Origin: Pseudogymnoascus verrucosus
Lineage: Eukaryota
Reading direction: 5' to 3' (one strand)
NCBI GenBank assembly: GCA_001662655.1
Contig: KV460206.1
Length of the DNA: 64,000 bases
The notes beneath the pieces are model-generated. The model saw only the letters and a program-made list of their open reading frames with translations, did not search any database and had not been told where the DNA came from. The translations under genes were made by a program, and so were the position numbers. Position 1 is the first letter of the stretch; every line of letters begins with the position of its first letter. This document shows, piece after piece, positions 1 to 64,000 of this stretch.

Positions 1-525
1 GACTCTCCCATCCTTCCCCACGAAGATGACGCCCGCCTCGAGCGCCTCGCTGCCCTCTGGTCCGCCCCATCATCTGATTTCCCCTCCCCGCCCGCTTCAC
101 ACGGAGGCGCGCCGTCGGGTCCTGCACCCCTGACGCCGGAAGCGCGGCAAGTGCTCTTCGAGGTGCTGTTCTTGCTGCGTCGCATCTTCGTCATCAGCGT
201 GGCGGATAACGGCATCGAGGCGCAGGCCGCGACGCTGTCGTGGTCGATTATCGTGTCTGACGCGTATATCGCGGCGGTGCAGCAGCGTAGCCCTATGGCG
301 CTGGTGCTGCTCGCACATTACTGTATTTTGCTGAAGCGGTCGGGGGAGAGGTGGTGGATTGAGGGGAAGGCGGAGGAGCTGTTGGGGAAGATAAAGCGTA
401 TTTTAGAGGCGAGTGGGGAGGGCTGGATGCAGTGGATTGAGTGGCCCATGAGGGAGGTGGGAGAGGGAAGGGTGAACGGGAGTGTGTCAAGCCAGGCGTC
501 GACGGTGGCTGGGACGCCGATTTAG
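1..525 (+). CDS. 3' end of a fungal Zn2Cys6 transcription factor (Upc2-like C-terminal region), partial
   Basis: Frame 1 is open from base 1 to TAG at 525. The C-terminus ALVLLAHYCILL...WW...W..WIEWPMREV is typical of Upc2-like C6 factors. The DNA-binding domain lies outside the window. Confidence 0.7.
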   Translation, partial: DSPILPHEDDARLERLAALWSAPSSDFPSPPASHGGAPSGPAPLTPEARQVLFEVLFLLRRIFVISVADNGIEAQAATLSWSIIVSDAYIAAVQQRSPMALVLLAHYCILLKRSGERWWIEGKAEELLGKIKRILEASGEGWMQWIEWPMREVGEGRVNGSVSSQASTVAGTPI

Positions 526-837
526 AGGCTGGGGATGTGTGGTAGGTATTGATTTGTTGCTGGTTGCTCGGCAGCTGGCCGCTCGTCTGTTCTTTCGTGT
601 CTTTACTTTTTGGGTATAGGTTGGCGTTTTTATCAAAATATGGCACGGGTTATGGTGCCTTTGCATCTGCATCTGCATATATAGAGAGATAAAATCTCTG
701 AATACGATTGCAGCTTCTAGAACCGCCTTGCAGTATAGCAGCGGGGAATCTAGCTGCTCTACAACCTTCAGCGGCATCTTGCAGTATAACATTGCAATAT
801 TCGGCACGTGCAATCGTAAGAAATGACACATTAAGCA

Positions 838-1600
838 TTATCCGTCATGACAGGCTCCTTCTTGCCACCCTCCATACCCCTGAATGTAACGGCCAAATAT
901 CAGTTCCCCAACTAAGATGCCCCCAAGGACCGCAAAGAGTATCCCTAGGTTCAGGGCCATCACAGCCAACATTCTAAGAGGGAAGATTAGCCAACATCGC
1001 TCTTCAAATATATAGAATGATGGAAACATACAAGATATACCCAATAAAGGCCCTGATAAACTCCATAACAGCTCGTAGCCCATCCTTCTTTACACTCCAG
1101 CGTGCACTCGGTTGCCAGTCGCCAAGTATCCGGCGAAAGGGGGCACACTGACGCTGTGAATTGTGTTCTTTCGGGGTGCACCATTCATCACCAAGCTCTC
1201 CATCCGTCGGAGAGGTCAACGGGTCGCATTCCAAATCATCATCCCGAGCCATGGAGGTAGGGAGAGGGCTTAACTTGGCCTTGAATAACAGACGGCTATT
1301 GCGTACGGTGCGCAGTGGAGGTAACATATTTGTTTGTCGGGCCTGTTCCAGCCAAGCTCGTTCAGTCTGGAATTTCACAGCTCCAAGAAATCGATTTAGG
1401 ACAGCTAGGAGGAAGACGCAAATTATTGTTGCAATATATGAGGATACTGTGGTTGTGGCCCATTCCTTGAAGAAGAGGGTGACGTGGGTGCCAGTAGAGA
1501 AGATGGTCGACATGCTCATTGCTCCCATTTCCATTTTATCAGACATTGCGGGTGGCTTGGGCGAGGCCATCGTATCGTGGTCCATCGATTCTATGTCCAT
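838..1600 (-). CDS. ctr: Ctr-family high-affinity copper transporter (2 exons, intron 974-1031)
   Basis: Met-rich N-terminus (MDHDTM, MSDKMEMGAMSM) and TM1 after LFFKEW. The GTATGT..TAG intron joins GYIL to MLAVM (MxxxM in TM2), followed by GxxxG in TM3 and a CHDG C-terminus. Confidence 0.92.
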
Positions 1601-2101
1601 GTCTATTAGAAACAGGTGTAATAGCGGCCTTTGACGTGAGATATGTCGTCTCTATCGCCAGAGCTTTATTTTGAGGGGAGGTGAACACTATGCTCTGTGA
1701 TATAATGCTTTTGTACCTGACGCCCAGCAATCAGCCCAGACGTGTCTTGTACGCTTGTTGCTAGCCAATACATACTGAGGAGCATGTTTCTCATAACGTG
1801 CTAAAATGTGCTCGAACATTCTCAACCGTATTGTTAGGTATGGTCACAGTGTGATCCCCCCGGGCTGACTGTCTAGGAAACAAATTACTCTGTTACCACC
1901 CCACTGCTTGCATGGAAAACACTGCGAAATTGTCTTGCTCTATATTAAGATGTCCAATTGTGTATTCTTATATGATTGTGTACAAAGCCATCGACGCCTG
2001 CGTCTACCGTCTTATACTTATTCTAGGCACAGTAGCCTTACATACATACAGGAATCCCAGTAGCAAAATGTACACCCACTACCGCTGCATAATAATTTCC
2101 G

Positions 2102-2593
2102 TCATAATCGTCCTATGATTCCTTCACCGATAACCCGCCCTTGGACCTCGACTGACATTGTACGGCCGATAATCCCTTCGCCGCCAGCATGAAGCTCCAG
2201 CTTGCGGCCGACAGAGCTTGAATTCGCCTCATTGTATTGAATAAGCATCTGCTGAAGAATGGGATTATTCTGCTCTCCCTCTCCGGAATCCGAAGGGGTT
2301 CCGTATGCGCTTCCAAGAATGTCAGATCCATCTCAAGGTTTATCAATACAGATGCGATGGTTCAGAAGCACCTACTATATCCGCACCTTCATATCCCCGC
2401 GCCACCATTCTGGCTTAGTCTCGTACATGAGCTGGGTATTTGCTTCCTCCGCTGTGGCAAAATAGTTTGATAGCTGACACCTCCAACTTTGTCCAGAAAT
2501 CAGAGCCATGTCTCCATTTTCTGGTCGCATATGGATAATGGCCACCGCATCTCCAACAGAGGGCGCTGGTGGAAGATGACTATCGCCGCACAT
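2102..2593 (-). CDS. Small 141-aa Cu/Zn-SOD-fold-like protein lacking canonical His ligands (2 exons, intron 2310-2375); not complete in the ORF track
   Basis: ATG at 2593, GTAGGT donor at 2375, CTGAC branch, AAG acceptor at 2310, TGA at 2102. The spliced product contains AVAII...KVRIYAYG...GEGIIGRTMSV...VIGEGIIGRL, resembling the SOD1/CCS strands KAVAVL, FHIHEFG, SIIGRTLVV and CGVIG. Confidence 0.7.
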
Positions 2594-2626
2594 CGCTCAA
2601 TGCAAGTATGAGAGAGTGTTGGTGTC

Positions 2627-2647
2627 TTTTTTTTTTTTTTTTTTTTT
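2627..2647. repeat. poly(dA:dT) tract (~21 bp) upstream of the SOD-fold gene
   Basis: Run of T on the + strand just 5' of the minus-strand ATG at 2593. Confidence 0.85.
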
Positions 2648-2726
2648 GGTTTAAACAGATATATTCGAACGTACTGAAGGGGGTATAGATATAAAAAACG
2701 TTCTCGACTCCTCAGGGCGCGAAAGG

Positions 2727-2903
2727 TTGAGCGGGTTCCGGTGAGCACTTATCGGAGTATAGAACAAAAGAAGATCAGCCCATTGAGTTCTTTCTTAACG
2801 GTCAATGGTAATGCTCAATGTTTGTCTTATTATATGGTTTACTACATATGTTGTATGTTGTGTCTTGGAACTAGTAGCGGAGGTTTGAGCAAGTTTGAGC
2901 GGG
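2727..2903. promoter_or_regulatory. Cluster of GCTCA/TGAGC cores (Mac1/Cuf1 copper-response-element-like) in a divergent promoter
   Basis: TGAGC at 2728, 2742, 2886 and 2896, and ATGCTCA at 2811. The yeast CuRE consensus is TTTGC(T/G)C(A/G). Confidence 0.55.
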
Positions 2904-3113
2904 ATGGGGAACCCATATGACGTTCAGCCATCGGTCGTCTACACATGATCATGATGCTGGCTAATGATGAGAACAAATATGTTCTACCCTCCTTTCCTTC
3001 TCGTGTAAGCTTTTTCAAGCTCGAGTACCTCTGCTTCCGAATTTATTCACTGCATCAGTGCCTTTTGTCTTCACTGCCCTCCCCATTACCAGTCTAGAAA
3101 CACAAAATTCAAG

Positions 3114-3825
3114 ATGAGTTCTACGAAATTCGCCGTTCCCAAGCTCCCCTATGCTTACGATGTAATAAACCCTAATGAACGGGATATGACATTCAGCTAA
3201 AAAAAGTCGGCAGGCACTCGAACCCTACATTTCCGAACAGATCATGACCCTCCATCATTCCAAGCACCACCAGGCCTATGTGACCAACCTCAACACTGCC
3301 TTGGTCTCGCAAGCAGCTGCCTCGGCCACAAATAGCATTGTCCAACAAGTACATCTCCAAGCGGCGATCCGTTTCAACGCCGGGGGCCATATCAACCACA
3401 CACTGTTTTGGGAGAATCTCACTCCGGCCGCTGGGACCGCTGCCAGCCCTTCCGTGGCCGGGGCTCCACGTCTAATTGCTGCCCTCACATCGCAATGGGG
3501 GAGCGTCGATGCCTTCAAGGGAAAGTTTGAGGAAACGTTGCTAGGTCTTCAGGGCAGTGGCTGGGGCTGGTTGGTGCAGGACGTCGAGACCAATCTGCTC
3601 GAAATCATAACTAGCAAAGATCAAGATATTGTGCCAAAGGGCAAGAAGCCGCTGCTTGGAGTGGATATGTGGGAGCATGCGTACTATCTCCAGTACTTAA
3701 ACAACAAGAAGGAATACGTCTCTGGCATTTGGAATGTAATTAACTGGACTGTGGTGGAGAGGCGGCTGGGGAGCGATATTGACACCGTCTTCAGTGTTGT
3801 TGGCACTCTGGCGGCGAATTTATAG
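3114..3825 (+). CDS. sod: Mn-type superoxide dismutase without mitochondrial presequence (intron 3162-3213)
   Basis: MSSTKFAVPKLPYAYD|ALEPYISEQIMTLHHSKHHQAY; NAGGHINHTLFW; QGSGWGWL; DMWEHAYY. All four metal ligands and Mn-type signatures are present. Confidence 0.95.
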
Positions 3826-3971
3826 GCATGCCACCAACAACTATTAGCATCTCCATTTGGCAACCAGCTGGACTTCTTTAAAGAAATTGACTATTATGCG
3901 ATGAGTATTGATTATGCAGTAACGTCGCGCAACTACATACGTAGCCTGTTATCACACCTTATCAGCCCACT

Positions 3972-3985
3972 AAACTTGCTCAAAC
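3972..3985 (+). promoter_or_regulatory. AAACTTGCTCAAAC, exact reverse complement of 2883-2896 (CuRE-like)
   Basis: 14/14 identity with the element in the SOD promoter; lies ~210 bp upstream of ATG 4193. Confidence 0.55.
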
Positions 3986-4192
3986 GTTCTCTAACTCCTT
4001 TCCACCAACTAAAAGCTCACAAAGGCAAGAATTGTCATCATTGATTTACAATATCAGGCAACTCTCTGGTAATTACTCAGTCCCCGTCCTACATTACCTT
4101 TAATAAGGCCAGCCGCAGCGAATGGTGTGGAACCAAAAAAAACTGATGGCTTAACCTCGCCATTCCGCTGTGCAAGCTCCGTAGTCTACATC

Positions 4193-5033
4193 ATGGCTTC
4201 CTCTGCATTTGAAATTAGTACCATCGTCGAGGCAGCACTTATATTTATAAACCTTGTCTTGTTTTTGTATGGATATCCTGACTCATTACGAACAGCCCTG
4301 TGGGAGGAGGGCGGGAGCAAAGGATTCAATTCAGACCCGAAGCTTCGGATATATTACTACGCAAACTATTCGAAACCTCCCACGATCCCTTTTATATGGT
4401 CACAAGCGTGAGTGATGGAGTAGTTCTGCCCTTTAAAAGGGGTTTGTGGTGGGTTTAGAGTCGACGAGTTAGTCTAATAAAATCGCAGATTCACCGACTC
4501 CAACCTTGGTGTTTCAATTCTCACCCTATTGCTTTTCATGACACGGATGAGCCTTAAATATATGGGTGCTACGAACAAGTGCACTGAATTCTTCTTGCAA
4601 TGCTGTCTCATCTTTTTTTGGATCCTGTGTCTTGCTGGTCAACAATCGCCGGACTATTCCGATGGGCAATACCCAAGTCGCCTTCCATGGTATTTGACGC
4701 ACACATGTGGTATAGCGGAGAAAGCGAACCAGACTGCCTGCCGTGTAGCACAAGCTTCGTTCGGATTTAGCATTATCACTATGTAAGGTTTTACACGGAA
4801 CGATACTCTTTATAAGCCTGCTAAGACTATTAAACAGATTATTCTTTGGATCCTCGATCTGCATAACGGCGGCGCGCGAGGTATTTATCTTTCTAGGCAA
4901 ACGCGAACGTGAACGAACGGGGACGAAGACCCTTCCTTTAAAGCGGAATGTCTATAATACACCATATGAGATGGATGAGATGGACCAGCAGTTCAAAGAC
5001 GATTATCCTCTAATGCATGCTGCGAACATTTGA
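4193..5033 (+). CDS. Fungal hypothetical membrane protein, ~4 TM (introns 4408-4488, 4783-4837)
   Basis: Canonical GTGAGT and GTAAGG donors and CAG acceptors give one open frame. Motifs RTALWEEGG..GFNSDP..IYYYANY..P..PFIWSQ and PDYSD...PWYLTHTC lie between hydrophobic segments. Confidence 0.8.
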
Positions 5034-5193
5034 TCGGAAGGTTCTTGTTAGGGTTCATGGTAATATAATCAGAACATTAGAGAGGTAGTGCGAGAAATTA
5101 AAGATATATATTGTCTGGGTTGAATAATCCGATGTCTTGCACAAATATGTAAACCTGTCTAATAATCCTCACTCTCATCTATAGCTACAACTT

Positions 5194-7063
<1,870 letters not shown>

Positions 7064-7149
7064 ACTTGCTCAAGAGAATAACTGAAGAGAGAGAGACAAT
7101 ATCTAATGATACTGACGAGGAGTGGAAATAAGACCTAAACAAAAAGGTA

Positions 7150-7175
7150 ATCCGAACCGGATTTCCGGTTCGGAT
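7150..7175. promoter_or_regulatory. Perfect 12-bp inverted repeat ATCCGAACCGGA-TT-TCCGGTTCGGAT, CCG/CGG-rich
   Basis: Seen directly ~90 bp upstream of the esterase ATG at 7063. CGG triplets are typical Zn2Cys6 half-sites. Confidence 0.55.
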
Positions 7176-8374
7176 CGCTGTTCTCGTGAGAAACGCATCT
7201 GGCAAGGCTGTGGGTTGCACGCAGATCACATCTAGATAAGGTAGGAGGAGTACAGGTCGTGTACCAACGCGCGGATTACTCGTACCTGCCAAGGCCCACT
7301 TCTCAACCGGAGATCTGCGACGGTGGGATGAGCAATTGTCAGCTGTGAGACAAAAATACAATTCCTACGTGGCCGATGAAGCTCGACATGCTTAAAGAAA
7401 CGCCGCTGCCCACACCCTACCTAGAACCCACGCGTTGGAGAACTACGTCGATGTGAGAATGATGCATACAGGATTTTTCTTGTAGATCCAGGTAAATAGG
7501 GCCTGATTTGAAGCTTTGTGTTATTACTCCCCAGAGTTTCCTCTTCCCATCCAAGGTGGGTTAGAGGGACGACCCTCTATACATAGGGCGGGTAGCAATA
7601 TCGGCACGGTCCGAGTTTACTCCATGCTTACGATTGTTACAGCACTCATCACTGGCACAACAGCCACGCCGCCAAAAGCCCGAAGACAAGAGTTTACAGT
7701 ATTTACAATTGAAACAAAAGCTACTAATAACTTGAGGTTATAAGTGCCATATTGGCTATTTGGAAACAAAACCAAAGAGAAATCCTATCAGCTTAAATTG
7801 CTGGTATCATCACTCTTCAGACTTTCTAGCGACATGAGTGCTTCGGAAAACCCCCTGAGTCTGCCATGCGGAGACCATTAGTGTATTTACAGCCTTATGG
7901 AACGCCTCGCTCCTACAGTCAACTTCTTAGTCCCGCAAAATAAGTCTTACGGCCTTACCCAGCCGCTGTGGAAATTACCTTGTCCGTACCCACCACGCTC
8001 CTGGCACCATTCGCCTTTAGTTCCAAGTATCCGCTCCTCCAGCTATGAGGGAACCTATCAGAACAATGCGGATGCTCTAAAACCTTTGGCGCCACTAAAG
8101 CCACATTGCCAGGCACAGCGAATAGCTTCATAACTAACCCCATAGCGCAACCAATGATTCTGGAACCGACACGCCAGATCGGCGGATTCACGCGAGCATA
8201 AGGGGGAATCGGGTAAGCATGGCCGCGTCAAACTCTAAACGAGCATCTATCAAGCGATATATAGGAATTATGTATTCAAAGATGGCTGCATTCTAGCATC
8301 CGGGTTGGCCTTGCTATTTTACCATCACACTCGTTTTTCTCTTTTTTAGTCAGTCTTTACTCTAAGTCGCCTCG

Positions 8375-10043
8375 ATGAAGCTGAGCGATGTTTTGTTCGG
8401 TGCCATTCTGTGCATTTCCGCTCCAGTGAGAGGAGAATGGACTGTCGGCCAAGGAGTCTACACCCCAAGCGGTCTTGTCTTAGGGTCGGCAGCATCTAAG
8501 TTACCCAGCGTTTCCGTCTATCGCGGTATCCCGTACGCTCAGCCGCCCATCGGTGAGCTTCGCTTTGCAGCGCCACTGCCCTTCTCTGGCAACACGCATT
8601 TGCCCTTCTCCGATAGTCCGTCTATTGACGGCACTAAATTCGTGCGTTGCCCCATTGTCTCAAATGTATTGACTGTTGCTCATTATCCTCCACATAGGGT
8701 GCATCCTGTCCCGTATCAAGCTATTTCGCTGGGAAGCCGGTTACGAAAGGGAAGGGCCTAAGTGCCGCGGGGCTGGCGACGCTTGCCCAATTGACTAAAG
8801 GCAATAACGACACCAGTGAAGACTGCCTGACCCTTAATGTGTGGACGAAGCCACAGACTGGAGAGGAGAAGAAAGCCGTGGTGATTTGGGTGCACGGCAA
8901 GGGGTATACGACCGGATCTTCATCTGATCCAGTATATGATGGGCAGTTCATAGTGAACGAGCAGGACATCATTCTTGTGACTTTCAAGTACGTCTCGTTC
9001 ATGCAATTTCAATGGGCATAGCCTAACAGCACCGCAGCTACCGCATGAATATCTTTGGCTTCCCAGGAAGTTACCTCAACACCAGAAATATCGGACTCCT
9101 CGACCAGCGTCTCGCCGTGGAATGGGTCCGCGACAACATTGCCGGTTTTGGCGGTGACCCAGCCCGTATCACCCTCATTGGAGATTCTGCTGGCGCAGGC
9201 TTAGTCGATTTGTACAGCTTCGCGTACGTTGACGACCCCATCATCTCCAGCATGGGCCTCCTATCCGGAACCACCTCACTCAGCGGATGGGATCCCGACT
9301 CGTTGCCAAAAGCCGAAAGGGACTGGAACAGTGTAACCTGCGACATCTGCCGCATGGGGACCGAGACTGATTTCGCCAAGGTCATCGCCTGTATGCGCAA
9401 CAAAACCACCGCCGAGATCACCGCCGCTATTCCAATCACAACCAACCCCTACGGCAGCAAATCTTTCTTCCCAAATAACGACGGCAAGACCGTCTTCTCC
9501 GATTACTACGAGCTCGCCAGGACCGGAAAGTTCATCAAGGTGCCTCTCCTCATCGGCAATACTGATGACGAGACTGCCTACCACCGCATCATGGCCGACG
9601 TCTTCGCTCCATCATATGGATACGGCCAGACAAATTACGACAACGAGCGCCGCAACTACTACACCTGCCCCGCATCTGAACGCGCCAGACACACCGCCGA
9701 CCTCGGCGTCCCCACCTGGCGCTATGGCTACTTTGGTGACTTCAAAGACGCCCGTCTCACGACGGCGGCGCACGGCCGGGCCTACCACGGCTCGGACGTG
9801 CTTCTGATTTTTGGCACGGAGCTGGTGCCGGGCGTGAAGCAGGATGCCGACGAGCTTAAGCTGGCAAAGTACGCGCGTGGTGCGGTGGCGGCGTTTGCAC
9901 GCAACCCCAAAACCGGGCTGAAGACCTACGGATGGCCGCAGTATAACCCGAAGGCGAAGTCGCTGGTTCAGTTGGGGAAGGATAATAAGGTTGGGACGTT
10001 TGCCGTGACTCCTGCGGCGTTCGATACGGGGTGTCTGTATTAG
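8375..10043 (+). CDS. Secreted type-B carboxylesterase (introns 8642-8697, 8988-9037)
   Basis: Signal peptide, GIPYAQPPIGELRF, SEDCLTLNVW, GLLDQRLAVEWVRDNIAGFGGDP, GDSAG, GNTDDE, AYHGSD. Confidence 0.93.
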
Positions 10044-10456
10044 AAGGCTCATTTGGGGCTTTGTACAGTACACCATGATTCTCATCGCACTTGTGCGGAG
10101 GCCTCTGCGATGAGCGGTGTTGTCAAATTAATTTTTGTGGCCCCTTTTCCTAGCTTTTGAGATGCTGTTGAAGTGATAATTATTCCCCTTGTTAATGGAG
10201 GCGACCTACCACATATTCATGTTCGCACCACAACATTTTGGCAGTATATTAGAAAACGACCCCAATGAATTAAATTTGAATAAGTATATTTTGTTCATTT
10301 AAATATTGTGCTATCTGCCCCATGCAGAACGCTTAGCAGCCTCCAAAACCGTAGATTTTGTGAATTGTCGATCCACAAGTCAGAGTGTGCCGTTCTATCA
10401 CCTCGATGTTAGATATCAATGGTTATTGTTAACTTAGCAAACTGAAAGATATACCT

Positions 10457-10804
10457 TCAATTGCACATCGGCAACCCGACATTCTTGCAGCCATTAGCAC
10501 AGCATGATACAAGATCAAAGCCGTTGCCAGCACGGTTGCACATAACCTATAGCACGGGATTAGCACGCTGATAGCTAATCAGTTGGCAGAGGACACATGG
10601 TGGTTGAACCACGTCCTAGTCTAGTATGATTGATAGAGAAACATGTCAAAATACGTACAATTGCTTGCTTGCCACCACAATAGGCTGGGACCTGGGCGCA
10701 GAGATAGAACCCCCAGTGACACTGTATTTGGGTACTGGGGTAGCGGCAGCTTGGATGACGATAGGGCCAAAGGCCAGGCTGAAGAGGCTAAGAGCAAATT
10801 TCAT
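10457..10804 (-). pseudogene. Small secreted 8-Cys peptide gene with an apparent 1-nt frameshift (intron 10547-10658)
   Basis: Signal peptide MKFALSLFSLAFGPIVIQAAATP. Restoring one C in the run at 10737-10740 gives STQIQCHWGFYLCAQVPAYCGGKQAI|VMCNRAGNGFDLVSCCANGCKNVGLPMCN*, with a GTACGT..GCTAAT..TAG intron. Confidence 0.6.
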
Positions 10805-11411
10805 GTTGGTCGATGGAATGTTAGATGTCGGCGATTTCTGCTTTGTAGTTAAGGACGATTTTTTTATTAAAAAAAAGAGACGGACGAGGCCTCCCTTTTA
10901 TGAGCTCTTTCACATCTGTGGAACCCCGCACTATGCTTTTGAGGCAGAGGTTCACGAGTAGGTAAAGGCAGAAATATACAGTCCTGGAGCGGGAACACAG
11001 AAGCGGAATGATAACTGGAAGCGAGGTAACAGTGAGTGCAAGGGACTGTTATGGTGGTGGTGGTGGGCCCAAGAGCAACTATAACGCAAGGAGAATTGGG
11101 CACTTGGGCATCATGTTCGGTCTGACATACGTAAGCTTGTGTAACTTTGACTTAATTCATAGCATAAAGGCACGAAGTTAGAGTCTTGGAATCAAGCCCC
11201 TTGCCTCGTGAACGATGATCTTGGGAATTTTGGGATGGGACGATTGGTACGTACATATAAAATGGAACTTCTTGCCCTCTTCACGTGACCTCCCACCACC
11301 ACTTCCTCGCATTTGTTATGGCTCTCGAGGAAACTATTACAACTATATACAATAAATCCATCCAATCCTCTTGATCGTCACTGAAGCCGATTTCGCCGAC
11401 GAATAGCAACC

Positions 11412-11799
11412 ATGGTTTATACTCTTAGCGTCCACCTCTACTGCAACGAGGACCCCCAGTCTATCCCCCGCCTCAAGGCCAAGCTTGTCGAAGCTGCTCG
11501 GATCTACCGCAAGGATCGTGAGACAATTGATTGGCTTGTTATGCAAGACGTTCATGACCCTCGGGCATTTACCATCGTTGAGCGATTCGAGAACGAGGCC
11601 GTAAGTTTCATTGCTTCCAGGCCATATCTTGGCGTTTTTGACCAGGGCTAATTGAAATATACAGAGCCAGAAATACCACCTTGAAAACCCATACTGGCTC
11701 ACTTTTGACCCCTATGTCATCCCCCTCCTCTCCAAGCCTATGGACCTCCGCCGTCACGAGGAGCTCGATACGAGCAAGGATGTTAAGGTTCCAGTATGA
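11412..11799 (+). CDS. ABM (antibiotic biosynthesis monooxygenase)/dimeric alpha-beta barrel protein (intron 11601-11664)
   Basis: YRKDRETIDWLVMQDVHDPRAFTIVERFE..|SQKYHLENPYW..FDPYVIPLL; GTAAGT donor. Confidence 0.85.
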
Positions 11800-13003
11800 T
11801 TGGAATTTTTGGTGAGATACCAATCAGGTTGTATCAGCTGAACTCTGGCTAGCTGTGTATGATTGCATGACTATGAGGATTGGGAATGCAAAGAGCCTGC
11901 TTGCCCCAAGTTTAACAGCAGCCTAAATTTAGTTGGTAATCAAACCATGATGGCCAGAACTTGACAGAAACGTTGATTCCACTCAACCTGTAACATAATC
12001 GTGAGGCTACCACTCACCCGCCACTCCACTCCAGGCATGCCACTATATATGAAGAACAGTCATACTATCTCATCCGCTGGACGGTGAAGCAACTCTCATA
12101 AAATCACGTGAGCCTCCCACCGACAAAAGGAATATATTCGGGTGGATGTTTATGCCGCCTTTACAACTTGAGTTGGGCCCCAAGCCTTCAATATATCTCG
12201 AAAGTCCACCCACGTGTCTACGCTGAAGTATAATCGGGTAGATGTTTAAGCCGTCCTTACAACGCAAGTTGTCTCTTAAGTCGTAAATCTATCCCTAAAG
12301 TCGATGAAGCCTTCCTGGTTCATCGTTTCGCGGCCAAAATATGCCCCGTCTTATAAAGTTCAGCAATCATGAAAACGCAGGGCTTGCTTGGCAAGAAATC
12401 CCAGCAGCTTCACTTTTCAATACGATTTCTATTCCTACCCAATGGTAATCTTAATTTATGCCACGAGCTATTCCTCTGTTCAATGTCGCAGAAAAAGGCA
12501 CTTGATAGCCTGCAATTCGGCTGCGACGTCTACTGGCGCGACAGAGCACATACCGTATATACGGCCGTAAATGAGGCAGCAAATCTAGTCAAGGGGCAAG
12601 ATCTACAAGCAGGCAATTGAAATATACATTTTGTAGCTGTCAGGAGCGTTAATGCTTACGTTTAACCCTTTTTCAGAGTCTCGGGAGCAGCATTAAGCTT
12701 AGTCTCGCCCGTGAGAGGATGCAGAATTGGGGGGTAATTTGAATAACCAGAAACATCATTCTAAGATTATGAAGTTTAAGACGTAATGGAATCAATCGTC
12801 GAATTGCTTCTTTGTTCTGAGATTTGAAGAATGGTCACTATATAATCCTCTCGATCCCCCCCTTTCGACTAGACTCACCCTCCAAGCTCTCAAGTCTCAT
12901 ACTCAAACAATACAAGCAAAGCAGTAATAAACATACTATTCCATTTCCAAAACCACACTGATAAGCTAATATCAATAGACATACAACCAACCCATCCAGC
13001 ACA

Positions 13004-13336
13004 ATGAAGTTCCTCCAGCTCCTCGCTACTTCCGCCCTGCTCGGCCTCTCCATGGCCAACCCAACCCCTGACGCCAACGCCGACGTCGAGATCCCTGCCG
13101 ACCTTGACAAGCGTGCCTGCACTTCCCTCTCCTCCGCCAAATGCCACGGCTCCAGTGGTGTAAGCGGCGGCATCTACTGTGGCTACTGTGCGGCGATTCA
13201 AGGTACCGATTGGGCGATCGGAAATCACAGGTACTATGCCTACCAGATTAATGGGGCCACAAAGTCTTGCTGCTCCTATGGATATCGGGACTCTTGTGAG
13301 AAGAATGCTGGGTCTGCTCTCCAGTGCCCATTTTGA
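13004..13336 (+). CDS. Small secreted cysteine-rich preproprotein (Kex2 KR site, 73-aa mature part with 8 Cys)
   Basis: Signal peptide, acidic propeptide ending LDKR, C-rich codon usage, and 8 Cys including a CC doublet. Confidence 0.88.
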   Translation: MKFLQLLATSALLGLSMANPTPDANADVEIPADLDKRACTSLSSAKCHGSSGVSGGIYCGYCAAIQGTDWAIGNHRYYAYQINGATKSCCSYGYRDSCEKNAGSALQCPF

Positions 13337-13728
13337 GGGTTGAGCTGGGTTTGAAAAGATCAATGGGAACGGAAGGAAGGGAGAAGGGGGAAAACACCAA
13401 ATAAATTATTTAGTGATTCAAATATAACACCCCATCATCGCCTTGTAACTGCATCTAGGGGGCTGATGTACTAGGACTAAGGAAATTTGGAACAAGGAAC
13501 AAGTCAGTGATGAAGTGAGCCTACGCAGCAGAGTTCGGATTGCACCGCCAAGCAGAGCACTTGCACCTCTGAAGCGACCATGTTTCGGTTGCCTAAATTA
13601 CTTTGCGTCGCTCACATCAATCATACACCTACGCCGCACTACGCAGCCTCATCCCGGCGTCCCTAACAGCCGTTACTATATTGCAATACCAATATACCTA
13701 GTTCACTAAATTTAACTTTCCGTTCGCA

Positions 13729-14355
13729 ATGGCAGCATCTAGTTCCCTTGATGCTTTTCACCTTTTCCCTCGCCTTCCAACCGAACTTCGTCTCCAGATA
13801 TGGAAGTTTGCTGCTGTTCTACCTCGAGTTTTAACAGTGCGTTCGGTATTCTCGAATCTTAGCCTGCAGCCTAAGAGACTTGAATACTTTTACTCCCCCG
13901 ATCCTGCTCCGGCAATGTTCCTTGCTTGCCAAGAATCCCGTTTAGAAGCTCTTCCGTTATATACCAAGGCGTTCTCTGCTGATACACGATATATCTGGGC
14001 AAACTTCACTGTCGACACCATCAAAATCGACGATTACTCGTTGCCTGAGATAAAGCTCGCAGAAAGACAACTCATCCGTTGGTTGGTTGTGGAGTCGGTA
14101 TCCGCCGGACTTTACCATTATTATCGCTTTGGAGAAGTTCGAGGCTTTAGAAACTTAGAAGAAGTAGATATCTTGGTGTCAGATGAGATTTCTCAATGGG
14201 AAGGCTCTATTAATCATTTTCTGTATCATATGACGGTGCAATATGGTGAATTGGAGGATTGGGAATGGCCGAGAATTAGGATTTTCCAGCCGGAGACTGG
14301 GGTTGAAATGAATAGCCAGAAATATCACAGGGCTATAAATAGGGAGCGAGGCTGA
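13729..14355 (+). CDS. 2EXR-domain protein
   Basis: FHLFPRLPTELRLQIWK...PR.L; P..F.ACQESR.EAL..Y; IWANFTVDTI. Confidence 0.85.
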   Translation: MAASSSLDAFHLFPRLPTELRLQIWKFAAVLPRVLTVRSVFSNLSLQPKRLEYFYSPDPAPAMFLACQESRLEALPLYTKAFSADTRYIWANFTVDTIKIDDYSLPEIKLAERQLIRWLVVESVSAGLYHYYRFGEVRGFRNLEEVDILVSDEISQWEGSINHFLYHMTVQYGELEDWEWPRIRIFQPETGVEMNSQKYHRAINRERG

Positions 14356-14535
14356 TTTCGCAGAGGAAGAAGACGCAGGCAGATAAGTGAGAGCGATAGA
14401 GAAAGGGATTCAGAATAAATCCAGTACAAATGAGACTGGTGACATTCTTACAACTTCCGTCCACCAGTCTCATAATCATTGACATTTGATAATGACAGGC
14501 ATTCCAGGGCATCCCACTGTAAATAAATAACAGTC

Positions 14536-14584
14536 ACATACGACCATAGGCTCGAGAAAATTAGGTATCCCGTCCAGTCTGCCA
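14536..14584 (+). pseudogene. 5' fragment of a dispersed 5S rRNA gene
   Basis: ACATACGACCATAGG..GAAAATTAGGTATCCCGTCC..TCTGCCA matches the 5' half of Pezizomycotina 5S rRNA. The 3' half (TTAGTAGTTGGGTGGGTGACC box C region) is absent. Confidence 0.6.
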
Positions 14585-15246
14585 AAAGGCTTACCAGGCA
14601 GGAGAATGCTTCGACAGTTAAAGCGTTGATCATCCAAACGCAATATGAAAAGGCTTTTCTCGTTGGCCATCAATTCTCCATAATTCATAGACTCGACAGC
14701 TGCAGTAGGCACGTAATTTGACTGCAGGTGTATAGCGCGAAGTTGGCCATGATTGGCTCCATTCATGTCAACCTGGGGACAAATATCTACTGTAGCGGAA
14801 CGGGCCACACCCAGTCAAAGACGTTCGTTACACAACTATACTAAAATCTGACGGGATACACTGATGACTAATAAGTACGTTGCATATCATTTCCTATACT
14901 GCTTGTACGGTCTCATAGTTATCAAATATGTTACATAACTATGTAAAAATAGCTGGCGAAGCGGACAGGAGCTGTAGAAATAAGCTCAGTGCCTATATAG
15001 CAACCATTACTATTGCTAGTTCTATCTATTGTATATAAGCTCCATTTATTAAGATTTTCAGCAGTGAAAGGGATATGGCAGCCGAGGCCCTCTAACTCAA
15101 TGGCTAGCCGCTGCAACACAAAAGTAACAATGTTACGATTGCGAACACATAGTAAAAGTGGCATATTGGTCGTGAAGGTGGTGAAAATCTTGCCCGTAAG
15201 GCTCCCTAAGTTAAACGTACTACAGGCCCATGCCCTTTAACAGCAT

Positions 15247-16376
15247 TTACATCGACGAGTAGGTATAGCACAGAGGGCCTGCCTGGATATCCATGTAGTC
15301 CTTAACAATAGGTTCAGTATCGCCAAGCTCTAGGATGGGCATAGCATCGGTGATCGAGGCTGGAATGGTTCTGTCGGAGTCTTGAAAGCCGGCGTAGTCA
15401 GCCAAGCGGGTAGCGTTACGGCCCTGCCACTGTACTGGGGTTAGCAATTGCACCATTCGCTAGCAAAGAACAAAGAGATGAGTAGTCGTACCTTAGCCCA
15501 GGCACGGTCAACATTGGCATGATGCAGGAAAAATAGAGGCTCATTGGGCGATGTGGCGGGCCCCATGTCGCCAAAGATGACGCTATGGACTGCAGGTGTG
15601 TTAGTATATTCCAAGTAAGGCAAGGTAGGTAAAGACAAACTCTGTGCGTGCGGCAATCCCTCGAGCATGTTAACCATGTCGGGAAATTTATCGAAAGCGT
15701 AGATGGTGTTCATGACTGCAGAGTTGTACGCTCCTACTTGCATCTCGCCAATAATGATGTCGCCATTTTCATCGTTTCCCTCGCCACCGTTGAACTCGCG
15801 CGTGAAGCAGTGGAGGCGGTTGCCAGATTCGTTCATGTCAGGCCATCCCATAGCCAGCGTTAGGTTCGTATTGGCAAAGGGGCCATCGACTACGCAACGC
15901 TGGAAGCCCGGCTCATAACTGTCGGTGCGCTTGCCGTCGCCGCCAAAGCCGGTGACAGGGTCAAAGAGAGGAGAGTTGGGCATGTCCTTGGCATCAGCGT
16001 CAATGCTCCAGTCCCAGTACGGCTGGCTACCGGTGAAACCGCATTCGGTACGCAGCAGGTCTTCGTGCAGCTTCACATACCAGCGGTGCCACGGGAGGAA
16101 GTTGGCCACGAAGTGGATTTGCGTATTAAGGGCAAAGTGGGAATAGACCAAGTCGTCCATACGCGTGGTGACGGCGTCGATGTCGGCGTACTTCGCCTTA
16201 GGCAACCCGCGCAGGCACACAGCGGCACGGATGTACTCAGCCTTTTCGGCGTTGGTAAGCTCTCGCCATTCCTTGCGGATGACCGGGTTGGTGCAGGTGA
16301 CATTGGCACGGGTTATGGCGCTCGCGGCAGTGCCTACTGCGAGGGCGAAGATGGTAAGGATTGAGCGGGGAAGCAT
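15247..16376 (-). CDS. Secreted tyrosinase/catechol-oxidase-like type-3 copper protein (introns 15590-15640, 15430-15491)
   Basis: Signal peptide, C..P.IRKEWREL, CuA (H..IH..FLPWHR), PYWDW, CuB (PHAQIH..SPNEPLFFLHHANVDR). Confidence 0.92.
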
Positions 16377-17363
16377 TGTGAGAAGTGAGTACTGATTGGT
16401 TTATGGCGAAGGAAAGCTCAAGCCAAGAGGTGAGTGAAGATGAGAGAGTTGAGTGATGAAGCGACTGTGCGAGAGCTAATGGTCAAAAATGGCAGTGAAG
16501 ACTGAACTGTACATCTTGGAAACGTCCGCCTCTTTATATATGTCGTCTTGCAAAATGCCCTACTTCTAGAATGGGCCACTTCGAGACGGCCCCTCCGGAA
16601 TTACGATACCTACTCATGGGGCACACCGCAACGGCACTCACTCACTGGTGTCGTCGGCATAATAGACAATACTGCTAGTAGCCGTTGCAGTAGTCTAGTG
16701 TCGTCGCCCATGCGGTCGACCCTAGAAGCTATACGCGGGCCCGTTTTGCTCGTGTTCAAGTCACAGAACGGGGCGGCAGACAGGGAGGAAAGCTATACTA
16801 ATAAGACGATATATAGGGCTATACGATGTTACCTTCAGAAGCGACGCCAAGATATAATAATAGCTTCTTGGCAGCTAATCTCCTAGCTGCCCCACCCCCC
16901 TAACAATATATAGAAGTCTAATTAATGCATGAATCTGCGCCACAGCTTTACTAAAGATCATATTTCGTTGCTGTAAATACGAGGATATGACTAATACTAG
17001 TGGCATTATGCACAAATACACTATCTAACTGCTTTTGTTCATAAAATCCTATTTTTATCCGTTTTTACTCTTTAATAATTAATATAGTAGATCTTTTCTA
17101 TAATTTAGAGTCTTAGTAGTAATTTACTAACCATTAATGAAATATGAAAGCATTAGCGGTTAAACCGGCCGCCAACCACCATACTAGACGACCATCGCCG
17201 CTTTTAACCCTTACCCCTTATTTAGACCCTCCATTATATGATAGCGACCATCCCAACTTTAACTTAGAATATGCCGTCACTAGAGCAGTCAATTGTACTC
17301 TGTAGTTCTATAGGCCATTGGGCCCAATCTACATTTACTGGAATAACCACGCACATGATGGTC

Positions 17364-18815
17364 TTAGGCACTGGCCTGGATTCTATTATCAACTGGTGCC
17401 AACCCTCGCCCCATCCTTCCAATCTGCTCCGCGTAGTAAGCAGTTTGGACCCCGGCACCAACTTGCTTCAATCCAAATGTGCGGACTAAGAGAGGCATCT
17501 GTAACGCGGCCAGAGTGACATTAGCCTCTTCGTCCGAGACGTCCGTGGTGTTCAGTATGATCTCCTTTGGTAGTCTGGGTATCACAGCTGCTGGTCGTCC
17601 GATGCCGACAATATCACAGCCGCCCGATTTAAGAGCGTGCTCCATGCCGAGTCTAGTCCTGAAGCCGCCAGTGACCATGAGGACAAGCTCTGGGAATGTT
17701 TCTCGGACAGTTTTGGCGAATTCTAGGAAGAAACTCTCTCTCTGGAATGTCTTCTCCGCAGCGGCACTCGCGGGAGCTTTGGGGGTAGAGTCCGCCTCTG
17801 GATCGACCATCATTTTAGGATTCTCGTACGTGCCGCCGGAGATCTCGATGAAATCAATACCGCAGTCGGCCACAAGCTTGATTTGCTCCATAGTATCCGA
17901 CAGTGAGGCCGAAGAGGCTGCATCGACGCTGTTCATCTTGATACCAATACAGAACTCTTTACTTGTCGCTTTTCTAACAGCGCGGATGATGCGGAGGACA
18001 ATCTCAGCTCTCTTCGCAGGACTTCCGCCGAACTCATCGGTGCGCCGGTTTGTCTGGGGCGATAGGAATTGGGCAAGTAAATACCCGTGTCTGTGAGAAT
18101 CGTCAGTATCTAGTATGGGAGAGAATAGATAAAGCTTACGCTGCATGGAGCTGTACGCCTTTGAACCCAGCATCCAAACATTGCTTTGCAGCGGCCACGA
18201 ACTGATCCACTAGTCCGCCATCCCCTGAGATTTCGTCGACTGTCATCTCCCTTGGCGTTCCAAAAGCAAGAGAAACAGCAAGCTTATCGACTATCCTAGG
18301 TCCAAAGTCCAACTTCACGGCAGATGGAGCGACCGTCTTCTCAAAAAACCCTCGGCTGCCTGCTCCTGGGGGTGACTGCCGCCCTGGATGACATAGTTGG
18401 ACCACTGTTGGAGTTCCGTGACGCTGGCAGGTATCCGCCCAATGTTTCCACGTTTCCTGGAGGTCTTTGGAAGCTTGATCCGACGCATTGGACGAAATGG
18501 CGACATCTTTCACATTTCCCATATGAGTATCTGATACCATGACATTCCCTATGTGGTCTTAGTACGTATATGGCAGATTATGCTCAAATTTCTTACCAGT
18601 CAGCACCATGCCCCAATCACCGTCCGACCATTCCTCATACGCTTTTATAATTTCGTCGTTGGGAATGTGGTTGGGTGCTAGGTTCTCAGCCATCGCAGCC
18701 TGTATATTGTTAATGGTGAACCACCCACGTGCATTGGATCTTTCATCAGTACCTTAGAGAGGCGATTTGCGAAGCGGAGGCCGCAAGGCAGCACAATCTC
18801 TTGTGATAGAAGCAT
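17364..18815 (-). CDS. NADH:flavin oxidoreductase / old yellow enzyme family (4 exons)
   Basis: LPCGLRFANRLSK|AAMAE; QLCHPGRQ; AGFKGVQLHAA|HGYLLAQFLSP.TNRRTDEFGGS; IEISGGTYE; VGIGRPAA. Confidence 0.93.
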
Positions 18816-19865
18816 CTTCACGTAGTTCAATTACTAAGGATATCAATTACGAAGGATATTGAAAGGGCGCTGGAAATGGGCTCCTCATGAACTGGGACAG
18901 TGGTCGTTTCATAAGTTTCTACATATTGTCCAAACGGATAAACTCTAGCACCCGGCGGGGGCGATTTGCACCGAGGACAACCAGACTAGGCATTAGTGGA
19001 GCATATCCAAGATTTGATTTCTACGACGTTTTAGAATCTTTGCCTCTTGAGAACTTTTCACGGCGGGGCGTATGAGCCGAGGTTCGTCTCCACCACCAAA
19101 TACTGTTACTAAGCAAGTCACGTGCGAGGCACAGGACGGCAATGCCAGGGCGGAGAGTCTACAAGCCGACACCCCGTGCGGAGATATAAAGGAATGCGGA
19201 CCTCCGAAGGAGAGTCAGTAACTGCCGATAACGTGTGATTACTATTCAGTCCAAAGGGTCCTTACAAATACCCAATGTTTTTGTTTCGACTTTAGTTTTA
19301 TGCGGGTTTTCGCCCAGTGGTACCTGAAGAAATTGAAACATGCATTTTGCGCAGCAATCACATGATCTACATTGAAAACAAACAGGCACATTAATCACAC
19401 CGGCGCCGTAATCACATAGATCCCCCTACATCTCACCTTCACATGACCTCCAAGACGATATAGATGAAGCCCGTCGTCTAAATATGAGAAGGCTGGTAAG
19501 CGCGCTAGTAATCAGTGGTACGTACTACAAGCGCTTCCATCCCGCCCCTAAGCGAGGCTTGGCAGCCAATCACAGCCGATCCTCAGCCTCGCCAGCCAGC
19601 CTCCTCGAATAGCAGAGACAACAAGCTCGTGGTCCCCCAGCCATTTTCTAAACCCTCAGTTTTTGGCGAGGTGAGATATATCTCTGATGTGATGGAAAGA
19701 ATGGAGACTAAAGAGTCTGGAATGTTTCTGCTTTACTGCTCATCACATTTTTATTAACAAGCAAGCAAACGAAGAAAGACCGAAGTCAATCGTTGTGTTG
19801 GAGACGACTAAGCTTCGCTGAAGAGAGTCAACTCGCAAACGCTCTTTATCATATTAATATCCACG

Positions 19866-20366
19866 ATGCGCTCCCCGCTGCCACTCACGCCGCTTCTGGC
19901 TCTCTCGTCGGTGTACTCGCTCTCCCTCGCTCTACCACTCATATCGCGACCGGACAACTCGCAGCCAGAACCAGTTCTTGTAGCTCGCGCAAACTACTCC
20001 GTCGTTCCTGTCGACGGCGGCGCCCAGGGGGGCACAGTCACGGTTACACAGACAGTGGCTGCCAGCGCATCCGCAGCGGAGGTGTACATCACCGTCACGG
20101 CTTCTGCGGCAGTGATCACGGAGACGGTTATGGGAGCTGTGGCGACGCCGTCGGCCGTAAAGGAGTTTCAGACGGTGTATATCCCCACGACGGTGTACCA
20201 GTCCGTCGCAGCTCCAACGGCGGTTGCAATAGTGTCGACTGTGACGCTCAGCTCGAGCATCAGTGCATCCAGCTCGGCCAAGGTTTATGACAATGGGATG
20301 TGGCATACGACATACCCAGTGTGGTCAAACTCAACGACGACCCCGACACAAGCAGCGAGGAGGTAG
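19866..20366 (+). CDS. Secreted Ser/Thr/Val-rich hypothetical protein
   Basis: Signal peptide, YSVVPVDGG, T/V-rich middle, YDNGMWHTTYP near the C-terminus. Confidence 0.8.
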   Translation: MRSPLPLTPLLALSSVYSLSLALPLISRPDNSQPEPVLVARANYSVVPVDGGAQGGTVTVTQTVAASASAAEVYITVTASAAVITETVMGAVATPSAVKEFQTVYIPTTVYQSVAAPTAVAIVSTVTLSSSISASSSAKVYDNGMWHTTYPVWSNSTTTPTQAARR

Positions 20367-21081
20367 TTGATTTTGGATGGAGGGCACTACGAAGTGCTTT
20401 CATACCTTCATACCTTCATACCGAGCTACATAAGAGCTGCATGGAACTTATTCGGAAAGGGATCAGACGGTCGAGCTGTTGGAATACAGGCCCAGATCAA
20501 CACCGGCGAGGATAGAGAGCGCCGATTTGATATGTGTATATTAGGACACATATAGATGGAAAGACAAGCCAACGACACCACCGATACAGCGTCGATGATT
20601 TGCACGAACATCGCATCAAGATGAAGGCAGCGACGGGGCAAGGAGCGCACCAAGAGCTGGAAGGCGCAGGGCACAGGGAATAGGGGTGTCGTGTTGATCG
20701 AGCAGGGGATATATAAACTGTGATATTAGACTTACAAGAAATAATTAATAAACAACATAAACTGAAAATGTCGTTATAAACAATGCTCTATCATAAATGA
20801 GTTTGCTGTTGTGAGTGAGTGACGATCATATTGGAGTTCCAGTACAGTTTCTAACTGCCTTGGTCGAGGTGGACCCTGGCAGCCCGTCCCCGCGCTAGCG
20901 GATGACGCTGCTGTAGCGAAGACGCAGACGTCGTGACCTGCAAGGCCAACGTCCTGGGCCGCGCAAGCCAGTAATCAACCCTTTGAGTCAACAACTCCAA
21001 CGATTCCAGTTGAAAATCAATGCCCGTGCCATTGTACCCTGTCCCGACCAAGAACTGAATCCTACATCGCTGAACTCGACC

Positions 21082-23958
21082 ATGGCGACACCTCCGGCGG
21101 TGGAGGACCAGGCGCGGCTGCTTGAGGATGCCTTGACGGTGGTGAGGCAGCAGACGCACTTGATGCGCAAGTGCTTGGAGACGCCCGGGAAGCTTATGGA
21201 TGCGCTGAAGTGCAGGTGGGTAGCTCTTTTTGATTGAATCGATTTTCCGGAATGCTCGGGTTGGAGTCTTGTCTGTGTGTCGTAGTGCTAACTTAGATTG
21301 CGTAGCTCGACCTTGGTATCAGAGCTTCGAACGAGCAGTCTCGGCCCCAAACAATACTATGAGCTATATATGTCCGTATTTGATGCTCTCCGGCATCTAT
21401 CGGTGTACCTTCGCGAATCGCACCCTGTCAACCATCTGGCCGACTTATACGAGCTCGTCCAATATGCTGGCAACATCGTGCCCCGGCTCTACCTGATGAT
21501 CACCGTGGGCACCGTCTACATGGCCATTGACGATGCCCCGGTGAAAGAGATCATGAAGGATATGATGGAGATGAGCCGAGGAGTCCAGCACCCGATCCGC
21601 GGCCTCTTCCTGCGCTATTACCTGTCCGGACAAGCCCGCGACCACCTGCCAACGGGCAGCGGAGACGGACCGGAGGGGAACCTGCAGGACTCGATAAGCT
21701 TCATCCTGACGAATTTCGTGGAGATGAACAAGCTCTGGGTGCGTCTGCAGCACCAGGGCCATTCGAGGGAGCGGGAGCAAAGGACGAAGGAGCGACAGGA
21801 GCTCCAATTGCTGGTTGGCAGCAATCTCGTGCGGCTGAGCCAGCTGGTCGATCTGGAAGCATACAAAAACGTTATTTTGCAACCTCTGTTGGAGCAGGTT
21901 GTCCAGTGTCGCGATGTGCTTGCTCAGGAGTACCTGCTCGAGGTTATCACGCAGGTCTTCCCGGACGAGTTTCACCTTCATACCCTCGACCAGTTCTTAG
22001 CTGCTGTTTCACGACTCAACCCGCATGTCAATGTCAAGGCGATTGTGATTGGTCTCATGGATAGGCTGTCTGCGTTTGCGGCTAGGGAAACAGAGCCGGA
22101 ACCATTGGAGGAGCGGAAAAAGACCGAGGAGGATGCCCTCGTTAAGCTTTTGGAAGATGTACGCCTAAGTAGCGAGAAGAAGAAGAAAGAAGAGGAGGCT
22201 GCTTCTGCAGCTGCTGAGGGTGGAGACGATAAAAAGGGCGAGCCGGAGGAAAGCACTGACGAGCTTCCGAAATATGAAGAAGGCGCCGAGGCCTCAGAAG
22301 ACAAGAAAGAGGACAAGAAAGAAGAGCCCGCTGCACCAGACCCAGAGGATGAGCCTGCTAATGGCGAAGATGAGGCTGCCCCGGCAAAGAAGGGTAGAGG
22401 CATCCTGGATAACATCAAGTTATACGAGATATTCTTCGATCAGGTCATGAACTTGGTCACGGCTCAACACCTCCCAATACAAGACACAACGGCATTGCTG
22501 GTCTCCTTGGCCAACCTAGCTCTAAATATTTACCCGGAGCGATTAGATTATGTCGATAAGATCCTCGACTACGCAAACCACAAGTGCCAGCAACACGCGA
22601 ACAGTCCCGAGCTGCACTCGCAGGCCACCCAAACAAATATTCTCAGCCTTCTCCAGGCCCCCCTACAAAGTTACGCATCGATATTTACAGCGCTCTCTTT
22701 GCCCCAATATATACCCCTTATCAACTCGCAGACCTACCCTACACGGCGGGCTATTGCTGGTGAGGTGGCCAAGACCCTCTTGAAAACTTACACGAAGACG
22801 TCCACAGTGGCAGGATTAGAAAGCGTACTAGAGATCTTGAAGGTATTGATCAAGGAAGGGTCGCAGCCGCCGGCAGGTTACCCGGGTGTCCAGCAAAGAA
22901 GGGTCGTTGAGACGGACGAGACTATCGAGGAGCAAGGCTGGCTGGCTAGAATTGTTCATTTGATCCACAGCGATGACAATGATACGCAATTCAAGCTTCT
23001 TCAAGCCACCAAGAAAGCCTACTCAGAGGGCAACGAGCGCATCAAGTTCACAACCCCAGCCCTTATCACCAGCGCTATCAAGCTCGCCAACCGCTATAAG
23101 GCACGCGAGCACTACGATGACAACTGGTCCACGCAATCCTCCTCGCTGTACAAGTACATGCACTCCTCGCTTTCGACTCTTTACACCCGCGTCAACGGCG
23201 CCGCCGACCTATGCCTGCGCCAGTTCGTCGCCTGCGGTCAGATTGCGGACCAGAACGGCTTTGAGGAGGTGAGCTACGAGTTCTTCGCGCAGGCTTTCAC
23301 CATCTATGAGGAGGCTGTCAGCGACTCCCGCGCCCAGTTCCAGGCTGTCTGCATTATCGCGGGTGCGCTGCACGAGACGCGCAACTTCAGCAAGGAGAAC
23401 TACGATACCCTCATCACCAAATGCGCGCTTCATGGCAGCAAGTTGCTCAAGAAGCCGGATCAGTGCCGCGCGGTGTACTTGGCGAGTCACTTGTGGTGGG
23501 CTGTGCCGATCGCGGCGAAGGGCGAGGAGGACGAGAAAGGGGTAAGTTTCTTTATAACCCGGTAGAGTGTACTTTTGTACTGACGTTATTTAGCTTTACC
23601 GTGATGGCAAGCGCGTGTTGGAATGTCTCCAGCGCGCTCTTCGCGTCGCAGATGCATGCATGGACACCGCGGTGTCGGTGGAGCTCTTCGTTGAGATCCT
23701 GAACCGCTACGTCTACTACTTTGACCAGCAGAACGAGGCCGTGAGTTTCCCCTTTCCATCTCTACCATTGTTCGCGTCGTTAACAATAGCTAGGTGACTA
23801 TCAAGTACATCAACGGCCTCATCGAGCTTATCCACTCCAATCTCCAGACCAACCAGGACGCGGCTACGATTGAGGGCCCGAGGAGACACTTCGAACGCAC
23901 CCTGGAGTATATCGCTTCGAGAGAGTACGAAGGAGTCGTAATGACGGCTGCGAAGTGA
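21082..23958 (+). CDS. VPS35: Vacuolar protein sorting-associated protein 35 (retromer), 4 exons
   Basis: [68 protein letters not shown]. Confidence 0.98.
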
Positions 23959-25698
23959 AGGAGCAGAATGTGCGATGAATATAGTGAAATGTGAGGGATA
24001 CGGACTCCCTAGCTGAGAGGGGTAGTATGTTTGAAAGGGGTGTGTGAGTGAGTAGAGTGGTCGAGCTGTGGGGGTAGTGGTAGCGAGCGCTTTGTGGGGT
24101 GTCTGTACATTTTCTGGGGCGAGATAGATAATATGAGATAGGGGAGTCCTCTATTGGCATTTGACCTTCCCCGCTACGTATTTCAGGGGTAGAGAGAGTA
24201 TTTCTTAACAGAATTTTTAACAGCACCAAATGTGAACAGGACAACCAAAAATGACCGGACGAATAATTAGAGGTTATTATTAGACAAGCCCAACTATTGC
24301 CATTTAATTTGATTTAAGTATTGGAGGGATATATATAAGAAGGGGTGGCACGTTTCCAACTGAGAAGATCCGTTACAATGATATTGCGAGTGCGTGGATA
24401 ACCAAATGGGCGACTCACATAACTTACCAGCTGCCACCCTGACCACTTGATGTTGTAGTTCTTTACGAAGCCATTTCATACACGACGTATGTCGGGTAGG
24501 CGAGTACATTCTTGTCGCTAGATTCCTGTCGATGGGTTCTTGTCGCTAGGTTCTTGTTATTAATTCTCGTCACCAAGCTCTTGTCGCCGCGTGGTACTTT
24601 CGCCGTAACGCCACAGCCATGATATCTCATGTAGTAGAACCACAGCTTGGGGTCCCCGTCCTTTTTGTTTGCTCTTAGAGCGTGTCTTAATATTGATTTC
24701 TTCGTCTTCATCTAGTTTTATGCTATCGCCATATATCCATCTTATTGGATTGACTGCACCCGCATTTAAAAGGGGACGAGAGCAATGCAGCACGTTAAAG
24801 CCATACCCACGGGCACTGTTCCATGGTTCAACTGCATTCTGTTGGTTAGTGGACAGGCCTCCTACTGCTCCAACGAACGTAGCTGCTGTGGACGCGCAGC
24901 CATGATGCGGACGGCACGCAGACCAGCTTGTGTATATTGTTCGTGCTTCGGAGATTGCGTCTCTTTGAAATAGGGTATACAATGTGATTGTTGGATGAGT
25001 GTATTCATAGACATTATGTACCACATCGAAGCTCAAGCTGGAGCTGGAGCTCGGAAAGGGTGTCTGGACAGGTTGTATCATTGAATGCCACTCGACAGGA
25101 CAGGGCAATGAAGTGTAGCAATAATTCAGGCATACAGTGCAAAGAGAAAGGTATTATATCCAATAATATATGAAATAAATGGGCAGACGACTGCAAGGTA
25201 CATTCATGCAAGGCTGGGAGCCACCTCCCAATTCAACGCCACCCATGTATCACCGCTCCCCACGCGTACCTCGCGGTTGTAAAATGATTTTGCCCAGGGC
25301 GCAACAGTTACTGGCGCAGGGCACGCTCCTCGCGGCCTCAGAGACCAGTGTAAGAGTGCCGTGGGACTGAACATGGTAACTGCGTTTACCACCGCGCGAC
25401 AATTTGCGGGGAACAGACGGGGGTTGTGGGGAAGACTGGGCCAGACAGGACTTGCAAAGGGCGAAAAGACGCAGCGTTTTGCTCTGTGTATAAGAAGGGA
25501 TTGATGGGATTGATTTTTCAATCTTTTCATCAGTAGAATCCATTAAATATCATCAATATCTCGACCGTTTTCGACATCTATATCAATATCCAGCCCTGTC
25601 TATCAAAAAGTTCGCCTTTCCAGTACCTGATCCTTCACTGGTAAGTTCGCAACAAGGCTAGGCCTCTCACGCAGCCAAACTGACACTAGGCAGCAAGG

Positions 25699-26013
25699 AT
25701 GGCCAGCCAAAAGAACGAGAAGGTTCAGCCTTCTAATGCCAAAGAGCACGCCTCAAAGCCTAAAGAGTATGTGACCCTCTTATAGTTCGCGATTTCCACC
25801 AGTTGTTTTCCAAATATCCCAGTACTGACACATCGTTGTAGTAAAAAGGCTGGCAAATCGTCCGCGACTCTCGACAGGTACCTCTATGATACAACTTCCT
25901 CTGTACAGGAGCGCATGGCATACCAGCCAGTGGACAAGAAATATCGGAAAGACAGCAATGCGTCGAAGAAGGCTGTAGCGGAGCACTTGGAGAAGATCAT
26001 TAATAAGGTGTGA
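25699..26013 (+). CDS. Small 79-aa Lys-rich hypothetical protein (coding intron 25767-25841; 5'UTR intron 25641-25689)
   Basis: Two canonical introns (GTAAGT..CTGAC..TAG and GTATGT..CTGAC..TAG). Splicing gives the open frame MASQKNEKVQ...EHLEKIINKV*. Confidence 0.6.
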
Positions 26014-26405
26014 ATCAAGTTGGAGGTGGATAAAATTTGTTTGGGAATTGGACGGAATGCGAACGTTTTATTAAATTTCATTAGAGAATATCAAGCCCGC
26101 TGCAAAGCCTCTGTATAAAGTTTTTGGATGTTGAGGAAGGTGATACCTGTACTCGGTGATACTGGCGGGGTCGTTCCCTCCCGGCGCGATGTGGAGTAAG
26201 CGGCAGGGTCCAGTGTGGGGTAGCCGCATGCAAGGGGACTTCTCATCCGTATCCACGGTCGGCATCGACATCCATAAAATGAGTATAATAATCATCGATT
26301 AAACTCTTGGTTCTATGGCTATTCTTCTTTGTCCGGTTATCACATTGTTTCGAATCCGCAGTCCCATTATCTGTAGCCCATAATAGTACTCCTGGTGCCC
26401 AATCT

Positions 26406-28004
26406 CTATTGACCCTCCTCCACAACCGACTTCTTAATCCCCTCCACAAACTGCCTGACTGCCTCTCCTCCCTGTGCGTACATTGCCTTATTATCAACCT
26501 TGATCTTCAATGCTTCGGCCACACTCGGCAGGCCACCCTGCTGCAGAGCTATCGTCAAGCTGCCAAGGCCTTGGCTGAACTGTGGGCTATGCAGCACTCT
26601 CTTCAGGATCGCTCGCTTTTGGGACACGCTAAGTGCTTCCAAAGCCGCTTGTGCTGTGCCGCTGGTTGGCTCGACCATGCCGTCGATTTGTGCGGAGGAC
26701 TCTTGCGCTAAGAGCAGCACAGTCGGAGGCAGGTAGGAGAGGAAGTTGTCGAGTTGCGCTTCTGTGGCATTGTTGATTACGGGGATGGTGGTGGAGGTTG
26801 TGAGGAGGTCAGAGAGAGTTGTGTATGGGCCTTGGCCTTGGGCTTCTCCTCCTTCTTCTCCTTGGGCGAGATTGTTGTTGCCACGGAGCGAGGCAAGGAA
26901 GTTGTTGACTGCGGTTTGGGCATCTGTTGGTGCTGCGGCAGAGGAAAGAGAGGCATTACTATTTGAAGTTAGCTCTGCGTTAGAAGTAGAGCGATGGTTG
27001 AGGGGGAGAATATCAAGACTGGGCAGCAAACATTGGCAGAAGTGCAGGCAACAAGAAGTAACAGGTATTGGCAAAAGTGCAGGCCAGGATGCAGCAAGAA
27101 GCGTTTGGTGCAAGCAGGTTCAATGGTATAGTGTTTCTAGCAGTAAATGCGCAAAAACGCCACATATACAGCACCCATCTCCGTTTTCAAAGTCACCAAA
27201 CGCCTCTTGCTTTCCGTAAAAGCTTTTCTCAACCTATGCTAACTTCGCCTGGTACGCAACGCAATGCAACACAGTGGATATAACCTACGCTCTTCCGCCC
27301 TCGGCACCTCCTTCCCTCGACGGCTCGCCCTCCTCACGGACATCTCCACCTGTAGCATCTGGGCCGGCGCCTCCACCACTTCCTCGGTGGTGTTCTGATG
27401 GGTCGCCATGGCCTTCTACATCCTCCATGGTCTCGTCCTCATCGTCACCGCCCCTCGGGTTTTGTACATTCTCCAGCTCGCTGCTAACATTGACGTCCTC
27501 GCCCTGTAGCAGGGAGTCCACAATTTGCCCGATCTTCTGATCGCGGGTCGAGAATGAGCTTGGGTCATCGGCGCGTTGGGGCTGTGATTGGAGCCAGAAT
27601 AGGTGGCGCTGGGAGGAGGACGAGAACTTGAGGACAAAGATGCGTCCGTTCGTTTTGGAAGTCGGCTGATCGGAGGTTTTGTATTCGTATGGGACAAAGT
27701 GGCCATCGGTTGGGATCATCATAAGATCAAGCTCTGGCTCGTCGAGTTGAGCTGTGCGTGGCCGCCAGCAGAAGTGGATGAGTTCTGGAACATTAGACAC
27801 ATGCTTGAAATAGTTGGAAAGCTACCATACCATCCTCAGAGTAGAGATATATGTAACCCTTCGTTGCCAAAGGTGTGACCTTGTAAGGCTTGCTTGATGT
27901 CTGAAGCTGTTGTTAGGAGCCCATCTCAGCTATGCGGCACAAAAGAAGCTTACATCAACTTCACACTGGCCCGCCTTGAACGTGATTATAGGTTGAATAG
28001 ACAT
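26406..28004 (-). CDS. RPN13: Proteasome ubiquitin receptor Rpn13/ADRM1 (Pru domain plus C-terminal UCH37-binding domain)
   Basis: IITFKAG.C; LIHFCWRPR; GRIFVLKFSSSSQRHLFWLQ; SPQFSQGLGSLTIAL..GGL in the last exon. Confidence 0.93.
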
Positions 28005-28135
28005 TGTGAAGGTATTGGGGTAGTTGGAAATCTGTGGAGGTTGATTTGGAGAAGCACCACAGCTTTATGAGGGCAGCGCGTTCGTCATGTAGCTATCTAC
28101 CTTGCGGAGCAAGCGGAACCCGGTCAACCGCTGTA

Positions 28136-28275
28136 AAGCCACAGCCTAGCCCAAGGTGTGGCTGAGCCCCACAATCATTATCATTAGCCACATATCACAT
28201 GACATTAGCCCTTGGATTTTCCCCTTCAGCACTCAAACATGATAACCCTACAAAATTAAGCGAAAACATTAGGGC
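28136..28275. promoter_or_regulatory. Ribosomal-protein-type promoter motifs in the RPN13/RPL6 bidirectional promoter
   Basis: TGTGGCT three times, both strands (28137, 28157, 28186; HomolD-like), ATCACATG (CDEI/Cbf1-like), TAACCCTA and TTAGGG (HomolE/Tbf1-like). Confidence 0.4.
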
Positions 28276-28393
28276 ATGCTAAAACTCTACGAGAGTCGCG
28301 ACAACCAGAACAGTGCAGGCCCGACAAATCCAAGACGACAACACTCAACGAACCGATACCCAACGACCAAACCGAATCGGTTCTTCGTCCAAG

Positions 28394-29295
28394 ATGTCGG
28401 CAACTCAAGAGAGTCAGAAGAAGACCTTCGGAAAGTCGACGAGAGAGATTCCTCACCACAGCCAGAAGGCCAGCAAATGGTACCCGGCCGAGGATGAGGC
28501 CCAGCACAAGAAGGTGCGTTATAAAACCCAACCCGAGCCAGAGCAAGAGATTGCGACTAGGCGTACTGCACGATTGTCATCTGGAAAATCGAAGGTTGTG
28601 GTGTCTGGAGATATTGTGCGATCAGGCTATCAGGGTTGCACCCAAAATATGGACCCAAAGGCATCGATATCAGACAGCGCCACAATTGGATATCAGAGAC
28701 AAGCAGCTTTAGATTCGCAGAGAGAACAATCGCTAACAGATCAATTATAGGTCCGCAAGACCATCCGTGCTTCCACCCCTCGCTCTTCGCTCGTCCCCGG
28801 TACCGTCCTCATTCTCCTCGCTGGCCGCTTCCGTGGCAAGCGTGTCATCCTCCTGAACACCCTCGACCAGGGTGTTCTCCTCGTCACCGGCCCATTCAAG
28901 GTCAACGGTGTCCCAGTCCGCCGCGTCAACGCCCGCTACGTTATCGCCACATCCCACAAGGTTGATATCTCTGGTGTCGACTCCAAGAAGATCGAGGAGA
29001 TCTCCGACGAGAAGTACTTCGCCCGTGAGGCGTCCGACAAGAAGACCGGCGAGGCCGAGTTCTTCAAGCAGGGCGAGAAGCCAGAGGTAAGATTACAGAG
29101 CCAATTGCGACGATTGAAAGCGGAAAACTAATAATATGACAGAAGAAGAAGCCTTCTTCCAACCGCGCGGCTGACCAAAAGTCCGTCGACAAGTCTATCC
29201 TTTCCGCCATCAAGAAGGAGCCCTTCCTCGTCAGCTACCTCGCATCCTCTTTCTCCCTCCGCAAGGGTGACAGACCACATGAGATGGCTTGGTAA
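28394..29295 (+). CDS. RPL6: 60S ribosomal protein eL6 (3 exons)
   Basis: [70 protein letters not shown]. Confidence 0.97.
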
Positions 29296-30609
29296 ATTGG
29301 GGAAGAATGTTCTAGGCGTAGCAGTGGTGTGAGGGAATCGCTCTATTAGGTGCTCGCAGTTGGGCCTTGATGTGGCATCGGTCAACAATTGCTGGGCGCT
29401 TTGTATTCAGACAACTTCAACGCATCAAAGACATTACAAAGCATTCCAAAACTATGTTGCCTCGAAGAGTGATGAGTGTGATCATGGATAGTGAATTTAT
29501 GGGTTTGAAAGGAGTGATGAGATCAGGTATTGACATGAGGTTAGAGCAGAATTGAGACACGGGATCACATAGATTTCCATCCAGCTTTTAATGGTTTAAA
29601 ACTTCCCTTGTGCAGTTTCCATACCCCCGCCCAAGCCCGGCATTCCTTTCAAGCCAACGATATTTGGAATGCTTGTGATAACCAGCTTTTACAACTCCCA
29701 AGTTATCCCCACCGTTGCGGCCCTGTTAAGCCACCTTCCAGCAGCTGACAAGATGAGAAGAAAGTTCCCCCTGGACTCCCAGTTTATACCGTTTATGCCC
29801 ACCGTGATATATTACGTTTCATCCTTCCACCAACGCCTGGGAGAAAGCTTGGCTGAGATAAAGGCATGGAGAGGACAAAGGAGAGTGAGATCTTTCCACG
29901 CCAGCTTGGAGGTCTGAACTCCTTTGAGGAACAACAAAATTATGTGTGATCGCGGCCAGCCCCGGGTCCGGGTTTCGTCATAGTTGCTTTACGTGCCTAA
30001 TGTCTCGGCATTCCCTGTCCAGTGCTTTTTCCTGGCAACTGGCGATATAAATGATTCAAGCGTGCATGAATGAGATGATAGACAAAAACATACACATTGG
30101 GTACCGCTGGCGATTGACAACAACCCACCACAAATATATACCATTTCCCCTTGTCTAGTATAGTATTTATAGTATTTATGATTCTCAAAATTTATCACAA
30201 CAAGTCCGAGATAAGTGTGTGCTTTTTGGTGAAGTTGTGTTGGTGGGGCCTGTCAATTGGAGGAAACGCACGTGATGTATATATTGACGCTAGTCTGAAA
30301 ACATCTAGCGTAGACGTTCCTCCCATCGCATCGCGATTTTGAGTCGAGAACGCGACGAACTGAGCTCAGGTAGAGAGAGATCCAACACCAGCAAGCCTAC
30401 AGGCCGTCGCAAACTCGACACTCAACATTATATACTGTCTAAGCGCAGTGTATGCAAGCTGTGGCTTCACAACGCCAGCCGACCACGATTTTATTTCCCC
30501 AATTGGCGCCAAATCGCACCCAAAACTTCACAAGGGCGTCCCATCGACGCACAGCTTAGCCAGGTCCCATTAACGTCGGCCGCGCGCTTTACATGCGTAA
30601 CAAGACAAA

Positions 30610-32472
30610 ATGACCGCCAAAGCACCGCCCCAGGCTTTTATTTCTAGCTATGCTCCACGACTACGGACATACGCCAACTCACTCCTCACACCAATAATAC
30701 AACCTGCTGCAGCCGTTGCGACTCCATCGTCAAGAACAACGAAACGAGGCACAACAGCCATTAACTACGCAGAAGATGGGTTTGAAGATTATGATGAAGA
30801 TGATGATGAAGGACGGCGCAGGCCCACCGGTTTAAGGAGCTTGAGGAGGGAGGAGACCCTACAGGCAAAACAAGATGTCGCGGACAAATTTGGAAAGGAA
30901 GCAACAGAACCAGTCGAGGTTCAAGGAGTATGGAGAGAATGGATGGGCAAGGCTCGTTCAGGGAAGCCAGATCTCCAAGCTCACTCGCAGGCATCACTGC
31001 CTCTCACTCTCGTCCCAATTCGCATCGATGTCGACATTCCAGCCTTCATTCCACAAGCCCCTCTTCCTCTGCCATCAGGCGCAGCTTACAATAATATCGA
31101 CCCCTCATTACCAGTATATCGCACACCAGATGTCACAGTACCCTACCGGCTAAAGGATATCTTTCTCTGGAACCTCCACGAGACTCTTACCACCACAGAC
31201 CAGTTTGCGCAATGCATGGTGCAGGATCTAGACCTCCCGAACCGCCAAGCGCTGGCCATGGAGATCAGCAAGCAGATCCGCACTCAGCTTGAAGAGTATG
31301 CTGGCGTTGCGCTCCACCCTCTCTTTCACTCACAGCAAACTCCCGCTGCCAATGGGACTGCTATCAAAACGATTCAAGCAAGTACCGCGTCGCGTGACCA
31401 TTCCGCAACCCCTGCCGTCAGCGGACGAGGAACTCCTTTACATGCGCCTCACCTGTCAACAAATGGGTTCTCCACGCCAGTGAAGGTAGTTACACAAGAA
31501 GTTACAGCCTCAGCGGTTCCTATATCACAGGAGGCTGACGACCACAACCCGGACGACACGTATCGTTGTATCATCACCTTGAACATTAATCTCTCCAACA
31601 ATCTCTACACAGACAAGTTTGAATGGTCGCTATTGCACCCACCTGGAACTGCTGAAGTCTTTGCGAAACAAACATGCGCGGATATGGGACTCTCCGGAGA
31701 ATGGGTCCCAGCGATGACCCATGCTATCTACGAAGCTGTACTGCGCCTGAAGAAAGAGGCATGCGAATCAGGAGGGCTCGTAGGTGGATACGGCGGCGAA
31801 ATCCCCAACGAAGCAGTCCACGGTTCCGAGGCCGGCTGGAGATACGACAACGAGCACCTAGCCGACGAATGGGAGCCCAAGGTCGAAGTCCTCAGCAAAG
31901 AAGAGATCGAGAAGCGAGAAGGCGACCGCGAGCGCCAGATCCGCCGCATGCGCCGTGAGACTGCGCGATTCTCGAGTAACACGGGCATGCTGGGCGGGAT
32001 GCCGCAATCAGGCGGCCTTGGGTTTTTCGACCCTGGAGAGCCGACGGAGGAGCGGATGGGTCGCGGTGAGCGCAGTAAGAAGAAGAGGCGCTTCCGTAGC
32101 TTGAGTCCGCTTGGTCGATCGGGGACTCCAGGTGGGAGGGGGACGCCGGACACGGGCTCCGGTGTTGCTGGGTATGGTGGTGGTGGAGGCTTGAATGATT
32201 ATGAGAGGACTACGTGGCGGTGCGCGCACTGCCGGGTCTGGGGAACGGCTGTGTGGGGTGTGAGGGATGGGCCTGCTGGCACAAGGGTACGTTTTCTTCT
32301 TACCTCCCTACGTGTTCACTCGCGGAGACAGTCGTATCTATTCATGTGCTTTACTAACGAGACTTAGACACTGTGCAACAACTGCGGTTACCTGTACGAG
32401 CGTGACCGGAATCTACCAGCCTGGACAAAGGACTTGCACAAAAGCGATCTGCGCGCGACCGATTACCGGTAG
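30610..32472 (+). CDS. SFH1: RSC subunit Sfh1 (SNF5 family) with C-terminal GATA-like zinc finger (intron 32287-32367)
   Basis: SYAPRLR; LKDIFLWNLHE; DKFEWSL; EIEKREGDRERQIRR; CAHC..RDGPAGTR|TLCNNC. Confidence 0.95.
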
Positions 32473-33341
32473 AGTTGGATGGGTTGATGGAAAGAACTCC
32501 GTCCCCACGGGCATTGCTGTGTGTGTTATAGAGAACAGGGAATTTCGGGGCTTGGGGAAGGCTGGGTATGGGAGCGTTCAGGCGTTAATGTTGCGGGCGG
32601 TTCGATGTGCATGGGTTCAAGGCTCAAATCCTCGGGATCCTTTGGGGCAGATGTACTATGGGAGCTTGAAGTATTGGAGAGACGCACTGCGTATTGCACT
32701 TTGTATCAACACTTATAGCGTGAGCAATGGGGGCGTCACGCGCCATTGGTAGTGAGCAGCACTTGGAGCAAAATATTAAGAAATTTCGGATCATATCCTA
32801 TGGACTGGTTATACGGCAGAGCAGCACAAGTGAAGTTATTAGAGCATTTATACTATGATTGTCGTGATGGCCAGAGAGGCAGTCCCCGGTGGCGTGAGGG
32901 GTTGGGATCTCATCTCCAAACCCCCCGCTAAAGAACCTCCATTTCGTTTTTGAGAATGTTCTGATATGATAGTCACAAGTTATGGGACGCAAAACTACGA
33001 ACCATTATGAAAAGCTGTTGTACTATCCTTGGTGTACCCTATAGCAAGCCACGGAATCACTTGTTACAGCTTCGTTCTTACTGTCATTGGTGTGTTGTTG
33101 TCGTCTCACTTGTTATTCTCACCACCATTCTATCCCACCGTCGAATCCTCGCCCTAGAATTCTTCACTGGGCTCACCACACCGTTTCGAGTGCGTCTTGA
33201 AAATGGCAGTCGTCAGCTTTCGTTCGATCGTCACTCCTGCCCATAACTGGTCTCACTCTGGGTTCTTCGTAGGCCAACCAGTTGATACAGCGGATTGGAT
33301 GGTGATATTAACCATCCCGTCTCATGTGGTATCATGGAAGC

Positions 33342-33440
33342 GCGGGGAAATGATTACGTTTGATATTGAAGAGCAGACATATTAGGATGGGCGGGGAAAT
33401 AGTCACATTTGATATTCAAGAGCACACATAACTTGGGTGG
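33342..33440. repeat. Imperfect tandem repeat, 2 x ~49 bp
   Basis: GCGGGGAAAT..A..TTTGATATT.AAGAGCA.ACATA at 33342 and 33391, downstream of RPL30. Confidence 0.8.
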
Positions 33441-33584
33441 GACGCTATTGGCATTGATGGGTATATATAAAGGGACTAAATGTACCCTCCACACTTCTGT
33501 CGCTCAAGTTAATTTCTCCAGTTGACCGTTCATCAAAATGACGCCTAGTGACCACCCAAAACCACCAACAGAGACTCCGATCGC

Positions 33585-34054
33585 TTAAGCGACCTGGCTC
33601 AGGATATCGGAGTCACCGCCGTCGAGGACGACCATGGTGCCAACGCGGAACATCTTACCGCAAGCGGTACCGAGCTCCAGCTAGACGGGGAATTAGTACT
33701 CCTCCAGACTTTGCGGAAAGTCCTTCTCAGGAACGCAGGGGGATATGGGGAGGACGTACGTTGTTGCCGTTGAAGTGGTGGACGGGGCTCTTGGAGAGCA
33801 TGGCGTAGTACTCGAGCTCGGACTTGCGGAGGGGAGGGGTGTTGCCGGAGATGAGAACCAGCTTGGCCTTGCCCATGCGGAGCTGCTTGAGGGAGGACTT
33901 GTAGCCGAGGACGACTGCGCGCGTGTTAGTTTTTTGATGCTGTGGATATATCTCAGAAGGGATTGGGAAACGTACCCTTGCCGGACTTCATCACAAGCGC
34001 GAGGCGCGAGTTGATGGTGTCGCCGGACTTCTTATCCTTACGGGAGGGAGCCAT
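33585..34054 (-). CDS. RPL30: 60S ribosomal protein eL30 (3 exons)
   Basis: [13 protein letters not shown]|..[35 protein letters not shown]|..[18 protein letters not shown]. Confidence 0.97.
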
Positions 34055-35088
34055 TTCGAGGATTAGAAGGGTTGAAGGTAGAGTGGTTGTTGGTTGGCGA
34101 TTGGCGGTTGTTGGAAGAAAGTTCGTGGGATTTCGTCGCAATTATTATTATTTTGCGTGTGCGTTCGGATATGTTGAGCTAGTCTGGAATAGACGCTAGC
34201 GTACAATCTGGCCCTGCCAAGTTGATTTTTGATTTTGCTGAGTCAGCCAGGGAAAGAGGGTTGTATCACGTGATGTGGTATTTGAAAGATCGGTGGATTA
34301 GACGAATTGCGTGCGAATACGTTCAAATTGCCCACTCACCCACTCAATCCTCAGTACCACCACCACTATTCATGGATGTACACCTCCTTTTTCCCATTTC
34401 TATTATTTTATTATTTATTTTATATAAGAAGTTTGTTAGCTACTACTATCTTCCTCTATAAACTCGTATTTCGCTTTCTGTGCACCGCATATATTGAAAG
34501 AAGTGTTACTCATCGGCATCATTACTATCATTTATCCACCAAGGTTACTGGGATGACTTCCTGTTCTTCCCAGTACCAACCGGCGTCGCATTCACCACCA
34601 ACCCTTCATCAATGTCCATGACGACTATTTGATAGCTAGAATAATATGCTTTTATTTTTTTATACGTTTACATACTTCTATATATCTCATCCAAACGAGC
34701 CCTAAAACGGCCTTTTTCTTTGTGCACAAACTCGAAAATACCTCCATCGAACAGCAACCTTGAGAGGTATTTGTCTCTTGGTTTTGGCCAAATGCGCGGG
34801 GCCACGCCTGCTAGTGAGCACAAACACCATTCGAGCACGTAACCTTTGTGGTTATTGTCCATCCGTCCTTCCCCTCCCTCCCCCTCCCCGCCATATTTCA
34901 ACGTCGCTCCCCTTCCTCACCCCTCACCCCTCCTTCCTTCCTCTTTCTCTTTCTTCCTTCTTTATTCTTCATCTTCTTCCATCAGCATCTGTCTTCTGCA
35001 TCACAAACCACTCAAAGCATACTTTTTTATTGGCATTTTGATTAGTATTCGTTCTCTTTCTGTGCGACACGGCATTGATATTTTGAAT

Positions 35089-36243
35089 ATGACTTCTCCA
35101 AGTCCGGATGCGCTGCTGCAGCTCCCCGTCGAGATTATCCTTGGCATAGTCAAGCAGCTGGAATGGCAGCCGAGCGATATTGGGAGTTTGCTATGCAGTT
35201 CCAAGGTAGGCAGACTTCACGTCTCATCGCTGCACAACTCAGCTTTTATTTTCAGTTCACTAACGTATTCGCTCCTTCTATAGACAACCAGATTCATCCT
35301 CAAGAGCCACGAAGAGCATCTCTCCCAGCAATTCACATCCCACCTCTACACGCCCTCCTCACTCGACCCCATCCTCGCCTCCACCATCCCTCCCCAGCCC
35401 ATCCTTGACCCCCCCTCCACCGCCGCCTCACAACCCAAGCGCAGGCGCCCGCAGAAATTCACCCCCCCGCTCCGCTTCCCCTACACCTACCCCTGGACTG
35501 CCGAAATCCACAAACGCAACGCAATCTTCTGCATCCTCTCCACCTCCCCCCTCCTCTCCATCACCCCGCCGCGCCTCCTCTCTCTCTTCGAGACGTCCAC
35601 TCGGCTATGCGCCAACTGTCACCATGGGGGGATCACAGCGTTTAAAAGCCATGGTCTGAATACCCTCCTCAAACTCTCGGATGCGAGGGTTACTGCACAT
35701 ACTCCTATTTCCAGCGACGAGAAGAGCGTGAATGGCGATGACCTCGGCAGACGCGGTCAAGAGGCTTGGTTGGCGCAACAAGATGCGCTTGCTCTTGCGA
35801 GCGCCTTGGCCCTCGTCTGGGTTGCAAGCACGGTTTTCGAGTACGGCGAGCGCTCCACCTGGGGCGCGGGCGGGTGTGAGCACAACGGTCACGCCGCCTC
35901 CGCGACGTCAGGCGCGCCAGAGAGCAGTGATAGCAGCCTCGTGGAGCGACAATGTATATACCGCGAGCTGGCTCTGGCTCACGGGCCGTACTTTCTGTGG
36001 TGCAGTGTGCGTGGATCCGAAGCGGAGAGGAAATGGGTGAAGGAGACCCTGGATGAAGGTGTGGAGGGGCTGAGGGAGTACGAGAATGGTGGGAGCGGGG
36101 CGGGGATGAGGAGTCTGCAGAGTGTGGTGTTGAGGCGGTTTGCGGACCTGAAGGGGTGTCAGGTTTGGGAGGGGTGGGATGAGGTATTTTCGTGTGTTGG
36201 GGAGGAGATTGTGAGGTGTAGGGCGAGGAAGGGGAGTTGTTAA
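35089..36243 (+). CDS. F-box-like hypothetical protein (intron 35206-35283)
   Basis: LLQLPVEIILGIV at the N-terminus. The spliced frame is continuous with ORF 35728-36243. Confidence 0.7.
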
Positions 36244-36481
36244 AGTTAAGGGGTTTGATGGGTGTATGTTTTAGCGCGGTAATGGAAGGATGCGCGGGTT
36301 TGAGTATTTGTATGGTTGGAAACAATGCGGTGTTTTCTCTATTCTTTGGTGCCGAAGCAAAATAAAGATTATAAGTTAAAAAGTCTATAATAATGGTATC
36401 TCTCCCATCAAATCCCCGCCGTAAAACGCCACCCCCCCGTACCCCCCAAACGCCTCCCAAAAAAAACAAATGAAACCCCAT

Positions 36482-37825
36482 CTATCTCCTCTGCTCCTGA
36501 CTACACCTCCTCCGATCCAACCTCTTCACCACACTCCCCAAGCAAACCTTCAACATCCCCTCCCCCGTCAACCTCGGCGCCTCCCCCTCCTCCGCCGGCC
36601 CCCCCATCCACGTACACGTATCCACCATATCCCTCACCCCCCCTCTCACCAACCCCTGAATCCCATCATCGAGCTCACTCAGTGCCTCCTTCGCACCCTC
36701 CTCATTCCCAACCTGGAAGAACTGCACGCCTATCTGATGGGGTGCCGCTTCGAGCTGATCCAGCTTCTTGGCCGCCACCAACAAGACGCTCTCGACGTCA
36801 TCACTGGGCACGCCATCGGTGATGGTCAGGATGTTGAGCGGCTTCACCGCGTCCATGGCGTCGGTGTTTAGAGCGCTGACGCCGTGCTGGGCGATGAGAT
36901 GCCCGAGGTAGGGCTTGAGAATCGCGCTTAGACGCGTGCCGGTTGGTGTTCCGCCACCGGGTCGGACGGCGGCGAAGATGGAGGTGATGCGCTCGGCTGT
37001 GGTGATGTTCCTGTATCCCCCGCCCGCGATGCCCTCAGTCGGCACGCCGGGGTCAGAGGACTTGTGGTTCAGGAAGTAGAGGTCTATCCCGTTTGTGTCG
37101 TGTGCGACGATGGTGGGGAGGAGAGCAGCGAGGGCTTGGGAGGTTTCGCGCCAGGAGCGCCCGGCCATGGAGCCGGAGTCGTCGATGAGGAGGACGGTGT
37201 CGAAGGTCGTGAGGAAGGAGTAGGGATCTTCTGGCCCGGCGCTGGTGGTGGTGATAGAGGCGGGAGGTGTGTAGGCGGGAGATGGGCCGAGGACGGGGCC
37301 GGATTCCGCGGTGGGAGAGGGTGTGTAAGCTGGTGGTGGCTCGTTGGAGGGGACGGTGAAGGCGTTGAATCCTGCGCGAACGGGACGGCGGGTTGGAGGG
37401 CTGGGGTTGAGGAGTTCAGAGCGCTCTGGGGGTTGGAGGGTAGATTGTGTTGCTGGGAGCTCGACGGGGGAGATTGGGGAGACTGGGGAGGGGGGTGCGC
37501 GGGAGGCTTCGCCCTCGTCGGCGGAGTTCCAGGAGTTGCGGGAGGAGGTGGAGAGATTGCTCTTCTTGCGGCGGAGAGAGGCTTTCAGGGAGGAGAACAT
37601 GTTGGTGGATTTGGGGGTGGAGAGGAGGGTGATGCCGGGGAGGGAGATGGGGGGGTCGGGTTGGATGGCGTTTGGATGTCTGGATGTTCGGCCGGTGCTG
37701 AAGTGGGAGTTGTCTACCAAGCCCAAGGGGCCCTGGCCGTGACTGTATGAGTAGATGTTGCGTGGGATGCTGTCGTCGACTGGTAGTTGCCATAAAGGTG
37801 TGTTGTTATATGGAGGAGAGGACAT
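36482..37825 (-). CDS. von Willebrand factor A domain protein
   Basis: DTVLLIDDSGSM (MIDAS), GGTPTG, ITDGVPSD, IGVQFFQVG..L.ELDD; Pro/Ser-rich N-terminus with a PPAY motif. Confidence 0.92.
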   Translation of the reverse strand: MSSPPYNNTPLWQLPVDDSIPRNIYSYSHGQGPLGLVDNSHFSTGRTSRHPNAIQPDPPISLPGITLLSTPKSTNMFSSLKASLRRKKSNLSTSSRNSWNSADEGEASRAPPSPVSPISPVELPATQSTLQPPERSELLNPSPPTRRPVRAGFNAFTVPSNEPPPAYTPSPTAESGPVLGPSPAYTPPASITTTSAGPEDPYSFLTTFDTVLLIDDSGSMAGRSWRETSQALAALLPTIVAHDTNGIDLYFLNHKSSDPGVPTEGIAGGGYRNITTAERITSIFAAVRPGGGTPTGTRLSAILKPYLGHLIAQHGVSALNTDAMDAVKPLNILTITDGVPSDDVESVLLVAAKKLDQLEAAPHQIGVQFFQVGNEEGAKEALSELDDGIQGLVRGGVRDMVDTCTWMGGPAEEGEAPRLTGEGMLKVCLGSVVKRLDRRRCSQEQRR

Positions 37826-38748
37826 GGTGTCGTTGGGAGGGTAGCTGTTTGCTACCAGGTGAATTTGGGGTGAAGTGTTTGTTTTGAGTCCGAGGTAACA
37901 AAGAAACCCAAAGGTCTTTGTGAAGTATGCGGATCTAGTTAGGATGATTCAGGTGTCTGGTAATACAGAGTACTCTGAATGTGTAGATGTGTAAGTGCTT
38001 AATGAGTAAGTCCATCTCAGTGAAGTCATGCATTTATTATATATATCACATTTCCAAGACTTCCAACATCCAACAACCCAACATGAACGCTGGTCATGGG
38101 CGGCAAAACGGCAGGTCTGACCTACATTGTGCCTTCTAGTATGCCTCTTTCACTGCCACTAAACATATTGGTCACAGAAATTGCCATCGTGCCCCTTGAT
38201 GGGCGCTTGTGTTGGCCTGGGCCAGCGCATAGAGATACCATACAATTGGAAAGTTTGCGTGACGCCGCCCGCCGCTGTGGATTGTATGTGGGGTCTGAAG
38301 TTGGGGTCGAGCAAGGCTGTGTCCCGAAACTATGTGTGGCTGTGATATCTGTGTGGGTGGGCACGTGGGCCAATCACAGTGGCGGTTTCAGCTGCTGCCG
38401 ACTACCGAAACGGCGCAGTTTCGCCAAGGCTGAGGGCGGTGCATTGCATCGGCGTGCCCATCAACATACTGTTCCCATCTTCTCTCAAAGCGTCTCCGGA
38501 TTCTCGGTCCCATGTGAGGGATTCAGGGGAGACACGAGGAAGTAGGCGATCTGTAAGGTAATCGGTAATCTGCCTCGGTTCGGCCTCGGCGAGAAGTCGC
38601 CATGGTTACGGGATTTAAGCTTTAAAGATCACCAGGGCTAATCGTGGCTCATTAGATCCTATGGAACATATTTCATCATTGTTTCCATCTATGTATTCAA
38701 AACAACGCCGCGCTTACCCGTAAATGACTCTCAAAGCGGCGCTACCCC

Positions 38749-40551
38749 TCATTCCTCCGGGGTCCAGTCCCAGCTGCCCGCCCCAAAGAACCTCTTCGAC
38801 AAAGCGCTCGACGTTAGAAAGCCCTCGAGTTTGAGTCTCGAATCCGTCGCCACGCTCTTTGTCAACCGGAAGGGTTCTACCCCTTCCACGCTCTCCCACG
38901 ACGTACTCGGCCGCTCTGCTTTCCAGTTTCCGCGGTCGATGCCGACTCCCGATGCTAGCATCGCCTGGATGAAATCCAGTGCGGGAATGAGCCTTGTACG
39001 TAACCCGCAGTGCGCGTGATTTTTGTCGTACTGGTAGGAGGGGCACTGTCGTAGGGCTGTGATGAGGTTCTCAATGTCTCCATCGTAGGGCTCGGGGTAA
39101 TCCTCCTCGTTGACTAGCAGGGGGGAGGTAAAGGCAAAGATACCCTTGTTAACGAAGAACTTGACCATCTCACCGAGCTGGAAGGAGTCGCAGGCGGCAG
39201 AAGAGTCATAGAACATCTTGCATTGCCGGTCGCGAGACGAATAGAGACGTATAAAGTGGGACTGAAGAGACGCGATGGTATGAAGGATGCAAGTTCGACG
39301 ATAATGGAGCTCGGCTACATACCGTCAGCTCTATAATTAGGACCGTGTGCCTGGAATGCCAGCCCTAAGGATTCGAGAGCCTCATAACGGTTTTTAGCTC
39401 GTCGCCAAGGCAACATCATAAGGTAGAGTATGAGTAGGACTTCCTACTCCTCTAACTTTAAGGCGTCTCCAACTATAAGGCATATTCATGACAAGGCTCC
39501 TAAAAGGCACCAAGCCATACAATCATAGCCTCGCGGGTATTACGTCGTAAACGACGAAATACACAAGAAACCAACATAGCCAAAAAGCACAATGACTCAA
39601 ACACATAAGAAATCCCACATTACCTTCAATCCCATCAGGCAAATCCCACCACACCCCCACCTGCCCACTCTGCATCCCTCCTCCCCCTCCCCACCTCGCA
39701 CTGCCCCTAAACACACACTCCTTCGTCGCCGCCGCAAACTTCACCCTATCCTCCAACAACCACGCCACCAACATCTTCTGCCTCAACAGCTCCTCGCTTG
39801 CAAAACTCACCGTCCCGTATGTCTGAGGCCACGGTACCCTCTTCGCGCCTCGAACATACCTTCCCACCGTAGCTGCGCAGTCGAAGCGATCTGCCATCAC
39901 TGCAAGGATCGCTAGGTATGGTATAGAGAGCTTGGACGTCGCGTCGCCGCTGTGGAGGATATGCAGGAGGTCTGCGAGTATAGGAGCGCGCCCGCCAACA
40001 TGTGTCGCGTCATCATCATCTGTGATAGCGACGCGGGGCAGGTCGGCGGGCTGTGCCTCAGTGGGTACAACGCCGCGAGCTTTGAGAGCGGCAAAGCTAC
40101 TCGCTATCTTCGTAGCTTCTTGAAATCGTGCGTCGGTGAGGAGGCGCGAGAAGTACGCAGAGGTCTTGGTGAGGGTATCGAGACGAACGCGGAAGAGCGT
40201 GCGGTCAGATGGCAGGCCGGGTTTGGAGAAGGGCGACAGTCGCGGAGGGAGGGCGGAGTTGAGCGCGAGGATTGTACGGGTTGAGTGGCTGTTGGTGAAG
40301 GTTATGTCGAGGAGGATATCGCCTGTGGCGCGGATATCGATGAGGTTGACTTCCTCCTTGTCGACGAGTAGAGTCTGGGGAGGCTCTGGAGAGGGCGCGG
40401 GCTTAGGCTCCTCTGTGTTGGCGGCCTTATGAGCGGACTTCGCATCGTCTTTGTTGGCGGCCTTATGTGCGGGCTTCGCATCGCCTTTGTTGGTGGCCTT
40501 TTGGGCGGGCTTCTGGGCGATCTTGCGTGTGCGGCTCGACTTTGTATCCAT
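38749..40551 (-). CDS. BTB/POZ-like fungal protein (intron 39315-39623)
   Basis: GDILLDI, FRV...L...SAYFSRLL...F.E, LA..ADRFDC; second exon ELHYRR.CIL..ACDSFQLGEM..HAHCGLR. Confidence 0.8.
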
Positions 40552-41049
40552 GGCTGATGAGGCGCGTTGAGGCGGACATCTGATGCGATGTCTCGTGCTG
40601 GCGGGAAAGTGTGTGCGTCGCTCCCCAGATCTGTTGTAAATGAAGTATATTTATGTTATATATGCATCATATGAATAACTATGTCGTATATAACCCGCTT
40701 ATGTGGCTGCCTTCCCAAAGATACTATCCCCAGTTATAGTATTGCCAGATCTTGGCATGGTCGCTCACCAAAACTGAACGCCATTCCGCCTAACTTGGAT
40801 GCGGTGAGGCTGTAAAAAACAGTGGATCGTTACAATCATACGGAGGGGGGAGAATCGTATAGCCGTCGATGTTCTAACAGGGCCCATCTACTTTGTCAGC
40901 CTTCCCCCGCCAAGACAAGGCTACCACCACCCTACCCTTCACAAAACAAAAAAATCGCGGGGCAGCACGTGACAACAACCTCTTTCTCACCTCCATACTT
41001 CCCCCCCTCGTGCTCGCCCTCACAAACCCACCGGGTTACAGAGGCCAAG

Positions 41050-42476
41050 ATGGAGTACCTCCTCCGCTTCATCCAGACGCACGAGACGTTTCGGTTGCCC
41101 GAAATCCAAGCCCTCGCCGACCTGGAAGGCATCCCCATGGAAGTCATCTCCTACAGCCTCGACGTACGTGCCCGTCCCCCCCCACCACCACCACTCCCTC
41201 ACTAACCCCCGTCTCCCAGTCCCCCTTCTGCACCCTCAAACTCCCTGATGACGATTCCGCCCGCCGCCTCCTAAGCCGCAGCATCACCGCAAAAGCAATC
41301 TACGCCCTCTGGGGCTCTGGTCCCACCTACCCCACGCTCCACGAGTCCGTCCTCGCCACATCCACGCCCTGGTGGCCGCAATTCCAAGGGCAGAGCTTCA
41401 AATTCACCATCGATAGCTTCCAGGGGTCGCGCACCCACGCCGATATCTGCGAGCTCATCAACTCCTTCGCATACATGTCCTTCACCGGCCCCGTGGCCCT
41501 CAAGAATCCAGATATGCGCTTCTGCGTCCTCGAGGACTGGGCGTTCGACGCGCAGGCTCACGGATCGAGTACACCGCAGCACCTCTACCTAGGGCGTCTG
41601 GTGGGGACGTCCCAGCGCGAGATAGTGGGGAAGTACGATCTTAAGAAGAGGAGATATATCAGCACCACATCCATGGACGCGGAACTCGCCCTAATCACCG
41701 CTAACATCGCACTCGCTCGCCCCGGCGCAATCTTCTACGACCCCTTTGTCGGCACGGGCTCCTTCCCAGTCGCATGCGCGCATTTCGGTGCCTTGGCATT
41801 CGGATCCGACATCGACGGGCGTGCGATCCGCGGGAAGGGGGGGAGAAATCTGAGGGCCAATTTCGCGCAGTATGACCTCGCGCCGGGGTTTGGTGATAGT
41901 TTCGTGGCGGATTTGACGAATAGCCCGTTACGGCCGGGACGGTATCTGGATGGGATCGTGTGTGACCCCCCCTATGGCGTGAGGGAGGGGTTGAAGGTGT
42001 TGGGGCATAGAGAGAAGAGGGTTGGGCCTGTGTATGATGGTCCCGACGCGCATCACTTGCAACCCGGGTACGTGCCACCGAAGCGGCCGTATTCCTTCTC
42101 CGCGATGGTAGGGGACCTCCTTGCCTTCGCAGCAGGGTCGTTAGTAGAGGATGGGCGACTAGCATTCTGGATGCCGACTGCGAATGAGGAGGAGGTGAGG
42201 CTTGAGGTGCCGGGACATCCGGATCTGGAGCTGTTGAGTGTGTGTACGCAGAGTTTTAATAAGTGGTCGAGACGGCTGTTGACGTATCGGAGGAGGGGGG
42301 AGGGGGAGGTGAGGGGGGCGTTGGTGGGGATTGATGGGACGAAGGTTGGGGGGGGGGAGGTGGAGGGGGGGGTGAGTGCGGATGAGTTGAATCCGTTTAG
42401 GAAGAGGTATTTTGAGGGGTTTGCGGCGAAGGGGGGAGAGAAGGGTGGGTTTGCGGGTGCGGGTGTGGGTGAGTGA
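41050..42476 (+). CDS. TRM11: tRNA (guanine10-N2)-methyltransferase (intron 41164-41219)
   Basis: MEYLLRFIQTHETFRLPE; YDLKKRRYISTTSMDAEL; YDPFVGTGS; GSDIDGR; CDPPYGVRE. Confidence 0.96.
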
Positions 42477-43552
42477 TGTGATGTGATGTGGTTGATGTGT
42501 TTATGACCTTAGATGCGTATATGCGTATAGACAAGAGGGTAGGAGTTGATTCCTTCCTCTTAATAGCTGTCCTAGAAACCCTCTGTGGGTAAATATAAAA
42601 GCAGTGACAAGCTAAAAATAAACAGATGGTGCCGTATTTATTAAGTCCGTAGGGATAACTTGTCAAATATTAAAATCTTCCCGCCTCTCTTAGTCATTAA
42701 CAAAGACAAGCATCACTCCAAAAAATCACATATAAAACCCGATTATAATAGAGAGCCATCTTAATTGAAGTAACCCATCTAAGAAACCAACCTCCATACT
42801 ATTCATACACACTCCCCCCTTGCCATGCTTCTCCCCCCCCACTAGAAAGCCAAATCTAGCAAAAACAACAAAAGCATCCCCTCCCCAATCCTCTAACATA
42901 GCAATCCCTTTTGCCCCCCTAATAAGCCGAAAACTCCATCCCCTTGGATTTTTAAAAAAGGAAGCTAGACGAACGAATACATACTGGGTTGCCGAGGCGA
43001 GGCGACACAATGATGTCCTCGCCCCGCCTAACCGTACGCAGTGTCTTCGCCTAGCTTCTCTTTATCCCCCCGGTCACTCCTGTGAAGAAGCTATAAAAAT
43101 GACCCAGGTAAACGCCGGACTTGTTTTTCTTTCCTCTCTCTTCTTTCCGATTTCCGATTTCCTACTCTCTTTCCTTCCTTATACAAAGCGGACGCATCAG
43201 ATCGATCTGTAGGAACGCCAACTCCAAGCCGAACCGTCATCGAGTTCTTTCTTTGAGTCGTTTGTTACTGAGAGTTGAAAGACAGCAACGGCAATGACGA
43301 CAACGTAAGTGTTCGTTCTTCAAGAACGTTTGCTGACACAAAAGAGGCATGCAACGATCTCGACCTCGATCTAGACCTCGATCTCGATCTGAACTTCCGA
43401 ACGAAGCAAGCAAGCTTGAAAGGCGCCTGTCCTCCTCTTCACGTATGGTTTATTTGCTCAACAAACATCATCAAACTCAGACAAATACATCTACCACACC
43501 ACCCCTCCACCACGACGTCTTTCCTCTAGACGCCGACCATCACGGAATCAAA

Positions 43553-46293
43553 TCACGGATTCCAAGGCCTACTCGCCAACTCGCAGAAGCGGCGAATGAC
43601 ATTCGTCGTCCCAGCACCATTGCCCTCGTCACGAACAAATCGCTTAGCAACCATAAGTTTACTCCTCGTATCCTGCTCATCAAGGTGCAGCGGCGCCTCA
43701 CTCTCAACGTACTCCGATACGCGCTGGCCAATGGCACGCACAATCGCAATCGAGTAGAGCACATCGCGGTTCTCGCGGCCATCGAGCAGACTCCTCAGCG
43801 CAGCAAGGGTCTCATCAACTTCCTTCGCCGAGCCGGGGTCATTGTCGTGCAAGCGCAGGGTGACGAAGTGGCCGAGATGGAACCAGAACTCCATCTCACG
43901 GAGCTTATGGTAGTCACCCGTCGCGGGGGGTTTAGTGAGGGAGTTCCCCTCCGCGATCTGGGAAGTGACGAGGTTCTCGAAGACAGCGAGGCGGGCAGCG
44001 GCCTCGATGGGGTCTTCGGCGGGGGGGATGCCGTCTAGGCGGGGAGGGGCGGGGGTTGCGGATGCAACTTCGGCGGCGGAGCGAACTAGGCAGGCGAGGG
44101 ACCAGACGACGCGGCCTTCGATGGAGGCGGTGTAGAGCATTTCGGCGGGGTTGTCCGGGGTGGCCTTGGCGAACTGGTTGAGGAGGATGGCGAACTGCTC
44201 CATGACGATCTTGTCTTTGAGGAGGTACTCGAGGCCGTCGGTGTAGTAGAAGCGGGATTCTAGGAAGCTTTCGAGGCCGTTGACGTAGATGGAGAGCCAG
44301 AGGTGCTTGATCTCGTCGATGGTGGCCTGTTCGGGTTTGAAGTCCTCAGCCTTGGAGGGCAGCTTTAGGAGGAGGTCATCGACCTTGCAGGGCTTGGCTG
44401 TGGTAATGAGGTCAGCGCTTCCGTCGTTGGAAAGGAGTGCAAGGAGACGGTTGGGAGAAAAGTTGTCCACTCGAAGTTTACCAGGCTTCTTAGGGGGTGT
44501 GCGAGGGGCCTGGCGCTTGTTTCGTCCACTGGATTGTTCCTTGGATTGTTCCTTGGAAATGGAAGCCTTCTGATTGCTATCTTTCACTTGAGGAGCATCA
44601 TTTACGCAGCTGGTGGATTGAGAATTACTCTTCGACAGCTGCGGTTGGTTTAGAGGACGCAACTTGCTTACTCCGGTATCTCCAGCTTGAAGAGCGGCCG
44701 TCTGAGAGTGGGCCACCTGAGAGTCTGACGTGGGTGGACTAGCAAAGCGGCTACGGCCTCCCACTTGGAGAGGATTGGTATAGCCCGATGTCTTTGGTGG
44801 GCACGGCGTTGGAGGGGACGATGAGGGAGGGCTGGACGAAAAAAATGGCGACGAGCGAGCTAGCTCATCTCCATAGAAATACTCCGTACCTTGGGTAAAC
44901 TGTGGTGCACCCTGTGGAGCCGCGACAGCCTCAAGCGCAGGGTCAATCGCGGACGAGTAATCGAACTGCTGCGCCGAGCCCGGAGAGCTCACGCCAGCCG
45001 ACAGCGACGCATCGAAAGCCATAGCTGGGACCTGTGCGCCGTAGCCCTGCAGCATGGACGGCTGGTTGCCGTACGGGTTGGCGGTCGCGAGGGTAGCGGC
45101 CTGGAGCGGCGCCAACGAGGGCGCGGGCTGGATGGGCGAGGGGCCGGGCTGCTGCTTGAAGATGGGGTCGTAGCCCAGGCACTCGCGCTTGGACTTCTGG
45201 CAGTTGCGGCACGCGGGGTGAGCTTCGTCGCACTGTGTTTCGGGGAATTGTTTGTCAGTATGGCGGTGCTAGCTTGGATGTTTTGATATGGGTGAGGGGA
45301 CGGGAGACGCTGGTTCGCGAGAGACGCGAGACGAGAACACGCGAAGGGAAGGTATGGATCGGGACCGATCTAAGGGAATATGCGAGAGGCACGAAGCGAA
45401 GCCTCGCGTCAAATCAACCGAAGGGAGCGAACGACAGACGCGAGAAAATTGTGGAAAGCGGGAAATTTTGGCGAACTGACCTTTATTCTTCTCTTCCTGC
45501 ACGTCAAACAGCCTGTTTTGGTTCGACGTTTGATCTCCTAGATGGAAAGGATGGAGCGTCAGCGATGACGATCATCAAATTGCCCTTAACCCTTCAGTCG
45601 CGGGTTAATGTTATCGGGGATGGGAATTGGGGATTGATTTCTATTTATTTTATTTACCTTCTTGTGTCGGCCGCCACTCATGACGCGGTTGTCTGGACCT
45701 GGCAGCGCGTATCGCATGTTCTGTCCCGTTGGGTCTGAGGTGACATTGGAATACTGGTGAGATGGGTGAGGAAGAGTCTGATTGTTATGGTAGTATGGGC
45801 CACCCATCTGCGCGACGGGCGGAGGCAGCTGGGAACCCATGTGCTGCGCGTGTTGCTGCTGCTGCTGCTGCTGCTGCTGAACTTGTTGCTGTTGTTGAGC
45901 TTGCATCTGCTGCTGCTGTTGCTGCTGCTGTTGTTGAGCTTGTTGATGGGGGTCGAGAGTGCGCATGCTGGGCAGTGAGATGGAACTGTTGCTCCCTGTC
46001 GGGCTTGCGCGGTATGGTTCGGGGACGAGTTGTTGGGTTGGAGCAGGGTAGGAGTACTGGGCGGCTGAAAGACCTGGCGAAGGGTAGGAAGTCGGACTTG
46101 GATAACTGGCAGGCGGCTGACGTGACGACTGAGCTCCAGATTGTTGCGGCTGCGACATCGACGGGGAGGGTGCAGAAGAGTCGATCGCGGTCGCGTTCTG
46201 GTTCGCGTGGGCGATCTGGGCGATCTGAGAGATCTGGTCGTCGGGGTCGTTCTGCAGCTCGACGTCGAGGTGGTTGCTGAGAGTAGGATCCAT
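43553..46293 (-). CDS. Zn2Cys6 transcription factor with polyQ N-terminus (introns 45538-45657, 45234-45480, probable 44398-44889)
   Basis: HKK|EIKRRTKTGCLTCRKRRIK|CDEAHPACRNCQKSKRECLGYDPIF; C-terminal domain LLDGRENRDVLYSIA..GTTNVIRRFC. Confidence 0.92.
45851..45946 (-). repeat. CAG/CAA polyglutamine tract
   Basis: (TGC/TGT)n on the + strand, encoding Q runs in the TF. Confidence 0.9.
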
Positions 46294-47090
46294 ACGGCGT
46301 GGATGTTGGGGGGTATTCGATTCGCAGGTTGGGAAAACGGTCGCGGGTGTTTCTTCGATCTACCAAGGCTGGCTGGCAGCTGGGTGGCTTGAACCTTTGG
46401 GGGTGGGTGAGGGGGGGTCCGAACTTTTCTGACTGGGGCCGCCGCAATTCCTCTCTCTTCTTAGGGGAAGGAGAAAGAAAGGTGCACAACAAAAATTTCG
46501 AAATTATGCAACTGTGTACCACCACAAGGGGATTGCAGTAGTTGCAGTAATTGAGTATCAACGGTTAAGGTGAGTAAGGTTGAATTGAGATAATCTGGGT
46601 TGTAGGTCCAGAATATGTTCGAGGGGGTATGAGGTACTGTCTGTAAGGCAGAGAATAAGGGTCGAGTACTCTCTGTTCTGTACAGAAAGTAGAGAAACTC
46701 TTACTAACTCTACTGTGATTGTGAGTACCGTTGAGTACCGTACAGGGACAGCACGGTCAATCAGTATAGCTTCTTTCCAGTAAGTAAGTCAGATCTCTTC
46801 AGATCTCTCCACTATGCAGCGCCGAGGCAGCAAGGGACAGAAGAGAACTGCAAGGTACTCCGTCGAAACTGTAGTACTTGTAGTACACTGTAACTTGCAC
46901 TGAGAGATACTTTCGTAGTGGTATATATCAGTAGAAAAAACAGTACAGATACTGTAATACCAGACAAGTCCAGTATAAACCACCGTAGTCCACTAGAGTC
47001 CACTGTAGTTCCGTTACAGTCCAGCCGCAGTCCCAACTTCTACAACTTTCTTATTACTTGTTATAAGACGACGTCCTAGTAGGCTCTCCC

Positions 47091-47240
47091 CCTAGACGAC
47101 GATAGACGACTCTAGTCGATAGACGATGATAGACGATGCGGGACCTGGAGATAGACGAACGGGATGGGTTGGAAGCGAGCTGAGGCGAGACGACGCGAGC
47201 TGAGGCGAGACGACGCGAGATGAGGCGAGACGAGACGAGC
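47091..47240. repeat. Short tandem repeats: TAGACGA units and ~2.5-3 copies of 20-bp TGAGGCGAGACGACGCGAGC
   Basis: Seen directly upstream of the Zn2Cys6 TF. Confidence 0.8.
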
Positions 47241-47596
47241 GAGGGAAGGCGAAAAGAAGGAGAGAAAGAGGAAGGGGAAAGATTCGAACGTGGGGGCCTG
47301 GAGATTGAGTGTTGATTGGGCATTGGGGGGTTTGAAAGGGCTACCGTAGTGAAAGAGAGGAGAGGATTCTACGGTTGACAGAGAGACAGGACAGAACAAT
47401 TTCTTGATATATCACGTGCAAGTTCATATTGTAATCCACGTGATATGGATATGGATATGGATATGCACGTGATGTACAGTTATACCAATTGTCAAGTCTG
47501 TGTATTCAATCTCCCGTCTCTCTATACATGTGATCCAACCCCCTCGTAATATACAATTCCGTACATACACCCATCCTACACCCTCCCGCCCCCTCC

Positions 47597-49720
47597 CTAC
47601 GCCCCATCAGTCAACACCCTCGCCCAATCAAACTTCCTAAACCTCTTCTTAAACCCCTCCATCCTCTCCACATCCCCCCCCCTCACCCACCTCCCCTGCC
47701 TCTTCACCACATCCGGCTCCACATCCAACATCCCCCCAATCACCTCCCTCGCAAACAAATCCCCCCTCGGCCAACGATTCGCATCCTCAACCACATGTCC
47801 CAGTCCCCCATCCAAATCAAACCAAACATGAAAATACGGCATCTCCTTCGCCAACGTCCTCCTAAACGCCAGTTTCCCCATCCCCCCCTTCGCCGCCTTC
47901 CCCGTATCAATCAATTTCCGATGCTGCGTCCACTCCTCGTCGGAGGCCAGGATCGCTTCGCGGAAAAAGGCGGGCGCGGTGTCGCCCAGCTCGTAGGGGA
48001 GGGGGATGGCTTGGAGGGCGGCGTGGGGGCGGCGGTGGGGGGCGGCGGCGTTCTCGTAGAAGATGACGGCGCGCCCTTGGTCGTGGTACATGCGCGTCAG
48101 GCTTTTCATGTAGTTGCGCAACTCGTCCCACTCGTCGTCATCGCACTCGAGCAAGTTGGTGCGGTGCGCGATAGGGACGATGACGGCGCCGCCATCCGCG
48201 ATCTCAGGGGTAGTAGGGAGTGTCAAAAACGTGCGCGTCCCCAGCGAGACAATAGGCGCAGCGGGCGCCTGATTGCGATCCTCATGATGGCACAGCGGAC
48301 AGGCGTCAAGGATGCGGTTCATCTTCTGGAACTCCCCGATGGCCATGTTCTTGAGGTTTATCTCGGACTTCGGGGCAGTCTTGGCGAGCTTCGCGGTGTT
48401 GTCATCGATGTATTCGAGGTTGTTCTCGAATTTCGTGTCTTTGGCAATGCGCTCGGCGAATTTACGTCCTTCGCCGCCGGCTTGGTATTTGGTGCGGCGC
48501 TCTTCGCGGACCATGTCTTCGATGCTCATGTCTTCGTTGGACTTGACGAGGCCGCGCTCGCGGCCGCGTTTGTTGTCGATGGAGACCACTTCGCCGCGTG
48601 TTCCGGCTAGGAGTCTGTTCTCCATTTCGCCGAGGACGATGACTTCGGGTCCTCTGGCGAGGAGGCCGGCGGCTGCTTCGTTGTACTCAGCCTCGAGCTT
48701 TGCAACGTCAGGGGAACCCTTAAGCTTCGCCTTCATCAGCTGGGCCTTCATCCTATTAAGCTGAGTCTGGTCGACCCGCACCACAGGAGCCTGGGGTTGC
48801 TGCTCCTCTATAACCCTCCCCTGCGGTAAATCCCTCGCAGCCTCCTCCGCCTCTTTCTCCTCTCTCTGCTTCTTCACTGCCATCGCTGCCCTCCTCTCCT
48901 CAAACAACTCCCCGCTCGGCTTCTCCTTCCCCACATACCCCTTCCCATACAACTTCCTCCTCTCCAACTCCACCTCCTCCTCCCTCGCATCGTCAAACTC
49001 GCGTAATCCCCCCAGCCGCTCAACAGCCACATCCTCCAGCGTCCTCTTCCCTTCCTCCGCCTCCCTATACACAGCCTTCAACTTCGTCATCCTCCACTGT
49101 GCACCACTATCCCCAAATGTATACTCCACCTCCCTCTCCTCATCCTCCGGATCCACAGCTTCGCTTTCCTCCAACCGCACATCCTTCAACTGGTGATTCA
49201 ACTCGTTCCGATGGATCTTAATCTCCATCTTCTCCTCCACCGTACCCTTCTCCTCCTTCTTCGCCCCCCTCTGCGTGTAATCCACCTCCAGCGCGCCCGG
49301 CGCCGTCATCCACGCATCGCGCTTCACCGCCGGCGGGGCCACACCTAGTGGCGCATCGGTCTGCGGTATCTCCTCGTCAGGAAGTGGCAGGTCTTCCTTA
49401 GGATCGGTAGTCTTCTCATAACGGTGCCGCCTCTTGCGCTCTTCATCATGCGAGGAGTCGTCCCGATGTCGCCGTTTCCTCTCATCGTCGCGAGAGGAGT
49501 CGCGGTGCCGGCGCTTATGCCTGTGTCCATCATCATTGTCGTCGCGCGAGCGCCGGTGGTGGCGTCGCTCGGAGTCGTCGTCGTCGCGGGACTTGTGGTG
49601 GTGGCTGCGGTGGTGGTGACGGTGGCGGTCGCTGCGGGATTTGGATTTGGATTCTTCGTCTTCGCGGGCTTTTTTCTCGGCTGCGAGGGTCTTCTCGAAT
49701 TCGTCGAGGCCGTCGTCCAT
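47597..49720 (-). CDS. CWF19: Cwf19/CWF19L2 spliceosome-associated protein (CwfJ C-terminal domains)
   Basis: GDSGAQWRMTKLK; DMSIEDMVREE; CPLC; FREAIL.SDEEW.QH.KLIDT; MPYFHVWF.LDGG.GHVVED. Confidence 0.93.
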   Translation of the reverse strand: MDDGLDEFEKTLAAEKKAREDEESKSKSRSDRHRHHHRSHHHKSRDDDDSERRHHRRSRDDNDDGHRHKRRHRDSSRDDERKRRHRDDSSHDEERKRRHRYEKTTDPKEDLPLPDEEIPQTDAPLGVAPPAVKRDAWMTAPGALEVDYTQRGAKKEEKGTVEEKMEIKIHRNELNHQLKDVRLEESEAVDPEDEEREVEYTFGDSGAQWRMTKLKAVYREAEEGKRTLEDVAVERLGGLREFDDAREEEVELERRKLYGKGYVGKEKPSGELFEERRAAMAVKKQREEKEAEEAARDLPQGRVIEEQQPQAPVVRVDQTQLNRMKAQLMKAKLKGSPDVAKLEAEYNEAAAGLLARGPEVIVLGEMENRLLAGTRGEVVSIDNKRGRERGLVKSNEDMSIEDMVREERRTKYQAGGEGRKFAERIAKDTKFENNLEYIDDNTAKLAKTAPKSEINLKNMAIGEFQKMNRILDACPLCHHEDRNQAPAAPIVSLGTRTFLTLPTTPEIADGGAVIVPIAHRTNLLECDDDEWDELRNYMKSLTRMYHDQGRAVIFYENAAAPHRRPHAALQAIPLPYELGDTAPAFFREAILASDEEWTQHRKLIDTGKAAKGGMGKLAFRRTLAKEMPYFHVWFDLDGGLGHVVEDANRWPRGDLFAREVIGGMLDVEPDVVKRQGRWVRGGDVERMEGFKKRFRKFDWARVLTDGA

Positions 49721-50106
49721 GGTTGGGTGTGGTGCTGGTGACAAGGCTTAAGTGTGGTTTGTAGAGAGCTCTTGGCTGGGGTTGCGGATGAGATGCGGCT
49801 TTGATGGTTGTGCGTTTATGTTGATCTCATGGTTTCGTCAATGGATGGAGGTTTTTGCGTATATCTCCAGCTCTTTGGGTATATATTATAAAGACACCAA
49901 ATAATTCATTGATCCAGCATCTTGATTAAACTTCATCACCTCGCGTCACAAACCAAGCTTCAACGTCCATAAAACGCACGGACCATGCATTGATCAATCA
50001 GCCTTGGGCCTAGCTTGCTTATCAGTTGAGCCTTGTCCACCCCCACCTTGCATCTACAAATTTATCTCCAGCCTCAACTCCACGCCATAATACTCACAAC
50101 ACAACC

Positions 50107-51323
50107 ATGGCTTCCCAAACTCCCGTCTCGATCGTCTGCGTAGGCATGGCCGGTACATCCCCTCCACTACCCCAATCTCAAACCCCAAACTTACACACCC
50201 CACAGGTTCCGGCAAAACCACCTTCATGCAACGCATCAACGCTCACCTCCACGAAAAGAAGACCCCCCCCTACGTCATCAACCTCGACCCCGCCGTGCGC
50301 ACCGTCCCCTTCGAGTCCAACATCGACATCCGCGACTCGGTTAACTACCAAGAGGTGATGAAGAGTTACAACCTCGGTCCCAACGGCGGGATCCTCACCT
50401 CGCTCAACCTGTTCGCCACGAAAATAGACCAGATCGTCACGCTGCTCGAGAAGCGCACCTTACCAGACCCTGCGAACCCGGACAAGAAGCCCATCGAGCA
50501 TATCCTCGTCGACACGCCGGGGCAGATCGAGGTGTTCGTGTGGAGTGCGTCGGGGAGTATTTTGCTCGATTCGCTGGCGTCGAGTTTCCCGACGGTGGTG
50601 GCGTATATTATCGATACGCCGCGCACGGCATCGACGAGCACGTTTATGAGCAATATGTTGTATGCGTGCAGTATCTTGTATAAGACGAAGTTACCGATGA
50701 TTTTGGTGTTCAATAAGACGGATGTTAAGGATGCGGAGTTTGCAAAGGAGTGGATGACGGATTTTGAGGCGTTTCAGGAGGCGTTGAGGGCGGAGGAGGA
50801 GGAGGGCAGCTTTGGTGGGGTTGAGGGCGGGGTGGGTGTTGGGGGGGGGAGTGGGTATATGGGGTCGCTTTTGAACAGTATGAGTTTGATGTTGGAGGAG
50901 TTTTATAGCCATCTGAGTGTCGTTGGGGTCAGTTCCATGACCGGCGATGGGATTGATGAGTTCTTCGAGGCGGTGCAGGAGAAGGCTGACGAGTTCAACC
51001 GCGATTACAAGCCCGAGCTTGAGAGGCGGCGGAAGCAGCGCGCTGATGAGAAGACTGCGGGCAGAGAGAAGGAGTTGGGGAAACTGATGAAGGATATGGC
51101 TGTCTCTGGGGAGAGGTCAAATGCGCCAGAGGAGAAGGTCGACATGGACGTTATCAGCGATTTAGAGGACAGCTCGGACTCTGATGCTGCGGAGGGTGAT
51201 GAGGGAGAGAGGGAAGAGGGGCTGAAGTCGAGGTATAAGGAGGCCATGCAAAAGTCGGGGGCGGTGACCGACGAGGACAACAGCTTCTCGAGATACGTGA
51301 GGTCGAGTCAGATGGGTATGTAG
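50107..51323 (+). CDS. NPA3: GPN-loop GTPase 1 (intron 50153-50205)
   Basis: [40 protein letters not shown]. Confidence 0.97.
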
Positions 51324-51818
51324 AGGGATGGGGGATTTGTTAGGAGCTGGCGTTCATGGAGGCATTGCAAGGCGCATCTGAATACCACAAAATGGAAATA
51401 TTATGAATACCTTACCAGCGCATCATCCGTAGTTACTGTGCGGCGGTTATATGGCAGCTGTCAGCCGTTTTCAACCTTTCGAGTGTCCAGACCAGAGGCA
51501 AACTGATGCAGGATCAACAGTTCACGGACCCCTAAATCAACTCACATCCACCGACACCCATAACAGACTTGCCCGTGTAAGGTATAATAGCCATGAACCA
51601 GAGAAAAATCTCGATCTTGTTGCATTTGGTAGAGCTTCACTGTGTAGAAACTGCTCAGAACCACCACATCTCAAAACGCCCGCATCCGTACTCCGTCCCA
51701 TGCACGCCTTCATAATACCCCCCCACCCCCCAATTTTCCCTTCCCCTCCATTCACACACCCCCCCCCTCCCCGCGGCCCGTTCCCAAGTATTTGTCCGTC
51801 CCATCTTCCTCCTCCCCA

Positions 51819-52115
51819 TCATCTCGCCTCAAACTGCACCATCCTGTCTCCTGTCAGCTTCCATCCACCCCACTAACTTCACTCCGCGCCACCCCAGCAA
51901 ACTCACCTCTTCGTCCTCTCCTTATAAAGCACTCTGTGTCCACACTCCTTGCATCTAATCGGATCCCCACGCTTCAGCGGCACACGGCTGTTACAATCGC
52001 CACAGAGGTAGTTGATCGCTGGTCCCTCGCTCGCAGCAGTGTATCCCTGATCGCGAGCTGCGATGGGGACGCCGCCGCCGGCGGTGGGGGGGACGTAGGC
52101 TTCGCGCGAGGACAT
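51819..52115 (-). CDS. RPC10: RNA polymerases I/II/III shared subunit Rpb12/RPABC4 (2 exons)
   Basis: YLCGDC...IRCKECGHRVLYKERTKR|MVQFEAR*. Confidence 0.97.
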
Positions 52116-52798
52116 GGTGTGTGTGTGTGTGGTTTTCGTGGCGGAGTAGTAGATGGTGGTGGTGTTTGGAGTTAGAGTAGTGGGATGTGAGGGAGGAGGC
52201 TGAGAAATGCAATTGCGAGGCGCGAACGAAATATTTGGAGGCGCGGGTGGAAGGCGGTGGCAGAATTTATGGGGGGGTTAAAGGACTGGTCACGTGCGAC
52301 GACCTTTTTTTTTTGTATGAGAGTTTGGTCGGTTTTTTGTTGGAATATTTGGTTTCTTTTGTTTATTACTGGTTGTATAGTTGTTGCTATACTGGTGGTA
52401 TATATTTTTGGCTTCATTAGATAGTTATTTGGTGGTATTGGTGGTGTTTGGTTATTTTCTACCGATTTATAAAATAATGATATTATTTTTGTTGGACATA
52501 AATATAAAGTCATACAGAAAATATTCGTACTACTAATGACAAATACCAAAAAACATAGAGTATTATGGTCAAGATATTGCATGTCTTCGTATCCACTTCA
52601 TTTAACGGCTATATACATCGTCGCCGTTTTTTTTTCAGACCCCGAAGTCAATAGTTCTAAACGTTAAATCAAGACCTAATGCCGGTCGAAAACCATTCTA
52701 AATACATACTACATGCCAACCAGCTATCCCAAGATAAATATCCATAATCCTAGCCCTCAACAGCGTGTCACCAAAACGTGGCCACTGGTGAGAGGTCT

Positions 52799-54088
52799 TC
52801 AAACCCAGGGTTCCGGAGTCTTTTCTCCCACACTGTTGGTGACTTCCACAAAGTGTCCCCATTGCTTCAAAGCAGCGCCACTCTCAACCGCCCATCTTGC
52901 CCTACGAACACCCTCCTTCCATCTCTGACCTCCCGGACCTCTCTCCGTGATGACCTGTCCGTCATCACCGGGACCCATGTTACTCGTATCCGCCTCGCAA
53001 ATCCCCGACGCCACGAATAGTGCCGCCGTGTTCATCAACACAAAATGGAGGATCGGGTCATCTCTCGAGAGCTTGTTATTCAACAAGTTCATAAGGATCG
53101 CTGCATTCTCGACCGGCTCCTTACCCGGTGAAACTTCGGACAGCGGGTGAGCGGGGAGACCAAAGTCAGCAGCGGAGACGATGAAGTGGTCAACATCAAT
53201 CGCCTTCTCTCCATTAACCACCGTCTCATTGAGCATCCAGCAGTAAGTGTCCCCCGCACAACTAATCTCATCAAGATCCTCCGCACCACACGCAATGATA
53301 GCCTTGGTGGCGCCAGTCATCTTGAGCGCCTCGGCGAAAACGGGGCCGAGATCGCGGCGCGCGACACCGATGAGGCGGGCTTCGATGACGCCTTCTAGGG
53401 GGTTGCTGAGGGGGCCGAGGAGGTTGAAGATGGTTCTCCAGCCGAGCTCTTTGCGGATTGGCGCGACGTACTTCATGGCCAGGTGGAAGACGGGGGCGTA
53501 GAGGAAGGCGTAGTTGGTCTTCTCATACACCTGGGCGATGGTGTCTGGTCTGACGTTTAAGAGCACCGGGGGGACTGGTAGAGTGGAAGCAAGGAGATCC
53601 GCCGAGCCGGACTTTGAGGTGGATGCTCTGTTGCCGTGCTTGCTTACAAGGAGAAGTGAGGACGCCAGGATAGACGAAGTCGTCGAGATATTGAAAGTAT
53701 GGTGAGAATCACCTCCCGTGCCAACAATATCAACCTGTTACGAGTTAGTAAAGTCAACCCAAGTGATAAAAATCCCACTCACCAGCCCGCCCTTATAATT
53801 CCCCTCTCCCATATCCTTCCGTTTCACAACCTCTGCCAATATGCTCCTATCCAGCGGTGCAGCGGCATCCCGCATAGCCTTCGCGCACTTCGCAATAACA
53901 TCCGCTGTGCGGTCCCTCCCGGTAAAATGCAGACAAGTTAGCAGCGCACCGATCTGGACCGGCGACAGCTGATTGGTAAAAATGTGCGAAATCGCAGCTG
54001 CGATCTCGTCGGCGCTCACGTGTGGCTCGACCCCGGCGGGCCAAAGCCTCTTGAGCAAGGGCGTGATGGAGATTTGTGGGAGCGACAT
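52799..54088 (-). CDS. TRP4: Anthranilate phosphoribosyltransferase
   Basis: GGL|VDIVGTGGD..TFNIST; KHGNRASTSKSGSAD; RKELGWRTIFNLLGPL.NP; LDEIS. Confidence 0.97.
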
Positions 54089-54240
54089 GATGTTGGAAAA
54101 TGTGAAATTGGGAAATAAAGAGGAATGAAAATGGAGCGAGGTTGTTGCCCAAAGGGCTGCTTTAATAAAGAACAGTAAGCCAATAACTGTTTGCCTGTTT
54201 GCTTTATTACCCCGAATGTATTGTACAGATATCACAAGAG

Positions 54241-54248
54241 AGAGTCAT
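54241..54248 (-). promoter_or_regulatory. Gcn4/CpcA-type site ATGACTCT upstream of TRP4
   Basis: TGACTC core ~155 bp upstream of an amino-acid biosynthesis gene. Confidence 0.45.
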
Positions 54249-54525
54249 AGGGTGGTATTGAATAAAGTACCATATTCGGAAGAATATCGGCGGGCACGTT
54301 GTGTCGCGCCCAATCATGAACGCTGACAATGTATTGATGCCTGAGGCAACAAATATTTGTTCGATGCCAAAATTACTGGACCGAGACGATTCCTAAATTC
54401 GAGGAGAGACCAGGAGCTTTCACCAGTTCACCAACTCCACGCAACTTCCACCGTACGTCACGATCCCAATCCCTCCCAAAACCCTCAATTGACCTAACAC
54501 CCCTCCCCAGAACAAGTTGCCCACC

Positions 54526-55497
54526 ATGCCACCACGGCTACACCGCCCCTCGCGAGCCGCCCTCACCTCCCTCCTCCGCACTCCCAACACCACCGCAACC
54601 ACCACCCTCCTCCCACGCCAATACGCCACCGCAACCATAACCGCGAACACCTCCTCGCACCCCTCCCTTCCACCGCTAAAATCCCGCCTCCCAACCACCC
54701 AACCCATCTCCCTCAAGCCCGCCCAGTTCCGAAAAACCCAACTCCTGCGCCAATACGCCTCGCTGCTCCGCTCGACACCCCTCCTCATCCTCTTCCAGCA
54801 CAACAACCTCAATACCGCGGAATGGACGTCGCTGCGTCGTGAGCTTGCTGCCGCGCTCGCGAAGGTGGATGCTGGGCTTGCTTTGGCTGGGGAGCCGGTC
54901 CCGTCGGGGTCGGCTGTGAAGCTGCAGATTGTGCAGACGGGGATTTTTGCTGCGGCGCTACGCGTGGTGGAGTACTTTGATCCGTCTGCTGTGGGATCGG
55001 GGGAGGCGAGCCACACGCTCAGTAAAGCTGCGCACGAGGCTGTCGTGGGAAAGAGGACTTCGCACGGATTCGCGCCGTTGCTCGCTGGCCCTGTCGCGGT
55101 GCTGAGTTTCCCAACTGTGAGCCCAGCGCACCTGAAGGCGGCGCTGACGGTGTTGGCGCCGTTGGCACCAGAGTACCCTGCGCCGACGCGGAAGGCGCAC
55201 CCGGGGTGGCATGATAATGCGGTGCAGACGGGTCTGCAGAAGCTGCAGCTGCTAGGCGCGAGGGTGGAGGGGAAGGTGTTCGATATGGAGGGCGCGAGGT
55301 GGGTGGGTATGATTCCGGGTGGATTGGATGGGTTGAGGGCGCAGGTTGTGCATTTGTTGCAGAGTGCTGGGGCTGGGGTTACGAATGCGTTGGAGAGCGC
55401 GGGGAAGAGCTTGTTTTTTACGGTAGAGGGGAGGAGGATGATGTTGGAGGATGAGGCGAAGGGGCCGGAGGTGAAGGATGAGGTGAAGGCGGAGTAG
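54526..55497 (+). CDS. MRPL11: Mitochondrial ribosomal protein uL10m
   Basis: Arg/Thr-rich presequence; RKTQLLRQY..LL....L.FQHNNL...EW..LRREL; LLGARVEGKVFD; GLRAQVV.LL. Confidence 0.88.
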   Translation: MPPRLHRPSRAALTSLLRTPNTTATTTLLPRQYATATITANTSSHPSLPPLKSRLPTTQPISLKPAQFRKTQLLRQYASLLRSTPLLILFQHNNLNTAEWTSLRRELAAALAKVDAGLALAGEPVPSGSAVKLQIVQTGIFAAALRVVEYFDPSAVGSGEASHTLSKAAHEAVVGKRTSHGFAPLLAGPVAVLSFPTVSPAHLKAALTVLAPLAPEYPAPTRKAHPGWHDNAVQTGLQKLQLLGARVEGKVFDMEGARWVGMIPGGLDGLRAQVVHLLQSAGAGVTNALESAGKSLFFTVEGRRMMLEDEAKGPEVKDEVKAE

Positions 55498-55656
55498 ATG
55501 GGTATGATAGTGAGGACTGTATTATATTGTTTTCATAGTGTTGGTTTGGCATAGAATGTAAGAAGACACTTGGCAACGCCTCATGAAATATATTTTGTTA
55601 TTCGTCTACCTTCTTCCTCCCTATTCAAATCATAGCCACATCGGTCTATAAACCAT

Positions 55657-57144
55657 CTATTTGTTCTCCCTCAACTCCAACTTGGCATTGTGTCCAACAA
55701 TACACCTAACTAGATCCCAATCACCCTTCTCTCCCACCCAATCGCACACCACAATCCCCGTGCTACCATCCCCAATCGCGCGCCTCTCCGCCAGCGTGCT
55801 ATAGTACTCCTTCTCGTTATGCCTGCGGCACAAGAAATCCACCGTCGCGGGGTTAACCTTCGCAGCGACACGGTCGGGCCAGCATCCCGGACGGAAGAAG
55901 TTGCTCGCAGTCAAGAAGTTGATGAAGAAGGGGTTTGGCGCCTGGGCTGCGTTCGCCGCACCAGGCAGCGGGCACACAAGCGAACCCGCCTTCTCAAGAT
56001 GGGTGTGGCAGAACTTAATCTTCTTATCAATGTTGACGCTCTCTTCGACCTCGTAGAAGTCCTGGACGCGGATGGTGCCGCCGACGCAGAGGCCGTCCTC
56101 ACAGTTGTCAGGCCAGCTGGAAGCGTCGAGACCGAAGCCGGCGTTGTTGTTGTACCCCTTGACAGCGTCATCGACGCCGAAGCGACGGACGAGCACGATC
56201 TTCTTCCTGGCCTCTTCTAGGCGCGGGATGCGGTTGTCGGTGAACCAGCGCCCCTTGTCCTTGGAGATGTAGTGGTCGTGCAGGATCTTGGAGAACTGCT
56301 GGTCGGTGGACTTTCCGACACCCTCGCGCTTGAGACTCATGAGGACGGTCTCGGAGGGGTTCTGGTCGAGAAAGGCGGTTACTTCATTGAGGAAGTCGCG
56401 GAAGTACTTGTTGCCCGTGAGCGAGATTGGGAAGACGGCGTGGACGAGGATCAGGCCGTCGGCGTTGGGATCCTCGAGGTTCTCGGGCTGGACGCGGACA
56501 TCGAGGAAGCGCACGCCGTTGTTGAGCTGGTCGGTCACCGAAACAGCCTGGCAGCGTACGGATGGGAGCGCAAGGTAGTGGGTTGCGGAATTGTGAGTTC
56601 CTGGGATTGAGAGCGCCGACAGAGGAGTTTGGGGCTTGAGCTTGCCCATCCAGGAGTTGAGGCGCGCAGATGAGTAGAGAGAGAGGTAAGAGCTCTGCGG
56701 CAGATAGACTCCAGTATACTCAAACTGCGAGTTCTGCTGAAGAGGAGTCAAAGAGGTAGATTTGCTGGTTGGAGATGGGACGTCGAGCCTGTAACGCTGC
56801 CCTGCGTTCTCGAAGGTCAATCGCATAATCTCGTGGTCGTCGCGCTCCTTGAGCGGGATATCGGTCTTGCAAACCTCAAACGGCTCGATCCTGATGTTGA
56901 CATCCTTGTGGCTGAAGCTCTGTGCATTGGCTGCCAACTCGAGGTTAGTTGGGCTCTGGATAGTGTTCGTAACATTGTTCATCAGAGTCGTGAAGTTCTT
57001 GGCCAAGCTTCCCAGGCTTGACTCGTTGTTGTTGCTCTTCTCCTCAGTCTTAGCCGGTGCCTGGCCAGGGGCCTGGAAGCGCTCGATGAGCTTCAGCTCA
57101 ATCGGCGTGGAAGTCAAGTTCCTGATAATGAGAGGAGAAGCCAT
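55657..57144 (-). CDS. Phosphatidylinositol-specific phospholipase C, bacterial-type X domain
   Basis: LSALSIPGTHNS; CQ..SV..QLNNGVRFLDVR; PSETVLMSLKRE; VQDFYE; GIVVCDW. Confidence 0.93.
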   Translation of the reverse strand: MASPLIIRNLTSTPIELKLIERFQAPGQAPAKTEEKSNNNESSLGSLAKNFTTLMNNVTNTIQSPTNLELAANAQSFSHKDVNIRIEPFEVCKTDIPLKERDDHEIMRLTFENAGQRYRLDVPSPTSKSTSLTPLQQNSQFEYTGVYLPQSSYLSLYSSARLNSWMGKLKPQTPLSALSIPGTHNSATHYLALPSVRCQAVSVTDQLNNGVRFLDVRVQPENLEDPNADGLILVHAVFPISLTGNKYFRDFLNEVTAFLDQNPSETVLMSLKREGVGKSTDQQFSKILHDHYISKDKGRWFTDNRIPRLEEARKKIVLVRRFGVDDAVKGYNNNAGFGLDASSWPDNCEDGLCVGGTIRVQDFYEVEESVNIDKKIKFCHTHLEKAGSLVCPLPGAANAAQAPNPFFINFLTASNFFRPGCWPDRVAAKVNPATVDFLCRRHNEKEYYSTLAERRAIGDGSTGIVVCDWVGEKGDWDLVRCIVGHNAKLELRENK

Positions 57145-58085
57145 TTTGCGCGGTTGTACAGGAGTGTCGGTGAACCACAGCAAAGGTGAAGCCCAGCCCA
57201 TTATAAACAACCCTCACACAGCCCGCGCGGCCCACGACTTTACCCCTCGTTCGCGCCTTGTCCTGCTGGTTCCTCACAGCTGAGCTGGCTATTTGCTATG
57301 ACGAAAGTAGATAGGGCGTCACAAACCAAGGCTGGAGCACAAGGCCTAACTGCCGCTGCAATTGGTTGTGTTATGGTGCTCTGGAGTCGTGGAGGCTCGG
57401 CGATCCAACAGCTGTAGTTGTGAGTGGACGATGCTGGTGATGCGGGTCGCCCAGAGGAGCGCGCATCCTGTATTGTGGTACTCTAACTGCGCATTAGTAG
57501 GATTGGTACTCCATGTGCTAGTATGTCCTTTACAGTAACTGGAGCTGATGGTGGGGGTAAACACTGCCCCCACCAAAGAAAAATCGACTATCGAACTCGG
57601 TTAGCGGATCACACTCTTGTGTGATTCATATACCACAACATGTCACATCTTTTCATTCAAACAGCAATTTGGCGCAGCGGAAGCGCGCCGGGCTCATAAC
57701 CCGGAGGTCGCATGATCGAAACATGCAATTGCTATATTTTTTGTAATTTTTTTGTATTTTCCTGTCAGGGTGCATCACCACCACGTCTACAGACGTGACT
57801 GTTCCGCTCTCTCTTTTCGCGTCTAAACATACAAAGACTTTTTTTTGTTTGCCACTTTATGATGCTCACTTTTTGAAGATGACTCTCGCTTCAGTTTCTG
57901 ATTATCAAACCTGGTGCAAATGGGAATACACATCACGCATCGTGCGACCAAGCATTTTGACAATTGACTACATTTTGAAGAGCCAGGCACCAGTGGCAAG
58001 TTTGCAGCTATACATATTTTTTATTCTCTAAATCGTGCCTTAAACTAGCTGTTATTTCATTATATCATACCATCACGACGTGCAT

Positions 58086-59190
58086 TTACTCATCATCGTG
58101 GTAGAACACCTTCTCCATGTAGTTCTGCGGCAAGAAACTACCATCACACACCTTGAAGCGGCCCTGCATCGAATCAATAACCTTGATATCCTCCTCAGTC
58201 AACTCAAGCCCATCAATCTCGTAGTTGGCCTGGATGCGGTCCGCGGACACCGACTTGGGGATGACGCTGCGGCCCTTGGTGATGTTCCACACCAACATAA
58301 CCTGCTGCGGCGAGCGGCCCTTCTTCTCAGCGAGCTGGAGGAGAGTGGCGTCCTTGTGCAGCGGCGAGGCGGTGGAACCGAGGCAGGAGTAGGCGGTGGA
58401 GTGGATGCCCTTGGAGGTGTTGTAGGCGACGAGCTTGGGGGAGGGGTTGTTGGGGTGGAGTTCGATCTGGTTAACGGCTGGCACAATCTGGTATTGTCAG
58501 TTTCTACCCCTCACCATCGCTTGCGCGCCTTTCCAATGACTTGAACGCGGGGAAATGGCTTACCTTGCAAGAAGAATCGGCCAAGAGCCTCTCCAAGTGC
58601 TTCTGGCCGAAGTTGCTAACACCGATGTTCTTCACCTTGCCGGTCTCGACTAGCTTCTGCATCTCGCGCCACGTGTCAACGTAATCCCAGTCGGAGTAGA
58701 CCTCCTTCATGTTTGGGTTGGTGCTGCATGGCCAGTGAATGAGGTATAGGTCGACGTAGTCGGTACCCAGGTTCTTGAGCGAGGCATCAATGGCCTCGGC
58801 AGCGCGCTTGTGCCATGGGTTGTCGAGCTTGGTGGTGAGCCAGATCTGCTCGCGGGGAACGCCGGAGGCCTTGATTCCGACACCGACCTCAGTCTCGTTT
58901 TGGTAGGCGAAGGCTGTGTCGATGTGGCCTGGGGGGTGTGTTAGGGATGTGTGAAATGTGAAAATTGCGGGGTAATATGGAGGGGGGGAGAGGCTTACGG
59001 TAACCACTGCGGAGAGCGCTCTCAACGGCCTTCTCAACTTCCCCAGGCTGGGATTGCCACGTCCCCAGACCGATGGCGGGGATCTTGGCACCAGTGTTCA
59101 AAGTGAACGTCTTGCTGCAGACAGGGTGAGCGCTTTTCAAAGTGAGGGGGGGGATGGGAACACTTACGAGGTGTGGTTGACGGCAGCCAT
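58086..59190 (-). CDS. Aldo-keto reductase (Gcy1/Ypr1-like), 4 exons
   Basis: [55 protein letters not shown]. Confidence 0.95.
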
Positions 59191-59751
59191 TGTGATTCTT
59201 CTAAAAGCCAGTTTGACGTGTTATTGGGATAGATAAAAGGTATTGTAAAGAGACTCAAGGGTATCAAATAAACAAAGGATTGAGCAGATTAACTTGGGGA
59301 AAAAAAAGTCCAAGGGCCTCCTGCCTTCTTATACCGGTTACTAAGTAAATTCTCCGGCCTTCTCTTCGGACTCAAGTACTCCTTAACCCCTCGCTGCCAA
59401 TTGTTCCGTCGCAATCCCACCTGTAGATCTTGGCTGGCGTCGTCCCCGTCTCATCCTATCAAAGTTGGTTTACCATGGATGGAGGGGTACCGGTGGGGTA
59501 GACGGTGGATTATGGCGGTGGGGTGTGTTAGTGGGGGTTTGGATGGAATGTGGGAGTTGGGGGGAGTTGGGGTGACGTCGAGAGTTCTTTAGGCTAAAAT
59601 TTGTGTGTCAGCCCACGCGTACGACCGGCACCGAGTGTCCCGGACGACTAACACCCTGCCTGTGTTAACCCGAAGATACGCCAGCACCCCACAAACTCCG
59701 GCCAGGTGCGAATTTCATATAGCTCCTTCTAGGCCCCGCCTATCACTCACA

Positions 59752-60564
59752 ATGTCCTCTGGCTTTGTCTCCGGTGGCACGACAGACGCGCCCATCGAGC
59801 GCTCTGACGAATGGCTTGCGGCGCAGGTTGAGCTCGAAGCCAACCGCCGGCGCAAGGCCGACGAGGCAGCGGCGCAGAACTCTGGGCGCTCACTTTTCGA
59901 GACTCTCGAAGCTAACAAAGGTTTTTTTGCCCTCATTGCCCAGCCCTCACGTTTTGTACCGAGAGCTCCCAATGCTGATCACGTAGCCTGTCCCTAAGCT
60001 GCGAAACAAGACGCCTTTGAAGAAGCGAGCAGACTCAAGAACCAGTTCCGTGCGCTCGACAATGATGAGATTGACTTCTTAGACTCGGTCCTCGAGTCGA
60101 CGCGGGCGGAGGAAGCGCGTGTGAGGAAGGAGACGAATGAGGGGCTAGAGGTGTTCAGGAGGAGACAAGAAGAGCTGGATAAAGCGGCAAAGGGCGAGAC
60201 TGGTGCGGAAACTACTACAGCAGTTGCGGATGATGAGTGGGCTACGGCGGCTAAGAAGAGGAAACGAGGGAAGGAAGGAGCGCTCAAGGGGCTTAAGCTA
60301 AGGAAGGCATCATCGAGTGACTCGGCTACTGGCAAACAGGCAGGAGCGACAGAGGATCCCGGAACGGAAGGCGCGAGTGTCAAAGTCGAAACTCAGAAGG
60401 GAAAGAACGACCTAGCAAGTCCGCATAAAGGAGCCGAGGCCAAACCGACCATTGCGACAGCTACAGAGAAACTCCCGGTAAAGCCTACACCTGAGAAAGC
60501 AGTTGAGCCCAAACCGGCGCTCGGCTTGGTGGATTATGGCTCGGATGAGGATGATGATTGGTAG
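59752..60564 (+). CDS. FAM192A/NIP30/Fyv6-family splicing-associated protein (intron 59921-59998)
   Basis: MSSGFVSGG; SLFETLEANK|AAKQDAFEE...KNQFRALDNDEIDFL; C-terminal LGLVDYGSDEDDDW. Confidence 0.88.
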
Positions 60565-61386
60565 ATCCTGATACTCGATATTTTGTCGTTGGCGTTGCAA
60601 GGAATCTGGAAAATGGATGACTGACGGTTCGGAGCGCTGTATAATCTTCGGCGTTTGGTGGTGATACGGTATACGAGTAGAGGCAACAGAATGAGGCCAT
60701 AAAAAGCTTCAAAAAGTAGGGGTATTCATACTATAAACGTGTGAACCCCGAATTCTACTCCAGATTTTAAATTTTCGAAACTAAGATTACTTTATAAGCA
60801 CCCATTTAAACAGCAATATGTAGGATATCTGGATAATTTATGAGTTAATTAAATATCCATCGTCTTTCTATTCTACTTTATTTGTGCTGTCACTTCACGT
60901 ACGTTCGTGTGTCGCAAATCACGCGTTTTATTGATCGTCCTTGTCATCTTCTGTAGGGGTTCGCGGTCGTGGTTGCCCCGACGACCAACCTCAATTTACG
61001 GTCTAGAAGGCATCAGATCAGACCATTCTCCCGATTCGACTCTATTGAGACAACCACGGCTACGATTAACGATTAACGGACATATTTGAGATTCACGTCT
61101 ATTGAGCGCTATTTCCGCGAGAGTGTATATACTAGATTCCTCAGCAAGATACCCAACAGCATAGCGACCCACGGTTTGGTTCAGCGTTTCTTCTGCGCTT
61201 TCCGTCATTTCACTACTACTGCATGACGTCTGGCGTAAGTTTTGGCATCTTCTCCACTTGCCTTAGGCGGTTCTGTCGCTTCATAGCTAACCAAAGACCT
61301 ATATAGTCTGGGAGCTGCCCTCGAAAGCTTGAGTCCTGGTGACAAGCGGGTGTCAAAATACATAGTCAGGATCACAGTCAACAAAC

Positions 61387-63888
61387 ATGGGGGCCCTCGA
61401 TGCCCTGAACCCTTTGAAGGTGGCCAAGCGCCGGTCGTCAAATAATTACTCTGCGCTGCCCTTTCATGAATCATCACGCGCGAGAGACTCGATTGACTCG
61501 ATTGACTCGGAGAAACAAAACATTATTGATCATGACTACGAAGTTTCCAGCGACGACTATGATTCTTCATTGCCCATCTCTCCCGTTACAAGCTCTTCCA
61601 GAGACACTTCTGGGTCATATGACTCGGCCCAACCGATGATAAAGAGGAGGACAATCTTGCGGACGCGACAACGATGTTTTGCATATCGAGTGCCTCAGAG
61701 AATCATACGATACCTGTGCTTCTTGATTATGCTGGGAGTGCTTGCATTCATAGGCTTCTTAATCGCTATGAGCATCATAGACTCAAAGAAGTTGGAGGAC
61801 ATGGGGAACCATCGACCGGAAGGAGCTAAACAATGGGAGTCGTTTCCATTCTCGGTCCGATATTATGGCGGGATCAAGGCATTGGTGTCGCTGGCGAAGA
61901 ACAAGCCCGAATACCCCAGGGACCCTGAAGATGAGACGGAATTGTTGAACATCACAGAAGTTATGTCGTCCAAACTGGGCATTCCTTCCAGCAAACCGTA
62001 CAACCCGTATCCGGACTACAACTCGAGCGCGTACCTGCAGGAATACGTTCCAGTAAAGGAGTGCTTCCTTGACGCCAAGACCAATGCCAGGATCCCGCCT
62101 CTACGCTACTACGAGGGTAGGCCGGCTGGGTTCGCTGACCATATCATGGGCTCATACGATATGATGGGCTTGCCTGATGATATCTGTTTTGACAGGTATG
62201 GAAGACTTGGCCCTTACGGTCACGGCTACTCGTTGCGAAAGGGCGGGCTGGCAAGCGGTATGCATGGCGATATGGATGGAGCAGATCAAGTCTGGAGTGA
62301 AGTTCCACAGTACGATTTCACAAATGTCGACTGGGCCGAGGCACAGCTACGGTGTTCTATCTCCAACGCCAAACGCTTCAGATCAGGCGCTGGCGGTGTC
62401 ACCAGGAATAACAAGAGGGCAGAACCTGCTGCTAACGTTATTGCCCCTGTTACCACTACAGCTTCTGCGGATTCTACTTCTGCTACCGCCACGCAGCCCC
62501 ATGGAATTGGAGCAAAGCTCGTCCACAGAACTGCAGTTGTTATCCGCACGTGGGACGAATTTGTCTACCGCGAGGAGGACATTCTGTGGCTCCGCGGTCT
62601 CATTACCGAGCTATCATTGGGCTCTGGTGGTGAGTATGACATTCACCTTCTAGTGCAAGTCAAGGATGAATCGATCCCAGTCTTTGCCGACGAAGAAACT
62701 TACACGAAGCACCTCAAAGAGCGCGTCCCTGCAGAATTCCAAGGCATCGCAACGCTGTGGTCTGAGACCCAGATGGTGATGCTGTACAACGGCATGGAAG
62801 AGACGAACTTCCGCAACCTGCCAATCCACGGCGTATACCGCGGCCTAATCCAAGCACTGCAGTGGTTTGCCCAGAAACACCCTGAATACGACTTCTTCTG
62901 GCAGTGGGAGATGGACGTGCGATACACCGGCCACTGGTACAACCTCTTCCAAAAGATGGATACCTGGACGAAAGCACAACCCCGCAAGTTCCTTTGGGAG
63001 CGCAACAGCCGCTTTTACATCCCGGCCGTTCACGGCAGCTGGGAAGACTTCAGCCACATGGTGCGCGTTCAGACCGAGTCTGGCACCGACTCCCCCGGCA
63101 ACATCTGGTCGGGCCTAAACGAAGACGGCCAATCCGTCAACAACGGTCCCAAAGGCGACAAACCCATCTGGGGCCCCGAGCGCCCCCAGCATGCCGAGGA
63201 CTGGTTCGAGACCGAAAACGACCCCGTCCCCCCCCGCCTCTTCAAAGACGACAAGTACGAATGGGGCGTCGGCGAAGACGCCGATCTCATCACTCTCAAC
63301 CCGCTCTTCGACCCTGACTACACGACCTGGCTCCTCGCTGAGGATGTCACGGGATACAACCGCACCAACGGCCTCCCCCCGCGCCGTGCTTCCATCGTCA
63401 CCGCTAGCCGCCTTTCCCGCCGCCTACTCAACACCATGCACCGCGAGACGGCGATCAAGAAGCACCATGCCTTTCCCGAGATGTGGCCCGCGCAGGCGGC
63501 GCTAAATCACGGCTACAAGGCGGTATACGCGCCGCACCCGATGTTCGTGGATCGCGTGTGGCCGCTGCCGTACCTGGGTGCGACGATGAATAGTGGGCGC
63601 AACGGGGCGACGGGGGCGAGTAAGATGGGGATCTTTGGGGAGAGAGAACATAATTTGTTGGGGATGACGTGGTATTATAATTCTGGGTTTGCGGGGAACT
63701 TGTGGAGGAGGTGGATGGGGCTTAAGGTTGATGAGTTGGGGGGGGAGAAGATGGAGGTTGGGGAGGGGTCGGAGGGGAGGATGTGTGTCCCGCCTGTGCT
63801 GTTGCATCCGATTAAGGGGGTGGAGTTGCCGGTGGAGGAGGTGAGGGTTGATAAGGGGGGTGGGGATGCGATGGGGCCTGGGGCTTAA
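61387..63888 (+). CDS. DUF3405-family type II membrane protein
   Basis: Single N-terminal TM; CFDRYGRLGPYG; RTAVVIRTW; ELSLGSGGEY; YDFFWQWEMDVRYTG; EDADLITLNP; LLHPIK. Confidence 0.88.
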   Translation: MGALDALNPLKVAKRRSSNNYSALPFHESSRARDSIDSIDSEKQNIIDHDYEVSSDDYDSSLPISPVTSSSRDTSGSYDSAQPMIKRRTILRTRQRCFAYRVPQRIIRYLCFLIMLGVLAFIGFLIAMSIIDSKKLEDMGNHRPEGAKQWESFPFSVRYYGGIKALVSLAKNKPEYPRDPEDETELLNITEVMSSKLGIPSSKPYNPYPDYNSSAYLQEYVPVKECFLDAKTNARIPPLRYYEGRPAGFADHIMGSYDMMGLPDDICFDRYGRLGPYGHGYSLRKGGLASGMHGDMDGADQVWSEVPQYDFTNVDWAEAQLRCSISNAKRFRSGAGGVTRNNKRAEPAANVIAPVTTTASADSTSATATQPHGIGAKLVHRTAVVIRTWDEFVYREEDILWLRGLITELSLGSGGEYDIHLLVQVKDESIPVFADEETYTKHLKERVPAEFQGIATLWSETQMVMLYNGMEETNFRNLPIHGVYRGLIQALQWFAQKHPEYDFFWQWEMDVRYTGHWYNLFQKMDTWTKAQPRKFLWERNSRFYIPAVHGSWEDFSHMVRVQTESGTDSPGNIWSGLNEDGQSVNNGPKGDKPIWGPERPQHAEDWFETENDPVPPRLFKDDKYEWGVGEDADLITLNPLFDPDYTTWLLAEDVTGYNRTNGLPPRRASIVTASRLSRRLLNTMHRETAIKKHHAFPEMWPAQAALNHGYKAVYAPHPMFVDRVWPLPYLGATMNSGRNGATGASKMGIFGEREHNLLGMTWYYNSGFAGNLWRRWMGLKVDELGGEKMEVGEGSEGRMCVPPVLLHPIKGVELPVEEVRVDKGGGDAMGPGA

Positions 63889-64000
63889 AATTTGGGGAAG
63901 GGGGGTGTTGTTGTAATAATTGCTGTGTTTTTTGGATGGGATGGGATGGGCTGGAAGGAGTTTTGGGATGGGATAATGAATTGGATGGAAGGCGTTGGGG

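Follow-up and report, generated by a model that had tools for sequence, protein, structure and literature searches.

The 64,000-nt stretch of the Pseudogymnoascus verrucosus genome analysed here (contig KV460206.1, hereafter the window) raises the question of whether its minus strand carries a spliced gene for a protein with the fold, but not the metal site, of Cu,Zn superoxide dismutase (SOD) and, if so, what such a protein might do. The open reading frame list holds only two separate frames at this locus, i.e., 72 aa at 2375..2593 and 48 aa at 2102..2248. When the two exons in Table 1 are joined, starting from the minus-strand ATG at 2593-2591, the junction splits a phase-2 codon (TA-C, Tyr73), and the excised intron opens with an in-frame TAG. 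The joined translation (141 aa) is letter for letter protein P0003, the full-length entry of the query itself, which is matched with 100% identity over the 68 aa of exon 2 and is named [quoted passage not shown] by NCBI. The initial annotation, which had proposed a 66-nt intron (2310-2375) and a 141-aa product, was thus right in coordinates and splice, and the segments it singled out (AVAII, KVRIYAYG, GIIGRTMSV, GEGIIG and MCGDSH) are all present in P0003; it had, however, called the gene hidden, and as the spliced product is NCBI's VE01_00148, the gene is annotated and not missing from public annotation.

Table 1. Features of the VE01_00148 locus and its neighbourhood (positions in the window).
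Feature	Coordinates	Strand	Description
Exon 1 of VE01_00148	2593-2376	(-)	Met1 to codon 73 (its first two bases); Met-Cys tail at the N-terminus, strands beta1-beta4
Intron of VE01_00148	2375-2310	(-)	66 nt, phase 2, GT..AG; donor GTAGGT, CTGAC branch-like site, acceptor AAG
Exon 2 of VE01_00148	2309-2102	(-)	Last base of codon 73 to stop TGA 2104-2102; strands beta5-beta8, GEGIIGRTMSV and VIGEGIIGRL
Shared divergent promoter, SOD look-alike/MnSOD gene	2594..3113	.	520 nt
Tandem copper-response-like element	2880..2903	(-)	CGCTCAAAC-TTGCTCAAAC on the gene's strand; TGCTCA core ~298 nt before ATG
Second TGCTCA core, look-alike sense	2742..2747	(-)	~154 nt before ATG
TGCTCA core, MnSOD sense	2812..2817	(+)	~300 nt before MnSOD ATG
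Mn/Fe superoxide dismutase gene	3114..3825	(+)	Pfam Sod_Fe_N and Sod_Fe_C; orthologue of P. destructans Mn-SOD3 VC83_02616
Ctr-family copper transporter ORF	1004..1600	(-)	Pfam PF04145, E 6.9e-15; just downstream of look-alike

Homologues of the kind on which the initial proposal depended were found across the ascomycetes; they form a Pfam-less family of 214 proteins (E ≤ 1e-3). The same intron place and phase were observed in 14 of the 18 metagenome family loci examined, and the P. destructans orthologue VC83_02615 (L8G5T5, 16 kDa) is represented by 5 peptides, all of them exclusive (supplementary Table S2, PMC13208438). Homologues, conserved intron and orthologue peptides together confirm that the observation is more than chance. 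Single exons as queries found nothing in Pfam, and a phmmer search of the PDB with exon 2 gave one irrelevant match (E 1.8). One sequencing run of undefined kind yielded for 1000-3900 a contig of 3437 letters, unspliced and from a relative, which differs at 208 letters over 1079-3900 and has no bearing on splicing.

Pfam scans found no family in P0003, P0005, P0007 and P0010 and only chance-level, unrelated matches in P0011 and P0012, while PF00080 was absent in all 48 further family members scanned. A Met-Cys start is present in 152 of the 163 length-filtered members, and Cys2 is invariant among the 152 members aligned. Within MCGDSH, put forward initially as a possible Cu(I) motif, only Met1-Cys2 is family-wide, His6 being confined to one clade; His21, like His6, is not family-wide. 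VE01_00148 carries the family marks, i.e., the N-terminal Met-Cys, the GxxGIIGR and GxGIIG motifs and the phase-2 intron after beta4 (V/I)I. On the other hand, it has Tyr73, Arg140 and Leu141 in place of the family's His73, C-terminal aromatic residue (position 140) and Asn141, and may therefore have drifted from the function of the family; the P. destructans and Oidiodendron members keep His73. The nearest ESM Atlas clusters consist of unnamed Ascomycota proteins, and one cluster in which 36% of the members carry PF00080 scores 0.79, which we regard as a lead only. Aspergillus nidulans AN1131 may be a further member; the paper found on it lists it only as a SOD gene. Our literature search on the locus tags, on SOD-like and copper-only SOD proteins and on Mac1 and copper limitation yielded no description of the family. 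The string "02615" is absent from the main text of both P. destructans papers, and the family goes unmentioned in the accessible passages and supplements of PMC12113139, PMC13208438, PMC11563359 and PMC13017621.

The AF2 model of VE01_00148, built on a 36-sequence family alignment, has eight strands (those of exon 1 at residues 15-22, 36-42, 54-57 and 68-73) with a pLDDT of 85.7 and a pTM of 0.80; confidence is low for the N-terminal tail (pLDDT 62 over block 1-10). Among 48,161 chains compared with VIA-align, ranks 1 to 14 were all Cu,Zn-SOD, CCS domain 2 or SOD-like chains with Z from 10.8 to 8.0 (4u4i_B, Z 10.8; 1ej8_A, Z 10.6, rmsd 2.7 over 111 residues; 1jk9_B, Z 10.6; 6fp6_B, Z 9.5; 4n3t_A, Z 9.1; 1s4i_B, Z 8.0), and the next chain was unrelated (Z 6.6). 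The Foldseek matches listed were likewise all chains of the Cu,Zn-SOD family (SODs, the entry of a SOD1-CCS heterodimer and clock protein EA4; best E 5.7e-4). The structure search that had been suggested as a check, using an AlphaFold model, thus gave a SOD-type barrel, with only SOD, CCS or SOD-like chains at Z ≥ 8. At the sequence level, the sole PDB match of the family profile was a fungal Cu,Zn-SOD, 6zs1_A, aligned in register at vrIHkyGd (MHIHTFGD in 6zs1_A) and dGivGRtVsv (ESVIGRTVVV); of the parallels with SOD1 strands that had been drawn at the outset, two segments were placed in register by this match, which is weak (E 0.6). An earlier AF2 model on six sequences (pLDDT 62.1; SOD rows in Foldseek only at E ≥ 0.016) was replaced by the 36-sequence model, and the six-sequence profile found nothing in the PDB at E ≤ 10.

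The copper of Cu,Zn-SOD is bound by an H-x-H pair on beta4, a bridging His of loop IV and the His that follows GRTxVV, and the SOD1 disulfide joins a loop IV Cys to a beta8 Cys that precedes the GIIG motif. In the alignment with 6zs1, VE01_00148 has Arg71-Ile72-Tyr73 opposite H-I-H and Glu127 opposite the His after GRTVVV, where the family has W, V, L or F; its only histidines are residues 6, 21 and 113, none of which is at an aligned Cu-ligand position. The segment corresponding to loop IV is missing. When the family profile is aligned with 6zs1, HMMER places a gap of 16 residues against the SOD loop, and in the AF2 model the beta4-beta5 link is reduced to 16 residues (74-89) and beta7-beta8 to a tight hairpin (turn 129-130); the zinc loop and the electrostatic loop VII with its guiding Arg are therefore gone. 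The only cysteines are residues 2 and 39, and Glu135 (Glu in 126 of 152 family members) precedes GIIG at the place of the SOD1 Cys, an assignment made against the general SOD1 motif, as the 6zs1 profile alignment is not residue by residue there. The proposal of a SOD-fold protein without catalytic apparatus is thus borne out by the SOD and CCS structural matches and by the loss of the Cu-ligand His residues and of the zinc and electrostatic loops. The epithet "ligand-less", however, fits VE01_00148 and not its family, since most relatives (132 of 152) keep one His after beta4, at position 73, where SOD has the second member of its H-x-H pair. With metal site and catalytic loops lost, VE01_00148 cannot, judging from its sequence, be a dismutase.

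The surface through which SOD1 forms dimers appears to have fared differently from the metal site. The homodimer model of VE01_00148 used the SOD1 interface and scored 0.35 as compared to 0.01 for the best of 3 controls, a score that may reflect the model's memory of solved SOD1 dimers; among microbial proteins of solved structure, 21 of 30 same-chain pairs reached the homodimer mark, as compared to 0 of 23 single chains. Separate runs agreed in at least 88% of contacts, with a partner pLDDT of at least 72. The modelled interface comprises residues 17, 19, 21, 36, 75-78, 114-116, 118, 120-122 and 136-141, and His21 touches His21' across the two-fold axis. Interface positions are the best conserved in the family (0.74, as compared to 0.38 for all other positions and 0.52 for the other strand residues). 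These models predict that VE01_00148 keeps the eight-stranded SOD barrel as well as the four segments that form the SOD1 dimer interface. The conserved Gly-rich motifs of the family are also structural in SOD1.

Among known systems, domain 2 of CCS/Lys7 (1ej8, 1jk9) comes close, as it is also a SOD1-derived barrel without a working copper site that retains the SOD1-type dimer interface, and the predicted VE01_00148 homodimer uses the equivalent segments. Unlike CCS, VE01_00148 is a stand-alone protein of 141 aa (a barrel at 14-141 and a 13-residue tail with one Cys) that lacks an Atx1-like domain 1 (MxCxxC), a CxC domain 3 and any Pfam HMA match; its beta4-beta5 and beta7-beta8 loops are shorter than those of CCS domain 2, the orthologue data indicate that the family is induced as copper falls and is not constitutive, and pairing with Sod1 is for this family only a proposal. 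Canonical Cu,Zn-SOD (Sod1; 6zs1, 5yto; PF00080) has a Greek-key barrel as well, in which the motifs xIHxxGD, GxxGIIGR and GxGIIG follow one another in matching order and register, whereas VE01_00148 falls below PF00080 recognition and lacks the H-x-H pair, the His after GRTxxV, the zinc loop, the electrostatic loop and the disulfide pair. Candida albicans Sod5 (4n3t, Z 9.1), a fungal Cu-only SOD, resembles VE01_00148 in the missing zinc site and the shortened loop VII. Cu-only SODs, however, keep the copper site and the disulfide and are active, exclusively extracellular enzymes, according to the portion of PMC13017621 available to us, while the present family lacks three of the four Cu-ligand His (all four in VE01_00148) and has Glu at the place of the disulfide Cys; the VE01_00148 N-terminus, MCGDSHLPPAPSVGD, shows no hydrophobic signal-like stretch when inspected by eye. 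SOD folds with an incomplete or absent copper site are also found in Bacillus subtilis YojM (1s4i, Z 8.0) and in the Cu-less repeats of animal CSRP, variants mentioned in the same portion of PMC13017621, but those proteins are secreted or extracellular and belong to bacteria and animals, whereas the VE01_00148 family is ascomycete, looks intracellular and is tied to copper starvation.

This tie appears first in the promoter. TGCTCA occurs 3 times in the 520-nt intergenic region as compared to 26 times in the whole 64-kb window (Poisson p 0.0013), and the element at 2880-2903 is a tandem GCTCAAAC (GCTCAAA type); a 23-nt T run lies near the look-alike's start, at 2626-2648. Of 26 non-redundant loci, 25 have at least one TGCTCA in the 500 nt preceding the family ATG, as compared to 27% of random 500-nt windows. 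Moreover, a 20-nt element, CTCAAAC-N-TGCTCAAAG, is conserved in family promoters and in the window, and all 16 copies of an extended form, AAACNTGCTCA, in the 220,875 nt that make up 22 family loci lie immediately before the family gene. TGCTCA was barely enriched (1.29 as compared to 0.79 per kb) ahead of the MnSOD genes of 15 selected loci, 12 of them tandem and 3 divergent. TGCTCA is the core of the Mac1 ChIP-seq consensus in the available text of PMC11563359; this consensus is from Fusarium, and it is the motif that suggests Mac1 dependence of the VE01_00148 family.

In published P. destructans data, normalised counts of VC83_02615 were 937 with the chelator BCS (n=7), 470 in the control (n=6) and 81 under Cu overload (n=8), with a logFC of -2.52 for control versus Cu (FDR 3e-20; File S1, PMC12113139). 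The 2.0-fold difference between BCS and control was significant by Mann-Whitney test (p 0.0012), and its log2 of 0.997 lies just below the DEG cut-off of PMC12113139. Changes at the protein level were not significant (log2 +0.505, p 0.37; log2 -0.567, p 0.29; PMC13208438). VC83_02615 and the MnSOD gene VC83_02616, assigned as cytoplasmic SOD3 (PMC12113139), are co-regulated, while the flanking genes VC83_02613, 02617 and 02618 showed no clear copper response in the published counts. The Sod1 of this species is VC83_07077. Overall, these data suggest that the family belongs to the copper-starvation regulon, which its promoters suggest to be of the Mac1 type. The family shares with the Mac1 regulon and its SOD1-to-SOD3 swap (Candida albicans, Fusarium oxysporum, P. 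destructans) the TGCTCA-type element, the Mn-SOD3 neighbour and, as seen in its P. destructans member, the higher expression at low copper. For F. oxysporum, the available text of PMC11563359 gives a Mac1-bound pair, "FOXG_18820 + sod3"; the product of FOXG_18820 is unstated in the main text and in 12 of the 17 supplementary files of that paper. FOXG_01130 and FOXG_02393 are further, uncharacterised Mac1 targets in Fusarium.

The neighbouring MnSOD gene, which begins MSSTKFAVPKLPYAYD in the window (exon 1 at 3114-3161, an intron placed by eye at 3162-3213 and exon 2 to the stop at 3825), is divergent from the look-alike, and VC83_02615 and VC83_02616 are adjacent locus tags in P. destructans. 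Of 50 metagenome loci, 25 have a MnSOD gene as the immediate upstream neighbour of the family gene, at 348-818 nt (20 tandem, 5 divergent). Among the 30 loci whose upstream sequence extends to 1 kb or more, 19 have the MnSOD neighbour and 11 (Cladosporium-like, Pezizales-like and others) have no MnSOD nearby; after clustering at 90% DNA identity, 15 clusters show the linkage and 7 assessable clusters do not. In its genomic setting, the family is a conserved companion of the Mn superoxide dismutase gene. The connection initially drawn to a swap from Cu- to Mn-SOD has been strengthened by this adjacency, by the Mac1-type promoter elements and by orthologue expression. On the other side of VE01_00148, the transporter ORF, whose 3' end may run on into a further exon, forms a single gene model (P0006) with the look-alike in another Pseudogymnoascus. 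Adjacency to Ctr was found in 0 of 50 other family loci, and the transporter neighbour is therefore a local feature. No GCTCA is present upstream of the Ctr ORF (1601-2101), and its P. destructans orthologue shows little copper response (131, 109 and 66 counts).

We consider it somewhat better than an even bet (probability roughly 0.55) that VE01_00148 is a real, spliced, cytosolic-type gene of an unnamed Cu,Zn-SOD-derived family that is part of the copper-starvation regulon, is the partner of the MnSOD gene and, as we propose, pairs through the SOD1 interface. When copper is scarce, the cell would move from Cu,Zn-Sod1 to Mn-Sod3; VE01_00148 would pair through the SOD1-type interface with itself, and possibly with Sod1 or with domain 2 of Ccs1, and its invariant N-terminal Cys, on a flexible tail, could take part in Cu(I) or thiol chemistry. 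In this way VE01_00148 might keep copper out of Sod1 or take it back, which would spare copper for other enzymes. It should be stressed that binding to Sod1 or CCS, and any copper handling by VE01_00148, are what we infer. A more specific version would make the protein a "reverse CCS", i.e., a starvation-induced SOD1 mimic that would dock on Sod1 or on Ccs1 domain 2 via the conserved interface, its N-terminal Cys blocking copper loading or stripping copper and the disulfide from Sod1; it would be the post-translational arm of the swap, would recycle copper, and would be conserved across Pezizomycotina under the same Mac1 element. We put this version forward tentatively, as a possibility that we would not favour on present data.

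One could also imagine a self-contained Cu(I) buffer or chaperone, in which a homodimer binds Cu(I) between its N-terminal tails and serves high-priority enzymes without ever touching Sod1 or Ccs1. The ligands would be Cys2, with His6 and His21 in this clade or with the conserved His73 elsewhere. Invariance of Cys2 (152 of 152), retention of His73 in 132 of 152 members, the His21-His21' contact in the homodimer model, the fall of orthologue expression as copper rises and the downstream Ctr transporter in Pseudogymnoascus would all fit such a role. However, each chain offers a single invariant Cys, confidence in the modelled tail is low (pLDDT 62 for residues 1-10), VE01_00148 itself has no His73, neither His6 nor His21 is family-wide, and the Ctr neighbour recurs in none of the 50 other loci; overall, we find a buffer unlikely.

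The linkage to MnSOD allows for a different role, that of an accessory factor of the cytosolic MnSOD, e.g., in Mn insertion or in stabilising Sod3, which would explain why the two genes stay neighbours. Such a role is consistent with the occurrence of the arrangement in two orientations (20 tandem and 5 divergent among the 25 of 50 loci, plus the window) and with the co-regulation of both genes in P. destructans. However, what is conserved on the surface of the protein is the SOD1-type interface, for which no relation to the Fe/Mn-SOD fold is known, and the linkage is missing from 7 assessable clusters; we therefore judge an accessory role to be improbable.

Slightly more improbable still, in our view, is a regulator controlled through its stability or location, in which Met is removed and the N-terminal Cys is oxidised and arginylated (Cys N-degron) or acylated, with the SOD-like barrel as effector. 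Protein level or membrane attachment would then respond to oxidants, which we hold to be just as improbable. Known Cys-degron substrates also start with Met-Cys, as do 152 of the 163 family members, and protein and mRNA levels of the orthologue agree poorly; this mechanism is, however, compatible with the other explanations and not exclusive of them. That VE01_00148 is the decaying remnant of a SOD gene duplication or a functionless gene-prediction artefact, a reading already disfavoured, might be argued from its lost catalytic residues and its lack of several family-conserved residues, but 214 homologues, a conserved intron, a conserved promoter element, an orthologue with copper-dependent expression and detected peptides, and a confident fold model make it very improbable.

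Re-allocation of scarce copper in fungi is known mainly as transcription, with Mac1 switching on transporters and Mn-Sod3 and lowering Sod1. A conserved look-alike of SOD1 that is repressed by copper, has only the pairing surface left and is encoded beside a Mn-SOD gene would represent a candidate protein-level step in this SOD swap. New here are the copper response and the peptides of VC83_02615, both drawn from published tables, as well as the MnSOD adjacency, the TGCTCA promoters, the conserved intron and the homodimer model. In the part of their 2026 review available to us, Peterson and Culotta (PMC13017621) name CCS, Cu-only SODs and CSRP as SOD1 derivatives, beside which the VE01_00148 family would be a fourth class. 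Host copper limitation is already documented, in the parts of the literature available to us, for several pathogenic fungi of the family's range, and carriers of the family include many pathogens of plants and animals, among them Pseudogymnoascus destructans, Bipolaris, Venturia, Fusarium, Exophiala and Fonsecaea.

On the minus strand of the window, a frame of 72 codons runs from the ATG at 2593 to an in-frame TAG, and the donor GTAGGT of a 66-base intron begins with the G of this stop codon (ORF listing and translation). The intron carries a branch-like CTGAC site followed by AAG; joining 2376 to 2309 forms a Tyr codon (TA plus C), after which exon 2 contributes 68 further codons before a TGA. 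The spliced 141-residue product is identical in every letter to P0003, i.e., the NCBI entry [quoted passage not shown] of the leotiomycete fungus that is the source of the window. The coordinates, intron and protein proposed in the initial annotation were thus all correct, but the gene is not hidden, as it is already publicly annotated. A crude single-intron search of 18 metagenome loci found a phase 2 intron splitting the codon after the (V/I)I of strand beta4 in 14. In each of these the split codon is His, and the intron agrees with that of the window in position and phase; in the remaining four loci other intron candidates were picked or none was required (locus L036 is an in-frame read-through). 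The faulty public model P0004 reads through the intron in frame, as does the L036 frame, and a second faulty model, P0006 (Pseudogymnoascus sp. VKM F-3557, 364 aa), fuses the gene with the downstream Ctr transporter.

Positions of the features discussed, in window coordinates
Feature	Position	Strand	Details
Ctr copper transporter ORF	1004-1600	-	Downstream of VE01_00148 on the same strand; PF04145, E 6.9e-15
VE01_00148	2593-2102	-	Two exons
TAG ending the first frame	2377-2375	-	
Intron 3' AAG	2312-2310	-	
Stop TGA of VE01_00148	2104-2102	-	
T run	2626-2648		23 nt (A run on the gene's strand), 33-55 nt before the VE01_00148 ATG, within the shared promoter or 5' leader
AAACNTGCTCA, first copy	2886		
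Mn/Fe-SOD gene	3114, if the true start		Upstream of VE01_00148, divergent, across 520 nt; Sod_Fe_N and Sod_Fe_C
AAACNTGCTCA, second copy	3972-3982	+	Between the MnSOD stop and the small ORF, ~210 nt upstream of the ORF start
Small ORF	from 4193	+	72 aa before a likely intron; no Pfam match
Carboxylesterase-family ORF	5194-6252	-	352 aa; PF00135, E 3.9e-24; C-terminal part of the domain only

A Pfam scan of family members P0003, P0005, P0007 and P0010 found no families, that of P0011 and P0012 gave chance-level unrelated matches only, and a scan of 48 other members detected PF00080 in none. A six-sequence profile of close relatives matched 131 representative proteins at E <= 1e-3 (35 of them at <= 1e-10), and a 36-sequence profile matched 214 proteins at E <= 1e-3 in a 90%-clustered collection. 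Among the 120 matches listed, source names are nearly all "hypothetical", "uncharacterized" or "unnamed" (12 have none), and the taxa are Chaetothyriales, Leotiomycetes, Dothideomycetes, Xylariales, Diaporthales, Fusarium, Pezizales and the yeast Lipomyces. Two members, P0010 and P0241, bear the UniRef name "Superoxide dismutase copper/zinc b...", so automated annotation has already caught the SOD likeness in a few members. Searches of openly accessible literature by locus tag or topic found no description of the family. CCS, Cu-only SODs and CSRP are the SOD1 derivatives named in a 2026 review, in whose accessible text no intracellular ligand-poor fungal class appears (PMC13017621).

An AlphaFold2 model built with six sequences was poor (pLDDT 62.1); 36 sequences gave eight strands with a pLDDT of 85.7 and a pTM of 0.80. 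When this model was compared by VIA-align to 48,161 representative chains, ranks 1 to 14 held only Cu,Zn-SODs, CCS domain 2 and SOD-like proteins, including Megavirus SOD (4u4i_B, Z 10.8), yeast CCS domain 2 (1ej8_A, Z 10.6, rmsd 2.7 over 111 residues), human SOD1 (5yto_G, Z 10.0), Candida Sod5 (4n3t_A, Z 9.1) and a B. subtilis SOD-like protein (1s4i_B, Z 8.0), and the best unrelated chain (Z 6.6) followed directly. The Foldseek matches listed were Cu,Zn-SOD-family chains only (best E 5.7e-4); besides SODs, they comprise the clock protein EA4 and an entry for a SOD1-CCS heterodimer. The sole PDB sequence match of the family profile at E <= 10 was a weak one (E 0.6) to the Chaetomium thermophilum Cu,Zn-SOD 6zs1_A, in register at vrIHkyGd / MHIHTFGD and dGivGRtVsv / ESVIGRTVVV. 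Overall, these model comparisons agree with the SOD/CCS fold suggested by the initial annotation, and VE01_00148 very probably has a SOD-type fold; as fold and motif order coincide, descent of the family from Cu,Zn-SOD is a sound reading.

The barrel has no catalytic site. The ligand residues of SOD1 were traced in the alignment of the family profile with 6zs1_A. The first His of the SOD H-x-H aligns with Arg71 and the second with family His73, which is Tyr in VE01_00148; the His after GRTVVV is replaced by Glu127 (W, V, L or F elsewhere in the family), and a 16-residue gap faces the SOD loop that holds the bridging and zinc histidines. The absence of Cu/Zn ligands and zinc loop noted in the initial annotation was thereby borne out. 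In the AlphaFold2 model, beta7 and beta8 are joined by a two-residue turn in place of the long electrostatic loop of SOD1. Cys occurs only at positions 2 and 39, and the C-terminal GIIG is preceded by Glu135, at the place of the disulfide Cys of SOD1. VE01_00148 cannot be a dismutase, and as it does not pass the tests that define Cu,Zn-SODs, Cu-only SODs and full-length CCS, it was assigned to none of these classes.

A Met-Cys start was observed in 152 of 163 family members of 115-230 residues; the remaining 11 appear to be fragments or to have misassigned starts. Over 152 aligned members, Cys2, Gly118, Gly121, Gly136 and Gly139 are each invariant (152/152), followed by Arg122 (151), Thr53 (149), Gly76 (147), Ile72 (145), Val114 and Gly115 (143 each), His73 (132), Glu135 (126) and Asn141 (115). 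VE01_00148 deviates from the family at Tyr73, Arg140 and Leu141; Tyr at position 73 occurs in only 3 of the 152, and the P. destructans and Oidiodendron members retain His73.

The gene is real and translated, at least in the sister species P. destructans, where its orthologue VC83_02615 appears in the supplementary tables of two papers and in the main text of neither. Its protein (L8G5T5, 16 kDa) was identified by five peptides, all exclusive, in a DIA-MS proteome (PMC13208438 Table S2). Expression of the orthologue is copper-repressed, with counts of 937 when copper was withheld with BCS (n = 7), 470 in controls (n = 6) and 81 under copper overload (n = 8); for control versus copper the logFC was -2.52 (FDR 3.0e-20), and the BCS/control ratio was 2.0-fold (P = 0.0012; Mann-Whitney test), slightly below the two-fold DEG cut-off of the paper. 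The neighbouring VC83_02616, described in the available text of PMC12113139 as cytoplasmic Mn-SOD3, 2.3-fold up on copper withholding, had counts of 2262, 980 and 879, respectively. By the counts of both genes, the look-alike is thus more copper-sensitive than Mn-SOD3. Mean protein intensities (control 2.6e7, BCS 3.5e7, Cu 1.6e7) changed in the same direction as the mRNA, not significantly (P = 0.37 and 0.29).

A Mac1-like promoter element is conserved upstream of the family gene. The Fusarium oxysporum Mac1 ChIP-seq consensus is given as DHNTGCTCANNN, with core TGCTCA, in the accessible text of PMC11563359. TGCTCA occurs 3 times in the 520-nt intergenic region versus 26 times in 64 kb (Poisson P = 0.0013), and GCTCA 6 versus 116 times (P = 0.0004). 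Of 35 loci matching from residue 1, nine were removed as repeats of another's upstream 300 nt; at least one TGCTCA lay within 500 nt before the ATG in 25 of the 26 non-redundant loci, as compared to just 27% of 5,000 windows of 500 nt drawn at random from 22 loci. Because the loci are interrelated, a simple binomial calculation exaggerates this difference. The density of TGCTCA was 3.83 per kb in these upstream regions versus 0.79 per kb in the loci as a whole. Common to the sites is an extended element, CTCAAAC-N-TGCTCAAAG, which for the most part lies in sense orientation 120-320 nt upstream; the window copy, at -298, is a tandem CGCTCAAAC-TTGCTCAAAC. All 16 copies of AAACNTGCTCA in the 220,875 nt of 22 loci lie directly upstream of a family gene, and the window holds two. 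In 15 selected loci (12 tandem, 3 divergent), TGCTCA showed little enrichment upstream of the MnSOD genes (1.29 per kb). The element is therefore to be ascribed to the look-alike gene, which probably forms part of the copper-starvation regulon.

The neighbourhood with an MnSOD gene is also conserved. Scanning metagenome contigs with a 9-sequence alignment yielded 50 family loci, in which neighbours were sought by tblastn with the MnSOD and Ctr proteins of the window. In 25 loci an MnSOD gene is situated upstream, 348-818 nt from the family gene (20 tandem on the same strand, 5 divergent). Where at least 1 kb of upstream sequence was available, it was present in 19 of 30 loci and absent from 11, whose nearest named relatives are Cladosporium, Sphaerosporella and unnamed proteins; clustering at 90% DNA identity gave 15 clusters with MnSOD, 7 assessable without and 5 not assessable. 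By these counts, the partnership is old and widespread, not universal. No Ctr gene was found by tblastn in the 50 loci; this neighbour is a Pseudogymnoascus feature. The window transporter and its orthologue VC83_02614 are distinct from CTR1a and CTR1b of the P. destructans papers; VC83_02614 shows a mild copper response only (131, 109 and 66 counts), and no GCTCA core lies within 500 nt upstream of the window transporter's ATG. A 3437-letter contig from a public run spans transporter, look-alike and MnSOD with 208 differing letters over window 1079-3900, so the three-gene arrangement is common to a relative ~93% identical.

The window MnSOD protein begins MSSTKFAVPKLPYAYD, leaving no space for a presequence if its start is correctly placed. 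In ten Pleosporales-like loci with MnSOD upstream of the family gene (L002, L003, L004, L007, L010, L012, L013, L016, L019 and L033), the MnSOD first-exon frame is open beyond the Met preceding LPPLPYAYD, and the conserved, signal-peptide-like extension (MRG..., a hydrophobic stretch, then ASEQQPFEFGEM) suggests, from sequence, two isoforms by alternative starts. Such an extension was not seen in the window gene.

Modelling supports pairing of the look-alike through a SOD1-type interface. The homodimer prediction lay above the method's mark (0.35 versus 0.01 for the best of three controls), with at least 88% of contacts shared between runs and a partner pLDDT of at least 72. Of microbial proteins, 21 of the 30 whose solved structures are pairs of one chain attained this mark, and none of the 23 with single-chain structures did; among eukaryotic proteins the figure was 17 of 29, and only 1 of 7 for those without an older solved relative. 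The pass may reflect memory of solved SOD1 dimers and shows likeness, not binding. The predicted interface (residues 17, 19, 21, 36, 75-78, 114-116, 118, 120-122 and 136-141) is made up of beta1, the turn that follows beta4, and the IIGR and C-terminal GIIG segments, the segments that form the dimer interface in SOD1. Within the family, conservation is highest at these positions (top-residue frequency 0.74 on average, as compared to 0.38 at all other positions and 0.52 at strand residues outside the interface), and 11 of the 25 most conserved positions fall within the interface.

We favor, with a probability of about 0.55, an explanation that joins a real gene, the SOD fold, the copper-starvation regulon and the MnSOD partnership to a mechanism in which, under copper scarcity, the look-alike would pair with itself, or with Sod1 or Ccs1, domain 2 of the latter using the same interface as that proposed here; the invariant N-terminal Cys would provide Cu(I) or thiol chemistry withholding or recovering copper from Sod1, and Mn-Sod3 would meanwhile take over. 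Direction of this mechanism at Sod1 or Ccs1 is tentative and, taken by itself, less likely than not. That the protein acts instead as a free-standing Cu(I) buffer appears doubtful, a role as accessory factor of Sod3 is improbable, and a regulator controlled through the N-terminal Cys is more improbable still. A relic without function can hardly be envisaged.

Beyond the MnSOD gene, the gene at the small ORF could, judged by the second AAACNTGCTCA copy, be a third copper-regulated gene; VC83_02617 of P. destructans, possibly its orthologue, showed no copper response. For the carboxylesterase-family ORF, further exons probably lie upstream, as only the C-terminal part of the domain is covered.
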